This document shows, piece after piece, positions 1-64,000 of a stretch of DNA of 64,000 bases. Within the stretch, counting starts at the first letter, position 1, and each line of letters opens with the position of its first letter. The notes below the pieces were generated by a model. It was not told where the DNA came from. It ran no database searches and saw only the letters and a program-made list of their open reading frames with translations. The position numbers and the translations under genes were made by a program. Source of the DNA: an uncultured Methylomirabilota bacterium (GTDB lineage: Bacteria; Methylomirabilota; Methylomirabilia; Methylomirabilales; 2-02-FULL-66-22); NCBI GenBank assembly GCA_963845565.1, contig CAWJSJ010000001.1, positions 160,001 through 224,000 of the forward strand, written 5' to 3'.

Positions 1-1
1 C

Positions 2-1429
2 GAAATGGGCCACCGCCTGCTCGTATTCCTCCATGTGCATGAGCGCCGCCCCCAATTCGATGGCGTGCTCGAAATCGCTTCGGCCGGCCGGCGCGCCCCG
101 GCCGGACCCGGGCGCCTTGGCCTGTGCCAACAGGAAATCCGCCTGGAGTGCAAACGCCAATTCTTGGGTGGTCGCCGCCTTGGCGCAGGCCCGGAAGAGA
201 TGCCCCTTGATCCCCTTGAGGAACAAGAGTTCCTGGAACTGCGGATGATCCATGTCGCCGGCGATCCGTACCAGCAGGTCGCCCATCAGGCGGTTCATCT
301 GGAGCACACGCGTCCGTTCCCGGTCGGGGTAGCCGGTGCGACCCTCCCCCTCCGGCGAGAGGTAGCGATCCGTGGGCGTGAAAAGGGTATGGTTGAGAGC
401 GCTCGGGCTGACGGATAGGAAGCGGTAGAGGCCGGCGCGTTCCCGGTCGGTGGTCCGAAACCTCCAGCGGGCCTCAAGGTATCCCGGCACGTCGCTGGCG
501 AGATGGGCCGCCGCGAACTGGGAACTGAGAAAACGAAACTTGTTCGGTCCCTCCAGGCACTGGCGGGCCAGGGACAGGAACAGCGCCAGGTCGGCACGGA
601 GACTGTACCGGTCATTCTTCCAGCGAGGTTGTCCACCCGCTTCGGCCACCGCCACATTCTCTCGCAGAAGATCCTGGATCACTTCGCGCACGTCGGCGAG
701 CGGCTCCCGCACCTCTTTGGTGAGAGCCTCCAGGTTGCGCGGGATCATGTCCAGCATGGTGAGAAACAGTTTATCCCGGAGGTGCGTATCGATCAGTCGC
801 TTGCCGTCCAGGGCCGGGTCGAGCCGCTTGATCTCCCGGGCGACCACGCGCGAGACCAGTTCGCCGTGGGATGCCAGGACGGCGAATCCGGTCGGCTTGC
901 GCCCGGTCATGATCATCTGCACCCAGTACATCTGCCCTTCGTGAAACGCAAGGAAGCGGGGGCCCGCATCGGTGCGAATGCGGGATTTGATGGCGGGTTC
1001 CACCACCTCGGGAGGGCCGATCAGGCGCGCCCGACGCAGGAGCGCGAGAAGTTTCTCGGGAGCAAAGACGTGGAATTCGCCCTTGCCCTTCTCCTCCATG
1101 CTCGCGTACCATTCGCGCGCGGGGCGGCTGAGCCCGGACAGCGCCAGGAACAGGCCGACCAGACGCCGGTCCTTCTTCTTCCCCTGGGTGTAGGCGGCCA
1201 GGAAACGCTTGAGTTCGTCCGGGCCGACCTCCCGCGGAAGTGCCCGCGCCTTACAGAGAATGGCGGCCTGGGTCGCGCGATGTTTGGCCTTGATCTCGAG
1301 ATCGGTTCCGGCGCTGGAGATCCGCACGCGAAAATCGTCGTAACCAAGTTCATCCAGCAAGCGCTTGACGATTTGATTCAGAAGTCGGCCCTTATCCTTG
1401 GCGGACTCTGCAAGCACCTTGATTGTCAT
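2..1429 (-). CDS. Partial (3' end off-window) protein: degenerate Mrr-like PD-(D/E)xK N-terminal domain, unassigned middle region, TPR-like segment at the window edge
   Basis: Manual translation gives a stop-free minus-strand frame from ATG 1429 (GGAGG upstream) to base 2: MTIKVLAESAKDKGRLLNQIVKRLLDELGYDDFRVRISSAGTDLEIKAKHRATQAAILCKARALPREVGPDELKRFL...GLFLALSGLS...ELGAALMHMEEYEQAVAHF. Plus-strand ORFs 5..418 and 503..1666 are its antisense shadow. Confidence 0.75.
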   Translation of the reverse strand, partial: MTIKVLAESAKDKGRLLNQIVKRLLDELGYDDFRVRISSAGTDLEIKAKHRATQAAILCKARALPREVGPDELKRFLAAYTQGKKKDRRLVGLFLALSGLSRPAREWYASMEEKGKGEFHVFAPEKLLALLRRARLIGPPEVVEPAIKSRIRTDAGPRFLAFHEGQMYWVQMIMTGRKPTGFAVLASHGELVSRVVAREIKRLDPALDGKRLIDTHLRDKLFLTMLDMIPRNLEALTKEVREPLADVREVIQDLLRENVAVAEAGGQPRWKNDRYSLRADLALFLSLARQCLEGPNKFRFLSSQFAAAHLASDVPGYLEARWRFRTTDRERAGLYRFLSVSPSALNHTLFTPTDRYLSPEGEGRTGYPDRERTRVLQMNRLMGDLLVRIAGDMDHPQFQELLFLKGIKGHLFRACAKAATTQELAFALQADFLLAQAKAPGSGRGAPAGRSDFEHAIELGAALMHMEEYEQAVAHF

Positions 1430-1889
1430 CTGGCCTCCGGCCGCCCCACGCGTCGCGCGTTCGCCATGCCGCCGTTGTCCCGTGCCCCGGCCGACGCACG
1501 CTTGCGTCGGGCCAACCCCTCATGGAGAATACCGTGCCGACTACGCCAAGACCGTCGCACGGCGCGGGACATTCCGTCCCGACGTCCCGCCACTTCGGAC
1601 GACAGAGAAAAGCCGTCGCCTCAGAGCGCCGAAGCCGTACGACTCGTTGTTCCTCAGAGTGTCTGACAAGACATCATGCGGCGTCGAAGCCGCGATACGA
1701 TTCACCAAGGCGGATGAAGATGGGCCCTTCTCAGGGGGGAGAAAATAGGCTAATCTGAAATTGATCGACGTCAAAGCTCCCATTTTTACAGCTTTAGTAG
1801 CATACCAACTGGTGGAGCGTCAAGGGGCAACTGGCCAAATCTGCCGAAAAGTCTCATAAAGGCAGTTCGTTCGTAAAAACCTGGTATCG

Positions 1890-1995
1890 TTGACACCCTG
1901 CCAACAGAATGATGATATTGATAAATATTGTTTCACTAATATTGCTAATTATATGTTTTTAAATGTTATATTAATTATCTAACATAGTAATTCTC
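1890..1995 (+). promoter_or_regulatory. Sigma70-like promoter followed by a strongly AT-rich tract
   Basis: TTGACA at 1890-1895, TGATATT about 17-18 bp downstream, then about 80 nt almost entirely A/T in a GC-rich window. Confidence 0.45.
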
Positions 1996-2254
1996 AAGCA
2001 GGTGAGAATGTGGACAGAAATAGAGATGACGACGGATAGCATCCGAGTGAAGGGCGGTGGAGATCGGCGAGGGGAGGGAGGGCGCTTGGCAGGGATGATC
2101 CAAGCGTGACATCGGCACTGGCGGGGATGCGCACCGTGCGCGATGAGGTCGTGGATTCGGCAGTCAGGATCCGGCGTCTTGAGGGGCGATGCCATCCATC
2201 CCGCATTCCGACGCGGCCGAGGTCTTTCGTTCTGGGCTACAACGGGGATTCGCC

Positions 2255-2943
2255 ATGAAGATTCGACTCAGGCTTTTTGCGTCCGTCAGAGAAATCGTGG
2301 GGGACCGTGAGTTGGTGTTGGAGGTCCCGCAGGGTATCAAGGCCGCAGCCCTGCTGGAACTCCTGGTATCACGGTATCCACGGCTACAGGGACTGGTTCC
2401 TTGCTTGAAAATCGCCGTGAACCAAGAGTACGTGGAGGGTGGGCATGTCTTGGCAGAGGGGGACGAAGTGGCCCTGATTCCTCCGGTGAGTGGCGGGGTG
2501 GACCGCTACGAGGTTGCCGAGACCCCGTTGTCCCTGGACGCACTATGTGCGGCGATAGGGCAGCCTGCGGCCGGCGCCATCGCCAGCTTTTTGGGTATCG
2601 TCCGGGGCGTGTCGCGTGGGCGGCAGGTGATTATTTGGAGTACGACGCGTACCCCGAGATGGCCGTGGCCAAGATGCGACAGATCGGCGAGGAACTCCGT
2701 GACAGGTGGCCGGTGGATCAGGTGGCCATCGTGCATCGGGTGGGGCGTCTCGGCGTCGGGGAGGCGAGCGTGGCGATCGCGATCAGTTCGCCCCACCGGC
2801 ACGAGGCGCTCGCGGCGTGTGCCTACGCCATCGAGCGCCTCAAGGAAGTCGTGCCCATCTGGAAAAAGGAAGTCTGGACCGACGGGGCCGAATGGATCGG
2901 CTCGACCGTGGACGAGTATCGGGAGCTGAGGGACGCTCCGTGA
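2255..2943 (+). CDS. moaD-moaE: MoaD-MoaE fusion molybdopterin synthase (MoaX-like), one frameshift near 2630
   Basis: MKIRLRLFASVREIVG...EVALIPPVSGG (MoaD/ThiS) runs in frame into MoaE (GAIASFLGIVR). The second frame carries YLEYDAYPEMA...HRVGRLGVGE...SSPHR...LKEVVPIWKKE. Confidence 0.9.
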
Positions 2944-2979
2944 CCGCTCCGGAGGGTCCCTACTTCGACCGCGCCGGGG

Positions 2980-3036
2980 TTAGGAGCCGTTACGAAATAA
3001 CCTATACATCTCTTTCTATTTCGTTACGGCTCCTTA
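2980..3036. repeat. 51-bp MITE-like inverted repeat flanked by TTA direct repeats; could double as a bidirectional terminator
   Basis: TTA-GGAGCCGTTACGAAATA (2983-2999)...TATTTCGTTACGGCTCC (3017-3033)-TTA; 17-bp arms with one mismatch, between convergent genes. Confidence 0.6.
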
Positions 3037-3081
3037 TGCCGTTTCGGAATGTCTCCGCTCAACTTATTCTTTGACAACGGC

Positions 3082-5790
3082 TTACCGTGCGCGTTCCCGC
3101 AGAGCCTTCAGCGTCGCCTCCAGCCGCTTGATCTCGTCGCCGTACCCAGCGAAGTTTCCCTGCCGCAACTGGTCCTGAGCCCGTCCGTACTGCTGCAGCG
3201 CCTGATCGACCAGGCCGATCACATTGGTATCCCGCGCCGTCCCGGCCGCCTCGGGCGTCCCGGCGCGCGCCACCGGTTGGAGTTTCCCCCCGCCGAAGAG
3301 CTGTGCCAGCGATACCTCCAGGTTTTCTTCCATGGCGATCTGGTTCCCCATGGAGACGATGACCCGCTTGAGCTCCGGCAGCGAGCCCTTCTCGGCGGCC
3401 AGATAGAGGGGCTGGACGTAGAGCAGGGAGCGCTCGATGGGGATGGCCAGCATGCTTCCGCGGATGACCTGGGAGCCGCGCTGGCTCCACAGGCTGAGCT
3501 GCTGCGAGATGAACGCGTCCTGATCGATCCGGGCCTCGATCTGGCGCGGCCCGTAGATCAGCTTCTGCTTCGGGAAGTTGTAGGCGATGAGTTTGCCGTA
3601 GTGCGGGCCGTCGGAGCGGGCCGCCATCCAGGCGATCATGTTGTCCTTCTTGCTGGGATTGAAGGGGGACAGCAGGATGAACTCCTCGGTCTTTTCGCCG
3701 GGAAGGCGCATGATGGTGTAGTAGGACTCGATCTCGCGCTCTTGACCGTCCATCATGCGCCTCGGGATCGATCCAGAGGTCTTCCTTGTTGTAGAAGACC
3801 TGCGGGTCCTGCATGTGGTACGTGGCGAACATCCGGGCCTGGATGGCAAAGAGGCCCTGCGGGTAGCGGATGTGCGGCCGCAGATCGGCCGGCATGGCGG
3901 AAAGGGGCTGGAAGAGACCCCGGGAACGCCTTGGCGTACGTCTTGATCACCGGGTCGTCGGGCTCGCTCAGATAGAACGCGAGCGTGCCGTGGTAGGCAT
4001 CCACCACCGCCTTCACCGAGTTCCGGATGTAGTTGCCCATCCCTCGGACGGGCTCGGAGTACGGGAACTTGTTGCTGGTGGTGTAGCCGTCGATGATCCA
4101 GACCAGGCGTCCATCCTGCCTGATGACCAGGTAGGGGTCGCGGTCGAACTGGATGAAGGGGGCGGCCTTCTTAACCCGCTCCTCGATCTGGCGGTGGTAC
4201 ATCACCCGGCTCTCGCCGATGATGTCGTTGGACAGGAGGATCTTGACGTCCCCGAAGCGGGCGGCGAAGAGCAGTTTCCGGAACAACGACTGGATCGGCA
4301 CGCCCCCCGTGCCGACGTAGTTCGTGTACACATTCTTGTCGCCCGCGGGATAATCCAGTTCCTGCGCCCGGGTCTTCACGAAGACGTAGTCGTTGCTGAT
4401 CTCGCCGTAGTAGATCTCGGGCCGGGTGACCTTGATCGGCCGGAGGAGACGGGCGGGATGTCCTTGATCCAGAAGTCCGGGAGCCCTTCCGGGGTGATCC
4501 GGTTCACCGGGCCCAGCACGACGCCGTACCCGTGGGTGTACGTGAGCCGCTCGTTGATCCAGATCCGGCTCGGCAGGTTCTTGTAGGACAGCTCGCGCGG
4601 CGAGAGCATGACCTGGCGGAGCTCGCCGTCCACCATGTAGCGATCGTTGTCCACGTCCACGAACTGGTAGTAGGTCCGGATCTCCTGGAGCTGGCCGTAG
4701 GTCACCAGGAGGGGCCGGTGGTCCCAGAGCCGGATGTTCTTGATGGTCGCATCGTTCTTCCGCAGGTCCTCCATCCGCAACGTCTCTTCGGCAGGGAACT
4801 CCTCTTCCTTGATCCGGTCCAGCCCGTACGCCATCCGCGTGTACTTGATGTTCTGCTCGATGTACGGCCGCTCGGCAACCATCTCGTTGGGGACCACGCG
4901 AAAACGCTGCATGGCGTTGGGCAGCACCCCCAGCCCCAGCACGTTGGCCGCCAGCAGGACCCCCAGGGCGATGAGCACCGGCCGGATTCCCCGCCGGCCG
5001 AGCTGCCAGATGCAGAGCGCGGCGCAACCGAGGGCCAGCACCGCCAGGACGCGCAGGGCGGGGAGGTTCGCGTTGATATCGCTGAATCCGGCCCCGAACA
5101 CGATACCCGTCGGGGACAGGAGCAGGTGGTAGGTGTCGAGGTAGTAGCCGCCGGCCTTGACGATCAGCAGGAGCGCGCCGAGGGTGAGCAGGTGCGCGCG
5201 GGCGTAGCGGAGCTGCCGCGGGACCCCGCGGGGTGATCTGGATGCCGCGATGGAGCACGTAGGTGGCCGCCGCCAAGAGGAGGGAAATTGCCAGCGTAAC
5301 GAGCGACCAACTGTACAGCGTTTCCAGCAGCGGCAGCCGAAACACGTAAAAACCGATGTCGCGCCCGAAGAGGGGATCCTGGACGTTGAACGGCTGCCCG
5401 TTCAAGAAGCGGAGGACGGTTTCCCACTGGCCGGCGGCCTGCATGCCGGCCAGGATCCCGAGGATGAGTCGCCCCGGGGAGCAGGAATCGTCGGAACAGC
5501 GGCTCGATCACCAGGCGGCTGGGGAGCCCGAGAGGATCCTCGAGTTCCGTCAAGACGTCGTCGGTCCTGGGTCGTGCGGCCAGCCGCACGTTCAGATACA
5601 CGACCAGCGCGAAGATCAGGCCGCCGGCGACGCCCAGGGCGATCTTGTACCACAGGATGGTGGTGAAAACCGAAGGGAACTTGACCTCCTGGAACCAGAG
5701 ATAGTCCGTATACAGCGGCAGGGCCTGCCCCAGCAGGTTCAGGGCGAGAAAGCCCAGCACGATCGGACCGATGAGGTATCGGGGCAGCAT
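3082..5790 (-). CDS. UPF0182 family membrane protein, about 5 frameshifts (probably sequence errors)
   Basis: Family motifs spread over successive frames: [84 protein letters not shown]. Confidence 0.9.
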
Positions 5791-5829
5791 AGTACGCTCC
5801 TTGTTGAAGAGGAGGACGAGGGCTGAGGT

Positions 5830-5970
5830 CTTATAGCCCAGCCCGGAGAGCCTTGTCAATGTAAAGCGGCGGGGGGAACGACCCCGAAACCCCCGCGGGC
5901 CGCCGCATGACCGCCCGACGGCGCGTTTGCACAGAATTCTCTTGACCCACCCCATCCGCGTGAGTAGGCT
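5830..5970. promoter_or_regulatory. Divergent sigma70-type promoters
   Basis: Minus strand TTGACA-18-TATAAG toward UPF0182; plus strand TTGACC-17-TAGGCT (5942-5970) toward the MFP gene. Confidence 0.55.
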
Positions 5971-6015
5971 CCGGCATCGGTTGCGGACCACTGCGCTGGT
6001 TCCCCGCGGAAGGGT

Positions 6016-7323
6016 GTGAACGTGGGACGTTGGCGACGGACATGTGGCATTGTAGCGTGTGTGGCGCTCCTGGCCGGTCTGGGGTGCTCCCGGGAAAAGT
6101 CCAGCACCCGGGCTGCCAACGCGGCGCCGGGCGAGCGTAAGATCGCCGTGGCCGCGACTCAGGTCGAGGGGCAGGAGGTTCAACGGACAGTCCAGATCGT
6201 CGGGACGCTGATCGCACAGGAAGAGGTCACGCTCGGGACCGAAGTGCCATCGACGGTGGCCAAGATCCTAGTGGACATGGGTGATCGGGTCCAGGTGGGG
6301 CAAGTCGTCATTAAATTGGACGAGCGGGAGGCACGTCTGGAGGTGGAGCGATTGTCGGCCAGCCTCCAAGCCGCGCGGGAATCGCTCGGCCGATCTCAAC
6401 AGGTGCTGGAATCCGGCCGGGCCAACGTGGAGCGGTCGCAGGCCGTCCTGGCCGATGCCAGGATCAACCTCAAACGGTTCGAGGGACTCTTCGGAGAGGG
6501 GGCTATCTCGGCCAGCCAAAGGGACTCCGCCCAGACACAGTTCGACGTGGCGGTGGCCTCGCTCCGCGTCAGCGAAGCGCAGTACGAGAGCGATCGCGCC
6601 TCCGTGAAGAATGCCGAGGCGAGCGTCGTGCAGGCCACGGCGGCGCTGGACATTGCCCGAAAACGATTGCAGGATACGGATGTCGCGTCCCCCATCACCG
6701 GCGTCGTCCGCAAACGTCTGGTGAACGTGGGGGAGACGGTCAAGGAAAAAACCCCGCTGATGAGCCTCGTGGCGACCAACGCCTTGAAGCTGCAAGGGGA
6801 TGTCCCGGAGCGGTTCGCTCCCCAGATCAGCGTCGGCCGTGCGGTGCGCGTGGAAGTGGAGGCGTATCCGGACCAGACGCACCCCGGCACCATTACTCGG
6901 GTCAGTCCCGCGGTGGACGTGGAGAGCCGGAGTTTCCAGGTGGAAGCCTCCGTCCCGAATCCTAAGGGTCTCCTCAAACCCGGGTTCTTTGCCAAAGCCT
7001 CGATCCTGGTCGGCGCCGAGCGGAATGTCCCGTTTGTTCCCGAAGAGGCCGTGGCGAGCTTTGCGGGAATCGTGAAGGTGTACGCCATCGTCGACGGCAA
7101 GGCCGAGGAGCGTCGGGTGAAAACCGGAGTCCGGCGGGACGGCCGGGTGGAAATTCTGGATGGGGTGAAGGTGGGGGAGACGGTCGCCACCTCGAGCCTC
7201 GGCCAGCTCGCCACCGGCACGGCCGTGACGCTCGGGGCCGGGCCCCGCAACGGCGGCGGACCTGCCGTAGGCGAAAACGGCCGGCCGGGAGCATCACCCA
7301 AGAACACCCAGAAGTCATCCTAG
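6016..7323 (+). CDS. RND efflux periplasmic adaptor (membrane fusion protein), lipoprotein
   Basis: Lipobox LAGLGC, lipoyl motif VDMGDRVQVGQ, long coiled coil, SPITGVV, LKPGFFA, VEILDGVKVGETV. Confidence 0.9.
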   Translation: MNVGRWRRTCGIVACVALLAGLGCSREKSSTRAANAAPGERKIAVAATQVEGQEVQRTVQIVGTLIAQEEVTLGTEVPSTVAKILVDMGDRVQVGQVVIKLDEREARLEVERLSASLQAARESLGRSQQVLESGRANVERSQAVLADARINLKRFEGLFGEGAISASQRDSAQTQFDVAVASLRVSEAQYESDRASVKNAEASVVQATAALDIARKRLQDTDVASPITGVVRKRLVNVGETVKEKTPLMSLVATNALKLQGDVPERFAPQISVGRAVRVEVEAYPDQTHPGTITRVSPAVDVESRSFQVEASVPNPKGLLKPGFFAKASILVGAERNVPFVPEEAVASFAGIVKVYAIVDGKAEERRVKTGVRRDGRVEILDGVKVGETVATSSLGQLATGTAVTLGAGPRNGGGPAVGENGRPGASPKNTQKSS

Positions 7324-7520
7324 GGGCCATATCACCCGCTGCGCACACGACCGTGACGCCTCGTGTTTTCCATTCAACCCACTTCGTTCGGGACGCTTCC
7401 CGGGCATGCGGATCGCCTGCGAGCCGCCGTTCCTGCGCCACTTGACGGCGCGCTTCGAACCGCTTCGTTAAGGGGCCGCTCCCACGACACCCAAAGGAAA
7501 AACCCGAGAGGAGACAGGGC

Positions 7521-8726
7521 ATGGCATCTCCCGCGAGTCCGCTGCCGCTGGCGGGCGTCAAGGTTATCGAGCTGGGCCAGCTCATCGCCGGGCCTTTCGC
7601 CGGAAAGACGCTGGCTGATTTCGGGGCCGAGGTCGTCAAGATCGAGCCACCCGGGGAGGGGGATCCGCTGCGCAAGTGGCGGCTGCTGTACCAGGGGACC
7701 TCGGTCTGGTGGCAGGTCCAGTCCCGAAATAAGGAGTCCATCGTCCTGGACCTACGAAAGCCCGAGGGCCAAGAGATTGCCCGGCAGCTCATCCGGGACG
7801 CCGATGTCGTGATCGAGAATTTCCGCCCCGGCACTATGGAGAGCTGGGGGCTCGGCTGGGATGACCTGTCATCGGTGAACCCCGGCCTCATTATGCTGCG
7901 GATTTCCGGGTACGGCCAGACGGGACCCTACCGCGATCTTCCAGGATTCGGCGTGATCGGGGAGGCCATGGGTGGGCTGCGCCACATCACCGGCGAGCCG
8001 GATCGCGTGCCGGTTCGGGTGGGGGTGAGCATCGGGGACTCGCTGGCGTCGCTCCATGGGGTGATTGGAGTACTCATGGCTCTCTATCACCGCAAGGTGA
8101 ATGGGGGGAAGGGCCAGTACATCGACGTCGCCCTGTACGAGGCCGTGTTCAACATGCTGGAGAGCACGCTTCCGGAGTACGACGCCTTCGGCGTGATCCG
8201 GGAGCGCACCGGAAGCGCGCTGCCCGGCATCGCGCCCACCAGCGCTTACCTCTGCAGGAACGATCAGTATGTCTTGGTCGCCGGAAACGGCGACAGCATC
8301 TTCAAGCGATTGATGGAGGCCATCGGGCGGTCCGATTTGGCGACCGACCCCGACCTGGCGCATAATGAGGGCCGGGTGCGGCGGGTGGCCGAGTTGGACC
8401 GGGCCATCGGGGAATGGACCGCCGCTCGCAGCATCGAGGAGGTGCTGGACACCATGACCAAGGCCCGCGTGCCGGCGGGGCGGATCTATTCGGTCAAGGA
8501 CATCGTCGAGGATCCGCATTACGCGGCGCGCGGGATGGTGGAAGAGATCGTGACGCGGGACGGGCTCACCCTGAAGACGCCCGGTGTCGTGCCCAAGCTC
8601 TCCGAGACCCCGGGCTCCATCCGGATCACGGCGCCGCGATTGGGCGAGGACACCGAGGCGGTCCTGCAGCGACTGGGTTACACGGCGGCGCAGATCGCGG
8701 CGCTGCGCGCCGCCGGAGTCATCTGA
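7521..8726 (+). CDS. CaiB/BaiF (family III) CoA-transferase
   Basis: PLAGVKVIELGQLIAGP, LADFGAEVVKIEPPGEGD, RNKESIVLDL, ENFRPG, ISGYGQTGP, APRLGEDT. Confidence 0.93.
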   Translation: MASPASPLPLAGVKVIELGQLIAGPFAGKTLADFGAEVVKIEPPGEGDPLRKWRLLYQGTSVWWQVQSRNKESIVLDLRKPEGQEIARQLIRDADVVIENFRPGTMESWGLGWDDLSSVNPGLIMLRISGYGQTGPYRDLPGFGVIGEAMGGLRHITGEPDRVPVRVGVSIGDSLASLHGVIGVLMALYHRKVNGGKGQYIDVALYEAVFNMLESTLPEYDAFGVIRERTGSALPGIAPTSAYLCRNDQYVLVAGNGDSIFKRLMEAIGRSDLATDPDLAHNEGRVRRVAELDRAIGEWTAARSIEEVLDTMTKARVPAGRIYSVKDIVEDPHYAARGMVEEIVTRDGLTLKTPGVVPKLSETPGSIRITAPRLGEDTEAVLQRLGYTAAQIAALRAAGVI

Positions 8727-8778
8727 CCCCCTTTTCGGCCTCGCGCCATCGGCGGGGCGGAGCGACAGCGAGGACGCA

Positions 8779-9741
8779 ATGCGGCACGGCGAAGGCAGGC
8801 GAGTGCACGTGTACGAGGTGGCGCCGCGGGACGGATTCCAGATCGAGGCTGCGTTCATCCCGACCGATCGGAAGATCGCGCTCATCGATCAACTGAGTCG
8901 GACGGGCCTTGCCGGGATCGAAGCGACCTCCTTCACTTCGCCCAAGGCCATCCCCGCCCTGCGAGACGCCGAGGAAGTGATGCGAGGCATCCGTCGGGAA
9001 CCCGGCGTGGTCTACGCGGCGCTGGTGCCCAACCTGCGCGGCGCCGAGCGAGCGTTGGCGGTGGGCGTCGACGAAGTGAATCTCGTCATGTCGGTCAGCG
9101 AGACGCACAATCTCGCGAATCTTCGCATGACGCGGGACCAGTCGTTCGCGCAGTTGACCGAGACGATCCGCGCGGTGGGAGGTCGGGCCGTCGTCAACGC
9201 GTCGCTGTCCACCTGCTTCGGGTGCCCGATGGAAGGCGCCGTGGCGGTGGACGAGGTGTGGCGCTGGGCGGCGGGTTTACTGGAGGCGGGAGCGTCGGGC
9301 GTCACCCTCGCCGACACCACGGGGATGGCGCACCCGGTGCAGGTGGGTACGATGGTGGAGGCGTTCCGGACGCGCTGGCCGGCTGTCCGGTTGACGCTGC
9401 ACCTGCACAACACGCGGGGTCTGGGGCTGGCCAACGTGTTGGCGGCCCTGGAGGCGGGCGCCGACCGATTCGACGCGTCGCTGGGCGGTCTGGGCGGCTG
9501 CCCGTACGCGCCGGGGGCCACCGGGAATGTCTGCACCGAAGATCTTGTCCATATGCTGGAGGCCATGGGGTATCGGACGGGCGTGGACCTCGGTCGGCTG
9601 CTGGACAGCGCCCGGCTTTTACCGGGACTCGTCGGCCACGAGGTTCCGGGTCAGGTGGCGAAGGCGGGGCGGATCCAGGACCGCCATCCCGAGCCGGAGT
9701 GGTTGGCCGAGGTACGGGAGAAGGCTCAGGGGCGAACCTAG
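8779..9741 (+). CDS. Hydroxymethylglutaryl-CoA lyase-like DRE-TIM enzyme
   Basis: EVAPRDGFQ, LADTTGMA, HLHNTRG, GGLGGCPYAPGATGNV. Confidence 0.92.
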   Translation: MRHGEGRRVHVYEVAPRDGFQIEAAFIPTDRKIALIDQLSRTGLAGIEATSFTSPKAIPALRDAEEVMRGIRREPGVVYAALVPNLRGAERALAVGVDEVNLVMSVSETHNLANLRMTRDQSFAQLTETIRAVGGRAVVNASLSTCFGCPMEGAVAVDEVWRWAAGLLEAGASGVTLADTTGMAHPVQVGTMVEAFRTRWPAVRLTLHLHNTRGLGLANVLAALEAGADRFDASLGGLGGCPYAPGATGNVCTEDLVHMLEAMGYRTGVDLGRLLDSARLLPGLVGHEVPGQVAKAGRIQDRHPEPEWLAEVREKAQGRT

Positions 9742-9874
9742 GGGTTCCGTTTCCAGGTTTCCGCTTGACAGGCAATCCACCTCCGGGGTATCTCCGAGCG
9801 CGGCATTCCGGCGTTTCTGTCATGAGGAGCGGTTCACTGGGAAAGCAATTGCTGTCCGAAGGAGGGATCGAGCG

Positions 9875-10876
9875 ATGAAGTGGCCAAAGACACGAGTGCT
9901 CGCGATCGCGCTGGTGGCTGCGACTTTGGTGACCGGCGGGACGGTCGTCGCGTGGGCGAAGACCGAGTTTCGGCTGTCGAATCAGCTTCCCCCGTCCCAC
10001 CACATCTCCAAGGGGCTGGTCCTCTTCGCCGCGAAGGTGAAGGAGTATTCAAAGGGGGCCGTCGAGGTCAAGATCTTCGACTCGGCGCAGCTCTTCAAGG
10101 ACACGGAGATCGTGGAGGGACTCCAGGAGGGGCTGATCGAGTCCGGGCTCGTGCCGGTGAACAAGTGGTCGGGGATGATCCCGGCCGCGGATGTCTTCGA
10201 GATGCCCTTCGTCTTCAAGGACCTCACCTCGATCAAGAAATTCATCGACGCCGGTGCCGGCGAACTGCTCGACAAGGAGTTCGAGAAGAAGGCGGTCAAG
10301 AACCTGTTCTGGGTCGACTACGGGTACATCCAATTCTTCAACAACAAGCGGCCGCTCACGAAGCCGGACGATTTCAAGGGGCTGACGATGCGCTCCTTCA
10401 GCAGCGGCGATGCAGACACCCTCAAGGCGCTGGGCGCGGCCCCCACGGTGATGAGTTCCTCGGAGATGTACATGGCCCTGCAGCGCGGCACGGTTGACGG
10501 CGCGACGACCGGCATGCCGGCCGCCGTGTCCCGGAAGATCCAGGAAGTGCAGAAGTTCATGACCGAGGCCAACTACACGACGGCGCAGTTCGCCGTCCAG
10601 GCGAGCCTGAAATGGTGGCAGAAGCTACCCCAGGACCAGCGGGACGCCGTCCTCAAGGCGGGGAAGGATGCCGAGGAGTGGATCCGCGGAGCCATCGCCC
10701 AATCCGAGGACGAGGCCGAGAAGGTGATCCGCAAGGCCGGCGTCCAGATTCACCCGTTGGCGCCAGAGGCGCGCCCGCTCTTCATCAAGGCCACCGAGCC
10801 GGTGCGGCAGGCCTTCGCCAGCAAGACCGGCGAGTTGGCCAAGAAGCTCATGGAGATCGCGCTGGGCCTCAAGTAG
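9875..10876 (+). CDS. dctP: TRAP transporter substrate-binding protein DctP
   Basis: Signal peptide; PDDFKGLTMR, LGAAPTVMSSSEMYMALQRGTVDG; GGAGG RBS; upstream TTGACA at 9765. Confidence 0.92.
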   Translation: MKWPKTRVLAIALVAATLVTGGTVVAWAKTEFRLSNQLPPSHHISKGLVLFAAKVKEYSKGAVEVKIFDSAQLFKDTEIVEGLQEGLIESGLVPVNKWSGMIPAADVFEMPFVFKDLTSIKKFIDAGAGELLDKEFEKKAVKNLFWVDYGYIQFFNNKRPLTKPDDFKGLTMRSFSSGDADTLKALGAAPTVMSSSEMYMALQRGTVDGATTGMPAAVSRKIQEVQKFMTEANYTTAQFAVQASLKWWQKLPQDQRDAVLKAGKDAEEWIRGAIAQSEDEAEKVIRKAGVQIHPLAPEARPLFIKATEPVRQAFASKTGELAKKLMEIALGLK

Positions 10877-10948
10877 CCGGGCGGAAAACGCGGGCGGCCC
10901 GGCGTCTTCCTGGCCGCCCGCCGTGCCCATCGAAACAAGGGGGCTTCT

Positions 10949-11467
10949 ATGCTTGGGCAGCTTCGGGCAGTCGTCGAGCGCTGCAATCTCGCCCTGGGCA
11001 TGGTCAGCGGGCTGGGCATCCTCGCCATGGGGCTCATCCTCACCTACGAGGTGGTGTGCCGATATTTCTTCGGCTCCCCGACGATCTGGGCCCAAGAGGT
11101 CGCGATCTATCTGTACATGTGGACCATGCTGGCGGCCGCGTCGTACACCCTGCAGACGCGCAAGCACGTCCACGTCGACCTGGTGACCGAACGCCTGTCG
11201 CCCCGGGCGCGGATGCTGGCGGAGGCGGCGACCAGTGCGGTGGGAGGACTCTTCTGCGCCATCGTCTCGCTGCAGGCGTATGAGATGATTGCCGCCACGG
11301 TGCGCTTCGGCAAGCTGTCGGCCACGCCCCTCCGGGTGCCGCTGTGGATCCCGCAGTCGGCGCTCCTGATGGGGTTCGTGCTGCTGACGTTCCAGTTCGC
11401 CCTGCTCATGGTGGATCGGGTGGCCGAGCTTGCGGCCCACGGCGAGAACGGAGGTGCCTCCGCATGA
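10949..11467 (+). CDS. dctQ: TRAP transporter small permease DctQ
   Basis: Four hydrophobic segments, VVCRYFFGSPTIWAQE, HVHVDL; lies between dctP and dctM. Confidence 0.9.
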   Translation: MLGQLRAVVERCNLALGMVSGLGILAMGLILTYEVVCRYFFGSPTIWAQEVAIYLYMWTMLAAASYTLQTRKHVHVDLVTERLSPRARMLAEAATSAVGGLFCAIVSLQAYEMIAATVRFGKLSATPLRVPLWIPQSALLMGFVLLTFQFALLMVDRVAELAAHGENGGASA

Positions 11468-12744
11468 TCAGCTTCGGCTTTGTCAGCCTCCTGCTGCTGG
11501 TCGTCCTCTTTGCCGGATTGCCGGTGGCGTTCTCGCTGGGGACGACGTCCGTCCTCCTGGTCTTCCTCTACGAACTGCCGATGAAGATCATCGCCAACTC
11601 CGTCTTCACGTCGCTGGACAGCTTTGTCGTCATCGCGATCCCGCTCTATGTATTGATGAGCCGGGTCCTGCTCGACGGGAAAGTCGGCGACGACCTCTTC
11701 GAGGTGATGAATGCCTGGGTCCGGCACCTGCCGGGGGGGCTGGCCATCGCCACCATCCTGGCCTGCGCCTTCTTCGCGGCGATCAGCGGCTCGGGGGCGG
11801 CCACCGCGGCGACGATCGGCATGGTGGCCTACCCGGCGATGATCGGGCGGGGATACAACAAGCAGTTCATCCTAGGGCTGCTGGCCTGCGGGGGAACGCT
11901 CGGCATCCTCATCCCGCCCAGCATTCCCCTCATCATCTTCGGCGCGGTGACCGAGGTGTCCATCGGGAAGCTCTTCATCGCGGGCGTCATCCCCGGTCTG
12001 GTGCTGACATCGATCCTGATCGCCTATGCCGTCTACCGGAGCAAGCGCGGCGGATACCTGCCCATGGAGCCGGCCTCGTGGTCGGAACGGCTGCGGGTCA
12101 CCCGCCGGAACCTCTGGGGCATCGCCCTCCCCTTCCTGATCCTCGGCGGCATCTACACCGGGGCCTTCACGCCGACGGAAGCGGCGGCGGTCGGGTTGAC
12201 CTACAGCCTCTTCATCACCCTGGTCGTCTATCGCACGCTGAGGCTGCGCGACATCCCCGGCGTCTGCCTCCAAGCCGTGGGCACGTCGTGCATGATCGCG
12301 CTGATCATCGCCGGGGCCCTCCTGTTCGGTCGGGTGATGACGCTGATCGAGATCCCCCAGCAGCTCACGGCGCTCATCATCGAATGGAAACTGTCCGCCT
12401 TGATGTTCGTCGTGGCGATGAACATCCTGATGCTGTTCCTGGGATGCATCCTGGAGACCGTCTCGATCATCCTGCTCACCATGCCGCTGGTGGCCCCCAT
12501 CCTGGAGGCGCTCAAGATCGACCCCATCTGGTATGCCATCGTCCTCACGGTCAACATGGAGATGGCGCTGGTCACGCCCCCCGTGGGGATGAACCTGTAC
12601 GTCATCAACGGCCTGGACAAGGACATCCACATGGCCGAGGTCATCCGGGGGGTCACCCCGTTCATCGTCCTGATGGGCCTGTTTCTCATTTTCACGATGC
12701 TCTTCCCCCTCATGAGCACCTGGTTGCCGTCGATGATGAAGTAG
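11464..12744 (+). CDS. dctM: TRAP transporter large permease DctM
   Basis: GLPVAFSLG, FAAISGS, GTLGILIPPSIP, GAFTPTEAAA, TPPVGMNL; ATGA overlap with dctQ. Confidence 0.93.
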   Translation: MISFGFVSLLLLVVLFAGLPVAFSLGTTSVLLVFLYELPMKIIANSVFTSLDSFVVIAIPLYVLMSRVLLDGKVGDDLFEVMNAWVRHLPGGLAIATILACAFFAAISGSGAATAATIGMVAYPAMIGRGYNKQFILGLLACGGTLGILIPPSIPLIIFGAVTEVSIGKLFIAGVIPGLVLTSILIAYAVYRSKRGGYLPMEPASWSERLRVTRRNLWGIALPFLILGGIYTGAFTPTEAAAVGLTYSLFITLVVYRTLRLRDIPGVCLQAVGTSCMIALIIAGALLFGRVMTLIEIPQQLTALIIEWKLSALMFVVAMNILMLFLGCILETVSIILLTMPLVAPILEALKIDPIWYAIVLTVNMEMALVTPPVGMNLYVINGLDKDIHMAEVIRGVTPFIVLMGLFLIFTMLFPLMSTWLPSMMK

Positions 12745-12820
12745 GGGGCGGAGCGTTCTCGGGCTGTCCGCCTGGCGGCCGCCGGGCGCATTTCCGTCGC
12801 CGCGCGGCAGGGGAGATACG

Positions 12821-13738
12821 ATGGCGAAGCAGACGAAGGCCCTCCGGGCGCTGCTCAAGCGACCCGGACTGATCATCGCCCCCGGGGTGTACGACGCCCT
12901 TTCGGCCCGGATCTGCGAGATGGTCGGGTTCGAGGCGGTGTCGCACTCGGGCTACGGGACGGCGGCGGCGACGCTGGGCCAACCGGACATCGGCCTCCTG
13001 GATATGACGGAGATGGTCCGACAGGTGGGTTCGGTGGCCAACGCGGTGGAGATCCCCGTGCTTGGGGATGCCGACACCGGCTTCGGGAATGCCATCAATG
13101 CGCACCGGACCGTGCAGGAGTACATTCGGGCAGGGGCCGCCGGTCTGTTCATCGAGGACCAAGTGCTGCCCAAGCGATGCGGCCACATGCGGGGCAAGCA
13201 GGTCATCTCGAAGCCGGAGATGCTAGGGAAGCTCAGGGCGGCCATGGACGCCCGCGACGGGGCCGATCCCGACTTCGTGATCATGTGCCGGATCGATGCG
13301 ATCGCGGTGAACGGTTTCGAGGATGCCCTGGACCGAGCCAAGGCGGCTGTGGATCTCGGCGTTGACATGATCTTCGTGGAAGCCCTGGAGACGCGGGACC
13401 AGATGGAGCGGGTGGGGCGCGAGATCGCGGTTCCCCTGATGCTCAACCTCATCGAGGGCGGCCGGACGCCGCTGGTGACGTACCGGGACGCCGAGGAGTT
13501 GGGATTCAAGTATGTCGCGCCCGCACTCACCGCCCTGTCCGCGGCAGCCAAGGGCATGTACGAGGTGATGCAGCGCGTTCGCGAGGAAGGGGTATCCAAC
13601 GCCTACCTTGATCGCCTCTTCACCTTCCAGGAGTTCGCTCGGGTCGTGCACCTCGACCGCTTCCGCGAGATGGAGGAGCGGTATCTCCCCTCGGACCTGC
13701 TGGAGGAGCGGTACAAGGGGGAGCGAACCATCGTCTGA
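12821..13738 (+). CDS. Isocitrate lyase/PEP mutase family C-C lyase (2-methylisocitrate or 2,3-dimethylmalate lyase-like)
   Basis: PGVYDALSA, DADTGFG, IEDQVLPKRCGH catalytic loop. Confidence 0.9.
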   Translation: MAKQTKALRALLKRPGLIIAPGVYDALSARICEMVGFEAVSHSGYGTAAATLGQPDIGLLDMTEMVRQVGSVANAVEIPVLGDADTGFGNAINAHRTVQEYIRAGAAGLFIEDQVLPKRCGHMRGKQVISKPEMLGKLRAAMDARDGADPDFVIMCRIDAIAVNGFEDALDRAKAAVDLGVDMIFVEALETRDQMERVGREIAVPLMLNLIEGGRTPLVTYRDAEELGFKYVAPALTALSAAAKGMYEVMQRVREEGVSNAYLDRLFTFQEFARVVHLDRFREMEERYLPSDLLEERYKGERTIV

Positions 13739-13819
13739 CAGCCCCCCGCGGCGGACGGCGACCCGGGCGGCTCCGCCGGTCCGTCCGGCGGACGACCCCC
13801 TCCCGCAAGCGTTCTGGGC

Positions 13820-13848
13820 TTGATTTCTCCGCAGAGACAGCCTAGACT
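13820..13848 (+). promoter_or_regulatory. Sigma70-type promoter positioned for a leaderless RND transcript
   Basis: TTGATT (13820)-17-TAGACT (13843), ATG 6 nt later, no Shine-Dalgarno. Confidence 0.5.
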
Positions 13849-13854
13849 TCGCCC

Positions 13855-16800
13855 ATGTTTTTGGCCGACTTGTGTGTCAAGCGACCCGTGTTCGCCACCA
13901 TGCTCATCATGGCGCTGGTGGTGGTGGGCCTGTTCTCCTACGAGCGCCTGGGCTTGGACCTTCTCCCGAAGATCGATCGCCCCACCATCACCATCACCAC
14001 GAAACTTTCCGGCGCCAGCCCCGAGGAGATGGAGACGCAGGTCACCAAGCTCGTCGAGGAGGCGGTGAACACCATCAGCGGGTTGGAGGAGCTGCGCTCC
14101 AGCACCACCGAGGGGAACTCCCGCGTCACGGCGGTGTTCGCCCTGGAGCGGGACTCCGACTCCGCGGCCCAGGACGTCCGGGACAAGATTTCCACCATCC
14201 TGGGCAAATTCCCCAAGGACACCGATCCCCCCATCGTGGAGAAGTTCGATCCCGACTCGGCCCCGATCCTGGCCATCGTCGTCTCCGCCCGCCGGGATCA
14301 GCGCGAGATCACCGAGTTCGTGGACAAGCGGATCAAGCAGCCCCTCGAGACGATCAGCGGCGTGGGGAGCATCACCTTCGTCGGTGACCGCAAGCGGGAG
14401 ATCCAGATCGTCCTCGACCCGCGCAAGCTGGCCGCCTACGGCGTCGGCATCGATCAGGCCAAGACCGAGCTGGCCCGACAGAACCTGGAGATTCCCGGCG
14501 GCCGCGTGACCTACGGCGACAGCGAGAAGGTCCTGCGCACGATGGCGCGGGTCCAGACCGCCGAAGACTTCGGCGCGATCATCGTGGCCGTCAAGAGCGG
14601 CGGGTCGCCCATCCGGATCCGGGACGTCGGGATGGTCACGGATGGGACCGAAGAGCCGCGCACGATCTCGCGGTTGAACGGGGACAATGCGGTGTCCCTG
14701 TTGGTGCGGAAGCAGTCCGGGACCAATACGGTCAAGGTGGTGGACCTGGTCAAGGAGCGGCTGGCGGGGATCGCGCAGACGTTGCCGCCGGATTTCAAGA
14801 TCCGCACGGTCCGCGATCAGTCCCGGTTCATCCGCCGATCGTTCGAAGAAGTGCAGACCCACATGGTGCTGGGAGGATTCCTGGCCGCCCTGGTCGTGCT
14901 CTTCTTCATTCGAAATCTCCGCTCCGCCATCATCGCCGCCATTTCCATCCCCACCTCGATCATTGCTACCTTCACCATCATGCGGGCGCTGGATTTCACG
15001 TTGAATAACATGACGATGCTGGCGCTCAGCCTGTCCACCGGGATCGTGATCGACGACGCGCTGGTCGTTCTGGAGAACATCTACCGCTACATCGAAGAAG
15101 AGGGACGCACGCCGATGGAGGCGGCCGTCGAAGCCACCCGCGAGATTGGCCTGGCCGTGATGGCCACGACACTGTCGCTGGTCGTGATCTTCGTGCCGGT
15201 GGCGTTCATGCAGGGCCGCATCGGGAGACTCTTCTTCAGCTTCGGGATCACCGCGGCCTCGGCGGTTCTGGTGTCGCTGCTGGTGGCGTTTACGCTCACC
15301 CCGATGCTCTGCTCCCGGTTCCTCAAGGCGCCCGAAGGAAACGGCGAGGGGCATTCCTCCAAGGAATCCCGGGTCTTCAAGCTGATCGAGCGGACCTATG
15401 ATGTCTTGCTGCGCTGGTCCCTCTCGCACCGCCCGATCGTGTTGGGACTGGTGGTGCTCACCGCGGCGTCCACGTTCTGGGTCTACCGCTACATCGGGGA
15501 AGAAAGCTTCGTGGACGACGACCAGAGCGAGTTCGAGGTCTTCCTGCAGACTCCCGAGGGCTCGTCGCTGGAGCGCACCGATCGAATCCTCCTCGATGTG
15601 GAGGCCGCGCTCAAGCCGCTGAAGGGTGTCGAGGTGCTCTTTACCACGGTGGGGACCGGCGAGCGGGGCACGGTGGCCGATGCCAGCGTGTATGTCGGGC
15701 TCACGCCGTTGCGCGAGGGGACCGAGTTTGAACGCATTCTGCAGCACCTCGGCATTCGCACGCTTCTGGGGCTGGAACCGCTTCGGGAGCGCGATTTCAC
15801 GCAGAATGACGTCATGCGCGAGGCGCGTCGGGTCATGGCGCGTTTCCCCGAACTGACGGTGAGTGTGCAGAACCTGTTCGCGTCCGGCCAGACGGGCGCC
15901 CGGCGCCAGCCGTTCCAATTGGTGCTCCGCGGGCCGGATATCGAGGGTCTCGACCGGTATTCCCAGGCGCTGGCCGCCGCCGCACGGACGATTCCCGGCA
16001 TGCTCGACGTGGACACGACCCTGTCCCGCCGCACCCCCGAGATCCGGGTGCATATCGATCGAGATAAGGCAGCGGATTTGGGCGTCGGGGTAGACACCAT
16101 CGCGGCGAGCCTCCGGACCATGGTGGGCGGCGAAGAGGTGACCAAGTTCCGGGAGGGGGACGATCAGTACCCGGTCCGACTCCGGCTGCAAGAGGACTTC
16201 CGCAAGAACGCCGAGGCCATCAGCCAGGTGTACATCGGCGGCGGCAGGCGGGGCCTGGTCTCCCTCAACAACTTGGTGCGTGTGAGCGAGGAGAAGGGGC
16301 CGAACCAGATCGATCGCCTAGACCGCGAGCGTCAGGTCGCCGTCGTCGCCAATCTGGACTCAACGCTGCCCATTGGCGACGCGGTGAGGGCCATGGCCCC
16401 GAAACTGACGGCCGCGAAACTCCCGCCCGGGTACACCACCAAGTACCTCGGACGCGCGCAGATCCTGGCGGAGGCGCGGGCGAACTTCCTGATCGCGCTG
16501 GGGCTGAGCTTGATCTTTATTTACATGGTGCTGGCGGCGCAGTTCGAGAGCTTCATCCACCCCTTTACGATCATGGCGTCGCTTCCGGTCGCACTGCCCT
16601 TCGGTCTGTTGTCGCTGGTGGTGACCGGGTTCACCATGAACATCTTCAGCGCCATCGGTGTGCTGATGTTGTTCGGCGTGGTTAAGAAGAACGCAATCCT
16701 GCAGGTGGATTACACGAACGTCCTTCGCGAGCGGGGTCTGACCCGCTACGAGGCCGTTCTGAAGGCGGACCACGCGCGACTTCGCCCCATCCTCATGACG

Positions 16801-17103
16801 ACCATCTCCATCATCGCGGGGATGCTCCCCATCGCTCTGGGCAAGGGGGATGGCTCGGCGTCGCGAGCCGCCATGGCCACGGTCGTCGTCGGGGGCCAGA
16901 CCCTCTGCTTGCTCCTCACGCTGCTCGTCACGCCGGTGGTCTATACCTATTTCGACGACCTCGGCTCCCTCCGCTTCGGGAAACTCGCGAAGCTACCCGA
17001 CTGGTTCTGGGAGCGACTCCGGTGGTCTCCCTCGCGACTTCCACGTCCTGCCGCCAAGGCGCCCGTCGGCCAGTCGGCCGAGCCCACCGCGGCGGCGGAC
17101 TGA
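13855..17103 (+). CDS. RND efflux permease (AcrB/AcrD/AcrF family)
   Basis: 1082 aa; KRPVFA, GASPEEMETQVT, GIVIDDALVVLENI, LAAQFES, VKKNAILQVD, RLRPILMTT. Confidence 0.95.
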   Translation: MFLADLCVKRPVFATMLIMALVVVGLFSYERLGLDLLPKIDRPTITITTKLSGASPEEMETQVTKLVEEAVNTISGLEELRSSTTEGNSRVTAVFALERDSDSAAQDVRDKISTILGKFPKDTDPPIVEKFDPDSAPILAIVVSARRDQREITEFVDKRIKQPLETISGVGSITFVGDRKREIQIVLDPRKLAAYGVGIDQAKTELARQNLEIPGGRVTYGDSEKVLRTMARVQTAEDFGAIIVAVKSGGSPIRIRDVGMVTDGTEEPRTISRLNGDNAVSLLVRKQSGTNTVKVVDLVKERLAGIAQTLPPDFKIRTVRDQSRFIRRSFEEVQTHMVLGGFLAALVVLFFIRNLRSAIIAAISIPTSIIATFTIMRALDFTLNNMTMLALSLSTGIVIDDALVVLENIYRYIEEEGRTPMEAAVEATREIGLAVMATTLSLVVIFVPVAFMQGRIGRLFFSFGITAASAVLVSLLVAFTLTPMLCSRFLKAPEGNGEGHSSKESRVFKLIERTYDVLLRWSLSHRPIVLGLVVLTAASTFWVYRYIGEESFVDDDQSEFEVFLQTPEGSSLERTDRILLDVEAALKPLKGVEVLFTTVGTGERGTVADASVYVGLTPLREGTEFERILQHLGIRTLLGLEPLRERDFTQNDVMREARRVMARFPELTVSVQNLFASGQTGARRQPFQLVLRGPDIEGLDRYSQALAAAARTIPGMLDVDTTLSRRTPEIRVHIDRDKAADLGVGVDTIAASLRTMVGGEEVTKFREGDDQYPVRLRLQEDFRKNAEAISQVYIGGGRRGLVSLNNLVRVSEEKGPNQIDRLDRERQVAVVANLDSTLPIGDAVRAMAPKLTAAKLPPGYTTKYLGRAQILAEARANFLIALGLSLIFIYMVLAAQFESFIHPFTIMASLPVALPFGLLSLVVTGFTMNIFSAIGVLMLFGVVKKNAILQVDYTNVLRERGLTRYEAVLKADHARLRPILMTTISIIAGMLPIALGKGDGSASRAAMATVVVGGQTLCLLLTLLVTPVVYTYFDDLGSLRFGKLAKLPDWFWERLRWSPSRLPRPAAKAPVGQSAEPTAAAD

Positions 17104-17258
17104 TTCGTCTCGGCGTGGTAGGGTAGGCACGGCGTTCGGGGACGGTTCGCTGCAGTCGGGGATCTCTCCGGACGTCCGGCGACGCCTCGCGCAACGGTCG
17201 GCGGCCTCAAGTGTGGCCTGTACCGTACCGGAGACTTGCGTCTCCAGGAGGGACCACG

Positions 17259-17561
17259 ATGAAGCTCGTCTTGATCGTTTTCAATTTCATCTACGACGAC
17301 TCCGTGCGGGCCATCATCGAGCGACTCAAGATTCCGGGTTTCACCGAGGTACCGCGGGTCTTCGGCACCGGGGAATCGGGGAAACGCTTCGGGACGCATG
17401 CCTTCCCCGGCCACGACACGATGCTGTTCACCGTCCTGCCGGCCGAGATGGTCGGCCCGCTGATGGATCAGGTCGCGGAGTTCAAGGCCGGCCTGACGGA
17501 TCGGGCCAAGCGTCACGGCGGAATCAAGGCCTTCGTCCTGCCCGTGGAACAGATGATCTGA
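17259..17561 (+). CDS. PII-like transporter-associated protein (PG0541-like)
   Basis: 100 aa, GFTEVPRVFGTGESG...GTHAFPG...AFVLPVE; directly after the RND permease; AGGAGG RBS. Confidence 0.7.
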   Translation: MKLVLIVFNFIYDDSVRAIIERLKIPGFTEVPRVFGTGESGKRFGTHAFPGHDTMLFTVLPAEMVGPLMDQVAEFKAGLTDRAKRHGGIKAFVLPVEQMI

Positions 17562-17643
17562 CGAGCGGGGAGCCTGGCGGGGGATCTCGCGCGGTCCGCG
17601 GGACGCCGGCGGGGAGTCGAACGAGGAACCGGGCAGGGGTGTG

Positions 17644-18426
17644 CTAACGGACGATGCGGAACTGGGCGGAGAGCGTCTGCAGCGGGGCGCCGCCGGCGAG
17701 CCGGGGGGTCCACGAGACGGTCAGCAGGTTGCCGCGGGCCGTCGCGTGCTGCAAGTAGAGGAATCCCTGGATGCTGGCGCCGGGAAGCAGCCGGCCTTCC
17801 CGCAAGCCAAGGATCAGCACGTTCTGGGCGCTGAGTTGGGGCCACCGGTACGGGTACGAATAGTACGGATCGGAATACCAGCCCGATCCGTAGGGGCCGT
17901 AGTACGGGCTCCAGAATCGCGGCCAATACGGATACCACGGGCCGGCGACGAGCGTCGGGCGGGGGCCCACGGGCGAGGGCCCGGTTGGGTGCGCGCTGCC
18001 GGACAGGGCACGGGCGACCTCACCGGGCGGGACCGCTCGGTATTGTTGCCTTTCGTCGTCCAAGGCCAAAAAATCTTCGTAGCGGACCTGCACCTCCTCG
18101 CTCAGCAGGTTTTCGATCTGGACCTGGATGGGGGTATAGTACCGTGGCAAGTCGCTGGGAAACGCGGACCAGGTATTCGGGAGGAGAGTGATCCGGACCC
18201 CTGCCTCCGTCAGCGTGACGCCGGGTTGTGCCGGCGCGGCCGCCGGTTCCAGGCGCGGCATCGCGGCGCACGCGCAGAGTACGCTCAGAGCGACCAGCAG
18301 GGCACCCCGGGTCCCACGGTGGAACCGCCCCGTTCGAGGCCGTCGGGACTGGGCGTACGACGGCGTCGGCGTCTTGATTTTTCCGGGAGGCGGGATATAA
18401 TACGACTGCGTGTGCAGGGGGTTCAT
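17644..18426 (-). CDS. Hypothetical lipoprotein with a Pro/Tyr/Trp-rich segment (start uncertain)
   Basis: Hydrophobic stretch ending LSVLCAC; PSDLPRYYTPIQVQIEN; PWYPYWPRFWSPYYGPY; GFLYL. Confidence 0.65.
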   Translation of the reverse strand: MNPLHTQSYYIPPPGKIKTPTPSYAQSRRPRTGRFHRGTRGALLVALSVLCACAAMPRLEPAAAPAQPGVTLTEAGVRITLLPNTWSAFPSDLPRYYTPIQVQIENLLSEEVQVRYEDFLALDDERQQYRAVPPGEVARALSGSAHPTGPSPVGPRPTLVAGPWYPYWPRFWSPYYGPYGSGWYSDPYYSYPYRWPQLSAQNVLILGLREGRLLPGASIQGFLYLQHATARGNLLTVSWTPRLAGGAPLQTLSAQFRIVR

Positions 18427-18491
18427 GGTAACCATGATAGCAGGCTTTCTTGGAATTTCAACGGCGTGAGACCTCACCCAGAGGAGACCAG

Positions 18492-18836
18492 ATGGCCACT
18501 CCACGCGCTGACCTCGAGAAGTTGACCGCCCCCAAGCTCCGCGAGTTCGCCAACGCCACGTATCCGGACATCACGGGTGTCTCCGGGATGAAGAAGGAGG
18601 ATCTGATCGAGGCGATCGTCGCCGAGGAAATCCGACTTGGCCTGCGTCCGAAGCAACAAGAGCGACAGCAGGCTACCTCCGCGATGGGGGCCGGGCAGCT
18701 CAAAACGGCCATCCGCGACCTGAAGGCCTCTCGGAAAGCGGCGGTCGAGCAAAAGAGCAGCGCCGTACTGAAGCTCGCTCGGCTGCAGGTGAAGCGAATG
18801 AAGCGTCGGCTCCGAAAACTACGAGCGGCATCCTGA
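18492..18836 (+). CDS. Small basic protein with a Rho N-terminal-like domain
   Basis: LEKLTAPKLREFA...ITGVSGMKKEDLIEAI; Lys/Arg-rich helical C-terminus; GAGGAG RBS. Confidence 0.7.
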   Translation: MATPRADLEKLTAPKLREFANATYPDITGVSGMKKEDLIEAIVAEEIRLGLRPKQQERQQATSAMGAGQLKTAIRDLKASRKAAVEQKSSAVLKLARLQVKRMKRRLRKLRAAS

Positions 18837-18900
18837 GATTCTCTCCGGCCCCGATCGGTGTCTATCGGGGTCAATCCGCACGGCCTCCAGGAGGGTACCC

Positions 18901-19065
18901 ATGCCGACCTACGATTTGCGCTGCAGCGGCTGCCGAAAGAAGTTCACCCTGACGATGTCGATCTCTGACCGGGAACGGAAACGGATCAAGTGCCCGAAAT
19001 GCGGATCCCAGCGCGTCGAGGCGGTGTTCACGTCCTTCTTCGCCAAGACGTCTCGCAAGAGCTAG
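18901..19065 (+). CDS. FmdB-family zinc-ribbon protein (below the ORF track cutoff)
   Basis: MPTYDLRCSGCRKKF...KCPKCGSQRVE...KS*; AGGAGG RBS. Confidence 0.85.
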   Translation: MPTYDLRCSGCRKKFTLTMSISDRERKRIKCPKCGSQRVEAVFTSFFAKTSRKS

Positions 19066-19152
19066 GACGGTCCGTCCGGCGGCGCGGCGCGACACGTCGC
19101 CCGTTGTCGCCCCACCCGTATTTCTGGCGTACCCTGGCCATCCGATGAGGTC

Positions 19153-20265
19153 GTGATGATGCGCGTTTCGTCGCGTGCTCGTTGTGAGCGCTCTGCCGAT
19201 GCCGCGCATCGTCACCGCCTCCGTCTCCGCCGACCCGGACGATCCGGGGGGTTGTTTCCGCGGCGCGGCATCGCGGTCGTCTTGGCACTCTCGGCCGTGC
19301 TCGTGGGATGTGCCGCCACACCGCGGGGGGGCGACCCCAATCAGGCCATCATCGATACGGTGGCGCGCGTTCTCCCGGCGGTCGTGGACCTGGAAGCGTT
19401 CGCGACCGGGCCGGCTGTCCGCATTCTCGGCCGAGCACGCCGTGGGACAGGGGTCGTGGTCACCGACGCCGGCCACATTCTCACGGCGTCCCAGGTGGTC
19501 ATGGGTGCGGAGAAGCTGAACGTCACCTTTCCCGACGGCCGACGGGTGTCGGCTCGTCTCACCGCCCTGGATCCGGAGTCGGGACTCGCCATCGTGCACA
19601 TCCCCCCGTTCACCGGCATGGTGGTGGCGCCCATCGGCAGTTCCGCCGGTCTGAGGCTCGGACAGGCGTGCGTCGCCCTCGGCAGCCAGGGCGGGGACGT
19701 CCGTTCGGTGACCATTGGGGTCGTCAGCGCGTTCCCGCCATTCGAGGGATACTGGGAATATCGATTGGACCGTGTGATACAGACCGATGCGGCCATCCAT
19801 CCCGGCAGCTCCGGTGGCCCGCTGGTGGACGCCCAGGGGCGGGTGGTGGGGATCCTGTCGTTCAACCAGTCCGAGCTGCAGCGAGCGCACTTTGCCATCC
19901 CGGTGGATCTCGTCGCCGGCGGGAGGATGGACGAGTTGGTCCGGCACGGGCGGGTCCAGAGCCGCGCGGCCCGGCCGTGGCTCGGAACGTACACCGTGTC
20001 GGTCGACGGTGGCGTCGGCGTGGTGGCCGTGCTGCCCGGCAGTCCGGCCGAACGCGCGGGTCTCCAGCAGCGGGATCTGATCCTGCAGATCAACGGCGTT
20101 CCGGTCGATTCTCGCGGCGACTTCTATCAGGTCCTCTGGAAGGGCAAGGTCGGCGATCCCGTCGAGCTGATCGTGCGCCGCGAGGAGGACAACCTGAGTG
20201 TGACGGTCCGGGGGGAGGATCGACGGCGGTTCTACCTGTCCCCGCTCCAGGAGACGCGGCCGTGA
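19153..20265 (+). CDS. HtrA/S1C-like protease-PDZ protein with altered catalytic triad (start uncertain, probable lipoprotein)
   Basis: GTGVVV, ILTASQVV, DPESGLAIV, IQTDAAIHPGSSGGPL, PDZ SPAERAGL; lipobox VLVGC. Confidence 0.85.
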   Translation: MMMRVSSRARCERSADAAHRHRLRLRRPGRSGGLFPRRGIAVVLALSAVLVGCAATPRGGDPNQAIIDTVARVLPAVVDLEAFATGPAVRILGRARRGTGVVVTDAGHILTASQVVMGAEKLNVTFPDGRRVSARLTALDPESGLAIVHIPPFTGMVVAPIGSSAGLRLGQACVALGSQGGDVRSVTIGVVSAFPPFEGYWEYRLDRVIQTDAAIHPGSSGGPLVDAQGRVVGILSFNQSELQRAHFAIPVDLVAGGRMDELVRHGRVQSRAARPWLGTYTVSVDGGVGVVAVLPGSPAERAGLQQRDLILQINGVPVDSRGDFYQVLWKGKVGDPVELIVRREEDNLSVTVRGEDRRRFYLSPLQETRP

Positions 20266-20299
20266 TCGCGGCGGGCCGGCTCGGGAGGATGGACGGGTC

Positions 20300-21259
20300 A
20301 TGATCCTCGTCACGGGGGCCACCGGGTTCGTGGGGCGCCATCTGGTGCGGAGGTTGCTCGGCGCCGGCGAGGCGGTGCGGTGTTTCTGCCGGCCGGGGTC
20401 TTCCCGGGTCACCTGGCTGCGGTCGCAACCCGTCGAGACGGTTCTTGGTCATCTGCACGACCCCGAGAGCGTGGCGCAGGCGTGCCGTGGTGTCCGCCAG
20501 GTCGTGCATCTGGCCGCGCCCATCTTGGAAGTACGCGATGCGGTGATGGAGCAGTTCCATCGTCGGGCCACCGCCTGTCTGGTGGCGGGCGCGCGGGAAG
20601 CGCACGTCGAACGTTTCGTGACGGTGAGTCCGTTGGGGTGCGGCACGGCCGCGGGCCTGCCGTATCTCCGCAGTTGCGGGATCGCGGAGGAGTGCCTCCG
20701 GGCAAGTGGGCTTCCCTTCGCGATCCTCCAATCGTCGCTGATGTTCGGAGCAGGGGATCGCCTGATCGAGGGCAGCATTGGCCTCGTGCGACGCACCGGG
20801 CTGCAGGTCGTCCCAGGGACCGGGAAGACCATGCTGCAGCCGATCTGGGTCGGCGATGTCGTCTCGTGTCTGGTGCGCGCCCTGCGGGACGACGGGGTGC
20901 TGGATCGGACCATTCCGCTCGGCGGTCCGCAGCACCTGAGTTCCGAGGAGATCGCCGATCAGATCGGGCGGATGCTGAACCTTCCCCGGGTGAAGATCCA
21001 TCTGTCCGGCCGCGTGATGGGCTGGGCGGCGCGCCTCCTGGAGGGGTTGGGCCGCAACCCGCTGATGGGGTATCGGCACCTGGAACTCCTCGAGGTCGGA
21101 ACGATCACGGCGCCCGACGCGGTCAAACGGGCCTTCGGGTTTCAGCCGATGCCGCTGGTGGAGGGGGTGGCGTATCAACTGGGCGCCCGGCGGGACGTGG
21201 ACGCGTCCGAGCCACCGTCGGGTGTCGAGCGCCGCTCTCGAAGCCGGGATCGCCGCTGA
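20300..21259 (+). CDS. NAD(P)-dependent epimerase / atypical SDR (NDUFA9-like)
   Basis: ILVTGATGFVG Rossmann motif; LQPIWVGDV. Confidence 0.85.
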   Translation: MILVTGATGFVGRHLVRRLLGAGEAVRCFCRPGSSRVTWLRSQPVETVLGHLHDPESVAQACRGVRQVVHLAAPILEVRDAVMEQFHRRATACLVAGAREAHVERFVTVSPLGCGTAAGLPYLRSCGIAEECLRASGLPFAILQSSLMFGAGDRLIEGSIGLVRRTGLQVVPGTGKTMLQPIWVGDVVSCLVRALRDDGVLDRTIPLGGPQHLSSEEIADQIGRMLNLPRVKIHLSGRVMGWAARLLEGLGRNPLMGYRHLELLEVGTITAPDAVKRAFGFQPMPLVEGVAYQLGARRDVDASEPPSGVERRSRSRDRR

Positions 21260-21411
21260 CAGGTGGACGGGACCGGTGCGCGCCGACCCGCACCGGTCCA
21301 CCTGCCGACGTCCGCAATCGCCCTCCCGCATCGCTGGTTGCGATCCCCCCGTCCTACCGCATGCTGACGCGGCCCGGCGGTTGAACCTGCACAGGCCTGG
21401 GGAAAACGGCT

Positions 21412-22353
21412 ATGAGCGCTGCGCGCAGCCCGGTGGCCGGGGCACTCTGCTTGCTCCTGGCGGCGGCCATTTGGGGCGGGATGTACGTGGTCAGCAAGGT
21501 GGTGCTGGACTACATTCCCCCCATGACGCTCCTCGCCCTGCGCCTGGCCATCGGCGCGGCGACACTGCTGGTCGGCATGCGACTGAGCGGAGCGCCGAGG
21601 GCGCGGCGGTCGGATTGGCGAGGCTTGGCCTGGTTGGGGTTGGTGGGATACGGGGTCTCCCTGGGGGCGCAATTCATTGGGACACGGTTGTCCTCAGCGG
21701 GACACGGGGCGGTCCTCACCTCCATCACCCCGGCGTGCATTCTGCTCTTCGCCGCCCGGTTGCGCGGCGAGCGGATCACGCGCGCGCACGTGCTGGCCGT
21801 CGGGATCGCAACGGCGGGGGTGCTGCTGGTCGTCGAGTGGCCCCGAGGTTTCACGCTGGACGCCCGCGTGTTCTGGGGCGACCTTCTCCTCCTGCTGGCG
21901 GGGGTAACCTGGGCACTCTACACCGTCCGGTGCCGGATGTCCGCGGAGCGTTACCCCCCCATCACCGTGACGACCTACGCTATGGTCTTCGGTGTGTTCT
22001 GGGTGCTCCCCGCGACACCGCTGGAAGCCGGTGTGGCGTGGCGCTCGTTGGGTGTGGGCCTCTGGTGCGGGATCGCCTACCTGGGGGTGGTCTCTACGGC
22101 GGTCGCGTTCTATTTGTGGAACAAGGGCTTCACGATGCTGGATGCCGCCACCGGCTCGCTGTTCTTCTTTGCCCAACCGATCGTGGGGGCGCTGCTCGGT
22201 TGGCTGTGGCTGGGGGAGCCGCTGGGGGCGCGATTCGTGCTGGGCACGGCGGCCGTGATCGCGGGAGGTGTCCTGGCCACGTACCAGCGTTCACCCACGA
22301 CCGAGCAACGGGGCGCGGTGACGATGGCGCCGAGCGGCAAGAGGGATGGTTGA
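21412..22353 (+). CDS. EamA/DMT family transporter
   Basis: About 10 TM segments; IWGGMYVVSK, LRGERIT, WLGEPL. Confidence 0.88.
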   Translation: MSAARSPVAGALCLLLAAAIWGGMYVVSKVVLDYIPPMTLLALRLAIGAATLLVGMRLSGAPRARRSDWRGLAWLGLVGYGVSLGAQFIGTRLSSAGHGAVLTSITPACILLFAARLRGERITRAHVLAVGIATAGVLLVVEWPRGFTLDARVFWGDLLLLLAGVTWALYTVRCRMSAERYPPITVTTYAMVFGVFWVLPATPLEAGVAWRSLGVGLWCGIAYLGVVSTAVAFYLWNKGFTMLDAATGSLFFFAQPIVGALLGWLWLGEPLGARFVLGTAAVIAGGVLATYQRSPTTEQRGAVTMAPSGKRDG

Positions 22354-22497
22354 CGAACGAGCGCCGAACGCTTGCGCTTGACTTCCCGTCCGGTTGCCGA
22401 CTATTGTCCAATGCGGTGTGCTCGGCGGTGCGTTCGGTCGGCGGGGGAGTGTTATCTATTTGCGCTGCGAGCTGACCTCTTGAGATGAGGAGACCAG

Positions 22498-23271
22498 ATG
22501 TTCGCGTCACCGGGAGCCATTGTCTTCCAGTTCGGCCCGCTGGCCGTGCGGTGGTACGGTCTGCTGATCGCGTCGGGGGTCATGCTGGCAACCACGCTGG
22601 CACACCGCGAGGCGATCCGGCGCGGGCAGGATCCGGACCGACTGCTCAATCTGATCGTCATGGCGGTACTGATCGGCCTGGCGGGCGCGCGGCTCTATTA
22701 CGTGCTGTTCAACTGGGAATACTACGGGAGTCAGCCGCTGCGGATCTTTGCCATCTGGGAAGGGGGCCTGGCCATCCACGGCGGTCTGATCGCCGGGGCG
22801 GCCGCTGCCGTGTGGTATTGCCGTTCGGCGAGCCTCTCGGTCGCCGTGACGCTGGACATCCTGGCGCCCGGCGTGGCCATTGGGCAGGCCATCGGTCGGT
22901 GGGGAAACTTCTTCAACCAGGAGGCCTTCGGCGTTCCCACGGATCTGCCGTGGAAGTTGTACATCGATCCCTATTACCGACCGACGCACCTGAAGACCTT
23001 CGAGTACTTCCATCCGACGTTCCTGTACGAGTCGCTCTGGAATCTGCTGGTCTTCGGGATCCTCTGGTTCGGACTCCGGAAGCGGTTGGAGGGCAGGCCG
23101 GGGGCGTTGACACTCTGCTATCTTGGTCTGTATTCCCTGGGTCGGTTTTTCGTGGAGGGACTGCGGATCGACAGCTTGATGCTGGGGAGTCTGCGGGCGG
23201 CGCAGGCGATGAGCCTGCTCCTCGTGACGGTTGCGATCGTCGGTCTGGCGTTGATGGCGCGGAAGAAATAG
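22498..23271 (+). CDS. lgt: Prolipoprotein diacylglyceryl transferase
   Basis: VRWYG, GARLYYV, GGLAIHGG, GRWGNFFNQEAFG, HPTFLYES. Confidence 0.96.
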   Translation: MFASPGAIVFQFGPLAVRWYGLLIASGVMLATTLAHREAIRRGQDPDRLLNLIVMAVLIGLAGARLYYVLFNWEYYGSQPLRIFAIWEGGLAIHGGLIAGAAAAVWYCRSASLSVAVTLDILAPGVAIGQAIGRWGNFFNQEAFGVPTDLPWKLYIDPYYRPTHLKTFEYFHPTFLYESLWNLLVFGILWFGLRKRLEGRPGALTLCYLGLYSLGRFFVEGLRIDSLMLGSLRAAQAMSLLLVTVAIVGLALMARKK

Positions 23272-23286
23272 GCGGACATCCGGGCG

Positions 23287-23787
23287 ATGTCACGGACGGT
23301 CGGCTCCATTTTGCCGCCGCCGCTCTGGGAGCGGTTGCGGGGGAACGACTTGGCGGGGCGACTGGGGGCGGCCATCCTCATCGCAACCTCGGACGAGGCG
23401 GGATGGCCGCATCCCGCCATGCTCTCGTACGGGGAGGTGGTGGCGGTCGACACCTGCCGGATCCGCCTGGCGATCCACCCGACCAGCCGCACGGCGGCGA
23501 ACCTGCGACGCAGCGGACAACTCACCCTGTGCTGTGTCGAGGCCGGCCTCGTCTACTACGTGAAGGCTGCGGCCCGGGTGGAGGAGGATCCCATGGCGGG
23601 CATGCCGCATCTCGCGCGATTCGAGGCGACCGTGCAGACCGTGCTCGCCGACGAGGCCCGGCCAGAGACCGAGGCCGGGGCGGTCGTCACCGAGGGCATT
23701 CGTTTCGCCGTCGGCCGGCCGGCCTGGGCGGTCTTGCGCGACTGGGAAACCGTGGTGGAACGCCTGCGGGGTGACGCATGCGGCTGA
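23287..23787 (+). CDS. Pyridoxamine 5'-phosphate oxidase-like (FMN split-barrel) protein
   Basis: IATSDEAGWPH, SRTAANLRRSG. Confidence 0.7.
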   Translation: MSRTVGSILPPPLWERLRGNDLAGRLGAAILIATSDEAGWPHPAMLSYGEVVAVDTCRIRLAIHPTSRTAANLRRSGQLTLCCVEAGLVYYVKAAARVEEDPMAGMPHLARFEATVQTVLADEARPETEAGAVVTEGIRFAVGRPAWAVLRDWETVVERLRGDACG

Positions 23788-24362
23788 TCGTGGGAATCTC
23801 CGGTTCGACCGGCGCCATCTACGGGATCCGGCTGTTACAGGTCCTGCGGAATCTCCCGGACGTGGAGACGCACCTCGTCGTCTCCGCCCCGGCCAAGCGC
23901 ACCATCCTCGAAGAGACCGATTACACGATCAAAGACGTCGAGGCGCTGGCGACGCGGAGCTACGACAACCGGGACATCGGCGCGGCGCCGGCCAGCGGAT
24001 CCTTCAAGACCATCGGAATGGCCATCGTTCCGTGCAGTATCAGGACCGCGGCGGCCCTGGCCACCTCGACGGGGGATACGCTCCTGTGCCGCGCCGGGGA
24101 CGTGACCTTGAAGGAGGGGCGCCCGCTGATCGTGGGGGTGCGCGAGACGCCGCTGCACGTCGGACACCTGCGGCAGTTGACGACCTTGGCCGAACTGGGC
24201 GCGGTGATCTTTCCACCGGTGCCCGCCTTTTACGACCGGCCCACGACCCTGGACGACATCGTCAACCATACCGTGGGGCGGATCCTGGATCGACTCCGCC
24301 TCCCCCAAGATCTCGTCCGGGAATGGTCGGGAACGCAGACGCCGCCGCCCAGGTCGCCATGA
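23778..24362 (+). CDS. ubiX: Flavin prenyltransferase UbiX
   Basis: LIVGISGSTGAIYG, ASGSF, PCS, RAGDVTLKEGR, RETP, PPVPAFY. Confidence 0.94.
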   Translation: MRLIVGISGSTGAIYGIRLLQVLRNLPDVETHLVVSAPAKRTILEETDYTIKDVEALATRSYDNRDIGAAPASGSFKTIGMAIVPCSIRTAAALATSTGDTLLCRAGDVTLKEGRPLIVGVRETPLHVGHLRQLTTLAELGAVIFPPVPAFYDRPTTLDDIVNHTVGRILDRLRLPQDLVREWSGTQTPPPRSP

Positions 24363-24889
24363 CCGTCGCCGCGCGGCCCAAAGCGCGCAGGGAAGCGGCC
24401 GGCCGGCCCCGAAGGGCGGTCCCGCCGGTCGGAACGGGTGTCATTGTCTCCGGGTCGCAGGGTTCGATCGTCGAATCCGCCGGCTGCCGGTGTGTCTTCT
24501 TCACGGCAGGAGATGGGCGGCTGCGGGTGTGGGGGACGGCCTTCTTCTCGCCCGGCGGGGTGAGCGTGAACTGCGTGGGCGGGGACGGGCCGCACATCGG
24601 AGCGGTGGCAATCGGCATTCCACGTCCGAGCCTGGCCCGGCCGGGTCGCCGCAGCTCCACGACGTCGGTCTTTGCCCTGACCGGCCACAAAGAGGACGAA
24701 CTGGCCCGGTCCATGGCGAGCGACCTGGCGCGGCGCCTGGGGGTGACGGCGGTCGTCGTGGCCGGCGTACACGTCGCGCGCGCCACACGGTCCGATATTG
24801 CTGCGGTGCTGCGGAATGCGGGCGAAGCGGTCCGCGCGATCCTCGCGTCGGCCGCCCGGACTCGTCGACAGGGAAGGAGACGACCATGA
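24359..24889 (+). CDS. LpdD-like prenylated-flavin chaperone
   Basis: GGDGPHIGAVA, TTSVFALTGHKEDELA, VVVAGVH; ATGA-coupled to ubiX. Confidence 0.7.
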   Translation: MTVAARPKARREAAGRPRRAVPPVGTGVIVSGSQGSIVESAGCRCVFFTAGDGRLRVWGTAFFSPGGVSVNCVGGDGPHIGAVAIGIPRPSLARPGRRSSTTSVFALTGHKEDELARSMASDLARRLGVTAVVVAGVHVARATRSDIAAVLRNAGEAVRAILASAARTRRQGRRRP

Positions 24890-25245
24890 CACGTTGGAGT
24901 ATGGTGGGTTGCCTCGCTGCGCTCGGGGCGGCGACGGTGCTGGCCGGCCCGGCGACAGGCCGGGCCCAGGGGACGGCGCCGGCCGGCGGTGAGCAGCCCG
25001 GCCCGACGGGACGGGCGGTGACGGCCGGTGTCGGCGCGGTCGCCGGGACCGTCGTGTACTCACCCTTCAAGGCGTTCATCATGTGTCCGATGGGTGCGCT
25101 GGCCGCGGGAGCAACCTACGTCGTGACCGGGGGGGAAAAGGAGACGGCACACTACCTGCTGCGGCTGGGCTGCACCGGCACCTATCTCATCTCCCCGGCG
25201 ATGGTGCAGGGGCAGGAGGCGTTTCGACGGTACGACGAGCGCTGA
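24886..25245 (+). CDS. Hypothetical exported or membrane protein
   Basis: MTRWSMVGCLAALG signal-like start, GGAG RBS, ATGA overlap with the upstream gene. Confidence 0.6.
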   Translation: MTRWSMVGCLAALGAATVLAGPATGRAQGTAPAGGEQPGPTGRAVTAGVGAVAGTVVYSPFKAFIMCPMGALAAGATYVVTGGEKETAHYLLRLGCTGTYLISPAMVQGQEAFRRYDER

Positions 25246-25369
25246 GCCGGTGACGGATCAGGGCGGTGCGGGTGGCAGGATACGCCATCAGACGCGGGGC
25301 CGGCGGGGAGATGCCGTCGCTCGGCCGAAACACCGACCCGATCGTCGCCAGACGACGGAGACCCTCTCC

Positions 25370-25774
25370 TCACAACGCGCTCACGGTATAACGGACGTCG
25401 TCCACCTTTCCGTTCCGAAATCGCACGGTGAGGATCTTTTCCAGGCCGGCGCGGAGCGTGGTCGACGGGACGTAGTGGCGATACGACCACTCCTCGCCGG
25501 CGTTGCTGAAGACTTTGGTCTGCGGGTTGCCCATGATACCCACCACATCGGCCTGGGTGTGAACGCCGGACCGAATCAGCGGCACGCGGTTCTCGTCGAA
25601 ATCCTGCCCCTGCGTGCCGGACAGCCGTTGCGGTTCACCGCTGATCGCCGCCGCGCCGCCCACCAGGGTCATCGCGATCATCACTCCGGCACAGCCTGCC
25701 GTGGACGGCAGGGCAAATGCCAGGAGAGCGACCCGACTCCAGAGACCCATCCGCCCTGCGAGCCCGCCTGTCAT
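25370..25774 (-). CDS. BamE/SmpA-like lipoprotein
   Basis: Lipobox TAGC; IRSGVHTQADVVGIMGNP...EEWSY...LTVRFRNGKV. Confidence 0.65.
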   Translation of the reverse strand: MTGGLAGRMGLWSRVALLAFALPSTAGCAGVMIAMTLVGGAAAISGEPQRLSGTQGQDFDENRVPLIRSGVHTQADVVGIMGNPQTKVFSNAGEEWSYRHYVPSTTLRAGLEKILTVRFRNGKVDDVRYTVSAL

Positions 25775-25983
25775 TCCTGCCTCCTTCTCCGTGTCCCCTC
25801 CGCACGAGGAGACTGCCGCGCCAGGTAGTCTCGGACCATTTGGGCCAGGAGATCCTTAACCGTCGTCTCCTGCTCGAGGGCATGGATACGGAGCGCCTTC
25901 ACCAAGTCCGCCGGCAGCTTGGCCTGGAGGAGGCGTTCCGGTCCCGTCGCGACTATCGCTTTTCGACTCTGGGGCGTGCGCAT
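25771..25983 (-). CDS. Ribbon-helix-helix DNA-binding protein (ParG-like)
   Basis: LQAKLPADLVKALRIHALEQETTVKDLLAQMVRDYL; GGAGAG RBS. Confidence 0.65.
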   Translation of the reverse strand: MRTPQSRKAIVATGPERLLQAKLPADLVKALRIHALEQETTVKDLLAQMVRDYLARQSPRAEGTRRRRQE

Positions 25984-26008
25984 CGGCGGTCTCTCCACGT
26001 ATGAGAGA

Positions 26009-26051
26009 ATACTAATATTCTTCAATTATTAAAATGTCAACATAATAGTAT
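26009..26051 (-). promoter_or_regulatory. AT-rich promoter with a flanking inverted repeat (candidate RHH operator)
   Basis: Minus strand TTGACA-17-TATTAG; ATACTAATATT (26009) and CATAATAGTAT (26041) match 9/11 as inverted arms. Confidence 0.5.
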
Positions 26052-26265
26052 GCCATCATACTCTGGCACTGCTGCGCACTCCGGCCGCGAACGGGTCTGC
26101 GACGGTTTCCCCGCGCGAACGCGGGGCAGGCCGTGGGCCGGTGTGGCCGCGGCGGGGAAATCGGATTGACACTCGCGCGCGGGCGTGTTAACCAATTCCC
26201 GCGTTCCGTGCCGCGGTCCGCGCGGCGCGGGGCGACGGCGGTGCGGCCGGCGCCGGAGGGTGCGC

Positions 26266-26769
26266 GTGGATCAGTCGGGCCTGTCGTGGTATGCGCTGCA
26301 CACCCGTTCTCGGTGCGAGAAGCGAGTCCGGGCGCTGCTGGAAGCGCGGGGAATCGAGCCGTTTCTCCCCCTGGTGGAGCGGTGGCGGCAGTGGCAGGAT
26401 CGCCGGACGCTGGTGGCGTTCCCGTTGTTTCCGGGATACTGTTTCGCAAAAATTCCCCGGTCCCAGCGCGTGACGGCGCTCAGCACGCCGGGCGTGGTGC
26501 AGATCATCGGGAATCATGACGGCCCCCTGCCTGTGCCGGACGGCGAGATCGAAGCGGTCCGGCGTCTGGTGACCTGCACGCTGCCCTACGACCCGCACCC
26601 TTACCTGGACGAGGGGATGCCGGTCGAGGTCGTCCGCGGACCGCTCCAAGGCGTTCGGGGAGTGCTGGTCCGCAAGGGGTCTCGTGCGCGTCTGGTGATC
26701 CGGGTGACCCTGATCCATCAAGCCGCCTCCGTCGAGTTGGAAGCCTTCGACGTGAAGCCGGCGGACTGA
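26266..26769 (+). CDS. UpxY/RfaH-type NusG paralog (transcription antiterminator)
   Basis: WYALHTRSRCEKRV, PLFPGYCF, KOW motif GMPVEVVRGPLQGVRG; GGAGG before GTG. Confidence 0.88.
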   Translation: MDQSGLSWYALHTRSRCEKRVRALLEARGIEPFLPLVERWRQWQDRRTLVAFPLFPGYCFAKIPRSQRVTALSTPGVVQIIGNHDGPLPVPDGEIEAVRRLVTCTLPYDPHPYLDEGMPVEVVRGPLQGVRGVLVRKGSRARLVIRVTLIHQAASVELEAFDVKPAD

Positions 26770-26792
26770 CCACCATCGTCGGAAAGGAGCCT

Positions 26793-27977
26793 GTGGTGAT
26801 CATTCGCGATGTCCGTACCATTCCCGTGGAGTGCACGCTGCCCCAGCCGGTGTTCGACGCCAATTACATCATGGCAACCAAACCGGCGCTGCTGGTGGAG
26901 GTGGAGACGGACGACGGTCTCGTCGGACTGGGGGAGGCGGCTCACTTCGGCGGACCGCTCGCCTCGACCCAGGCGGTCGTGGAGGGAGAACTCCGGGCGC
27001 ACCTGATCGGCGAGGATCCGCGCGACGTCGAGCGGTTGTGGGAGCAGATGCACCAGCGGGCCTACAAGCACGCGCGCGGCGGGGTCCTGATCGCGGCCAT
27101 GAGTGGCATCGACATCGCGCTCTGGGACCTGCGCGGCAAGATGACCGGGATGCCGCTCTGGAGGCTGCTGGGCGGGTACCGGCGGCGGGTGCCCGCGTAC
27201 GCCACCGGCGGGTTCTACGCCGAGGGGAAGGGCGTGCGCGAGCTGTGCGCCGAGATGGAGGCGTATTGCCGTCATGGTTTCCGTGCGGTGAAGATGAAGG
27301 TGGGGCGCAACAGCGACATCGAGGGCAGCCCGCTTCGCGCCATGGCCCACCGCGGCGTGTGCGAAGTCTCGCTGGCGGAGGACCTGGCCCGGGTGCGGGC
27401 CGTGCGGGGGGCCATCGGACCCGACGTGCGCTTGATGGTGGACGTGAACGGCGCCTGGGACGTTCCGACGGCGGTCAAGATGGGGCAGGCGATGGAGCCG
27501 CTCGACGTCTATTGGTACGAGGAGCCGGTCTGTCCGGACGACCTGCGAGGGAGCGCCGAGGTCGCGCGGAAGCTCGCCATGCCGGTCGCGGGCTACGAGA
27601 CGTGCACGTACGGGCGGGTCGGCTTCCGAGATTACATCGCGGCCAAGGCGATCCACTTCGTGCAGCCCGACGTGGCTTGGGCGGGCGGATTGACGGAGAG
27701 TCTGAAGATCGCGCATCTGGCCCAGGCGTGGAACCTTCCGCTCGCGCCGCACATCCACGGGTCCGCGGTGGCCGTGGCGGCGGCCGCGCATTTGCTGGGC
27801 GCGCTTCCGAATGCCAGCATGGCCGAGATGGTGTTCCCGGCCCATCCCCTGATGGGGGAGCTGGTCACGGAGCCGCTCGTCGTGGATCGGACGGGGCACA
27901 TCGAGCTCAGCGACCGCCCGGGCCTGGGCCTCGAGCTCGATCCCCGTATCGTCGCGAAGTACCGGGTTGGCGCCTAG
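26793..27977 (+). CDS. Mandelate racemase/muconate lactonizing enzyme family protein
   Basis: VETDDGLVGLGE, SGIDIALWDL, KMKVG, MVDVN, WYEEP, QPDV, PGLGLE. Confidence 0.92.
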   Translation: MVIIRDVRTIPVECTLPQPVFDANYIMATKPALLVEVETDDGLVGLGEAAHFGGPLASTQAVVEGELRAHLIGEDPRDVERLWEQMHQRAYKHARGGVLIAAMSGIDIALWDLRGKMTGMPLWRLLGGYRRRVPAYATGGFYAEGKGVRELCAEMEAYCRHGFRAVKMKVGRNSDIEGSPLRAMAHRGVCEVSLAEDLARVRAVRGAIGPDVRLMVDVNGAWDVPTAVKMGQAMEPLDVYWYEEPVCPDDLRGSAEVARKLAMPVAGYETCTYGRVGFRDYIAAKAIHFVQPDVAWAGGLTESLKIAHLAQAWNLPLAPHIHGSAVAVAAAAHLLGALPNASMAEMVFPAHPLMGELVTEPLVVDRTGHIELSDRPGLGLELDPRIVAKYRVGA

Positions 27978-28016
27978 CGGGCTCCTTGGTGTAGCGCGCG
28001 ACGGAGGGACGCATCG

Positions 28017-28565
28017 ATGGCGAGGCATCGGTACCTTTGGGTGGCATGTCTGGTCCTGGGTGGCCTGGTCGGGTGCGGGCACGGCGGACCCCGCGGGATG
28101 CCGCCCCTTCAGACGGTTCCGCGGGTGGACCTGGACCGGTACCTGGGGACGTGGTATGAGATCGCCAGATACCCGCACCGCTTCCAAGCGGGCTGCGTGG
28201 GGAGCATGGCGACCTATTCGGCGCTGCCGGATGGGCGCATTCGCGTGGAAAACCAGTGCCGGGAGGGCGCACTGGACGGCCCGGTGCGCCGCGCTACCGG
28301 TGTGGCGTGGGCCGCGGCGAACGATCCCTCCAACGCCAGGCTCGAGGTCCAGTTCCTGTGGCCCTTCCGCGGCGACTACTGGATCATTGCGCTGGATCCC
28401 GACTATCGGTACGCGGTGGTCGGACACCCCTCCCGGGAGTACTTGTGGATCCTCGCGCGGCATCCGCAGCTGGAATCGGACGTGTATCAACAACTCCTCG
28501 GAACGATCGCGGCGCAGGGATACGATGTCCGCCGCCTCGAACGAACCCTCCAGTCCACGCGTTGA
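28017..28565 (+). CDS. blc: Bacterial lipocalin (Blc-like lipoprotein)
   Basis: Lipobox LVGC; DLDRYLGTWYEIARYP, GDYWI, YLWILAR. Confidence 0.9.
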   Translation: MARHRYLWVACLVLGGLVGCGHGGPRGMPPLQTVPRVDLDRYLGTWYEIARYPHRFQAGCVGSMATYSALPDGRIRVENQCREGALDGPVRRATGVAWAAANDPSNARLEVQFLWPFRGDYWIIALDPDYRYAVVGHPSREYLWILARHPQLESDVYQQLLGTIAAQGYDVRRLERTLQSTR

Positions 28566-28687
28566 CTCGCGGCAGCGAGAGGCGCGGTAGCTCTTGGGGC
28601 CAAACCGGCAATCCTCGACGCCCGGTCCGGGTGGGGGGGAAGTCAACGGACCAGAAGGCCCCATGCCGACCGGCGAGAGGATGCGGG

Positions 28688-29383
28688 ATGGACGCACGGC
28701 GAGTCGCCCACTGTTTTTTCGACCTCGACGGGACGCTGGTGGATCCGCGTGGGGGCATCGTGGGGAGCATCCAGTACGCCCTGCAGACACTCGGGGAACC
28801 GGCCCGCGACCCGGTCTTCCTTGAGCGATTCATCGGGCCCCCGCTGGCGGGGACCTTCCGGACGCTCCTCGGTACCGACGACGCAGGGAGGATCCGGGAG
28901 GCCATTGCCGCCTACCGCGTGCGATTCGTGGCGATGGGTATCCATCAGAATATTGTCTATGAGGGGATCCCCGAGGGATTGCGCGCGCTCTGCGACTCAG
29001 GCGTCGCCTTGCGGGTGGTGACGTCCAAGCCTGCCGAATACGCCGAGCGGATCGTTGACGCGCGTGGGCTGCGATCCTATTTCGCGGGCGTGCACGGCTC
29101 CACCCTGGACGGCGAGCGAACGGAGAAGGGCGCGCTCATCCGGCACGTTCTCGAATCCGAAGGACTGTCGCCTCGGACAGTGGTGATGGTGGGGGACCGG
29201 GTCCACGACGTGGTCGGCGCGCGGGAGAACGGCGTGGCCTGCGTGGCCGTGCGGTGGGGGTACGGCTCCCCGGAGGAGTTGCACGCTGCCCGCCCTGACG
29301 CGATCGTGAACACGATGGGGGAACTCCTCGCGTACCTCTGCGCTCGCGCCGGTGGCGCCGACCGCCTGTCGGCAGGAACGTAA
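28688..29383 (+). CDS. HAD-superfamily phosphatase
   Basis: FFDLDGTLVD, TSKP, MVGDRVHDV, WGYGS. Confidence 0.9.
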   Translation: MDARRVAHCFFDLDGTLVDPRGGIVGSIQYALQTLGEPARDPVFLERFIGPPLAGTFRTLLGTDDAGRIREAIAAYRVRFVAMGIHQNIVYEGIPEGLRALCDSGVALRVVTSKPAEYAERIVDARGLRSYFAGVHGSTLDGERTEKGALIRHVLESEGLSPRTVVMVGDRVHDVVGARENGVACVAVRWGYGSPEELHAARPDAIVNTMGELLAYLCARAGGADRLSAGT

Positions 29384-29470
29384 ACCGCACCGGGTTGGGG
29401 GCGGAACGTGGGAGGTCGCCAGGCCGACCGCCTGGCGTATCGTGCACGTGTCTCGTTCCCGGAGGCCTGT

Positions 29471-30046
29471 ATGAAGGTCCACACGGCACTGGATCACCTG
29501 ATCGAGTTGGAGGAGCGGGTCGGACACCTCTATATCCAGTTCTACCGGCGGTTCGCCGATCTGCCCGGGGTGGCCGATCTCTGGTGGGCGATGGCGCTGG
29601 AGGAGCACGGCCACGCCGGGATCCTCAAGATGGTCAAGGCGCTCACCGATCCGGCCGCCCGCGTCCGGGATATCCGGATTCGCCTGCGACCGCTCCAGGG
29701 GTTGATCCGGGAATGCGAGGGGGAGGCTCGGCGCGTCCCCGACCTGCGGGAAGCGCTGGCGATTGCCGTGCGGCTGGAACGGTCGGAACTGGATCGCCTG
29801 GGGCGCGAGACGATGCGCGAGATCGCGCAGGACCTGCCGGCGGTTCCGCGCTCGGCCTTCGCCCCGCACGAGGCGCACCTGGACCGGCTGACGCGCACGG
29901 TGCGAAAGTTCGGCGGTGAGGAGGTACTCCGCGAGGCCTGGGCCTTGAGCCCCGAGGGGAGAGACCAGAGGGCGGCAGGCAGTCCGGCTCGACGGCCGGC
30001 GTCGCCCAAGGACGGCCGGGCCCGCAGGTCCACGGGCTCGCGGTGA
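29471..30046 (+). CDS. Ferritin-like/rubrerythrin-domain protein
   Basis: LIELEERVGHLY...MALEEHGH...LERSE...EAH; GGAGG RBS. Confidence 0.6.
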   Translation: MKVHTALDHLIELEERVGHLYIQFYRRFADLPGVADLWWAMALEEHGHAGILKMVKALTDPAARVRDIRIRLRPLQGLIRECEGEARRVPDLREALAIAVRLERSELDRLGRETMREIAQDLPAVPRSAFAPHEAHLDRLTRTVRKFGGEEVLREAWALSPEGRDQRAAGSPARRPASPKDGRARRSTGSR

Positions 30047-30082
30047 CCTGCCGGCTCGACGCCATGGTCGGCCGGCGCGAGA

Positions 30083-30916
30083 TCAGAAGGGCGGCGCGGG
30101 GCTCCCGGCGAGTCGCCGGAGTCCCAGCGTCGCGAAGAAGAGCGCGGTGCTGACCAGGACGATGGCGGCTCCGGACGCGACGTTCAGAAAAAAGGAGAGG
30201 TACAGGCCGAGGACGACGGCGGCGCCCGAGACGAGCACTCCGAGGATCATCATCCGAAAGAACCGTTCGGTCAGGAGATATGCCGTGGCGCTTGGGGTCA
30301 CCAGCAGGGCCACCACCAGCACGATGCCGACGGCTTGAATCGCCACCACGATGGTGATCGCGACCAGGGACAACAGAAGGTAATCGAGCGCGTGCACCGG
30401 GTACCCCATCGCTTCGGCGACGACCGGATCGAAGGAGAGCAGCAGGAGCTCCTTGTAGCAGAGCAGGACGGCCAGCAGGACAACCGCCACCAGCCCACCC
30501 GCTACCCAGAGGTCCGCGGCCGACATCCCCAGGATATTTCCGAAGAGAAAACTGAACAGATCCGCCGTGTACCCCTCGATGGTGCTCATGAGCAGGACGC
30601 CCAGCGCGAACGCCCCGGCGAATAAGATCCCGATGGTCGTGTCGTAGCTCGTGCGGGCCCGTCGAGACACGAAACCGATGCCGAGCGCGGTCGCCACCGT
30701 GAAGAGCGCGGCGCCCACGTAGATGTTCGCCTTCAACATGTACGCGATGACGACCCCGGGGAAGGCGGCGTGGGCGAGGGCGTCGCCGATGAAGGCCAGC
30801 CCGCGCAGCACGACATAGGTTCCGACCACGGCACAGATCGCGCCCACCAGCAGCCCGCCGAGCAGCGCACGACGAAAGAACTCGTAATCCAACGGTCCGA
30901 TCAAGAGATCGAGCAT
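30083..30916 (-). CDS. znuB: Zn/Mn ABC transporter permease
   Basis: GDALAHAAFPG, FLFGNIL, LLVTPSATA. Confidence 0.9.
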   Translation of the reverse strand: MLDLLIGPLDYEFFRRALLGGLLVGAICAVVGTYVVLRGLAFIGDALAHAAFPGVVIAYMLKANIYVGAALFTVATALGIGFVSRRARTSYDTTIGILFAGAFALGVLLMSTIEGYTADLFSFLFGNILGMSAADLWVAGGLVAVVLLAVLLCYKELLLLSFDPVVAEAMGYPVHALDYLLLSLVAITIVVAIQAVGIVLVVALLVTPSATAYLLTERFFRMMILGVLVSGAAVVLGLYLSFFLNVASGAAIVLVSTALFFATLGLRRLAGSPAPPF

Positions 30917-30986
30917 CTCCGGGTTACCTGTGCCGTCGGTTCGGCGACCGACCGGCGATCGGGGAGTGCGGGCTCGCTGCCATGCG

Positions 30987-31816
<830 letters not shown>

Positions 31817-31820
<4 letters not shown>

Positions 31821-32752
31821 CGCAGCGCATTCACCATCTGGGTGACGTTGTGTCGCATCATGTTGAGGTACGTGTCGGCCGGCGGTCCGCTCGACAGGCT
31901 GCCGTCGTATAGATTGGTGACGATTTTCACGCCGGCATCCCTGGCAAGAACCTCCAGCATCTTGGAGTTGAAATCCGCCTCGGCGAACACGGCGGGAATC
32001 TGCTCTTGCTTGATCCTCCTGACGAGCTCCGCAAGAGCCTTGGCCGAGGGCTCCTTGCCGGGGCTGGCCACGATGAAACCCTTGACCGCGAGACCGTAGC
32101 GGTTGGCGAAATACTGGAACGCGTTATGAAACGTGACGATCTTGCGTCGCGCGGCCGGAATCTTCCCTACTTCGGTGCGAATCCAGGCGTCCAGTTCGTC
32201 CAGTTTCGCCTTATAGGCCTGAGCGCGTTCGGTATAGGCGCCGGCGTTGGTCGGGTCCACTTGGCTGAGGCCGTCGCGGATCTTGTCTACGTACGCCTTG
32301 ACGAGAATCGGGTCGAGCCAGACGTGTGGGTCCTGTCCCTCGGCGTGGCTGTGGCCGCCGTGGCTGTGACCGGGCCTCTTGATCGTGGCGAGTCCTTTGG
32401 AGAGCTCGATGACGGGTACATCCGGCTTCTTGACGCTCCGGATCGTCTTGTCCCACCATTCCTCCAGCCCGGCGCCGTTGAAGAAAACAACCCGCGCCTG
32501 GGAGAGGAGCCTGATGGATTCGGGCGTCGGCTGAAAGGTGTGCGGATCAGTCCCGGCAGGCGCCAGCGCCCGGACCTGCACCGTGTCCCCGCCGACGTTC
32601 GCGACGACATCCGCGAGGACGGTGTTACTGGTGACAACCGAGACGGACGGATTGATCTGCGCCGACAGGGCATTCCGAGACGCGGCGACAAGACCGATTG
32701 CCGTCATGCACACCAACCCTGAAACGACCACACCGCGACAGGCTGTCTTCAT
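31817..32752 (-). CDS. znuA: Zn/Mn ABC substrate-binding protein
   Basis: DPHTFQPTP, His-rich loop GHSHGGHSH, DPHVWLDP, HNAFQYF. Confidence 0.92.
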
Positions 32753-32769
32753 TCAGAATCTCCCGGGAT

Positions 32770-33198
32770 TTATTTCGAGCAGCGGACGCATAATCCATAG
32801 AATTGGAGGTCGTGTCGACGCACCACGAAACGTGTCCGCTCTCGGATCTTCCGCTCAAAGGGCCCGATCAGGCAGTCTTCGAAATCGGTCACACTTCCGC
32901 ACTGATCACAGATGAGGTGGTGGTGATGTGCGCGGTGGTTGTCGGAGAGCTCAAACCGCTGGCCTCCGGTCACGCGGTCGGCCAATACCAGGATGCCGAG
33001 CCGTCGGAACAAGTGGATGGCGCGATACACCGACGTCAGGTTGATCTGCCGACCCCGGATCCGTTTATGAACCTCCGCCACGGTCATGGGCTGAGAGTGT
33101 TCCACAAACACCCGGAGCACTTCCTGCCGTGGCGGCGTTTGGCGGAAGGCTTTGCGATCGAGTTGAAGCGGACCAACAGCGCGCCGGTTGGATTCCAT
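32770..33198 (-). CDS. Fur-family regulator (Zur-like)
   Basis: TPPRQEVL, TSVYRAI, HHHHLICDQCG, GLCVRC; heads the metal ABC operon. Confidence 0.88.
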   Translation of the reverse strand: MESNRRAVGPLQLDRKAFRQTPPRQEVLRVFVEHSQPMTVAEVHKRIRGRQINLTSVYRAIHLFRRLGILVLADRVTGGQRFELSDNHRAHHHHLICDQCGSVTDFEDCLIGPFERKIRERTRFVVRRHDLQFYGLCVRCSK

Positions 33199-33208
33199 GG
33201 TCTTCCTC

Positions 33209-33252
33209 TTGCAAATGATTTGCAATCATACTCGGAGAGTGGGGGAAGTCAA
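33209..33252 (-). promoter_or_regulatory. Promoter with a Fur/Zur-type palindromic operator
   Basis: TTGCAAAT-G-ATTTGCAA (33209-33225) just downstream of minus-strand TTGACT-16-TATGAT. Confidence 0.75.
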
Positions 33253-33347
33253 GAATGATTCGGCTGGACTGAGATTCGCGCCCGGAATTGTGGACGGCGA
33301 ATTGCGGCGAGAAACGCGGAGGAAGCCGTGCTTGCGGCTTCAAGCCG

Positions 33348-36047
33348 TCAGGGGTTCGGCGGGGTAACCACGATCTGCACCAAACGATCCGGATGGATGT
33401 ACTTCCGGGCGGCGGCCTGGGCCTGGGCGGGGGTGACCGATCGGAGATCGGCCGGGAATCGCGCGGGGAAATCGACGCCGAGACCAAAGAGTTCCGTGTC
33501 CCGCAGCACGAACGCCATCCCCATCTGATCCTCCATGGAGAGGACCAGCGAGCCAATGGCCGCGGCGCGGGACTCCTCCAATTCCTCGGCGGTTACTCCG
33601 TCCTCCCGCAGCCGGTCGGCTTGTCGAACGACCGCGGCGATGGCTCGCTCCACCAGGGCGGGGGTTGTCTGCAGGGAGACGACCCACGGACGTTCCCCGA
33701 GCACCGGGAAGAAGTAGCTGTACACGCCGTACGTCATGCCCCCTTCTTGCCGAAGGGATTTCATGAGGCGGCTGTTCAACTCGCCGCCGCCCAAGATCCG
33801 ATTGGCCAGAAAGGCGGCGTAGTAATCGGGGTTGTCCCGGGTGATGCCGTTGCCTCCCAGCATCACGATGGCCTCGGACTTTCCGGGTAGAGGGATCGTA
33901 CGTCGCGAAACGGACGTGACGAGGGGCATGGGGGGTCGCGGGACGGACGGAAGGGCAAGGGGACTCCAATCGCCAAAGGCTTTCTCGACGGCTGCGAGGA
34001 CTTCCTCCGGCGTGCGGTCCCCGACCACCACCAGGACGGTCCGGTCCGGACGATAGTGTGTTGCGTGAAACTGGACGACGTCGTCGCGGCGGATCGTGTC
34101 CAAGTCCTCTCGTTGACCGGCGGCATTCCGATGCAGCGGATGACCCGGCGGGAACAGTTGCGCAAACAATTCCCGCTGCGCCAGGGGTTTGGGCTCCTCC
34201 GCCTCACGATCCAGACGGGCTCTGAGTTGTCCGAGGGCCTTGGTGACTTCGTTGGGCGGGAAGATGGGATTCCGGAGGCATTCGGCGAGGTGTCCGAGTA
34301 CGACATCGAAATGCTCGGTCAGCATCTGGGCGGTGATCCCCACGGTCTCCCGCTCCGCGCGGATTGAGCCTGTGGCCCCGAGGAACTCGATCCGGTCCGC
34401 CAGATCAGCCGCGGTGTGATTCGGTGTCCCGCGCGTCATCAACTCTGCGGTGAGGGCGGCGAGACCTGATTTCCCGGGCGGATCCTGGACCGAGCCGGCC
34501 AGGAGGTAGCCCTTGATGGCGACGCTCTGCGCCACGCGATTTTCCGCAGCAATGACCGTGAGGCCATTCGGGAGGACGCGTCGGACGACCTTGCCGGTTG
34601 CGGGGACGGTCGAACCCATTTGCGCCGGACCAGGGGTCGCTGGGACGTCGAGGGCCCCAGGCGGCTCCGGTGCGCGGTGGACGGACCCACGGCCGCTCGT
34701 CGGAACCTGTGGGCTGGCCGACCCGCCTTGCGGGATAAACCACCCGACCGTCCTCTGGTCCGTCCCGAAATACGTCCCGGCCACTCGCTGGACGTCGGCG
34801 GCGGTGACCTGCCGGATTCTCTCGAGGACGCGGTCGAACTCCCCATGGCCGACGGTCATCTCGAGCTTGCCGATCGCCCCGGCCATCCCGCTCACGCTTC
34901 CATAGTCGATCGTCAGATCGGCGCGCACCTGATTGATGGCCTTCTGCAGCTCGCGATCCGTCACGCCCTCCCGGCGGATCCGTTCCAGGACCTGCGTGAG
35001 GGCATCTTCGACACGCTGGTGGGACACGCCCTCCCGGGCCGTGAGATAGAATCCGAACCACCCTGGGTCGATCCGCCGCGCGTAATCGCTGGCCAGCGTC
35101 GAGACGAGGTCGGTTTCCACGAGGGCCTTGTGCAGCCGCGAACTCTTGCCGTTCGTCAGGATTCCGTCCAGGACCAAGAGCGCAAAGTGATCGGGATGGG
35201 CGGCGGCGGGGGTGCCGTAGAATACCTGGAGGTGGGCGGTGGAGCCCGCTCCCTTGACGACGACTCGGCGCTCTCCCGTGCGCGCGGGCTCGCGGGTGAG
35301 GACCGGCGGAGGCGGGGAACCCGCGGGCAGGTCGCCGAAGTACTTCCGCACGAGATCCAGCGTGGCCTCGGTGTGGATGTCCCCGACGATAATCAGAACG
35401 GCGTTGTTCGGCTGATAGTGGGCCTGGTAGTAGGCCAGGATCGCCTCTCGCGTCAAGGACTGCACGTCGGCCTTCCAGCCGATGATCAGATTGCGATACG
35501 GGTGCAACAGGAACGCGGTGGCGCGCGTGATTTCTTCGAGGAGTTCCTCAGGGTCGTTCAGGCGCCCCTGGAGCTCCGACAGGACCACGCCGAGCTCCGT
35601 CTTGAGTTCGTCGGGGTCGAGTGCGCAGTTCATCATCCGGTCGGATTCGATGCGTAACGCGGTCTCCAGCCTGTCGCTGGGGAGGGTCATGTGATAGGCC
35701 GTGTAGTCGTAGCTGGTGAACGCGTTGTGGCGGCCTCCAGCGAGCTGGACGAGTCGGTCGAGATCGCCGGTCTTCATGGACTTGGTGGCGCGGAACAGCA
35801 TGTGCTCGAGGACGTGGGAGATGCCGGTCGCGCCCGGTCGCTCGTTCCGGGAGCCGACCCGGTACAGTGTCCAGACGGTCACGACGGGCGCTGCGCGCAA
35901 CTCCTTGGTGAGGACCTTGAGGCCGTTCGGGAGGATCGTTTCTCGTATGGCGGAGGAATCGGCAGTTCCAGCGGCGGCCACGAACGGGAGCGCGAGGGCG
36001 ATACACACGATGAAGCCGACGATCACGCGGCGACGTAGCATAGTCAC
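33348..36047 (-). CDS. M16 (pitrilysin) zinc peptidase, exported, two-half fusion
   Basis: Signal peptide; LPNGL, VGSRNE, HVLEH (HxxEH), NAFTSYDYT; second LPNGL half lacks the metal motif. Confidence 0.93.
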   Translation of the reverse strand: MTMLRRRVIVGFIVCIALALPFVAAAGTADSSAIRETILPNGLKVLTKELRAAPVVTVWTLYRVGSRNERPGATGISHVLEHMLFRATKSMKTGDLDRLVQLAGGRHNAFTSYDYTAYHMTLPSDRLETALRIESDRMMNCALDPDELKTELGVVLSELQGRLNDPEELLEEITRATAFLLHPYRNLIIGWKADVQSLTREAILAYYQAHYQPNNAVLIIVGDIHTEATLDLVRKYFGDLPAGSPPPPVLTREPARTGERRVVVKGAGSTAHLQVFYGTPAAAHPDHFALLVLDGILTNGKSSRLHKALVETDLVSTLASDYARRIDPGWFGFYLTAREGVSHQRVEDALTQVLERIRREGVTDRELQKAINQVRADLTIDYGSVSGMAGAIGKLEMTVGHGEFDRVLERIRQVTAADVQRVAGTYFGTDQRTVGWFIPQGGSASPQVPTSGRGSVHRAPEPPGALDVPATPGPAQMGSTVPATGKVVRRVLPNGLTVIAAENRVAQSVAIKGYLLAGSVQDPPGKSGLAALTAELMTRGTPNHTAADLADRIEFLGATGSIRAERETVGITAQMLTEHFDVVLGHLAECLRNPIFPPNEVTKALGQLRARLDREAEEPKPLAQRELFAQLFPPGHPLHRNAAGQREDLDTIRRDDVVQFHATHYRPDRTVLVVVGDRTPEEVLAAVEKAFGDWSPLALPSVPRPPMPLVTSVSRRTIPLPGKSEAIVMLGGNGITRDNPDYYAAFLANRILGGGELNSRLMKSLRQEGGMTYGVYSYFFPVLGERPWVVSLQTTPALVERAIAAVVRQADRLREDGVTAEELEESRAAAIGSLVLSMEDQMGMAFVLRDTELFGLGVDFPARFPADLRSVTPAQAQAAARKYIHPDRLVQIVVTPPNP

Positions 36048-36165
36048 AGCACCCTCCCCACGGCGGTTCGAACTTTCATGCCAAACTAGTTGAGCAAGCG
36101 GGCAGGGTCAAGGCAATTTCCCGGTTGGGTATGGGAGATCGGGCGTTCGGGGGTGCCGGGATGTG

Positions 36166-37320
36166 TCAGCCGAGGCGCTTGTGAAAGCGAAGCGTGCTGG
36201 CCGTCAGAACGCTGAGTCCAAGGAGAAGGAGGGCGAGCATCTGCGGCCAGAGAATCTCGACCCCGTTTCCCTTCAGGAAGATGCCCCGGATGATGACGAG
36301 GAAGTAGCGGAGAGGGTTCAGGTACGTCAGGTACTGGATCGCCTCGGGCATGTTGGCGATGGGGAAGGCGAATCCGGACAGCAGCATGGCTGGTTGAAAG
36401 AAGAAGAAGGTGGACATGAGGGCTTGCTGCTGGGTCTTGGAAATCGTGGAGATGTAAAGGCCGATCCCCAGGACCGGGAGGAGAAATAGGGCGGTGGCCC
36501 CGAAAAGCAGGACAAGGCTTCCCCGAATCGGCACGGTGAACCAGAGGACCGCCACCGTGGTAATGATGAGGACATCGAAGAACCCGATGAGAGCGAAGGG
36601 CAGAGTCTTTCCCAGGATCAGCTCGGCCGGCCGAATGGGCGAGACCAAGAGCTGCTCCATGGTTCCGATCTCCCGTTCCCGGACGATGGCCATGGCGGTC
36701 ATCATCATCAGGGTCAGCATGATGAGGATGGCGATGACCCCAGGGACGTAGTAGTTGCGGCTTCTGAGGTCCGGATTGAACCAGGCCCGGGACCGGAGCT
36801 CGACCCCCGGCAGGCCGCCGGACGGCATCGGGGCGACCCTGCCCGCGGCCACCGCGCGCGCGGCGAGCAGGACGGGGAGCTTCTCGCGATTGACCTGAGC
36901 GATGATCCGGTTGGCGTAGTCCAGGACCACGCCGGCAGTATTGGAGTCGGTCCCGTCCACGATGACCTGGATGACGGCGGTGCGCCCCCGGGCCAGGTCC
37001 CGAGCGAACCCCGGGTCGAACTGGATGGCAGCCTTCACCGCCCCCTGGTCGATCAGGGCGCGCAAGACCTCCGGGTCCTCGACCCATCGGACGACGCGGA
37101 AGTAGCCGGAGCTCTCGAAGCGCCGCGTGATCTCCCGGGTTTCCTGGGTCCGGTCGAAGTCGGCGACGGCGGTGGCGACCTGGGTGACGTCGGTGGTGAC
37201 CGCGTAGCCGATGACGAAGAGCTGGATGATCGGCGTGCCGAAGATCACGGCCTTCATCCGGGGATCCCGGAAGATCTGGACGAATTCCTTGATGAGCATG
37301 TGTTTGAGGCGCTCCCACAT
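36166..37320 (-). CDS. ABC-2 permease (YbhR-like)
   Basis: KEFVQIFRD, DGTDSN, FNPDL, VREREIGTMEQL, NPLRYF. Confidence 0.9.
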   Translation of the reverse strand: MWERLKHMLIKEFVQIFRDPRMKAVIFGTPIIQLFVIGYAVTTDVTQVATAVADFDRTQETREITRRFESSGYFRVVRWVEDPEVLRALIDQGAVKAAIQFDPGFARDLARGRTAVIQVIVDGTDSNTAGVVLDYANRIIAQVNREKLPVLLAARAVAAGRVAPMPSGGLPGVELRSRAWFNPDLRSRNYYVPGVIAILIMLTLMMMTAMAIVREREIGTMEQLLVSPIRPAELILGKTLPFALIGFFDVLIITTVAVLWFTVPIRGSLVLLFGATALFLLPVLGIGLYISTISKTQQQALMSTFFFFQPAMLLSGFAFPIANMPEAIQYLTYLNPLRYFLVIIRGIFLKGNGVEILWPQMLALLLLGLSVLTASTLRFHKRLG

Positions 37321-37328
37321 GGCTCGAT

Positions 37329-38454
37329 CTACTCCAGGCTCTTCCGAAAGGCCCGGTGGGCGGCGGTCATGACCACCAGGGAGAATAGGGCCAGGAAGAG
37401 CACCTCCATGCCTAGGACGCGCAGACCGACGCCCTTGAGGAAGATGCCCTTCAGGATCGTGACGAAGTAGCGGGCAGGCACCACGTGCGTGATGGCTTGC
37501 AGCCACCCCGGCATGTTGGCGATGTCGAAGACGAACCCCGACAACAGGAAGGCGGGGAGAAAGGTGACGACCATGGCCGCCTGGCTGGCGAGGATCTGGG
37601 ACTTTGTCTTGATGGAGACCAGCATCCCCAGGCCGAGGGCCCCCAGGAGGAAGACCAGGGAGAGGATGAGGAGCAACGGCAGGCTACCCCGGAAGGGCAC
37701 CCCGAAGACCGTCGTCCCCACCAGCACCGAGAGGACGACGTCGACGAAGCCGATCCCGACATAGGGGAGCAGCTTCCCCAGGATCAGCTCGGGCACCCGG
37801 ATGGGTGTGGCGATGAGCTGTTCCATGGTCCCCCGCTCCCATTCGCGGGCGACCGTGAGCGAGGTCAGGAGGGCGGCGATCACCATCATGATCACCGCGA
37901 TGAGGCCGGGGACGATGTAGTTCTTGCTCTGCAGCTCCGGGTTGAACCAGACGCGGGGGCGGCCCTCCACCGGGAGGTCGCGGGGGCTTGACATTGAGCC
38001 GTTCCGCGACGATACGGGTGGAGTAGCGCGCGGCGATTCCCTCCAGGTAGTTCAGGGCGATGGTCGCCGTGTTGGAATCGCTGCCGTCCAGGAGCGCCTG
38101 GACCGGAACGCGCCGACCGAGGGCCAGGTCGCGCGCGAAGTTCCGGGGGATCACCAGGGCCACCTGGGCTCGACCGGAATCGAGCGCCCACTCGACGTCC
38201 CGGTAGTTCTCCGCCCTGGCCACTGGGGTGAAGTAGCGGGTGGCGGTGAACTGCTCCAGGAACTCCCGGCTCGTGGCGCTCTGGTCCTGGTCGTACACGA
38301 TCGTCTTCAGGCGATCCACGTCCAGGGTGAGGGCGTAGCCGTACAGGAAGAGCAGGATCATGGGAATGACGAAGGCCATCCCGAGGCTTCGCGGATCGCG
38401 ACGGATCTGAATGATTTCCTTTCGGGCCACCGCCAACAGTCGAGCGATGCGCAT
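37329..38454 (-). CDS. ABC-2 permease (YbhS-like), one frameshift near 37985
   Basis: N-half KEIIQIRRDPRS...DGSDSN in ORF 37684..38454; C-half WFNPEL...AREWERGTMEQL in ORF 37329..37994. Confidence 0.88.
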
Positions 38455-38456
38455 TT

Positions 38457-39437
38457 CTAGGCTCTCCGCCCTCGGCTCTCGGCTCTCGGTTCTTCCCGTC
38501 GGTCTTCCGCTTCGATGAGGGATACGAACACGTCCTCCAGCGACGGGAGGATCTTCTCCACGTGCTCGACCCGGAGTCCGGCCGCCTCCAGTGCACCCCG
38601 CACGGCGGGGGCGGCCGCCGCCGCATCCGAGACGACCACATGCAGGAGCGTGCCGAAGAGCGCGGCCTCGCGCACGCCCGGAACCCGCGGGGTGACTTCC
38701 AGGGCCTCCACGGGACGGTCTACCGCTACTTCCAGCACGTCGTCGGGCATGTGTTCGCGCTTGAGCTGGGCGGCCGTCCCCAGGGCGATCATGCGCCCCC
38801 GGTAGATAAGGGCCAATCGGTCGCAGTACTCGGCCTCGTCCATGTAGTGGGTCGTGACGAACACGGTGACGCCCTGGCGCGAGAGACGCTGGATCAGATC
38901 CCAGAAATTCCGCCGCGAGATCGGATCCACGCCCGAGGTGGGCTCATCCAGAAAGAGAATTCGCGGCTCGTGCAGGATGGCGGCGCCGAGGGCCAGCCGC
39001 TGCCGCCAGCCGCCGGCCAGTTCGCGCGTGAGGCTCTGCTCTCGTCCCACCAGTCCCGCCATCTCGAGCGCCCACGCCTTGCGTGCGGCCTTCCTCTCCT
39101 TGGGGATGCGGTAGATGCCGCCGTAGAAGTCCAGGTTCTGCTCGACGGTGAGATCCTCGTAGAGCGAGAACTTCTGGGACATGTAGCCGATGATCTCCTT
39201 GATGGATTCCCCCTGGGTCCGGATGTCAAACCCGCCGACCCAGCCGGATCCACCGGTCGGGGAGAGCAGGCCCGTGAGCATCCGGATGGTTGTGGACTTC
39301 CCGGCCCCGTTGGGTCCCAGAAACCCAAAGATCTCTCCCGCGGGGACCTCGAACGAGAGGCGGTCCACGGCGACGAAGTCGCCGAAGCGGCGCTCGAGAT
39401 TCTCGACCCGGACCGCGAGGTCAGGCCGCCCGTTCAT
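38457..39437 (-). CDS. ABC transporter ATPase
   Basis: GPNGAGKST, YMSQKFSLY, FLDEPTSGVDP, TTHYMDEAE. Confidence 0.92.
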   Translation of the reverse strand: MNGRPDLAVRVENLERRFGDFVAVDRLSFEVPAGEIFGFLGPNGAGKSTTIRMLTGLLSPTGGSGWVGGFDIRTQGESIKEIIGYMSQKFSLYEDLTVEQNLDFYGGIYRIPKERKAARKAWALEMAGLVGREQSLTRELAGGWRQRLALGAAILHEPRILFLDEPTSGVDPISRRNFWDLIQRLSRQGVTVFVTTHYMDEAEYCDRLALIYRGRMIALGTAAQLKREHMPDDVLEVAVDRPVEALEVTPRVPGVREAALFGTLLHVVVSDAAAAAPAVRGALEAAGLRVEHVEKILPSLEDVFVSLIEAEDRREEPRAESRGRRA

Positions 39438-40395
39438 CGGGCGCTCCGCTCCCACGCTCGACCATGGAGATGAAGACATCCTCCAGCGACGGGGCGATCC
39501 GTCGGGCCTCGCGCGGCGCGAGGCCGGCTGCCTCCAGCGCTGCCTGGACGGCGGGGAGACCACGGGCGGCATCCTCGACCGCAATGTGGAGGTGATGGCC
39601 GAAGAGCGTGACGCTCTTGATTCCCGCGACGCCGGCCAGGACCTCGCGCGCCCGCCAGGCCTCGGTGACGAGGATCTCCACCAGATCGCCCGCCATCAGG
39701 CTCTTGATCTGACGGGGCGAATCCAGGGCCAGGAGCCGCCCCTGGTGCATGAGGCCGACGCGGTTGCACCGCTCAGCCTCATCCAGATAAGCCGTCGTGA
39801 CCAGGATCGTCACTCCCTCCTTCAGCATCTCGTAGAGGATCCGCCAGAAGTCGCGTCGGGAGACCGGATCCACGCCGTTGGTGGGCTCGTCCAGCAGGAG
39901 GATCTTGGGCGTGTGGATCAGGGCGCAGGCAAGGCCCAGCTTCTGTTTCATTCCGCCCGACAGCTTGTCGGCCAGCCGGTCCTTGAACGGGGTGAGGTTG
40001 CTGAACCCCAGGAGACGCTCGATGCGCGGCGCCCGTTCCTGGCGCGAGACCTCGAAGAGATCCGCATAGAAGAGGAGGTTCTCCAGCACGGTGAGGTCGC
40101 CGTACAGTCCGAATCGCTGGGACATGTATGCGATACGGTCCTTGACCGCCTCGGGCTGCGTTCGAACGGAGCGGCCTGCGACAAGGGCGTCGCCGTCCGT
40201 TGGCGGCAGGATGCCCGCCAGCATCCGGAGGGTCGTGGTCTTTCCGGCGCCGTCCGGACCGACCAGGCCGAACAACTCCCCGCGTGGGATCGTCAGGGTG
40301 AGGCGATCCACGGCCGTGACGGGGCCGAACCGCCGCGTCAGCGCACGAATCTCGATCGTCGGGCCCTCGTGCTCTTGAAATCCGCCGCTGTTCAT
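39421..40395 (-). CDS. ABC transporter ATPase
   Basis: GPDGAGKTT, LSGGMKQKL, LLDEPTNGVDP. Confidence 0.92.
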   Translation of the reverse strand: MNSGGFQEHEGPTIEIRALTRRFGPVTAVDRLTLTIPRGELFGLVGPDGAGKTTTLRMLAGILPPTDGDALVAGRSVRTQPEAVKDRIAYMSQRFGLYGDLTVLENLLFYADLFEVSRQERAPRIERLLGFSNLTPFKDRLADKLSGGMKQKLGLACALIHTPKILLLDEPTNGVDPVSRRDFWRILYEMLKEGVTILVTTAYLDEAERCNRVGLMHQGRLLALDSPRQIKSLMAGDLVEILVTEAWRAREVLAGVAGIKSVTLFGHHLHIAVEDAARGLPAVQAALEAAGLAPREARRIAPSLEDVFISMVERGSGAPDERAA

Positions 40396-41615
40396 TTCCC
40401 GGACCCCTGACCCCCAGCCCCTGTTCCCAGGTCAATCCTCGCATCCGCCGGCATGCCCGGCTTCAACTCCTGGTTTGGGTTGTCCACGCTGATCTTCACG
40501 GCAAACACCAGCTTCACCCGCTCCTCCTGGGTCTGGACGTTCTTGGGAGTGAACTCGGCCTCGGAGTTGATGAAGGTGATCTTGCCGGGATAGACCTTGC
40601 CGCGGAAGGAATCGGTCGTGATCTCCGCCGTCTGGCCCAACCGGACGTGGCCGAGCCGAGGCTCCGGAACATAGATCTTGAGCCAGATGTTGCCCAGGTC
40701 GGCGATCGTCACGGCGGGAGTACCCGCAGCGATCATCTCCCCGGGCTCCACGTGCTTCCGGAGAACCACGCCGGCCTGCGGGCTCGCGAGGACCGTGTAC
40801 CCGAGCTGTGCCTCCGCAGCGGCCAAGGCGGCGCGATCGCGCGCAATGTTGGCCTGGATCGTTGCCAGTTCCTGCCGCCTCCGGGAAACCTCCAGAGCGC
40901 CCGTCTGTGCGAGGAGCAGGCCTGCGCGGGCCTGTTGGACGTCCGCCTCGGCCCGGCGGATCTCCTCCTGACGTGGACCCTCTTTCGCCAGGTCGAGCCG
41001 TTCGACGGCGTTCCGGTGTCGCTCCACCGCCACGTCGAGGCTCGTGCGGGCGGTGTCGCGCGCCTGCGCCGAGACGCCACCCTCACGGTACAGCGCCTCC
41101 ATGCGCCCGAGATCCGCCTGGGCGTTCTCCAGCACGGCCTTGGCCTCGCGGACCTCGGCCGCGGCGCGCTGCAGATCCTGCGGCCGGGAGCCGCTCTTGA
41201 GTTCCGCCAGCCGCTCGTCCCGAGCGGTCAGGCCGGCCTGCGCCTCGGCGATCCGGGCGCGAGTCAGTGCCTCCTGGAGGGCGATCTCGGTCTGGAGCTG
41301 CGGCAGGCGCGTCTCGGTGCCCGCCAGCGACGCTCGCAAGCGGCCGACGTCCGCTTCCAGCTCCTTACTCTCCAGTGTGGCCACGGGGTCGCCGGCCTTG
41401 AGGCGTTGGCCTTCGTCCGCCGGACGGGCGATCACCCGACCGGGGATCTTGAAGCTCACCGCGATCTCGGTGGCCTCGATGGTCCCCGAGGCGACGAGGA
41501 CCCCCTCGGGTGGACGTTGCCACCAGCGCCAGAGAGCGGCGCCGGAGGCGAGCAACCCCGCCACCACCACGACGATGGCGATCCGCATACGCTTCCTGCC
41601 ATTGGCGCCGCTCAT
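40392..41615 (-). CDS. HlyD-family adaptor (YbhG-like)
   Basis: SGTIEA, coiled coils, AEFTPKNVQT, LKPGMPAD. Confidence 0.9.
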   Translation of the reverse strand: MSGANGRKRMRIAIVVVVAGLLASGAALWRWWQRPPEGVLVASGTIEATEIAVSFKIPGRVIARPADEGQRLKAGDPVATLESKELEADVGRLRASLAGTETRLPQLQTEIALQEALTRARIAEAQAGLTARDERLAELKSGSRPQDLQRAAAEVREAKAVLENAQADLGRMEALYREGGVSAQARDTARTSLDVAVERHRNAVERLDLAKEGPRQEEIRRAEADVQQARAGLLLAQTGALEVSRRRQELATIQANIARDRAALAAAEAQLGYTVLASPQAGVVLRKHVEPGEMIAAGTPAVTIADLGNIWLKIYVPEPRLGHVRLGQTAEITTDSFRGKVYPGKITFINSEAEFTPKNVQTQEERVKLVFAVKISVDNPNQELKPGMPADARIDLGTGAGGQGSGK

Positions 41616-42374
41616 GTTCCGCTCCTCATGCCGGTGCGATCGATCCGGGTTCGGTCGGCGGACGGGGCGGGTCCGCGCCGGACGACCGAGGGTCGCCGCC
41701 GCCGTCGCGGCCGCGCGACGACCTCCGGGGCCTTCCGCGCCAGCAGGCCGTTCAGAAAGATGTCAGTGACGGTCGTGACGACCGCATCGTCCGCGATGGG
41801 GTAGATCCGCTCGCCGCCCAGCAGGCGCTGGCTGACGGCGAAGATCAGGAACATGCCGATGAAGGCGCGGGAGGCCACCATGGCGTCCACGTCGCGGAAC
41901 TCGCCGGACCGGATGGCCGTGCGGATCACCGCGGCGAACCGCCGGTTGGCCACCAGAATCCCTTCCCGGTACACCTGGGCCGCGATCTCGGGGAACTGCG
42001 CGACCTCGCCCACCACGGTACGGAACATGGCCAGGTAGGCCGGACTGGACAGGAACCGATAAATGTCCTGGCCGATCAGCGGCGAGCCGTCCCTCCAGCG
42101 AGGACGCGGCGCGGCCGGTGCGCGGCTCCGTGGAGGGAATGACGGCGGTTATCCGCGTCTTCAGCATGGCGGTGAAGAGCGCCGCCTTGCTGGGGAAGTA
42201 AAGGTAGATGGTGCCCTTGGTGATCCCGGCCTGCCGGGCGACGTCATCCAGGGTGGCCTGGTGGAAGCCGCGCGCACCGAAGACCCGGAAGGCGGCCTCG
42301 AGAATCTGACGGGGCCGCTCGTCCGGCCGGCGCTGCCAGCGACGGGGGTGAGGGATGGTGTGTGCGGCGGTCAT
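41612..42374 (-). CDS. TetR/AcrR regulator, one frameshift near 42080
   Basis: ILEAAFRVFGARGFHQATLDDVARQAGITKGTIYLYFPSK; C-terminal domain continues in ORF 41612..42028. Confidence 0.88.
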
Positions 42375-42390
42375 GGCGCCTCCGGATATT

Positions 42391-42455
42391 TGACCAGTTG
42401 GTTGGACGATAGCCCGGCGGGAGGCGAGTGTCAATAAGTATCTGACCGGTCAGTT
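42391..42455 (-). promoter_or_regulatory. tetR promoter with candidate operator
   Basis: Minus strand TTGACA...TATCGT; perfect palindrome CTGACCGGTCAG at 42442-42453 and related TGACCAGTTGGTT at 42392. Confidence 0.55.
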
Positions 42456-42505
42456 AATAGGAGCGCAAGTCACTGCCGGCCTCGGCGGCAGGAAGCGGGG
42501 CGGTG

Positions 42506-43345
42506 CTACGGGCGGGCGCCGTTCGGTTGGTGTGGCGTGCGGAGCGCAGTGGGCCCAGCCCGCCACCAATCCCAGGCGATCAGGCCGAGCGGCACTGCGA
42601 CCAGCAGGATCAGGATGAGGAGGGACGTCGTCCGGTGGGTGAAGACCTCCAGCACCTCTTCCCAGGCATGGGACGCCGGGACGAGGCCTGCCTCCATGAA
42701 CTCGTGCAGTCCGCCGGCCAGGAGTTTGACCACCAGGATCAGGAGGACCAGTCCGGTGACGGCAAAGAAGCGGGTTAGACGCAGTCGCCGGCCCCCCCGG
42801 ACCAGGACGATGCCGAAGAGAGCGGCCAGCGAGAGCCCCAGGCAGGCCCCGATGCCGGTCCAGAGTGGCCGGCCGCTCTCTGTCCCGGCCAGGGCGGTGA
42901 GGAACAGGATCGTCTCGACGCCCTCGCGCAGGACCATGACGAAGGCCAGCGCAAACACGCCCAGGGCGGCCCGGGCGGACATCCCGCCCGGGGCCGCATC
43001 GGCGACGAGCGATTCCAGGCGTTGCTCCAGACGCGCCTTCAGCGTGCGGCCCGCCCGCCACATCCAGAAGACCAGGGATCCCACGAGCGCGGCGGCGAGG
43101 AACATCAGCGCCCCCTCGACGGCGGGGCCGTCCGCCACGATGCCGAGGCGGCGGACCAGGAGGGCGGCGGCCAGACTGGTAAGGGTCGCCGCGCCAAGCC
43201 CGAGGAAGACGTGGCGGCAGTAAGCGCTCCGACCCGTTCGCCGCAGGTAGGTCACCAGGATGCCGACGACCAGGGAGACCTCGATCCCCTCGCGGAGGAC
43301 CACCACGAAGCTCTCCAGGACACTGTGCAGGACAAGCATGACCAT
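42506..43345 (-). CDS. FTR1/EfeU-family iron permease
   Basis: Two RExxE motifs (LREGIE, LREGVE); about 7 TM segments. Confidence 0.9.
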   Translation of the reverse strand: MVMLVLHSVLESFVVVLREGIEVSLVVGILVTYLRRTGRSAYCRHVFLGLGAATLTSLAAALLVRRLGIVADGPAVEGALMFLAAALVGSLVFWMWRAGRTLKARLEQRLESLVADAAPGGMSARAALGVFALAFVMVLREGVETILFLTALAGTESGRPLWTGIGACLGLSLAALFGIVLVRGGRRLRLTRFFAVTGLVLLILVVKLLAGGLHEFMEAGLVPASHAWEEVLEVFTHRTTSLLILILLVAVPLGLIAWDWWRAGPTALRTPHQPNGARP

Positions 43346-43404
43346 TTTCCTCCGCGTCTATGTGAACCCTCGCCCCGGTTCGGAACGCGTCGGTCGTGTT
43401 CCTG

Positions 43405-45426
43405 TCAGAGCAAGGAGAGAATGCCCCGCGCCGCTCCTCCCACGAGGAGCGCCAGGACGACGGTGAACGATGAGATCAGGAGGGCGCGCCGCCAGCCGAG
43501 TTCCCGCGCCAGGATCGAGATGGTGGCGACGCATGGGACGTAGAGGGTATTGACGAGCGCATACACGACGATCTGGTGCGGTTGCATGAAGCTCAAGAGA
43601 TTGCTGGCCTGCGGCCCGTACTGTGCGATGGCGAGGGTCACCAGGAGCTGCAGCGCCAATTCCTTTCGGAGCACGGCCACGATCAGGGTCAGCCCGGCGA
43701 CGGCGGGAAGCCCGAGCCAGCCCTCCATGATGGGCCGAAGGGGCCGCGCCAGGGCCCACAGCAGGCCGGTTTCGTAGAGGCCGCCCAGGACGATGCTCCC
43801 GCCCACCACGATGGGCGTGGCGACCACGACGAATTCGCGGAAGTGGCCCCAGGTGCGCTTCATCATGGGCCAGAGCGTCGGCCGGCGGAAGGGGAACATC
43901 TCCATGACCAGGCCGGTGCCGCTCCCCGGCAGGAATCGGTCGAGGCCGATACCCGTACCCAGCGCCACCAGCGCGGTGACCCCGTACACCGCCAGGGCCC
44001 ACTGCCAGCCCGCCGTGATGGAGACGGCTCCCAGGATCACCGCCGTGCGTGCGCTGCAGGGCGTGAGCACGATCAGGGTGCTGGCGATGATCCGCTCCCG
44101 CATGGTCCCCAGGACGCGGGTGCCGAGGATGGCCGGAACGTTGCACCCGGCGCCCGCCACCAGGGGAATGACGGCGCGACCGTGCAAGCCCATCTTGTGC
44201 ATGACGCGGTCTGTGAGAAACGCCACCGCATTCATGTACCCGGTGTCCTCCAGGAGGGCGAGCAGGAAGTAGAAGGTGAGGACGTAGGGGATTCCGATCG
44301 CCAGCGCGGCGTTGATCCCGGCGTCGAACCCCCAGAGGAGCGTCCGGGACAAGGCGTTGTCCCCCAGGAGCGCGACGAACGGCCAGCGGATGGCCGGCGA
44401 GGCATAGGCGGTCCAGAGTGCGCCGAACCCGACGGACAGCCAGTCGCCCACCACGAACAGGAAGGTGAATATCCCGGCGAGCACTAGGGCCAGGACCAGC
44501 AGGCCGGTGCCGGGCGCTGTGGTGAACTGCCACAGCCGATCGGCGAGCAGGGCCCGTTGGCGCCGGCGATGCTCGACCTCCGACGCGATCAGGCCTGCCA
44601 GGCCATGGCGCTCCCGCATGAGGAGGAGCCCCGGCTCCTCTCCCCGCAGGTCCCGGAGGGTTCCCGTCAGCTCCTCGTGGAGGCGCCGCAGGTCGTCCGC
44701 ATCCGGCGCGTCCGCGAGCCAGGCGGCGAACTCGGGGTCGCCTTCCAGGAGGAGGACCGCCACCGCGCGCGGCGGCAAGCCGTGGGGGCGATCGTTCCGG
44801 GTGGTCAGGGCGCGCTCCATCTTGCCGATGGCGGCCTCCACATCCTCGCTGTAGCGGAGCCGCACGCGGAGGGGCGTGGGGCGCGAGGCCCGCCGGACCA
44901 CCTCGGCCATGAGGGTATCCAGGCCGGTCCCGCGGGTGGCGACGGTGGGGATCACGGGGCTTCCCAGGATCTCGGTCAACCGCTCCGCGTCGATCCGGAT
45001 GCCGCGGGCCTCGGCCTGGTCCACGACGTTCAGGGCCACCACCAGCGGGATGCCGAGGTCCAGAACCTGGAGCCCCAGGTACAGGTTGCGGGCCAGGTTG
45101 GTGGCATCCAGCACCAGGATGACCGCGTCGGGTGCGCCGTCCAGCAGGGCCTGGCGGGCCACCCATTGATCGTCCGAGACGCCGCCCAGTGCGTAGGTGC
45201 CCGGGAGGTCAATCACGCCGATGCGCTGGTCCCCCAGGCGGGTGATGGCGAGCTGGACCTCGACCGTCTTGCCGGGATAGTTGGCCGTGGCCACACCCAT
45301 TCCCGTCAAGCGATTGAAGATGCTGGATTTCCCGACGTTCGGGTTCCCGGCGAGGGCGACGGTCAGCGTGACGCCCGTCCGCAATTCCTGCAAGGCCCCG
45401 TGACAACTCAAGGCCACGATCGTCAC
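43405..45426 (-). CDS. feoB: Ferrous iron transporter FeoB
   Basis: GNPNVGKS, NYPGKTV, DLPG, LEDTGY, GCNVPA, PCSAR, YVPC. Confidence 0.95.
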   Translation of the reverse strand: MTIVALSCHGALQELRTGVTLTVALAGNPNVGKSSIFNRLTGMGVATANYPGKTVEVQLAITRLGDQRIGVIDLPGTYALGGVSDDQWVARQALLDGAPDAVILVLDATNLARNLYLGLQVLDLGIPLVVALNVVDQAEARGIRIDAERLTEILGSPVIPTVATRGTGLDTLMAEVVRRASRPTPLRVRLRYSEDVEAAIGKMERALTTRNDRPHGLPPRAVAVLLLEGDPEFAAWLADAPDADDLRRLHEELTGTLRDLRGEEPGLLLMRERHGLAGLIASEVEHRRRQRALLADRLWQFTTAPGTGLLVLALVLAGIFTFLFVVGDWLSVGFGALWTAYASPAIRWPFVALLGDNALSRTLLWGFDAGINAALAIGIPYVLTFYFLLALLEDTGYMNAVAFLTDRVMHKMGLHGRAVIPLVAGAGCNVPAILGTRVLGTMRERIIASTLIVLTPCSARTAVILGAVSITAGWQWALAVYGVTALVALGTGIGLDRFLPGSGTGLVMEMFPFRRPTLWPMMKRTWGHFREFVVVATPIVVGGSIVLGGLYETGLLWALARPLRPIMEGWLGLPAVAGLTLIVAVLRKELALQLLVTLAIAQYGPQASNLLSFMQPHQIVVYALVNTLYVPCVATISILARELGWRRALLISSFTVVLALLVGGAARGILSLL

Positions 45427-45548
45427 CCTTCTCTTGACGTAAGAGCCGTTACGAGAAGCGTGTCTATCCGGGAATGTCTCCGGTCACGCTATGCTTTGAC
45501 AACGATGTACCCCGCGCGGGCCAGGGGCGCATCACAGGGTGTCGGGCG

Positions 45549-46265
45549 TCACCGACCGCGCCGGCGGTTGCGGTGCCGGCGGGGCTCCGGGTCCGTGCCG
45601 CCGCGGACCAGGATCTTGGCGGCCACGTCGCGCCCGATGGCGTAGCGCGCGCCGCCCACCCGCACCAGCAGCGGCCCCCCGAAGGGCGCGACTTCCTCCA
45701 CCGACAGCTCCGCCCCTGGCAGGAGGCCCAGGCTCGCCAGATAGCGGAGCAGGGCCGCCTCCTCCTCGGTGATCTGCTCGATCCGCACCTGTGTACCGGC
45801 GGGAACGGTGTCCAGGGTTCGAGTGTACGCGGCGGCGATCCCGTCGCTCCCCGGAATCGGGCCGCCGTGTGGGCACGTCTCGGGATCGTTCAGAAGCGAC
45901 GTCAGCCGGGCCTCCGCCTCGGGGGTCAGCGCATGCTCCAGCCGCATGGCCTCGTCGTGGACGCGATCCCAGGGGAGACCCAGAACATCGGTGAGCAACC
46001 GCTCCGACAGCCGGTGCCGGCGGAGGATGGCGGCTGCCTGTCGCCGCCCCTCGTCGGACAGGGCCAGGCAATCGGATTTCGCCTCTAGCAGACCGCGGAC
46101 TCGGAGCTCCCGCAGGGCGGCCTCGGCGATGGGGGCGGGGACCCGGGCGAACGCCGTGACGTCCTGCGTGGTGGCGGCGCGGCCCTGGTCCACACTGCGC
46201 TGGAGGGCTTGCAGGCAGTCCTCCAGGATCTCATCGGTTACCGTCGGGCTCTGGTCGTCGGTCAT
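45549..46265 (-). CDS. DtxR/MntR-family protein with a C-terminal FeoA domain
   Basis: RRHRLSERLLTDVLG, HDEAMRLEHAL, CPHGGPIP, LRYLASLGLLPGAE...APFGGP. Confidence 0.88.
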   Translation of the reverse strand: MTDDQSPTVTDEILEDCLQALQRSVDQGRAATTQDVTAFARVPAPIAEAALRELRVRGLLEAKSDCLALSDEGRRQAAAILRRHRLSERLLTDVLGLPWDRVHDEAMRLEHALTPEAEARLTSLLNDPETCPHGGPIPGSDGIAAAYTRTLDTVPAGTQVRIEQITEEEAALLRYLASLGLLPGAELSVEEVAPFGGPLLVRVGGARYAIGRDVAAKILVRGGTDPEPRRHRNRRRGR

Positions 46266-46768
46266 GACGCGCTCCTCGGTCGTGCGTGGCCGGGGACGGC
46301 CCGGGACCCGCCGGTCGTCCGGCGTCCCTCCAGCCGGGCACAGTCGCGGCAGACGCCGTAGAGCTCGAGCCGCTGCTCGGTGACCGAAAAACCCTGGCTG
46401 TGCGCGACCTTGGCACCGAGCGCCCGCAGGGTGGCGTCCTGAAATTCTTGGATCTTCCCGCACCGGGTGCAGATCAGGTGATGGTGCGTCCAGTCGGCCG
46501 GGTTGGGATCGAACCGGGCATAGGTGTCCCCGAACTTCCGCTCGGTGGCCAGACCGGCCTGGCGGAGCAGCTTCAGCGTGCGGTACACCGTGACCAGTCC
46601 GATGGAGGGGTCCTGGGCCCGGATCTGATGGTACAGTTCCTCCGCGCTGATGTGGCGGCCGGCGGCGAAGAACGCGCGCACGATCTGCTCCCGCTGGCGG
46701 GTGCTCTTGAGACCGGCGCGTGTCAGGAAGTCGCTGAAGCTGCGGGTGCCGGAGTCGGAATCGGGCAT
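46262..46768 (-). CDS. fur: Ferric uptake regulator
   Basis: GLKSTRQRE, HISAEELY, TVYRTLKLL, HHHLICTRCG, GVCRDC. Confidence 0.9.
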   Translation of the reverse strand: MPDSDSGTRSFSDFLTRAGLKSTRQREQIVRAFFAAGRHISAEELYHQIRAQDPSIGLVTVYRTLKLLRQAGLATERKFGDTYARFDPNPADWTHHHLICTRCGKIQEFQDATLRALGAKVAHSQGFSVTEQRLELYGVCRDCARLEGRRTTGGSRAVPGHARPRSAS

Positions 46769-46781
46769 GGGAGCTCCTAAA

Positions 46782-46837
46782 TGAAAATGAATGTCAAAAT
46801 CTATTGACAAAATACCGAACGCCTTCGTGGCTGTCAA
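46782..46837 (-). promoter_or_regulatory. Promoter with a Fur-box-like 7-1-7 site
   Basis: TGAAAATGAATGTCA (46782-46796) downstream of minus-strand TTGACA-17-TATTTT. Confidence 0.65.
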
Positions 46838-46949
46838 GTCCAAAACGGAGGATTGTGCGGAAGCAGTACAGACCGTCGCGCAACGTCGTCGGCCTTCCGA
46901 TGCGCGGGGGTCTACCAGACTCGTCGGTGAGCGATGACCGGTGCACCCT

Positions 46950-47382
46950 GAGGTTATCAGGGTGCGGGGCCAACGCGCGCGGAATGCAGGGGAATGCGGG
47001 CAACACCCTTCGCAACGGGTGTCCAGGTTCCCGACCCACGTATCGAGGCGCCTTGGCAGCGGCGGTTGGACTAGGACATGCTTCCTGGTCTACGGTCGGA
47101 TCGCCGGCAAGCATGCGGCGGCCGAGAAGTCGTCGACAGAAGACGGGGATTGAGTGCGCCGGATGCCACAAGGAGAGTGCGCCGAAGGCGGCGGTCCCCT
47201 CGGCTGCCTGCGGGGGGTGCCACGGGGATGCCGCCGGTCTCGCGGCCAAGACCGCGAAGGCCAATCCCAACCCCCGCGCCTCGCACCAGGGCGAGCTCCC
47301 CTGCGAGACCTGCCATCGCGCCCACGCACGGTCGGTGGACTACTGCGCGCAGTGCCACGACTTCGGCCTCAAGGTGCCCTGA
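46950..47382 (+). pseudogene. Remnant of a flavocytochrome c flavoprotein C-terminus joined to a truncated tetraheme cytochrome c
   Basis: AGE...RLGS...VYGRIAGKHAA in one frame; four CxxCH motifs (CAGCH, CGGCH, CETCH, CAQCH) in another; no start codon or signal peptide. Confidence 0.7.
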
Positions 47383-47499
47383 GCGGATCCTCACTCCCCC
47401 ATGCCGAATGATTCAGCCCTGGCCTTCCCTCGGCCAGGGCTGAATCGTTGCCACCGCCTATGGAGCCTGCGGCCTTCCGACGGCGCCAGTCCGCGCGCG

Positions 47500-47916
47500 C
47501 TACTTACTGGCCACCAGGAGCTGGGCACACGCCTCGGCCACCTTGCTGTCAGATTTCTCTTCCCCAGGCATGGTCGCCCATCCCTGTTTCTCGACGTAAC
47601 CATCTCGCTGCCACGAATCGGTCCCTTGCAGGGCAACCAGCTTCTGGACTTTTCCAGGATCCCGCTGGAACTGGACGACACAAATCGGGGCCAAGCGCTT
47701 GGTGACGGCATCGTCCGCCCTCGTATCGGCCATCTTCTGAGCGGTCCCGCCCGTGACCCAGCCGCCCCAGGCGAATCCGACAATCATCGTGAGCACGACC
47801 GAGGCTATGCACGCCCAGAAGGTCATGGTCTTCGTCGGTTGGGTCTCCCGCCACCGTTGTCCCATGCTGAGCGTCTTCTGCTGTTCCATTCTCTTGTCTC
47901 CCTTGTCCTGATCCAT
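47500..47916 (-). CDS. Hypothetical membrane-anchored protein
   Basis: GAGGAGG RBS; TM segment then IVGFAWGGWVTGGTA, LAPICV, GWATMPG. Confidence 0.75.
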   Translation of the reverse strand: MDQDKGDKRMEQQKTLSMGQRWRETQPTKTMTFWACIASVVLTMIVGFAWGGWVTGGTAQKMADTRADDAVTKRLAPICVVQFQRDPGKVQKLVALQGTDSWQRDGYVEKQGWATMPGEEKSDSKVAEACAQLLVASK

Positions 47917-48007
47917 GGTGTCCTCCTCGGTGAGTGACGCGTTTCCATCCAGGCTGGCATCGGACTACTGAGGCCTCTTCGAGCACACCTTCCTTGTAAG
48001 GGGAACA

Positions 48008-48167
48008 TGCAAGGCCGAATCCACTCGGCCCTTCCATGGCCCCAAAAGGTCGCCGTCGCTTTGAATCGAGTAGTTGGGGGGTAAGCAGCCCTGGAGCCTC
48101 GGGAGGAGTGGCGGGGGAATCGCACGATATATCGGAGAATCTCAGGGAGAATCTCCGAAGGATCGGA
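48008..48167 (-). promoter_or_regulatory. Sigma54-type cassette copy A (UAS + IHF-like site + -24/-12)
   Basis: TGGATTCGGCCTTGCA at 48023-48008; tandem TCCGA-N4-TCG palindromes at 48167-48123. Confidence 0.8.
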
Positions 48168-48457
48168 TGGGGAGGGAGGATGAGCCGTCCCAGACCCACG
48201 CCCCCGGCGCTCGCCGCCGTGCGCGTTGGCGGGCGGGACGGAGCCGCTCTGGACGCCGTCGGAAGCCGCAAATTCATCCACGAACTTCGGGGACGGACAG
48301 GCGGCTAGCGTTCTGAGTTAGAGATTCGCTGACATGATCCAAAGCCCACAGGGTGCGCCAGAGACGCCGCGCCAGACCCGCCCTTCGGACGGGTACCCCC
48401 CAGCCGGCACCGCTGCGCTGCTCGGCCTCTCGCGTCCCCGCTGAGGGGTCCCGCGCC

Positions 48458-48605
48458 TCCGACCAATCGGAGATTCTCCGATATCCCGTACCTTTCCATC
48501 TCGCTCCTCCCTCGAGATTTCCAGACCGCGTCCCCGTAACCGACGGTATTAACAACGTCAAGAGGTCGTCGGGCTGTGCGCGGAGGAGATGGTTCTGGCT
48601 TTGCA
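48458..48605 (+). promoter_or_regulatory. Sigma54-type cassette copy B
   Basis: TCCGAccaaTCGGAgattcTCCGAtatcCCGTA at 48458-48490; TGGTTCTGGCTTTGCA at 48590-48605. Confidence 0.8.
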
Positions 48606-48817
48606 TGCCGTTTGTTTACCAGTGGGGCGGGGCCTTCCTGGCCATCTTTGCGTGACGCGTGTAATGGCATACGCACTCCCAGCCCCATCGCGTGAGTCGG
48701 GCGAAATAGTGTCTCGGCCGCGGCCCGCGCCACCGACACCACGCACCGGGTCCCAGGGGCGTGCCGCAGGACAGGCGGCGGTGTGCGCAAGACGGCGAGA
48801 AGCGAGGTACGGGGCAG

Positions 48818-50389
48818 ATGAGTGGTAGCCGACCAGCAGGCGTTCCTTCCGACGCGGCCCTTTCGCGGCCACGCGATGGAGAACCGTCAACCTGCAGGGT
48901 GACGCACTCGATCCTCACGGACCAGGACCCCGGGTTCGTGCCGCTGCTGGATCATCTTACGCGCTATCGCGGGATCGACTTCAGCGGCTATAAGCAGCCC
49001 AGCCTGATCCGCCGCCTGGCGAGCCGCATGCGCGTCGCTGGGGTCGGGGATTGTGTGGATTATCTCGCCTACCTCGACGAGCACCCGCTGGAGTACACCA
49101 CCCTCTTTGACAGCATCTTGATCAATGTCACGGGTTTTTTTCGGGACGAAGTGGCCTGGGGGTATATCCGCGAAACACTCCTCCCGAAGCTTCTCGCCAT
49201 CAAGTCGGCTGACGAGCCTGTCCGGGTGTGGAGCGCCGGCTGCGCCTCGGGCGAGGAGGTCTACACGCTGGCGATGCTCTTCGCGGAAGCCGTGGGGATG
49301 GAGGCGTTCTGCCATCGGGTCAAGATCTACGCCACCGATGTGGACGAGGAGGCCCTCTCACAAGCTCGTCAGGGGGCCTACAACGACGAGGACCTGGAAT
49401 CCATTCCGGCAACGTTACGAACGCGGTACTTCGAAACGGCCGGTTCCCGGCACGTCTTCCGGCCTGACCTGCGGCGGGCCATCGTCTTCGGACGCCAGGA
49501 CGTGTTGCGGGACGCCCCGATCTCTCGCGTGGACCTCCTCGTCTGTCGGAATACGCTGATGTACTTCGACTCCGAGGCGCAAGGGAGAATTCTGGCTCGT
49601 TTTCGCATGGCTCTCGTGGAGGCCGGCTATCTCTTCCTCGGGAAGGCGGAGCTCATCCCCGCGTACACCCACGTCTTCCACCCGGTGAATCTCAAGCACC
49701 ACATCTTCCAGAGGGTTGCCACGCTTGCAGAGACCGGAGTCCGGCCGGGCGCGGGTCTCACCAGTGCCGACGCCTCTGTGCGTCACGGACTCCCGGAAGC
49801 GCGTCGCGGCACTGTGGAGGAGCGAGCGCCAAGCGCAAAGTGGCTGCGCGCTGCCCCTACGGACCTGGAAACGCTCAACGCTGCCTTGCAGGTCACGAAC
49901 GAGGAGCTCGAAACGAGCAATGCGGAATTCGAGTCCACGAACGAGGAGCTGGGGAGCATGAATGAAGAGCTCCACTCCACCAATGAGGAGCTGGAGACTC
50001 TCAACACCGAATTGCACCGGCGGACCAACGAATTGGGTACGACGAATGCGATCCTGCAATCCATTTTGACTGGTGTGCGGGTCGGGGTGGCCGTGGTGGA
50101 CCACGACCTGACCATTCTCCTGTGGAACCACGGGGCCGAAGACCTGTGGGGTTTCAATGCCGACGAGGTGCGGGGGCGGTCCCTCTTGAGCGTCGACCTT
50201 GGCCTGCAGGCGGTGCAACAACAGATCGCCAGTCTTCTGGCGGGAGCCGCGCATCACGAGGAAATAGCGGTCGACGCGATGAATTGCCGTGGCAGGGCCG
50301 TCCGGTGTCGCATCACCTGTACCCCGTTCCTGGGACCGAGGGGGGATCGGGCTGGAGTCGTCCTGGTGATGGAGGGAAAAGCGAAATGA
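48818..50389 (+). CDS. CheR methyltransferase + Glu-rich coiled coil + PAS domain (start uncertain)
   Basis: RGIDFSGYK, INVTGFFRD, RVWSAGCASGEE, YATDVD, CRNTLMYF; (S/T)NEEL heptads; PAS WNHGAEDLWG. Confidence 0.9.
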   Translation: MSGSRPAGVPSDAALSRPRDGEPSTCRVTHSILTDQDPGFVPLLDHLTRYRGIDFSGYKQPSLIRRLASRMRVAGVGDCVDYLAYLDEHPLEYTTLFDSILINVTGFFRDEVAWGYIRETLLPKLLAIKSADEPVRVWSAGCASGEEVYTLAMLFAEAVGMEAFCHRVKIYATDVDEEALSQARQGAYNDEDLESIPATLRTRYFETAGSRHVFRPDLRRAIVFGRQDVLRDAPISRVDLLVCRNTLMYFDSEAQGRILARFRMALVEAGYLFLGKAELIPAYTHVFHPVNLKHHIFQRVATLAETGVRPGAGLTSADASVRHGLPEARRGTVEERAPSAKWLRAAPTDLETLNAALQVTNEELETSNAEFESTNEELGSMNEELHSTNEELETLNTELHRRTNELGTTNAILQSILTGVRVGVAVVDHDLTILLWNHGAEDLWGFNADEVRGRSLLSVDLGLQAVQQQIASLLAGAAHHEEIAVDAMNCRGRAVRCRITCTPFLGPRGDRAGVVLVMEGKAK

Positions 50390-52146
50390 GCAATCCGGTG
50401 TGCGATCGACAGGTGCGGGAGGGCCAACGGCGCCTTGATGAGCTCACCCACAGGGTTGGGCGGATCGCGGAACAGCAACCGCTGGTGGGCGAAACCATGA
50501 GGGAACTGTCGACGGCGCTCCAGGAACTGCGTGTGGCGGCCGACGAGCTCCAGCAGCAGAACGAGGAGCTGGCCGAGACCCGCGAACTCGTGGAGGAGGA
50601 GCGCCGGCGCTACCAGGAGCTGTTCGACGACGCCCCCGACGGTTATCTCGTGACCGACGCAAAAGGCACGATCCAGCAGGCGAACGAGGTCGCGGCAAGC
50701 CTGTTGGGCGTGCGCCGGGATTTGTTGCCCGGGAAGCCCCTTGTCGTGTTCGTCGCCAGCGAAGCGCACCGGGCTTTCGCGGCCTTTGTGGCGCGACTGC
50801 ACAACGGATATTCGGAACGCGTCGCGGAGTGGCAGACCACGGTTCAGCCACGGAGTGGTCCTCCCTTTCCCGTCACCCTGACCACGGGCCGGGTCCGCGA
50901 CCGCAAGGGGCGACTCGTCGGCCTGCGCTGGCTGCTGCGAGACAGCTCCGAGCGGGTGCGCACCGAAGTGGCCCGTCGCCAGTGGGAGGCGCAACTCCAG
51001 CATACCCAGCGGCTCGAAAGCCTCGGGGTCATGGCCGGGGGCATCGCACACGACTTCAACAACCTGCTCGGGGGCATCCTCCTTTCCACCGAGCTGGCCC
51101 TTCTCCACCTTCCCCAGGACGCGCCGGCCCGCGCCGACGTTGAGCAAGTGGTGACGACCGCGCATCGGGCTGCGGACCTCACAGGCCAGATGCTGGCCTA
51201 CTCGGGCAGGGGCACCTTCCGCGTCCAACCGATCCTGCTGCCCGCCCTCATCCGGGAAATGGAGCCGTTGCTTCGCGCCTCGCTGCCGAAAACCTGCACT
51301 CTCGATCTTCATCTGGGGGAGGCGGTCCCCGCGATCGAGGCGGATGCCACCCAACTGCGCCAGGTCGTCATGAACCTGGTCATCAACGCCGGCGAAGCCA
51401 TCGGCGACGCGGCCGGGGTCGTCACGGTGCGCGTCGGTGTACGCGAAGTCGACCGTGCGTACCTGGCGAAGGGCGTGCTCGGCAACGAGATACCCGAGGG
51501 ACCGTCCGTCTCCTTGGAAATAACAGACACCGGGTGCGGCATGCCCGAGGAGACGAAAGAAAAAATGTTCGAACCCTTCTTCACGACGAAGTTCGCCGGA
51601 CGCGGCCTCGGCCTCGCCGCGGTGCTGGGGATCATTCGTGGTCATCATGGCGCGATCCTGGTGATCTCGCAGCCTGGGCACGGAACCCAGATCGAGGCGA
51701 TCTTCCCTCCCACTGCTCGGCCCGCGGTTGCTCCCTCCGCCCCGACACCGGTTCCTCCCGCGTGGAGGGGCGAAGGGACGATCCTGGTGGTGGACGACGA
51801 CGCGCATATCCGTTCTGTTGCTGCGCTCGCCCTGGAGAAGACAGGCTTCACGGTGTTGACCGCGGCCGATGGACGGGAAGCGGTCGCAGTCTTCCGTGAA
51901 CATGCGGAGACCGTCCGCGCGGTCATCCTCGATCTGACGATGCCCCATATGGACGGCGCCGCGACCGCGCGCGCGCTTCGCCAGATCCGGCCAGACGTCC
52001 GAATCGTCCTGTCCAGCGGCTACACCAAGGAGGATGCCACCAGGCAGTTCACCGACCGGGACTTGATCGGCTTCCTCCAGAAGCCCTACGCGCTCAAGGA
52101 TCTGCTTGGCACGATCCGGACGACCCTGGAGTCCCCGGACCGCTAG
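50386..52146 (+). CDS. PAS-containing hybrid histidine kinase with C-terminal receiver
   Basis: ELQQQNEEL coiled coil, PAS (FDDAPDGY), H-box AHDFNNLL, NLVINA, DTGCGM, FEPFFTTK, GLGL, REC (ILVVDDD, LDLTMP, QKP); ATGA-coupled to CheR. Confidence 0.93.
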   Translation: MSNPVCDRQVREGQRRLDELTHRVGRIAEQQPLVGETMRELSTALQELRVAADELQQQNEELAETRELVEEERRRYQELFDDAPDGYLVTDAKGTIQQANEVAASLLGVRRDLLPGKPLVVFVASEAHRAFAAFVARLHNGYSERVAEWQTTVQPRSGPPFPVTLTTGRVRDRKGRLVGLRWLLRDSSERVRTEVARRQWEAQLQHTQRLESLGVMAGGIAHDFNNLLGGILLSTELALLHLPQDAPARADVEQVVTTAHRAADLTGQMLAYSGRGTFRVQPILLPALIREMEPLLRASLPKTCTLDLHLGEAVPAIEADATQLRQVVMNLVINAGEAIGDAAGVVTVRVGVREVDRAYLAKGVLGNEIPEGPSVSLEITDTGCGMPEETKEKMFEPFFTTKFAGRGLGLAAVLGIIRGHHGAILVISQPGHGTQIEAIFPPTARPAVAPSAPTPVPPAWRGEGTILVVDDDAHIRSVAALALEKTGFTVLTAADGREAVAVFREHAETVRAVILDLTMPHMDGAATARALRQIRPDVRIVLSSGYTKEDATRQFTDRDLIGFLQKPYALKDLLGTIRTTLESPDR

Positions 52147-52262
52147 GGTGCCCGAACCCGGCGATGCCGGACGCGACGATCAACACAGCAAGGGGACCCC
52201 GGCCACCGCGTCGCCAGTCGCGAGGAACGTTCGCGTCCGGGGAACGTGCATCGGTATCCCCA

Positions 52263-52412
52263 TCCGACCTGTCGGAGCCCCTCCGAGATATCGTGCGTTT
52301 CCCGTGACTTTCACAAATGAGACAACGCACGAACACCCCTCCCAACCCCATGAGTCGACAGGGCTGAAACGGTGTCCGGCCACCTCGAGCGTACGGTGGA
52401 TCTGGCCTTGCA
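52263..52412 (+). promoter_or_regulatory. Sigma54-type cassette copy C
   Basis: TCCGAcctgTCGGAgccccTCCGAgataTCGTG at 52263-52295; TGGATCTGGCCTTGCA at 52397-52412. Confidence 0.8.
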
Positions 52413-52555
52413 TATTCAGTCTGCTATAACGCCGCCCTGGCTCGGCACCTCACCCGAAAGGTGGACGCGAGGGTCGGTCTGGCGGCGGGCTCTGTCGCGC
52501 GAGACCGCGCGAGGGGCGAATGAAAGGCCGCCGCAGGCGGCGGAGGGGCAGGGCC

Positions 52556-52816
52556 ATGGCGCTTGACATGTTCGTGATGTGGGTTGTTGCGGGGCTGATT
52601 GCCGGCTACGTGGCCGGGCACGTCATGAAGGAGGGCGGGTACGGGCTGGCTGGGGACCTCATCCTCGGGGTTGTCGGCAGCATGGTGGGGGGCTGGCTCT
52701 TCTCTGTCTCGAGGATCTCGCCGGACGCGGGGCTGGCCGCGTTGACCATCATCGCGTTCATCGCGGGGATCGCCATGATCTTCGCTCAGCATAGGCTCTG
52801 GCCCATGCACGCCTGA
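52556..52816 (+). CDS. GlsB/YeaQ/YmgE family stress membrane protein
   Basis: WVVAGLIAGYVAG...GYGLAGDLILGVVGSMVGGWLF. Confidence 0.85.
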   Translation: MALDMFVMWVVAGLIAGYVAGHVMKEGGYGLAGDLILGVVGSMVGGWLFSVSRISPDAGLAALTIIAFIAGIAMIFAQHRLWPMHA

Positions 52817-52909
52817 AGACCGTGCCCCACATCTCAGTGGGCCGTGTCGCGACGGAGCGCGCACGGCGACCGGCCCTGGCTTGGGTGCCAGATGACTGAG
52901 GATCCGACA

Positions 52910-53215
52910 ATGCCGACCTACGAGTATCAATGCCGCTCGTGCGCGCAACGGTTTGAGGCCCGCCAAAGCATCATGGCCTCTCCGCGCAGGCGGTGCCCGC
53001 GCTGCGGGAAGAAGGTGGACCGCTTGATCAGCGCGGGCGCCGGGTTCCTGTTCAAGGGGTCGGGCTTCTACACGACTGACCATCGCTCGAAACCCTACCA
53101 GGAGGCGGCGAAGAAGGACCAGGAGGGAGGGAGCAAGGTTCGCCCCGCCGAGAATGCCCCCTCGAAAAGTGCCGCAGGTCCGAAGATGGACGCAGGCCAT
53201 GGGCAGCAGACGTGA
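52910..53215 (+). CDS. FmdB-family zinc-ribbon protein
   Basis: MPTYEYQCRSC...CPRCG...FKGSGFYTTD. Confidence 0.88.
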   Translation: MPTYEYQCRSCAQRFEARQSIMASPRRRCPRCGKKVDRLISAGAGFLFKGSGFYTTDHRSKPYQEAAKKDQEGGSKVRPAENAPSKSAAGPKMDAGHGQQT

Positions 53216-53549
53216 GACCGAACGCCGCGGTGGCGTCGGCGCCGCCATTCCGGCGACGGAGCCGCCCACGTCTCCGGTCCGAGCGGGGGCGGCTCCGTCG
53301 CCGTGCCGGTGGCCCACGCTGGCGATGGTGAGTCGGGCGATCGGTGACGTCGACGCCGCCTTGGCGGCGGATCCCCTCTTCCATCGCTGCCCGGACGGAC
53401 ACCAGGGGAGGATCGACGTGCGCTATTGGTACCTGCGGCCGCTGGAATTCTCCTGTCGCCACTGCGCCGAAGGCGGACGCGTCTGCGTGGTCGACCCACG
53501 GACCGTGGTCTGTCGCCACCGGACCGGACACCCCGTCCTGGAGGGATAG
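53199..53549 (+). CDS. Small Cys/His-rich hypothetical protein
   Basis: CPDGH...CRHC...C...CRH; fills the gap between fmdB-like and ftsH. Confidence 0.45.
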   Translation: MGSRRETERRGGVGAAIPATEPPTSPVRAGAAPSPCRWPTLAMVSRAIGDVDAALAADPLFHRCPDGHQGRIDVRYWYLRPLEFSCRHCAEGGRVCVVDPRTVVCRHRTGHPVLEG

Positions 53550-53555
53550 AGCGCC

Positions 53556-55436
53556 ATGGACAAAAAGCACATCGTGTCGGTGTGGTACTTCCTCGCCGCC
53601 TTTCTCCTCCTGATGGCGCTGCGGGACTACGTCTTTGCGCCGCACGTCGATACCCTCTCATACGGGGAGTTCAAGACCCTGGTGGAGAAGGGGAAGGTCA
53701 GCGAACTGGCGATCGGCGCGCAGGTCATCTCGGGGCGCCTGAAGGTGGATGGACTCGCGGGGCTCCTCCCACCGGCACGGGTCGAGGCGTTGGCCAAGGC
53801 CGGGACAGCCGATCAGCAGTTCGTGACGGTCCGGGTGGACGACCCCGCGCTCGTCCACGATCTGCAGCAAGCGAATGTCAACTTCCGGGGGGAGGTGACG
53901 AGCACCTGGCTCCCGACCTTGCTGGGCTGGCTGATCCCCATGGGGATCTTCTTCCTCATCTGGCGCTACGCCCTCAAGAAGATGGGGGGCGGTGGGGGCC
54001 TGGGTGGGCTCATGACGCTCGGAAAGAGCAAGGCCAAGGTCTATGTCCAGAAGGACACGGGGGTGACCTTCAACGACGTTGCCGGCATTGACGAGGCCAA
54101 GGCCGAGCTGGTCGAAGTCGTCGAGTTCCTGAAGACGCCGGAGCGCTTCCAGCGGCTGGGCGGGAAGATCCCGAAGGGGGTCCTCCTGGTCGGCGTCCCC
54201 GGGACGGGAAAGACGCTGCTGGCGAAGGCCGTGGCGGGCGAGGCCAAGGTGCCCTTCTTCAGCCTGAGCGGCTCGGACTTCGTCGAGATGTTCGTCGGGG
54301 TGGGCGCCGCGCGGGTCCGGGACCTGTTCGCCCAGGCGGTCACGCATGCGCCGAGCATCATCTTCATCGACGAGCTGGACGCCCTGGGCAAGGCCCGGGG
54401 CATGAACCCCATGGGGGGCCACGACGAGCGGGAGCAGACGCTGAACCAGCTCCTGGTGGAGATGGACGGCTTCGAGACCAACAAGGGCGTCATCATCATG
54501 GCGGCCACCAACCGGCCGGAGATCCTCGACCCGGCCCTGCTCCGGCCTGGCCGGTTTGACCGCCAGGTCCTGGTGGACCGGCCGGACCTCAAGGGGCGCG
54601 AGGCCATCCTCCGAGTCCACGCCAAGGGGGTGACGATTGGCCCGGAGGTCGATCTGGCCGCGATCGCCGCCAAGACGTTCGGCTTCGTCGGGGCGGATCT
54701 GGCGAACATCGTGAACGAGGCCGCCCTCCTCGCCGCCCGCCAAGGCAAGGAGGCGGTCGGGAAAGCTGATTTCGACGAGGCGATCGACCGGGTGGTCGCC
54801 GGGCTGAAGAAGACCCGGGTGATGAGCGTGAAAGAGCGGGAGATCGTGGCCACTCACGAGGCCGGACACGCGGTGGCAGCGGAGCTCCTGCCGGGGACCG
54901 ACCCGGTGGCGAAGGTCTCCATCGTCTCGCGGGGGATTGCCGCGTTGGGGTACACGCAGCAGCTCCCGACCGAGGATCGGTATCTCATGACCCGTTCGGA
55001 GCTGTTCAACCGGCTCTGCGTCCTCCTGGCCGGCCGGACCGCCGAGGAGATCGCCTTCAGCGATGTCTCGACCGGCGCCCAGAACGACCTCCAGCGGGCC
55101 ACCGACCTGGTGCGGCACATGGTGGCCCAGTACGGCATGAGCGAGAAGGTCGGCCTGATGACCTACGATGGAGGCGGACGGACGGCCCTCCTCCCGGGTC
55201 TGCCCCAGCCCCGTGAGCACAGTGAGGAGACGGCGCGACTTATCGATTCCGAGGCGAGCCGGATCCTGGTCGAGGCGCACGTAAAGGTCAGTGCCCTCCT
55301 CACGGAACAGTGGAGCGTCGTCGAACAACTCGCGCGCCGACTCCTAGAGAAGGAGGTGGTGGAGCGGGAGGAGCTGCAGACCTTGCTGGCCGGCGTGAAG
55401 CTCTCCGGGGACGGCGGCCGGGAGCGGGAGGCGTAA
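53556..55436 (+). CDS. ftsH: ATP-dependent zinc metalloprotease FtsH
   Basis: Two TM segments, [40 protein letters not shown]. Confidence 0.96.
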
Positions 55437-55518
55437 GGCAGGCGCCAAGAGTATCGGGGTGGGTCGGTGGTGGAAACGGAACGAGATCCGGACGGATGTC
55501 CGGAGAGGAGCAGGAACC

Positions 55519-55731
55519 ATGGCAACAGGCACGGTCAAGAAGCTGGTCCGGGATCGAGGTTTCGGGTTCGTTCAGGGGTCAGATGGCGTGGAGCTCTTCT
55601 TCCACCGGTCGGCAATCCTGGGAGAGGGATTCGACGCGCTGACGGAGGGACAGGCCGTCGAGTTCGATGTCGAGAAGGGAGACAAGGGACCGCGAGCGGC
55701 GCACATGAAAGTGAGCGCCCCCAGCATCTAG
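55519..55731 (+). CDS. csp: Cold-shock domain protein
   Basis: GTVK...RGFGFV (RNP1), LFFHRSAI (RNP2), KGPRA. Confidence 0.92.
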   Translation: MATGTVKKLVRDRGFGFVQGSDGVELFFHRSAILGEGFDALTEGQAVEFDVEKGDKGPRAAHMKVSAPSI

Positions 55732-55871
55732 ACGGGCGAGGTCTCGAAACTTCACGGGGTTTGCCCTCGGTCGTTCGGCTGTGCGAGGGGTCGGGGGCAA
55801 TACCCCGGTGGGGTTGGGTCGGAGCGTGACCATGGGAAAGGAAGACGGTCTTCCTCGAAAAGGAGGTTGCG

Positions 55872-56258
55872 ATGAAAGTCAAGGAACTCATGCGAACGTC
55901 TGTGGCGAAGGTCTCGCCCGTCGCGACCGTGAGGGAGACACTCTCGATGATGGATGACTCCGGTGTCAGCTCGCTGCCCGTTGAGGATGCGGAGGGTTGC
56001 CTCTTGGGTGTGGCGAGACTCGCCGTACTTTCCCGGGCGCTCGCCGATGGAAGCGTCGCGTCCTCCGCCGCTGTCGGGGATGGTCTGTCGTCCCATCTCG
56101 TCACGGCCACGCCGGAGATGGATGCGGCCAGAGTGGCCGAGATGATGCGCGACAGAGGGGTCGACGACATCATGGTCGTCGAGGGCAGGTACCTCGTTGG
56201 CGCGCTGTCCCTGGCCGAAGCCGGGAAGGCGGACACGGGTCTACGCCCCGCGTTGTGA
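55872..56258 (+). CDS. CBS-pair protein
   Basis: MKVKELM, SSLPV, LVGAL; AGGAGG RBS. Confidence 0.75.
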   Translation: MKVKELMRTSVAKVSPVATVRETLSMMDDSGVSSLPVEDAEGCLLGVARLAVLSRALADGSVASSAAVGDGLSSHLVTATPEMDAARVAEMMRDRGVDDIMVVEGRYLVGALSLAEAGKADTGLRPAL

Positions 56259-56324
56259 CCGTCTGCGGGTCAGTGAGCGACTCCAGTACTGCGGCGACGT
56301 TCGTGACCGACGAGGAGGCGCCGA

Positions 56325-57836
56325 ATGCAGCGGGGCAGCGGACGACATCAGCACGACCTGATGGCCATCGCGCGACGGGTGATGGTCGAGCGTGACTTGC
56401 TCCCGGACTTTTCGTCGGCCGTGATGGCGGAAGTCGCGCGGAGCCAGGCGGCGCCCGCCAACGGAGCGCCGAAGATGCGGGATCTGCGGGGGCTTCTCTG
56501 GTGCTCGATCGACAACGATGATTCGCGGGACCTCGATCAGCTCACCTTGGCAGAACCGATCGGCGGTGGGGTAGTACGGATCCTGGTGGCAGTCGCGGAC
56601 GTGGACGCAACGGTCGCGCAGGGCTCGGCGACGGACGGCCACGCGCGGCACAACACCACCTCGGTGTACACGGCCGCCGCGATGTTCCCCATGCTGCCCG
56701 AACCGCTATCGACTGATCTCACGTCCCTCGGCGAAGGCGAGGATCGGGTGGCGCTGGTGGTGGAGATGGCGGTGAACGCCGACGGAACCGTGGGCGCGCC
56801 AAACCTCTATCGCGCCGTGGTGAAGAATCGCGCCAAGCTGGCCTATGTTGCGGTCGCCGCGTGGCTCGACGCGACGGGACCGATCCCGAGTCGGGCGGCC
56901 ATCGTGCCGGGCATGGAGGCCCAGCTCCGGCTCCAGGACCAGGTCGCGCAACGGCTGCGGGAGGTGCGACACCACCACGGGGCGTTGAGCCTGGAAACCA
57001 TCCAGGCGCGGCCGGTGTTCCAGGGCGAGACACTGACTGACCTGGAGGTGGAGCATCCCAACCGGGCTCGGGCGCTGATCGAGGACTTCATGATCGCGGC
57101 GAACGGCGTGACGGCGCGCTACCTGGAGGCCCAGGGCTATCCATCGCTCCGCCGGGTCCTGCGCTCCCCGGAGCGGTGGGCGCGAATCGTCGAGCTGGCC
57201 GCCGGGTTGGGGACATCCCTGCCCCCGCAACCGGCCGCGGCTGCCCTGGACGCGTTCTTGACGGTGCGCCGCCAAGCCGATCCACTGCGGTTCCCCGACC
57301 TGTCGCTAGCCATCGTCAAGCTGATGGGGCGCGGGGAGTACGTCGTGGAGCTTCCCGGCCAGACGGCGCCCGGACACTTCGGGTTGGCCGTGCAAGCCTA
57401 CACCCATTCCACGGCACCCAACCGTCGCTTTCCTGATCTGATCGCTCAGCGGCTTCTGAAGGCGGCGCTGGCGCACAGCCCGGCCCCGTACGCAAACGCG
57501 GAGCTGCAGGAGCTGGCCCAGCACTGCACCGAGGCGGAGGACCGCGCGAACAAGGTCGAGCGCCAGGTGGGGAAATCGGCCGCCGCGCTCCTGCTGGAGC
57601 CTCGGATCGGAGAGCAGTTCGACGCGATCGTCACGGGGGCGTCGCAGAAGGGGACCTGGGTCCGCATCCTCCGGCCGCCGGTGGAAGGCAAGCTGGTGCA
57701 TGGCGCCGACGGGCTGGACGTCGGCGACCAGTTGCAGGTCACGCTGATTGGGACCGATGTCGAGCAGGGCTATATCGATTTCTCACGGGTGGGCGGCTCG
57801 CCGGCCATGAGCCTTCGGTCCCGGCCGACCCGTTGA
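56325..57836 (+). CDS. RNB-domain 3'-5' exoribonuclease (short RNase II/R family)
   Basis: SIDNDDSRDLDQ, VAVADV, LIEDFMIAAN, HFGLA, YTHSTAPNRRFPDL; C-terminal S1-like domain. Confidence 0.92.
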   Translation: MQRGSGRHQHDLMAIARRVMVERDLLPDFSSAVMAEVARSQAAPANGAPKMRDLRGLLWCSIDNDDSRDLDQLTLAEPIGGGVVRILVAVADVDATVAQGSATDGHARHNTTSVYTAAAMFPMLPEPLSTDLTSLGEGEDRVALVVEMAVNADGTVGAPNLYRAVVKNRAKLAYVAVAAWLDATGPIPSRAAIVPGMEAQLRLQDQVAQRLREVRHHHGALSLETIQARPVFQGETLTDLEVEHPNRARALIEDFMIAANGVTARYLEAQGYPSLRRVLRSPERWARIVELAAGLGTSLPPQPAAAALDAFLTVRRQADPLRFPDLSLAIVKLMGRGEYVVELPGQTAPGHFGLAVQAYTHSTAPNRRFPDLIAQRLLKAALAHSPAPYANAELQELAQHCTEAEDRANKVERQVGKSAAALLLEPRIGEQFDAIVTGASQKGTWVRILRPPVEGKLVHGADGLDVGDQLQVTLIGTDVEQGYIDFSRVGGSPAMSLRSRPTR

Positions 57837-58079
57837 ATGGATTGGGGACGCTTTTCTGACCGGCCGGAGGTTCGATTCCATCCCGACCGGACCGATGTCG
57901 CACCAGCGCGGAGCATTTCAACATCGAGTCCCGTCTCGGGAGATCCCGGCTCCAGCACTCTCGCTGTGTGTGCCTCCAACAGGTTACATCGAATGCTGGC
58001 GCCGGGCGGCTGCCAGGGACTGGGAATCCGAGGCTCGGGGTGGCCCTGGGACCGGCTGGTCCTGAACTGGTGGAACGCC

Positions 58080-58727
58080 GTGGAGAGCCTCCAGGGATTC
58101 GTCGAACAGTTCACATACCTCGGCGTGTTCGCCGTGCTCGTCCTGGGCAGCCTGGGGGTGCCTATCCCCGAGGAGATGGCCATCATCGCGGCCGCCGTCC
58201 TGAGCCACGAGGGGCTCGTCCGGTGGTGGCTGGCGCTTCTCATCTGTCTCCTGGGTGTGCTTTCCGGCGATATGGCGCTCTACTGGGTCGGTCGGCACTG
58301 GGGGGCCGACGTCCTCGCCTGGCGCGCGGTCCGGCTCGTGCTGACGCGCAAGCGGGAGCAGTGGCTGAAGGCGGCGTATCGGCGGCATGCCCTGAAGACC
58401 ATCGTCACGGCGCGGCATGTCATGGGACTCCGCGCCGCGGCTTTTCTGACGGCGGGCATGGCGCGCGTGCCGTTCTGGAAGTTCGTCGTGGCCGACGCGG
58501 GCACCGCGCTGGTCGGCGTCCCGCTTTTGTTTGGATTGGCCTTCTTCTTCACGGATCAGATCCAAGCCATCGTGGCCGACGTGCACCGGGTGGAGCGCTG
58601 GCTCGCGCTCGCCGGCCTCGTGGGGCTCATGGTGGTGCTGGGCGTCGGCGTGTGGCGATGGAAACGGCGTCTCGCGACGGAGAAGCTTGAGGGGGAACGG
58701 ACCGAGACGCCTGCAGTTCGCCCGTGA
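58080..58727 (+). CDS. DedA family membrane protein
   Basis: LGVPIPEE, GDMALYWVGR, ARHVMGLR, AGMARVPFWKF. Confidence 0.88.
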   Translation: MESLQGFVEQFTYLGVFAVLVLGSLGVPIPEEMAIIAAAVLSHEGLVRWWLALLICLLGVLSGDMALYWVGRHWGADVLAWRAVRLVLTRKREQWLKAAYRRHALKTIVTARHVMGLRAAAFLTAGMARVPFWKFVVADAGTALVGVPLLFGLAFFFTDQIQAIVADVHRVERWLALAGLVGLMVVLGVGVWRWKRRLATEKLEGERTETPAVRP

Positions 58728-58779
58728 CTCCCGCTTCCAGATGCCCCCGCCCGCGCGCTGCCGCTGGACACCGCGCCCC

Positions 58780-58928
58780 TCCGACCCCTCGGAGCCGCTC
58801 CGAAATCTCGGACGAGTCCCGTCTGCTGATCCGCGCGGATGTGGCCGTCGGATCCCATCCAACCACGCGATTAGTCCGGACGAATGCCCCTTCGGCCACC
58901 TTGGGAGCGGGGTGGATCTGGCCTTGCA
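58780..58928 (+). promoter_or_regulatory. Sigma54-type cassette copy D
   Basis: TCCGAccccTCGGAgccgcTCCGAaatcTCGGA at 58780-58812; TGGATCTGGCCTTGCA at 58913-58928. Confidence 0.82.
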
Positions 58929-58998
58929 TACTCTGTAGCCGAGGGGGCCGTAGGGAAGCCGGAACGCCGGCGCAGCCGCCGAAGAAGGCAGGAGGGCC

Positions 58999-59259
58999 AT
59001 GACTCTGGAACTGTTCGTGCTGTGGGCCATCGGGAGACTGCTGGCCGGCTGGCCGACCGGGTGGATCGTGAATGGCAGCGGGTACGGACTGATGGGCGAC
59101 ATGGCCCTCGGGCTCGTCGGTAGCCTCTTGGGGAGCTGGATTGTCCTGGCGCTTGGGGTGTCGGTGGGCGCGGCGCTCCTCGCGGTAGGTGGCGGTGCGG
59201 TCATCGGAGCGGTCCTGCTGATCGGCGCCCAGCGCGTGCTCGAGCACGTGCATGCTTAG
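58999..59259 (+). CDS. GlsB/YeaQ/YmgE family protein (paralog of 52556..52816)
   Basis: GYGLMGDMALGLVGSLLGSWI; similar N-terminus and HA* ending. Confidence 0.8.
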   Translation: MTLELFVLWAIGRLLAGWPTGWIVNGSGYGLMGDMALGLVGSLLGSWIVLALGVSVGAALLAVGGGAVIGAVLLIGAQRVLEHVHA

Positions 59260-59328
59260 GGACGTGAATGGTGGTGAGAGGAGCGAACGGTTCTCACGGG
59301 GCTGGTCGTTCGCTGTGGAGGAGAAGAG

Positions 59329-59472
59329 ATGACAAGATTAGTGAGTCGCATGCGGATCGGCGTCGTCCTTTGTTGCCTCGTGGCGATCTTCATGGCGGGG
59401 TGCGCCACCGCCCGCGGCGTTGGGCAGGACACGCAATCGCTCGGGCGCAGCATCGAGAAGAAAGCGCAATAG
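59329..59472 (+). CDS. Entericidin EcnA/B-like lipoprotein (below the ORF track cutoff)
   Basis: MTRLVSRMRIGVVLCCLVAIFMAGCATARGVGQDTQSLGRSIEKKAQ*; lipobox MAGC and GxGxD motif. Confidence 0.8.
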   Translation: MTRLVSRMRIGVVLCCLVAIFMAGCATARGVGQDTQSLGRSIEKKAQ

Positions 59473-59545
59473 CGGGGACGGCAAGATAGGCGCGGCGCTG
59501 GCCTGGGCCCATACACGGTCCGTCACTGGGCGGAAGGAGGTTGTC

Positions 59546-59698
59546 ATGGGAACGATTCTGCTCATCGTATTGGTGCTGTTCGTTGTCGGGGCGCTCCCGA
59601 CCTGGCGGCACAGTAGCACCTGGGGGTACGGCCCGAGTGGCGGGCTCGGTCTGGTCCTTCTGATCCTGTTGGTCCTGGTCCTGACCGGGCGCCTCTGA
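59546..59698 (+). CDS. DUF3309-like small membrane protein
   Basis: GALPTWRHSSTWGYGPSGGLGL; AGGAGG RBS. Confidence 0.85.
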   Translation: MGTILLIVLVLFVVGALPTWRHSSTWGYGPSGGLGLVLLILLVLVLTGRL

Positions 59699-59747
59699 CG
59701 AGGCCGCCCTCGTCACACCTTATGCCGCCTACACGAGGAGATCTGTC

Positions 59748-60038
59748 ATGCGAAGCTATGAAGCGTTTCTCTTGGGCGCGATCACGGGCGGCGTCGCCGT
59801 CTGGGTTTGGGGGAAGGAGATCACGGGCTACCTGCAGGAGCAGACCCGCGGGGTGCGCACGCAGGCCGCGGAGCGCATCCACGCGGTCGAAGAGAGCGCG
59901 GAGCAGCTGCTCGACCGCGGCGGGGATGCCCTGCGGCGCGCCGAGGAGGTTCTGCAGGATACCAAGGCACACGTCCGCGAGACGCTCCAGAAGGGGCAGG
60001 ACGCGATTCGTCCCGCCCCGACAACCGGCGGAGTATGA
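59748..60038 (+). CDS. YtxH-like membrane-anchored helical protein
   Basis: FLLGAITGG anchor followed by amphipathic helical repeats. Confidence 0.6.
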   Translation: MRSYEAFLLGAITGGVAVWVWGKEITGYLQEQTRGVRTQAAERIHAVEESAEQLLDRGGDALRRAEEVLQDTKAHVRETLQKGQDAIRPAPTTGGV

Positions 60039-60242
60039 CCAAACCGTCCACCAGGTGAGCTGAAGGTGGGCGCGCGGACATCGGTCCGGGGATCGGGCCG
60101 CTGCCCACGTCGTCTTACTGTGCGGTGCGTAAAGTAGGCGACACTCCGGCCGGGACCGCACAGTCCGGGGGGGCAGCGCGGCGGGCGGTGGAGCCATTGT
60201 TCTGTGCTGCGTAGTATGTCCGCTCATTCATAGAGGTCCAAA

Positions 60243-60446
60243 ATGATGCGACACTTTCTGGCTGTGATTGTCTTTGGACTCGTCATCGCGTTCGGCGCGG
60301 CCGCGTGCGACAAGGGCCCGATGCAAAAGACGGGCGAGAAGATCGACCGCGCCACGGGTCAGGACAAGGTGATCGGAACGGGTCCCCTCGAGCAGGCGGG
60401 CCGGAACGTTGACCGGGCTGTGAAAGACCTCAAGAAGCTCGACTGA
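60243..60446 (+). CDS. Small lipoprotein
   Basis: Lipobox AAAC; two internal repeats GPMQKTGEKIDRA and GPLEQAGRNVDRA. Confidence 0.7.
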   Translation: MMRHFLAVIVFGLVIAFGAAACDKGPMQKTGEKIDRATGQDKVIGTGPLEQAGRNVDRAVKDLKKLD

Positions 60447-60565
60447 AGCGTCAGGGTTGTCGGTGGGGTCAAGGTGATTTTCGCACAGCGCGTGTTCGAG
60501 TGCGCGCAAGTCTGCGGACGCACGCCGCATCGGCGGGACGCGACCGCCCCACAAGGAGGAAGATC

Positions 60566-61285
60566 ATGAAACGGTACACGATGTGGAACACAGTCCGGAC
60601 TGCTATGACCGCCCTCGCGCTGGGCGGACTGATCCTCGGCCTGGCGCCGTCGGCCTGGGCCGACGATGCCCAGGATGCGACCCAACTCGTCGACAAAGCG
60701 CGTCTGACGTTTGAAGCCTTCATTGGGGACAAAGACATGGGGCCGGCCCTCCGGTCGCTCGTCAAGGGAGCCAAGGGTGTGCTCGTCTATCCCCAGATCC
60801 TCCGCGGCGCCTTCATCGTCGGGGCCTCGGGTGGCAACGGCGTGTTCCTGGCCAAGGATGACAAGGCAGACGTCTGGAGTGGTCCGGCCTTCTACACCAT
60901 CGGACAGGGCAGCTTCGGGCTCCAGGCCGGGGGCGATGCCTCGGAGGTCGTGCTCGTCGCTCTGACCGAGCGGGGCGTGACGGCCATGCTGGCCAACAGC
61001 GCCAAGCTCGGCGCCAACGCCAGCGTGGCGGCGGGACCAGTCGGGGCGGGGGCGGAAGCCTCCACGGCCAACATCAGCGCCGACATCCTCGCCTACTCGC
61101 GCGCCAAGGGTCTGTACGCGGGGATCTCGCTGGATGGCGCGGTGGTGGCGACCCGGGACGCCCTGAACCATGCCTATTACGGCAAGGAAGTCACCCCTAC
61201 CGACATCCTCGTCAAGCGGACGGTGAAAAACCCGCAGGCCGCTAGCTTGATCGACGCCGTGGCCAAAGTCGCCCGCGGGAAATAG
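60566..61285 (+). CDS. SYLF/YSC84 lipid-binding domain protein, exported
   Basis: AKGVLVYP, GAFIVGASGGNG, WSGPAF, SFGLQAG, YSRAKGLYAGISLDG. Confidence 0.88.
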   Translation: MKRYTMWNTVRTAMTALALGGLILGLAPSAWADDAQDATQLVDKARLTFEAFIGDKDMGPALRSLVKGAKGVLVYPQILRGAFIVGASGGNGVFLAKDDKADVWSGPAFYTIGQGSFGLQAGGDASEVVLVALTERGVTAMLANSAKLGANASVAAGPVGAGAEASTANISADILAYSRAKGLYAGISLDGAVVATRDALNHAYYGKEVTPTDILVKRTVKNPQAASLIDAVAKVARGK

Positions 61286-61315
61286 GCCGTTGTCAAAGAA
61301 TAAATGGAGACATCG

Positions 61316-61699
61316 ATGCTGTATGTGACCGACACCCCCAAGGATGTGGCAACCGCCACGCGGGATCTGGAAGAAGCGGTGAAGCGCAACAAGTTCGGCG
61401 TCCTGCATGTGCACGACCTCCAGAAAACGCTCAAGGAGAAGGGCGTGGACTTTCCGAACGCCTGTCGGATCCTGGAGGTGTGCAACCCGCAGCGGGCCGT
61501 CCAGGTGCTGACGGGGAACATGGGAATGAACATGGCCCTGCCTTGCCGGATCTCTGTCTATCAGGACGGGGGGAAGACCAAGATCGGCATGATTCGGCCG
61601 ACCGCCCTCCTGGCGCTCTTCCCCGGGGCCGCCGCCCTCAAAGCGGTCGCGGAGGACGTGGAGCGGGAGACCATACAGATGATTGACGAGGCGCGCTAA
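61316..61699 (+). CDS. DUF302 domain protein
   Basis: FGVLHVHDLQKTLKEKG, ILEVCNP, ALPCRISVY, IRPT. Confidence 0.85.
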   Translation: MLYVTDTPKDVATATRDLEEAVKRNKFGVLHVHDLQKTLKEKGVDFPNACRILEVCNPQRAVQVLTGNMGMNMALPCRISVYQDGGKTKIGMIRPTALLALFPGAAALKAVAEDVERETIQMIDEAR

Positions 61700-61715
61700 A
61701 GGAGGAGAAGAAGAG

Positions 61716-61934
61716 ATGAACGCAATCAAGCTCGCGGCAATCGCGTTGATTGTGGTCGGCATCCTGGGGTTGGCGTATGGCAGTTTCAGTTACACCAAGG
61801 AGACCCACGGGGTCAAGCTGGGTTCGCTCGAGCTGTCGGTGAAGGACAAGCAGACGGTCAACGTCCCCGTCTGGGCTGGCGTGGGGGCGATAGTGGCCGG
61901 CGGCGTCCTGCTGTTTTGGCGCAAGCAGAGCTAG
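61716..61934 (+). CDS. Small two-TM membrane protein
   Basis: LIVVGILGLAYGSFSYTKETH...PVWAGVGAIVAGGVLL; AGGAGG RBS. Confidence 0.75.
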   Translation: MNAIKLAAIALIVVGILGLAYGSFSYTKETHGVKLGSLELSVKDKQTVNVPVWAGVGAIVAGGVLLFWRKQS

Positions 61935-62100
61935 GCCCTGCGTCAGAGCCGCCTGACGACCCCTCGTGCAGCGGACGCGTGTGCTGCCGGGGCGTACAGG
62001 ACCGATTCGAGCCTCCAAAGTGCTCGATCTCAAGTTGCCCACCCGGGAAGCGCGCACGAACGAACTCGCGCCTCGGACACCCCGATGATCGCGGCCCCTC

Positions 62101-62250
62101 TCCGACTGATCGGAGCGCATCCGATATTTCGTACCGCTCCCACCGGTCTCTCCGCGCAAGGGTCGCCGCAGCATCATGAGGAAACTCGCGATTCGAAAGT
62201 GGCGGGACCTCGTTTGGCAACCTGAGAAGCGGAGTGGATCTGGCTTTGCA
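62101..62250 (+). promoter_or_regulatory. Sigma54-type cassette copy E
   Basis: TCCGActgaTCGGAgcgcaTCCGAtattTCGTA at 62101-62133; TGGATCTGGCTTTGCA at 62235-62250. Confidence 0.8.
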
Positions 62251-62338
62251 TCTTCGGCGGACAACAGGTGGGTTGGATACGCAAGGCACGGAGCGAACTT
62301 GTCGTAGAATCCGCCACCGCGCTGCAAGGAGCACGAAC

Positions 62339-63409
62339 GTGAACTTCCAACAACGAAGTGCGGAAGGACGAAAGGATCGACGTGCACCAACCGCGACACT
62401 CCGGTCTGCCAAGTCCATGTGGAAACGGATCGTGTCCCGCTATGAGAAGCCGTCCCTGAGCCGCAGCGTGTGGCAGGCGGCGAACACGTTCGTCTCCTAC
62501 GGGGTTCTGTGGTATCTGATGCAGCGAAGCGTGGCGATTTCCCCCTGGATCACGCTGGCCCTGGCGCTCGTTGCCGCGGGTTTTCTGGTGCGCCTCTTTA
62601 TCATCTTTCATGACTGCGGCCACGGGTCGTTTTTCCAGTCACGGAAGGCCAACGACACTCTGGGCGTGATCACCGGGATCCTGACCTTCACACCCTACTA
62701 CCAGTGGCGGCACAAACATGCCATTCACCACGCCACCTCCAGCGACCTGGACCGGCGCGGCACCGGCGATGTCTGGACCATGACGGTGCGAGAGTACCTC
62801 GATGCCTCTGGCTGGCGGCGTTTTGCCTATCGGCTAACACGCAACCCTCTGGTGTTGTTCGGCATTGCCCCGCTCCTCTTGCTGGTGTTCGGACAGCGGT
62901 TCCCGTGGCGAAAGGCAGACCGACGAGAGCGCACCAACGTCCTGTGGACGAATCTGGCAATCCTCGGGATGGCCGCGCTGCTCACCTGGTGGATGGGCCT
63001 CAAGGCGTACCTGATGATCCAATTGACGGTCCTGATGATCGCAGGTTCCGTCGGGGTGTGGTTGTTCTACGTACAGCATCAGTTCGAGACCACCTATTGG
63101 GAGCGGCGCGGTCAATGGGACTTCGTGACGGCGGCCATCCGGGGGAGTTCCTTTTACAAGCTTCCCAGGGTGTTGCAATGGTTCACGGGCAACATCGGAT
63201 TCCATCACGTCCATCACCTGAGCCCGGGGATCCCCAACTATAATCTGGAGAAGTGCCACAAAGCGGATCCGCTCTTTCAGGACGTCGAGCATGTCACGCT
63301 ACTCTCCAGCCTGAGATCTCTTACCTACCGCCTGTGGGATGAACAGCGACAGAAATGGGTCGGCTACGGTCACGTGAGAGCGCTGCGCCGCGGATGGCCA
63401 ACCGGCTGA
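62339..63409 (+). CDS. Membrane fatty acid desaturase
   Basis: His boxes HDCGH, HAIHH, HHVHH; FYVQHQF. Start set at the GTG after AAGGAG because the track's start overlaps the promoter. Confidence 0.92.
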   Translation: MNFQQRSAEGRKDRRAPTATLRSAKSMWKRIVSRYEKPSLSRSVWQAANTFVSYGVLWYLMQRSVAISPWITLALALVAAGFLVRLFIIFHDCGHGSFFQSRKANDTLGVITGILTFTPYYQWRHKHAIHHATSSDLDRRGTGDVWTMTVREYLDASGWRRFAYRLTRNPLVLFGIAPLLLLVFGQRFPWRKADRRERTNVLWTNLAILGMAALLTWWMGLKAYLMIQLTVLMIAGSVGVWLFYVQHQFETTYWERRGQWDFVTAAIRGSSFYKLPRVLQWFTGNIGFHHVHHLSPGIPNYNLEKCHKADPLFQDVEHVTLLSSLRSLTYRLWDEQRQKWVGYGHVRALRRGWPTG

Positions 63410-63661
63410 ATCCGAACGGCCTCTGCACTGGTCGCGGAACCCGTCCGTACGTGAGGGGCGCGAACGCGGCGAAGATCCCTTTGCGCTGTGCACGCTCATC
63501 CGCGCGATGGCTGACGCCCCCGTCATCGAAGGCGCAAGGAACCGTGGGGAACAACGAGGGAAAGGACGCGCAGATTCCAAACCAATCTGAGGAGCGTGAT
63601 CGCGCGGGAAGTCAGGTCGCGGCACGTTGATCCGGTGGTGATCGGTTGAAAGGAGGAGGTC

Positions 63662-63832
63662 ATGGACGTCAATTTCTGGTTGGGAATTCTCATTGGGCTC
63701 ATTGTCGGGGGCGGGGCGGTCTGGTACTTCAAGGTGCGTTCACTCCAGGGGTCCGTCATCACGATGACCGGCGAATACCGGACCGCCGAGAAGGGACGAA
63801 AGGACCTCGAGGCGAAGAGCAGGCAGCACTGA
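63662..63832 (+). CDS. Small single-TM hypothetical protein
   Basis: AGGAGGAGGT RBS; MDVNFWLGILIGLIVGGGAVWYFKVR...RQH*. Confidence 0.6.
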   Translation: MDVNFWLGILIGLIVGGGAVWYFKVRSLQGSVITMTGEYRTAEKGRKDLEAKSRQH

Positions 63833-64000
63833 ATCAGTGCGGGATGGTTGAGACCAAGCCCCGACCCTAGACGGGGGATACTCGCGTGTGAGAATGTGGA
63901 CACGAGAGGTGAGTTGCAGAGGTCCACGGCGCTGGTCGGGGGGAAGCCGTGCGTGATCCAAGTCGGCCAATCCCCTCGTCAGAGCCGCCGAACCCCTCGC

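Follow-up and report, generated by a model that had tools for sequence, protein, structure and literature searches.

Five intergenic regions within a 64,000-nt stretch of DNA from an uncultured Methylomirabilota bacterium (hereafter the window) share one arrangement, a tandem palindrome followed at a near-constant distance by a box resembling a sigma-54 promoter, which raises the question of what these cassettes are, which regulator would act on them and where they come from. As originally predicted, the tandem palindrome was found as an exact match on the forward strand in cassettes 2 to 5 (48458..48490, 52263..52295, 58780..58812 and 62101..62133), where it would provide the activator sites. 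The minus-strand copy of cassette 1 (48123..48167) matched in its two palindromes (48167-48154 and 48136-48123) but not in the 5-nt spacer proposed between them, which is 17 nt long because of a 12-bp near-tandem duplication and is 5 nt in the orthologues of genomes G009 and G014. With up to three mismatches allowed, the window gave eight strand-matches to the tandem palindrome, whereas 100 shuffles averaged 0.11. The five predicted -24/-12 elements all lay where they had been placed (48008..48023 on the minus strand, a TGGATT variant with a predicted start near 47997; 48590..48605, 52397..52412, 58913..58928 and 62235..62250 on the plus strand), and the pattern TGG-N8-TTGCW matched 11 times in the window for 2.2 expected.

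The spacings first given (100, 100, 102, 101 and 102) held as position differences, the bases between palindrome end and TGG being 99, 99, 101, 100 and 101 in cassettes 1 to 5. The sequence between the boxes had been described as otherwise divergent, but it holds a third box, an IHF-consensus YAANNNNTTGATW located 52-54 nt before the -24 element (48064..48076 on the minus strand in cassette 1; 48537..48549, 52343..52355, 58860..58872 and 62181..62193 on the plus strand in cassettes 2 to 5). Scored against the consensus of PMC5963220 in 24 cassettes, boxes at this offset showed a mean of 1.9 mismatches over nine informative positions versus 5.9 at other offsets. Both the upstream activator sites (UAS) and the IHF site on their promoter side are identified by sequence match only.

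The number five proved to be an effect of the window, as the genome yielded 25 profile-model matches at E<=1e-6 (24 full cassettes and one partial), 23 of the cassettes lying within a 123-kb region of csbD, BON, DUF3309, YtxH and entericidin genes. A single activator encoded outside the window had been proposed, and a strong candidate was found about 64 kb beyond it (C1:288347-290479), an FhlA-family protein of PAS-GAF-AAA-HTH architecture. It carries PF00158 (E 5e-69), the C-terminal HTH domain PF02954 and a GAYTGA loop, the features of a bacterial enhancer-binding protein (bEBP). A search of the PDB with its N-terminal half returned no match, and a protein atlas search gave GAF leads only, all under 0.9. 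The five cassettes of the window are probably five of 25 copies of a three-box sigma-54 promoter unit, controlled by this activator, serving a general-stress gene set and grown in number by duplication. The GAF domain of the activator (here also PAS) would read a signal, and activator dimers would occupy both palindromes, which lie 19 bp apart. IHF would bend the DNA between palindromes and promoter, and the AAA+ ring with its GAYTGA loop would open the sigma-54 closed complex, with a transcription start some 12 nt past the GC. The sigma-54 regulon first proposed is supported in this amended form, in which the IHF site belongs to the unit and the cassettes are copies of one ancestor rather than independent sites.

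Predicted targets in the window were of several kinds. Cassette 1 precedes a 138-aa putative membrane protein without Pfam family (47500..47916, minus strand), homologues of which stand behind cassettes in congeners and in a second phylum. Cassette 2 precedes a CheR-PAS protein and a PAS-HATPase-receiver hybrid kinase (48899..52146), and cassette 3 a cluster (52556..58727) encoding a GlsB-like protein (PF04226, below the curated cut-off), a Zn-ribbon protein, a hypothetical protein, FtsH, a cold-shock domain protein, a CBS protein, an RNase II family protein and a DedA/VTT protein. The cluster behind cassette 4 (58999..61934) comprises another GlsB-like protein (also below cut-off), an entericidin family protein, DUF3309, two small proteins without Pfam family, Ysc84, DUF302 and a small membrane protein, while cassette 5 stands before a fatty-acid desaturase (62417..63409); all targets of cassettes 2 to 5 are on the plus strand. 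The CheR/kinase, desaturase and efflux adaptor targets are not classic stress genes. No gene was called within 1.3 kb of the cassette directly behind the activator.

Genome-wide, most copies stand before small genes of stress protection, and the predicted targets included CsbD, five BON and five DUF3309 proteins, YtxH, DUF948, entericidin, dodecin, PRC-barrel and Usp. The BON/OsmY, YtxH and GlsB-like families are shared with the RpoS, SigB and EcfG general stress regulons. General-stress markers (csbD, entericidin, BON/OsmY) were present among the targets, and a general-stress regulon defined by experiment includes csbD and ecnAB (PMC7083833). The cassette-driven gene set is likely a general-stress regulon, as judged from these families. 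The activator might instead respond, through the same sigma-54 promoters, to one specific cue such as an oxygen or redox shift, entry into dormancy or a timer signal derived from Kai and CheBR. GAF domains bind specific ligands, the activator gene of this genome lies behind cheB-cheR, kinase, kaiC-kaiB-kaiB and PAS genes, and the first target that varies least across phyla is a protein of the ABM family (for which a plasmid tblastn search gave no match). However, the activator of most congeners is a 521-aa GAF-AAA-HTH protein lacking both the kai context and the PAS fusion, and the targets share families with general-stress regulons defined by experiment, so that a specific cue appears unlikely.

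A general-stress regulon grown by duplication was also weighed against a dispersed selfish or mobile repeat (MITE- or REP-like), or neutral debris of recent duplications, having no regulatory role. Such an origin would fit the sharp edges of the unit in the paralogue alignment, a copy number ranging from 1 to 25 between congeners and the homology of the spacers: apart from the IHF box, the supposedly divergent inter-box sequence was 48-50% identical among 22 aligned copies, versus 29% in shuffled sequence. Conservation was nevertheless far from uniform, as the original prediction had it, with 76-81% identity in the palindrome and promoter boxes, 61% in the IHF box and 29% in the flanks. In 12 reciprocal-best cross-genome pairs, identity reached 85-87% in the palindromes, 91% in the promoter and 72% in the spacers, and a gap of 99-101 bp was kept in 63 of 67 cassettes from eight genomes, the scan allowing 96-104. 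Boxes and spacing have been kept while spacers decayed, and other phyla show a similar geometry built from different sequences. All 24 full cassettes were intergenic and in sense orientation to the next called gene; the 24 copies contained neither terminal inverted repeats above 7 nt nor target duplications above 6 nt, RNA structure was likewise absent (mean z +0.33), and Rfam gave no match. A functionless repeat is consequently very improbable. The cassettes descend from one ancestor and did not evolve as independent sites. Two descriptions of the cassette region as an island were rejected, one defined by G+C content (62-70% in 10-kb bins inside, 64-69% outside) and one by a tRNA border (no tRNA in that part of C1).

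The likely source of the copies is the activator gene, behind whose stop a cassette starts after 13 bp. In the window, comparison with G009 revealed the scar left by deletion of a copy of the activator gene (48184..48444, plus strand): positions 48421-48444, before cassette 2, encode the last seven residues of the activator and its stop, and in G009 about 1.78 kb with an activator copy separate the sequences matching 48183 and 48420. The activator tail motif preceded 7 of 21 cassettes, whereas shuffles gave 0.66 on average and 4 at most. The cassette was likely copied from the 3' tail of its predicted activator gene, and the regulon would have grown by duplication of a unit of about 190 bp from this flank, often with neighbouring genes.

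Scans of the genome and its relatives, which had been called for, recovered the cassette beyond this genome. By profile model, 8 of 20 congeners harbored cassettes, while 12 of 20 had neither cassette nor activator orthologue. An orthologue of at least 74% identity occurred in 7 of 20 congeners, all seven with a cassette directly behind a copy. One congener (G012) had a single cassette and no orthologue found, a decayed tail-like stretch preceding the cassette near a contig end; activator copy L030 of G005 was followed by palindromes without promoter, and copy L025 had no palindromes downstream. Among 150 genomes of the same phylum, with 19 candidates scored per genome, the profile model gave one strong match (G002), three weak matches at E 2-6e-4 being left uncounted. 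A sister palindrome was found in 27 of 401 genomes of the phylum containing Geobacteraceae, in up to eight copies; where copies were inspected, a sigma-54 promoter followed after 96-98 bp and belonged to a gene of these same families. A pattern for the palindrome pair of the genus, scanned across five other genomes, matched exactly at one place and weakly at two, with a control also matching in one genome. A collection-wide pattern scan returned 112 loci out of about 450 estimated stretches and gives no taxonomic range because the pattern was too loose; the only full cassette among the 112 (L052) lay on a 3-kb contig that may be misbinned in its Thermoleophilia MAG.

Letters of the palindrome change together with the recognition helix of the activator. 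Arginine at helix position 2 went with an outer palindrome G at 9 of 9 loci, against 3 of 19 for other residues; with 28 of 54 rows kept, the p value of 3e-5 overstates the significance because 26 rows were dropped and the rows are related. A six-frame scan for this helix type found only three places in this genome, the intact gene, a decayed copy and a broken paralogue, the last with a different palindrome. Binding of the palindromes by another of the many bEBPs in the genome, the neighbouring activator gene being a passenger, can hardly be reconciled with the near-perfect co-occurrence of activator and cassette in the genus, nor with palindromes that stand directly behind the activator stop codon in three phyla and change letters with the helix of this protein, and is accordingly given very little weight.

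With the FhlA-family protein retained as activator, the system appears by sequence to be a classical UAS-IHF-sigma-54 regulon. As far as the excerpt of PMC7057263 goes, promoters such as those of NifA at nifH and NtrC at glnHp2 likewise combine upstream palindromes, an intervening IHF-consensus site and an AAA+ activator whose loop is of the GAFTGA type; here, by contrast, one unit occurs 25 times, the spacing is fixed within 1 bp and the -24 element reads TGGATC. Most sigma-54 regulons of this type in Desulfovibrio comprise one to four operons, according to the section used of PMC4641369. Compared with E. coli FhlA/HyfR, the activator shows 41% identity over 500 aa (GAF, AAA and HTH), a GAYTGA-type loop and a related helix, and the E. 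coli hycA-hypA region carries TGTC-N-CGACA palindromes related to those of the cassette, which we take to be FhlA binding sites. It differs from FhlA in scoring 373 bits for an NCBIfam equivalog cut-off of 830, in a helix Pro in place of Arg, in palindromes with TCC instead of GTC and in targets that are not hydrogenase or formate genes. CsbD and entericidin targets are shared with the RpoS, SigB and EcfG-PhyR-NepR regulons as covered in the consulted part of PMC7083833, but here the genes are clustered and form an accessory set, found in 8 of 20 congeners, which is predicted to depend on sigma-54 and a one-component ATPase activator, not on an alternative sigma-70 factor. Putative mobile promoters, in the portion of PMC3575422 considered, are also homologous regions upstream of unrelated genes in one genome. 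Their criterion is >=80% identity over >=50 nt before non-paralogous genes, and most families are pairs at that identity with untraced source; the 25 copies described here are older, the best pairs sharing 73-80% of the spacer and most pairs falling below 80%, and their source can be identified beside the cognate regulator gene. No description of this operator or regulon was found in the literature searched, mostly outside subscription journals.

General stress responses otherwise run through alternative sigma-70 factors (RpoS, SigB, EcfG), and a sigma-54 response run by one ATPase activator would, if true, be a further design. Regulator, operator and targets would all be readable from sequence in uncultured organisms, and the locus would record the building of a regulon, its promoter copied from the flank of the regulator itself with scars remaining. 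A broader proposal, held with somewhat less than even confidence, is that one gene set (CsbD, DUF3309, DUF3096, YtxH, BON, OmpA, FtsH and ABM) came under sigma-54 control as the promoter behind the activator was copied repeatedly, and that activator clades each have their own palindrome in a readable helix-to-DNA code. Helix-palindrome pairs would then allow operators to be predicted across a large and uncharacterised family of activators.

The promoter element itself departs from the canonical TGGCAC -24 hexamer, as TGGATC dominates and A follows TGG in 94% of 67 cassettes (11 of 55 intergenic matches elsewhere in the genome read TGGCAC or TGGCAT), and the cassette promoters could therefore be weak. 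The genome encodes, as anticipated, both rpoN (a single copy whose RpoN box is canonical) and enhancer-binding proteins (about 31 full-length sigma-54-activator domains), besides IHF alpha/beta-like genes whose best matches fall slightly under NCBIfam cut-offs. A claim that it lacks other stress sigma factors was discarded, since one group-2 factor (RpoS-like, under cut-off) and seven ECF factors were found, which could serve general stress. Reading of the TGGATC...TTGCA box by an ECF or other sigma-70 factor, although suggested by the non-canonical -24 element and the seven ECF factors, is scarcely credible given a GG-N10-GC whose spacing is invariant (GG and GC 100% conserved in the 67 cassettes, partly by construction of the scan) and sister modules in other phyla that mostly display TGGCA or TGGTA at the same place. 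Among assembled RNA contigs, the starts of those from X5 fall at 58966-58967 (one of these contigs has a loose end), those of X8 also span palindromes, and a contig of X4 has its first base at 52441, 18 nt after the predicted start of cassette 3.

The cassettes, each made of a tandem palindrome, an IHF-consensus box and a -24/-12 element, were a real feature of the source genome (5.36 Mb, 6 contigs). All five -24/-12 boxes of the window, which spans C1:160001-224000, stood at the positions originally predicted, far above shuffles. The tandem palindromes were also far above shuffles, four of them being exact, while copy 1 had an inner spacer of 17 nt caused by a 12-bp duplication (5 nt in its orthologues in the congeners G009 and G014). 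The sequence between palindrome and promoter, originally described as otherwise divergent, held a third conserved box in the alignment of copies, 52-54 nt upstream of the TGG that starts the -24 element. This box showed on average 1.9 mismatches to the E. coli IHF consensus YAANNNNTTGATW (available text of PMC5963220), compared with 5.9 at other offsets. Among 22 aligned copies, pairwise identity was 76% and 81% in the palindromes, 61% in the IHF box and 81% in the promoter, against 48-50% in the spacers (29% when shuffled) and 29% outside the unit edges, so that conservation was not uniform across the unit; the ranking was the same in 12 reciprocal-best pairs with congeners. The -24 element was non-canonical in the source genus alone; inheritance from a founder or selection for a weak promoter may account for this, and the available part of PMC11997794 favours neither.

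The genome scan proposed with the original prediction, using a PWM seeded with four copies from the window, settled at 22 sites. With a profile model of 22 copies, the source genome gave 25 matches at E<=1e-6. Of these, 23, including a partial one, fell within 208.0-331.0 kb of contig C1, and the other 2 were on C2. All 24 full copies were intergenic and oriented toward the next called gene, as called with a hexamer model. A Pfam scan of 64 selected proteins nearby detected CsbD, five BON, five DUF3309 (some weak), YtxH, DUF948, entericidin, dodecin, PRC-barrel, LTXXQ, OmpA, Usp, ABM, FtsH, RNase II, DedA and desaturase families, and no Pfam family for 17 of the 64. The EcfG general-stress regulon of Sphingopyxis includes csbD and ecnAB (excerpt of PMC7083833). 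One group-2 and seven ECF sigma factors were also encoded in the source genome, so the cassette regulon need not be its sole stress system.

Extra copies of dnaK and groES-groEL lay inside the region, downstream of cassettes (L003:3913-5832 and L008:10909-12897), and groES-groEL followed a cassette in five congeners as well. Directly outside the first cassette, genes labelled from sequence as a FeoB-like transporter and DtxR-like and Fur-like regulators (window:43405-46768) formed the left edge of the region. An outlying cassette (L010:8285-8909; C2:978285-978908) started about 380 bp behind tRNA-Leu(CAA), possibly an integration site, and preceded ABM, membrane-protein and Usp-like paralogues. 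Four cassettes shared extra sequence just behind the -12 element (L004:5363-5560, L005:3221-3420, L006:15048-15250 and L008:9179-9380) and may represent either a sub-family that duplicated more recently or a leader element under conservation.

The source genome encoded a single rpoN, whose product has the canonical RpoN box, and about 31 full-length sigma54-activator domains; absence of either would have counted against the original prediction. It also had IHF alpha- and beta-like genes, identified as best matches that scored just below cut-offs. The candidate activator, predicted to lie beyond the window, was found at C1:288347-290479, inside the cassette region (PAS-GAF-AAA-HTH, GAYTGA motif, 41% identity to E. 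coli FhlA across 500 aa), and a cassette started 13 bp after its stop codon. It ended a run (L006:4606-14479; C1:280606-290479) of cheB-cheR-PAS, hybrid kinase, kaiC, two kaiB and PAS-protein genes. Its extra N-terminal PAS region resembled the start of the adjacent kinase, which suggests a recent fusion; congeners carried a 521-aa form without this region.

Palindrome type followed helix type across 54 activator 3' flanks: (K/N)PTTLESR helices went with TCCGA-N4-TCGGA, (H/N)PSTLRAR with CCWCC-type sites and xRTTL with GTC/GCC-type sites. In E. coli, the helix of FhlA is of the xRTTL type, and the hycA-hypA region contains GTC-type palindromes, which we take to be FhlA sites. In the 28 rows with good promoter and palindrome, Arg at helix position 2 corresponded to an outer G in 9/9, compared with 3/19 for other residues; these rows are related, so the p-value overstates the association, although the Arg helix occurred in several separate branches. 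Within the source genome, the activator's helix type was confined to the intact gene, a decayed copy and a broken paralogue on C5 (L184, C5:645781-647176). Behind the latter came a palindrome pair unlike that of the cassettes (15-bp units), then an IHF box, a -24/-12 element and a gene of the ABM family, making up a single-copy module of cassette type.

Control of the cassettes by this FhlA-family activator, with IHF and sigma54, is quite probable. The promoter would act by the classical bEBP-IHF-sigma54 loop (available part of PMC7057263). The predicted working mode is similar to that of FhlA, although the activator is not an FhlA equivalog. In excerpts, most bEBP regulons of Desulfovibrio comprise one to four operons (PMC4641369), and an FhlA-like class is merely listed (PMC3162934); no description of the cassette operator or regulon was found in the parts of the literature searched.

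The cassettes are probably duplicated descendants of an activator-linked unit, with later selection on boxes and spacing. An internally deleted activator copy preceded the cassette at C1:250376 (94% over 143 bp), itself preceded by ORFs with a repeated, coiled-coil-like peptide unit of about 24 residues (L004:9017-9987; C1:249017-249987). The activator's last codons were recognizable upstream of window copy 2 (87% over 71 bp, palindromes included), and in G009 the equivalents of copies 1 and 2, only 236 bp apart in the window, were separated by about 1.78 kb that included an activator copy; the activator gene is thus taken to have once stood inside the window, between these copies. Activator-tail motifs lay upstream of 7/21 cassettes (null mean 0.66, maximum 4). 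Terminal repeats, target duplications and RNA structure were looked for in the cassettes and not found. Putative mobile promoters (PMC3575422, in part) are alike, but the cassettes differ by older copies and a visible source. On one contig of the congener G005 (C63; L151, L154, L156), three near-identical full activator copies and a damaged fourth were each followed by palindromes, an arrangement read as active duplication of the whole activator-palindrome unit.

Among 20 same-genus genomes, many of them incomplete, 7 had an activator orthologue of at least 74% identity, each with a cassette directly behind an activator copy, and 8 had cassettes (1 to 18 copies). G012 had one cassette behind a decayed tail-like stretch and no detected orthologue, its contig ending 1.3 kb past the cassette. 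Neither element was found in 12/20, including the 7-contig G020, and the strict cassette pattern occurred in 0/20 other genomes of the order. The single-contig G014 had 8 copies across four regions, so the copies need not all sit in one island. In a Thermoleophilia MAG, a 3-kb contig (L052/L186) bore a decayed activator tail followed by a full cassette, which may reflect misbinning or transfer.

Related modules were detected in two other phyla, one containing a Geobacteraceae record (presumably Desulfobacterota) and one an Acidobacteria record, where the ABM-family target matched in 13/201 and 11/201 genomes, respectively. A sigma54-like box scored at least 12 in 30/34 ABM loci (four Methylomirabilota paralogue loci included), and in 18 of these 30 it came immediately after an FhlA-family gene. 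The distance from the end of the best palindrome core to the downstream TGG was 96-102 bp in 18/30 and 115-121 bp (distal site) in 7 more, the two distance ranges covering 14/70 scanned positions. The activator clades of the source genus and the first phylum did not appear as sisters in an unrooted tree of 27 rows. A variant palindrome pair occurred in 27/401 genomes of this phylum, in up to 8 copies (reversed control 0), with a palindrome-promoter gap of 96-98 bp in 14/14 loci and in 16/22 matches from three islands, the other 6 being reverse-strand matches of the same sites. Downstream genes encoded ABM, CsbD, DUF3309, DUF3096, YtxH, OmpA, LapA, FtsH and a PLD-family enzyme (Pfam match in 14/17 selected proteins), together with homologues of the source genome's BON, LTXXQ, DUF6600, RNase II and window membrane proteins.
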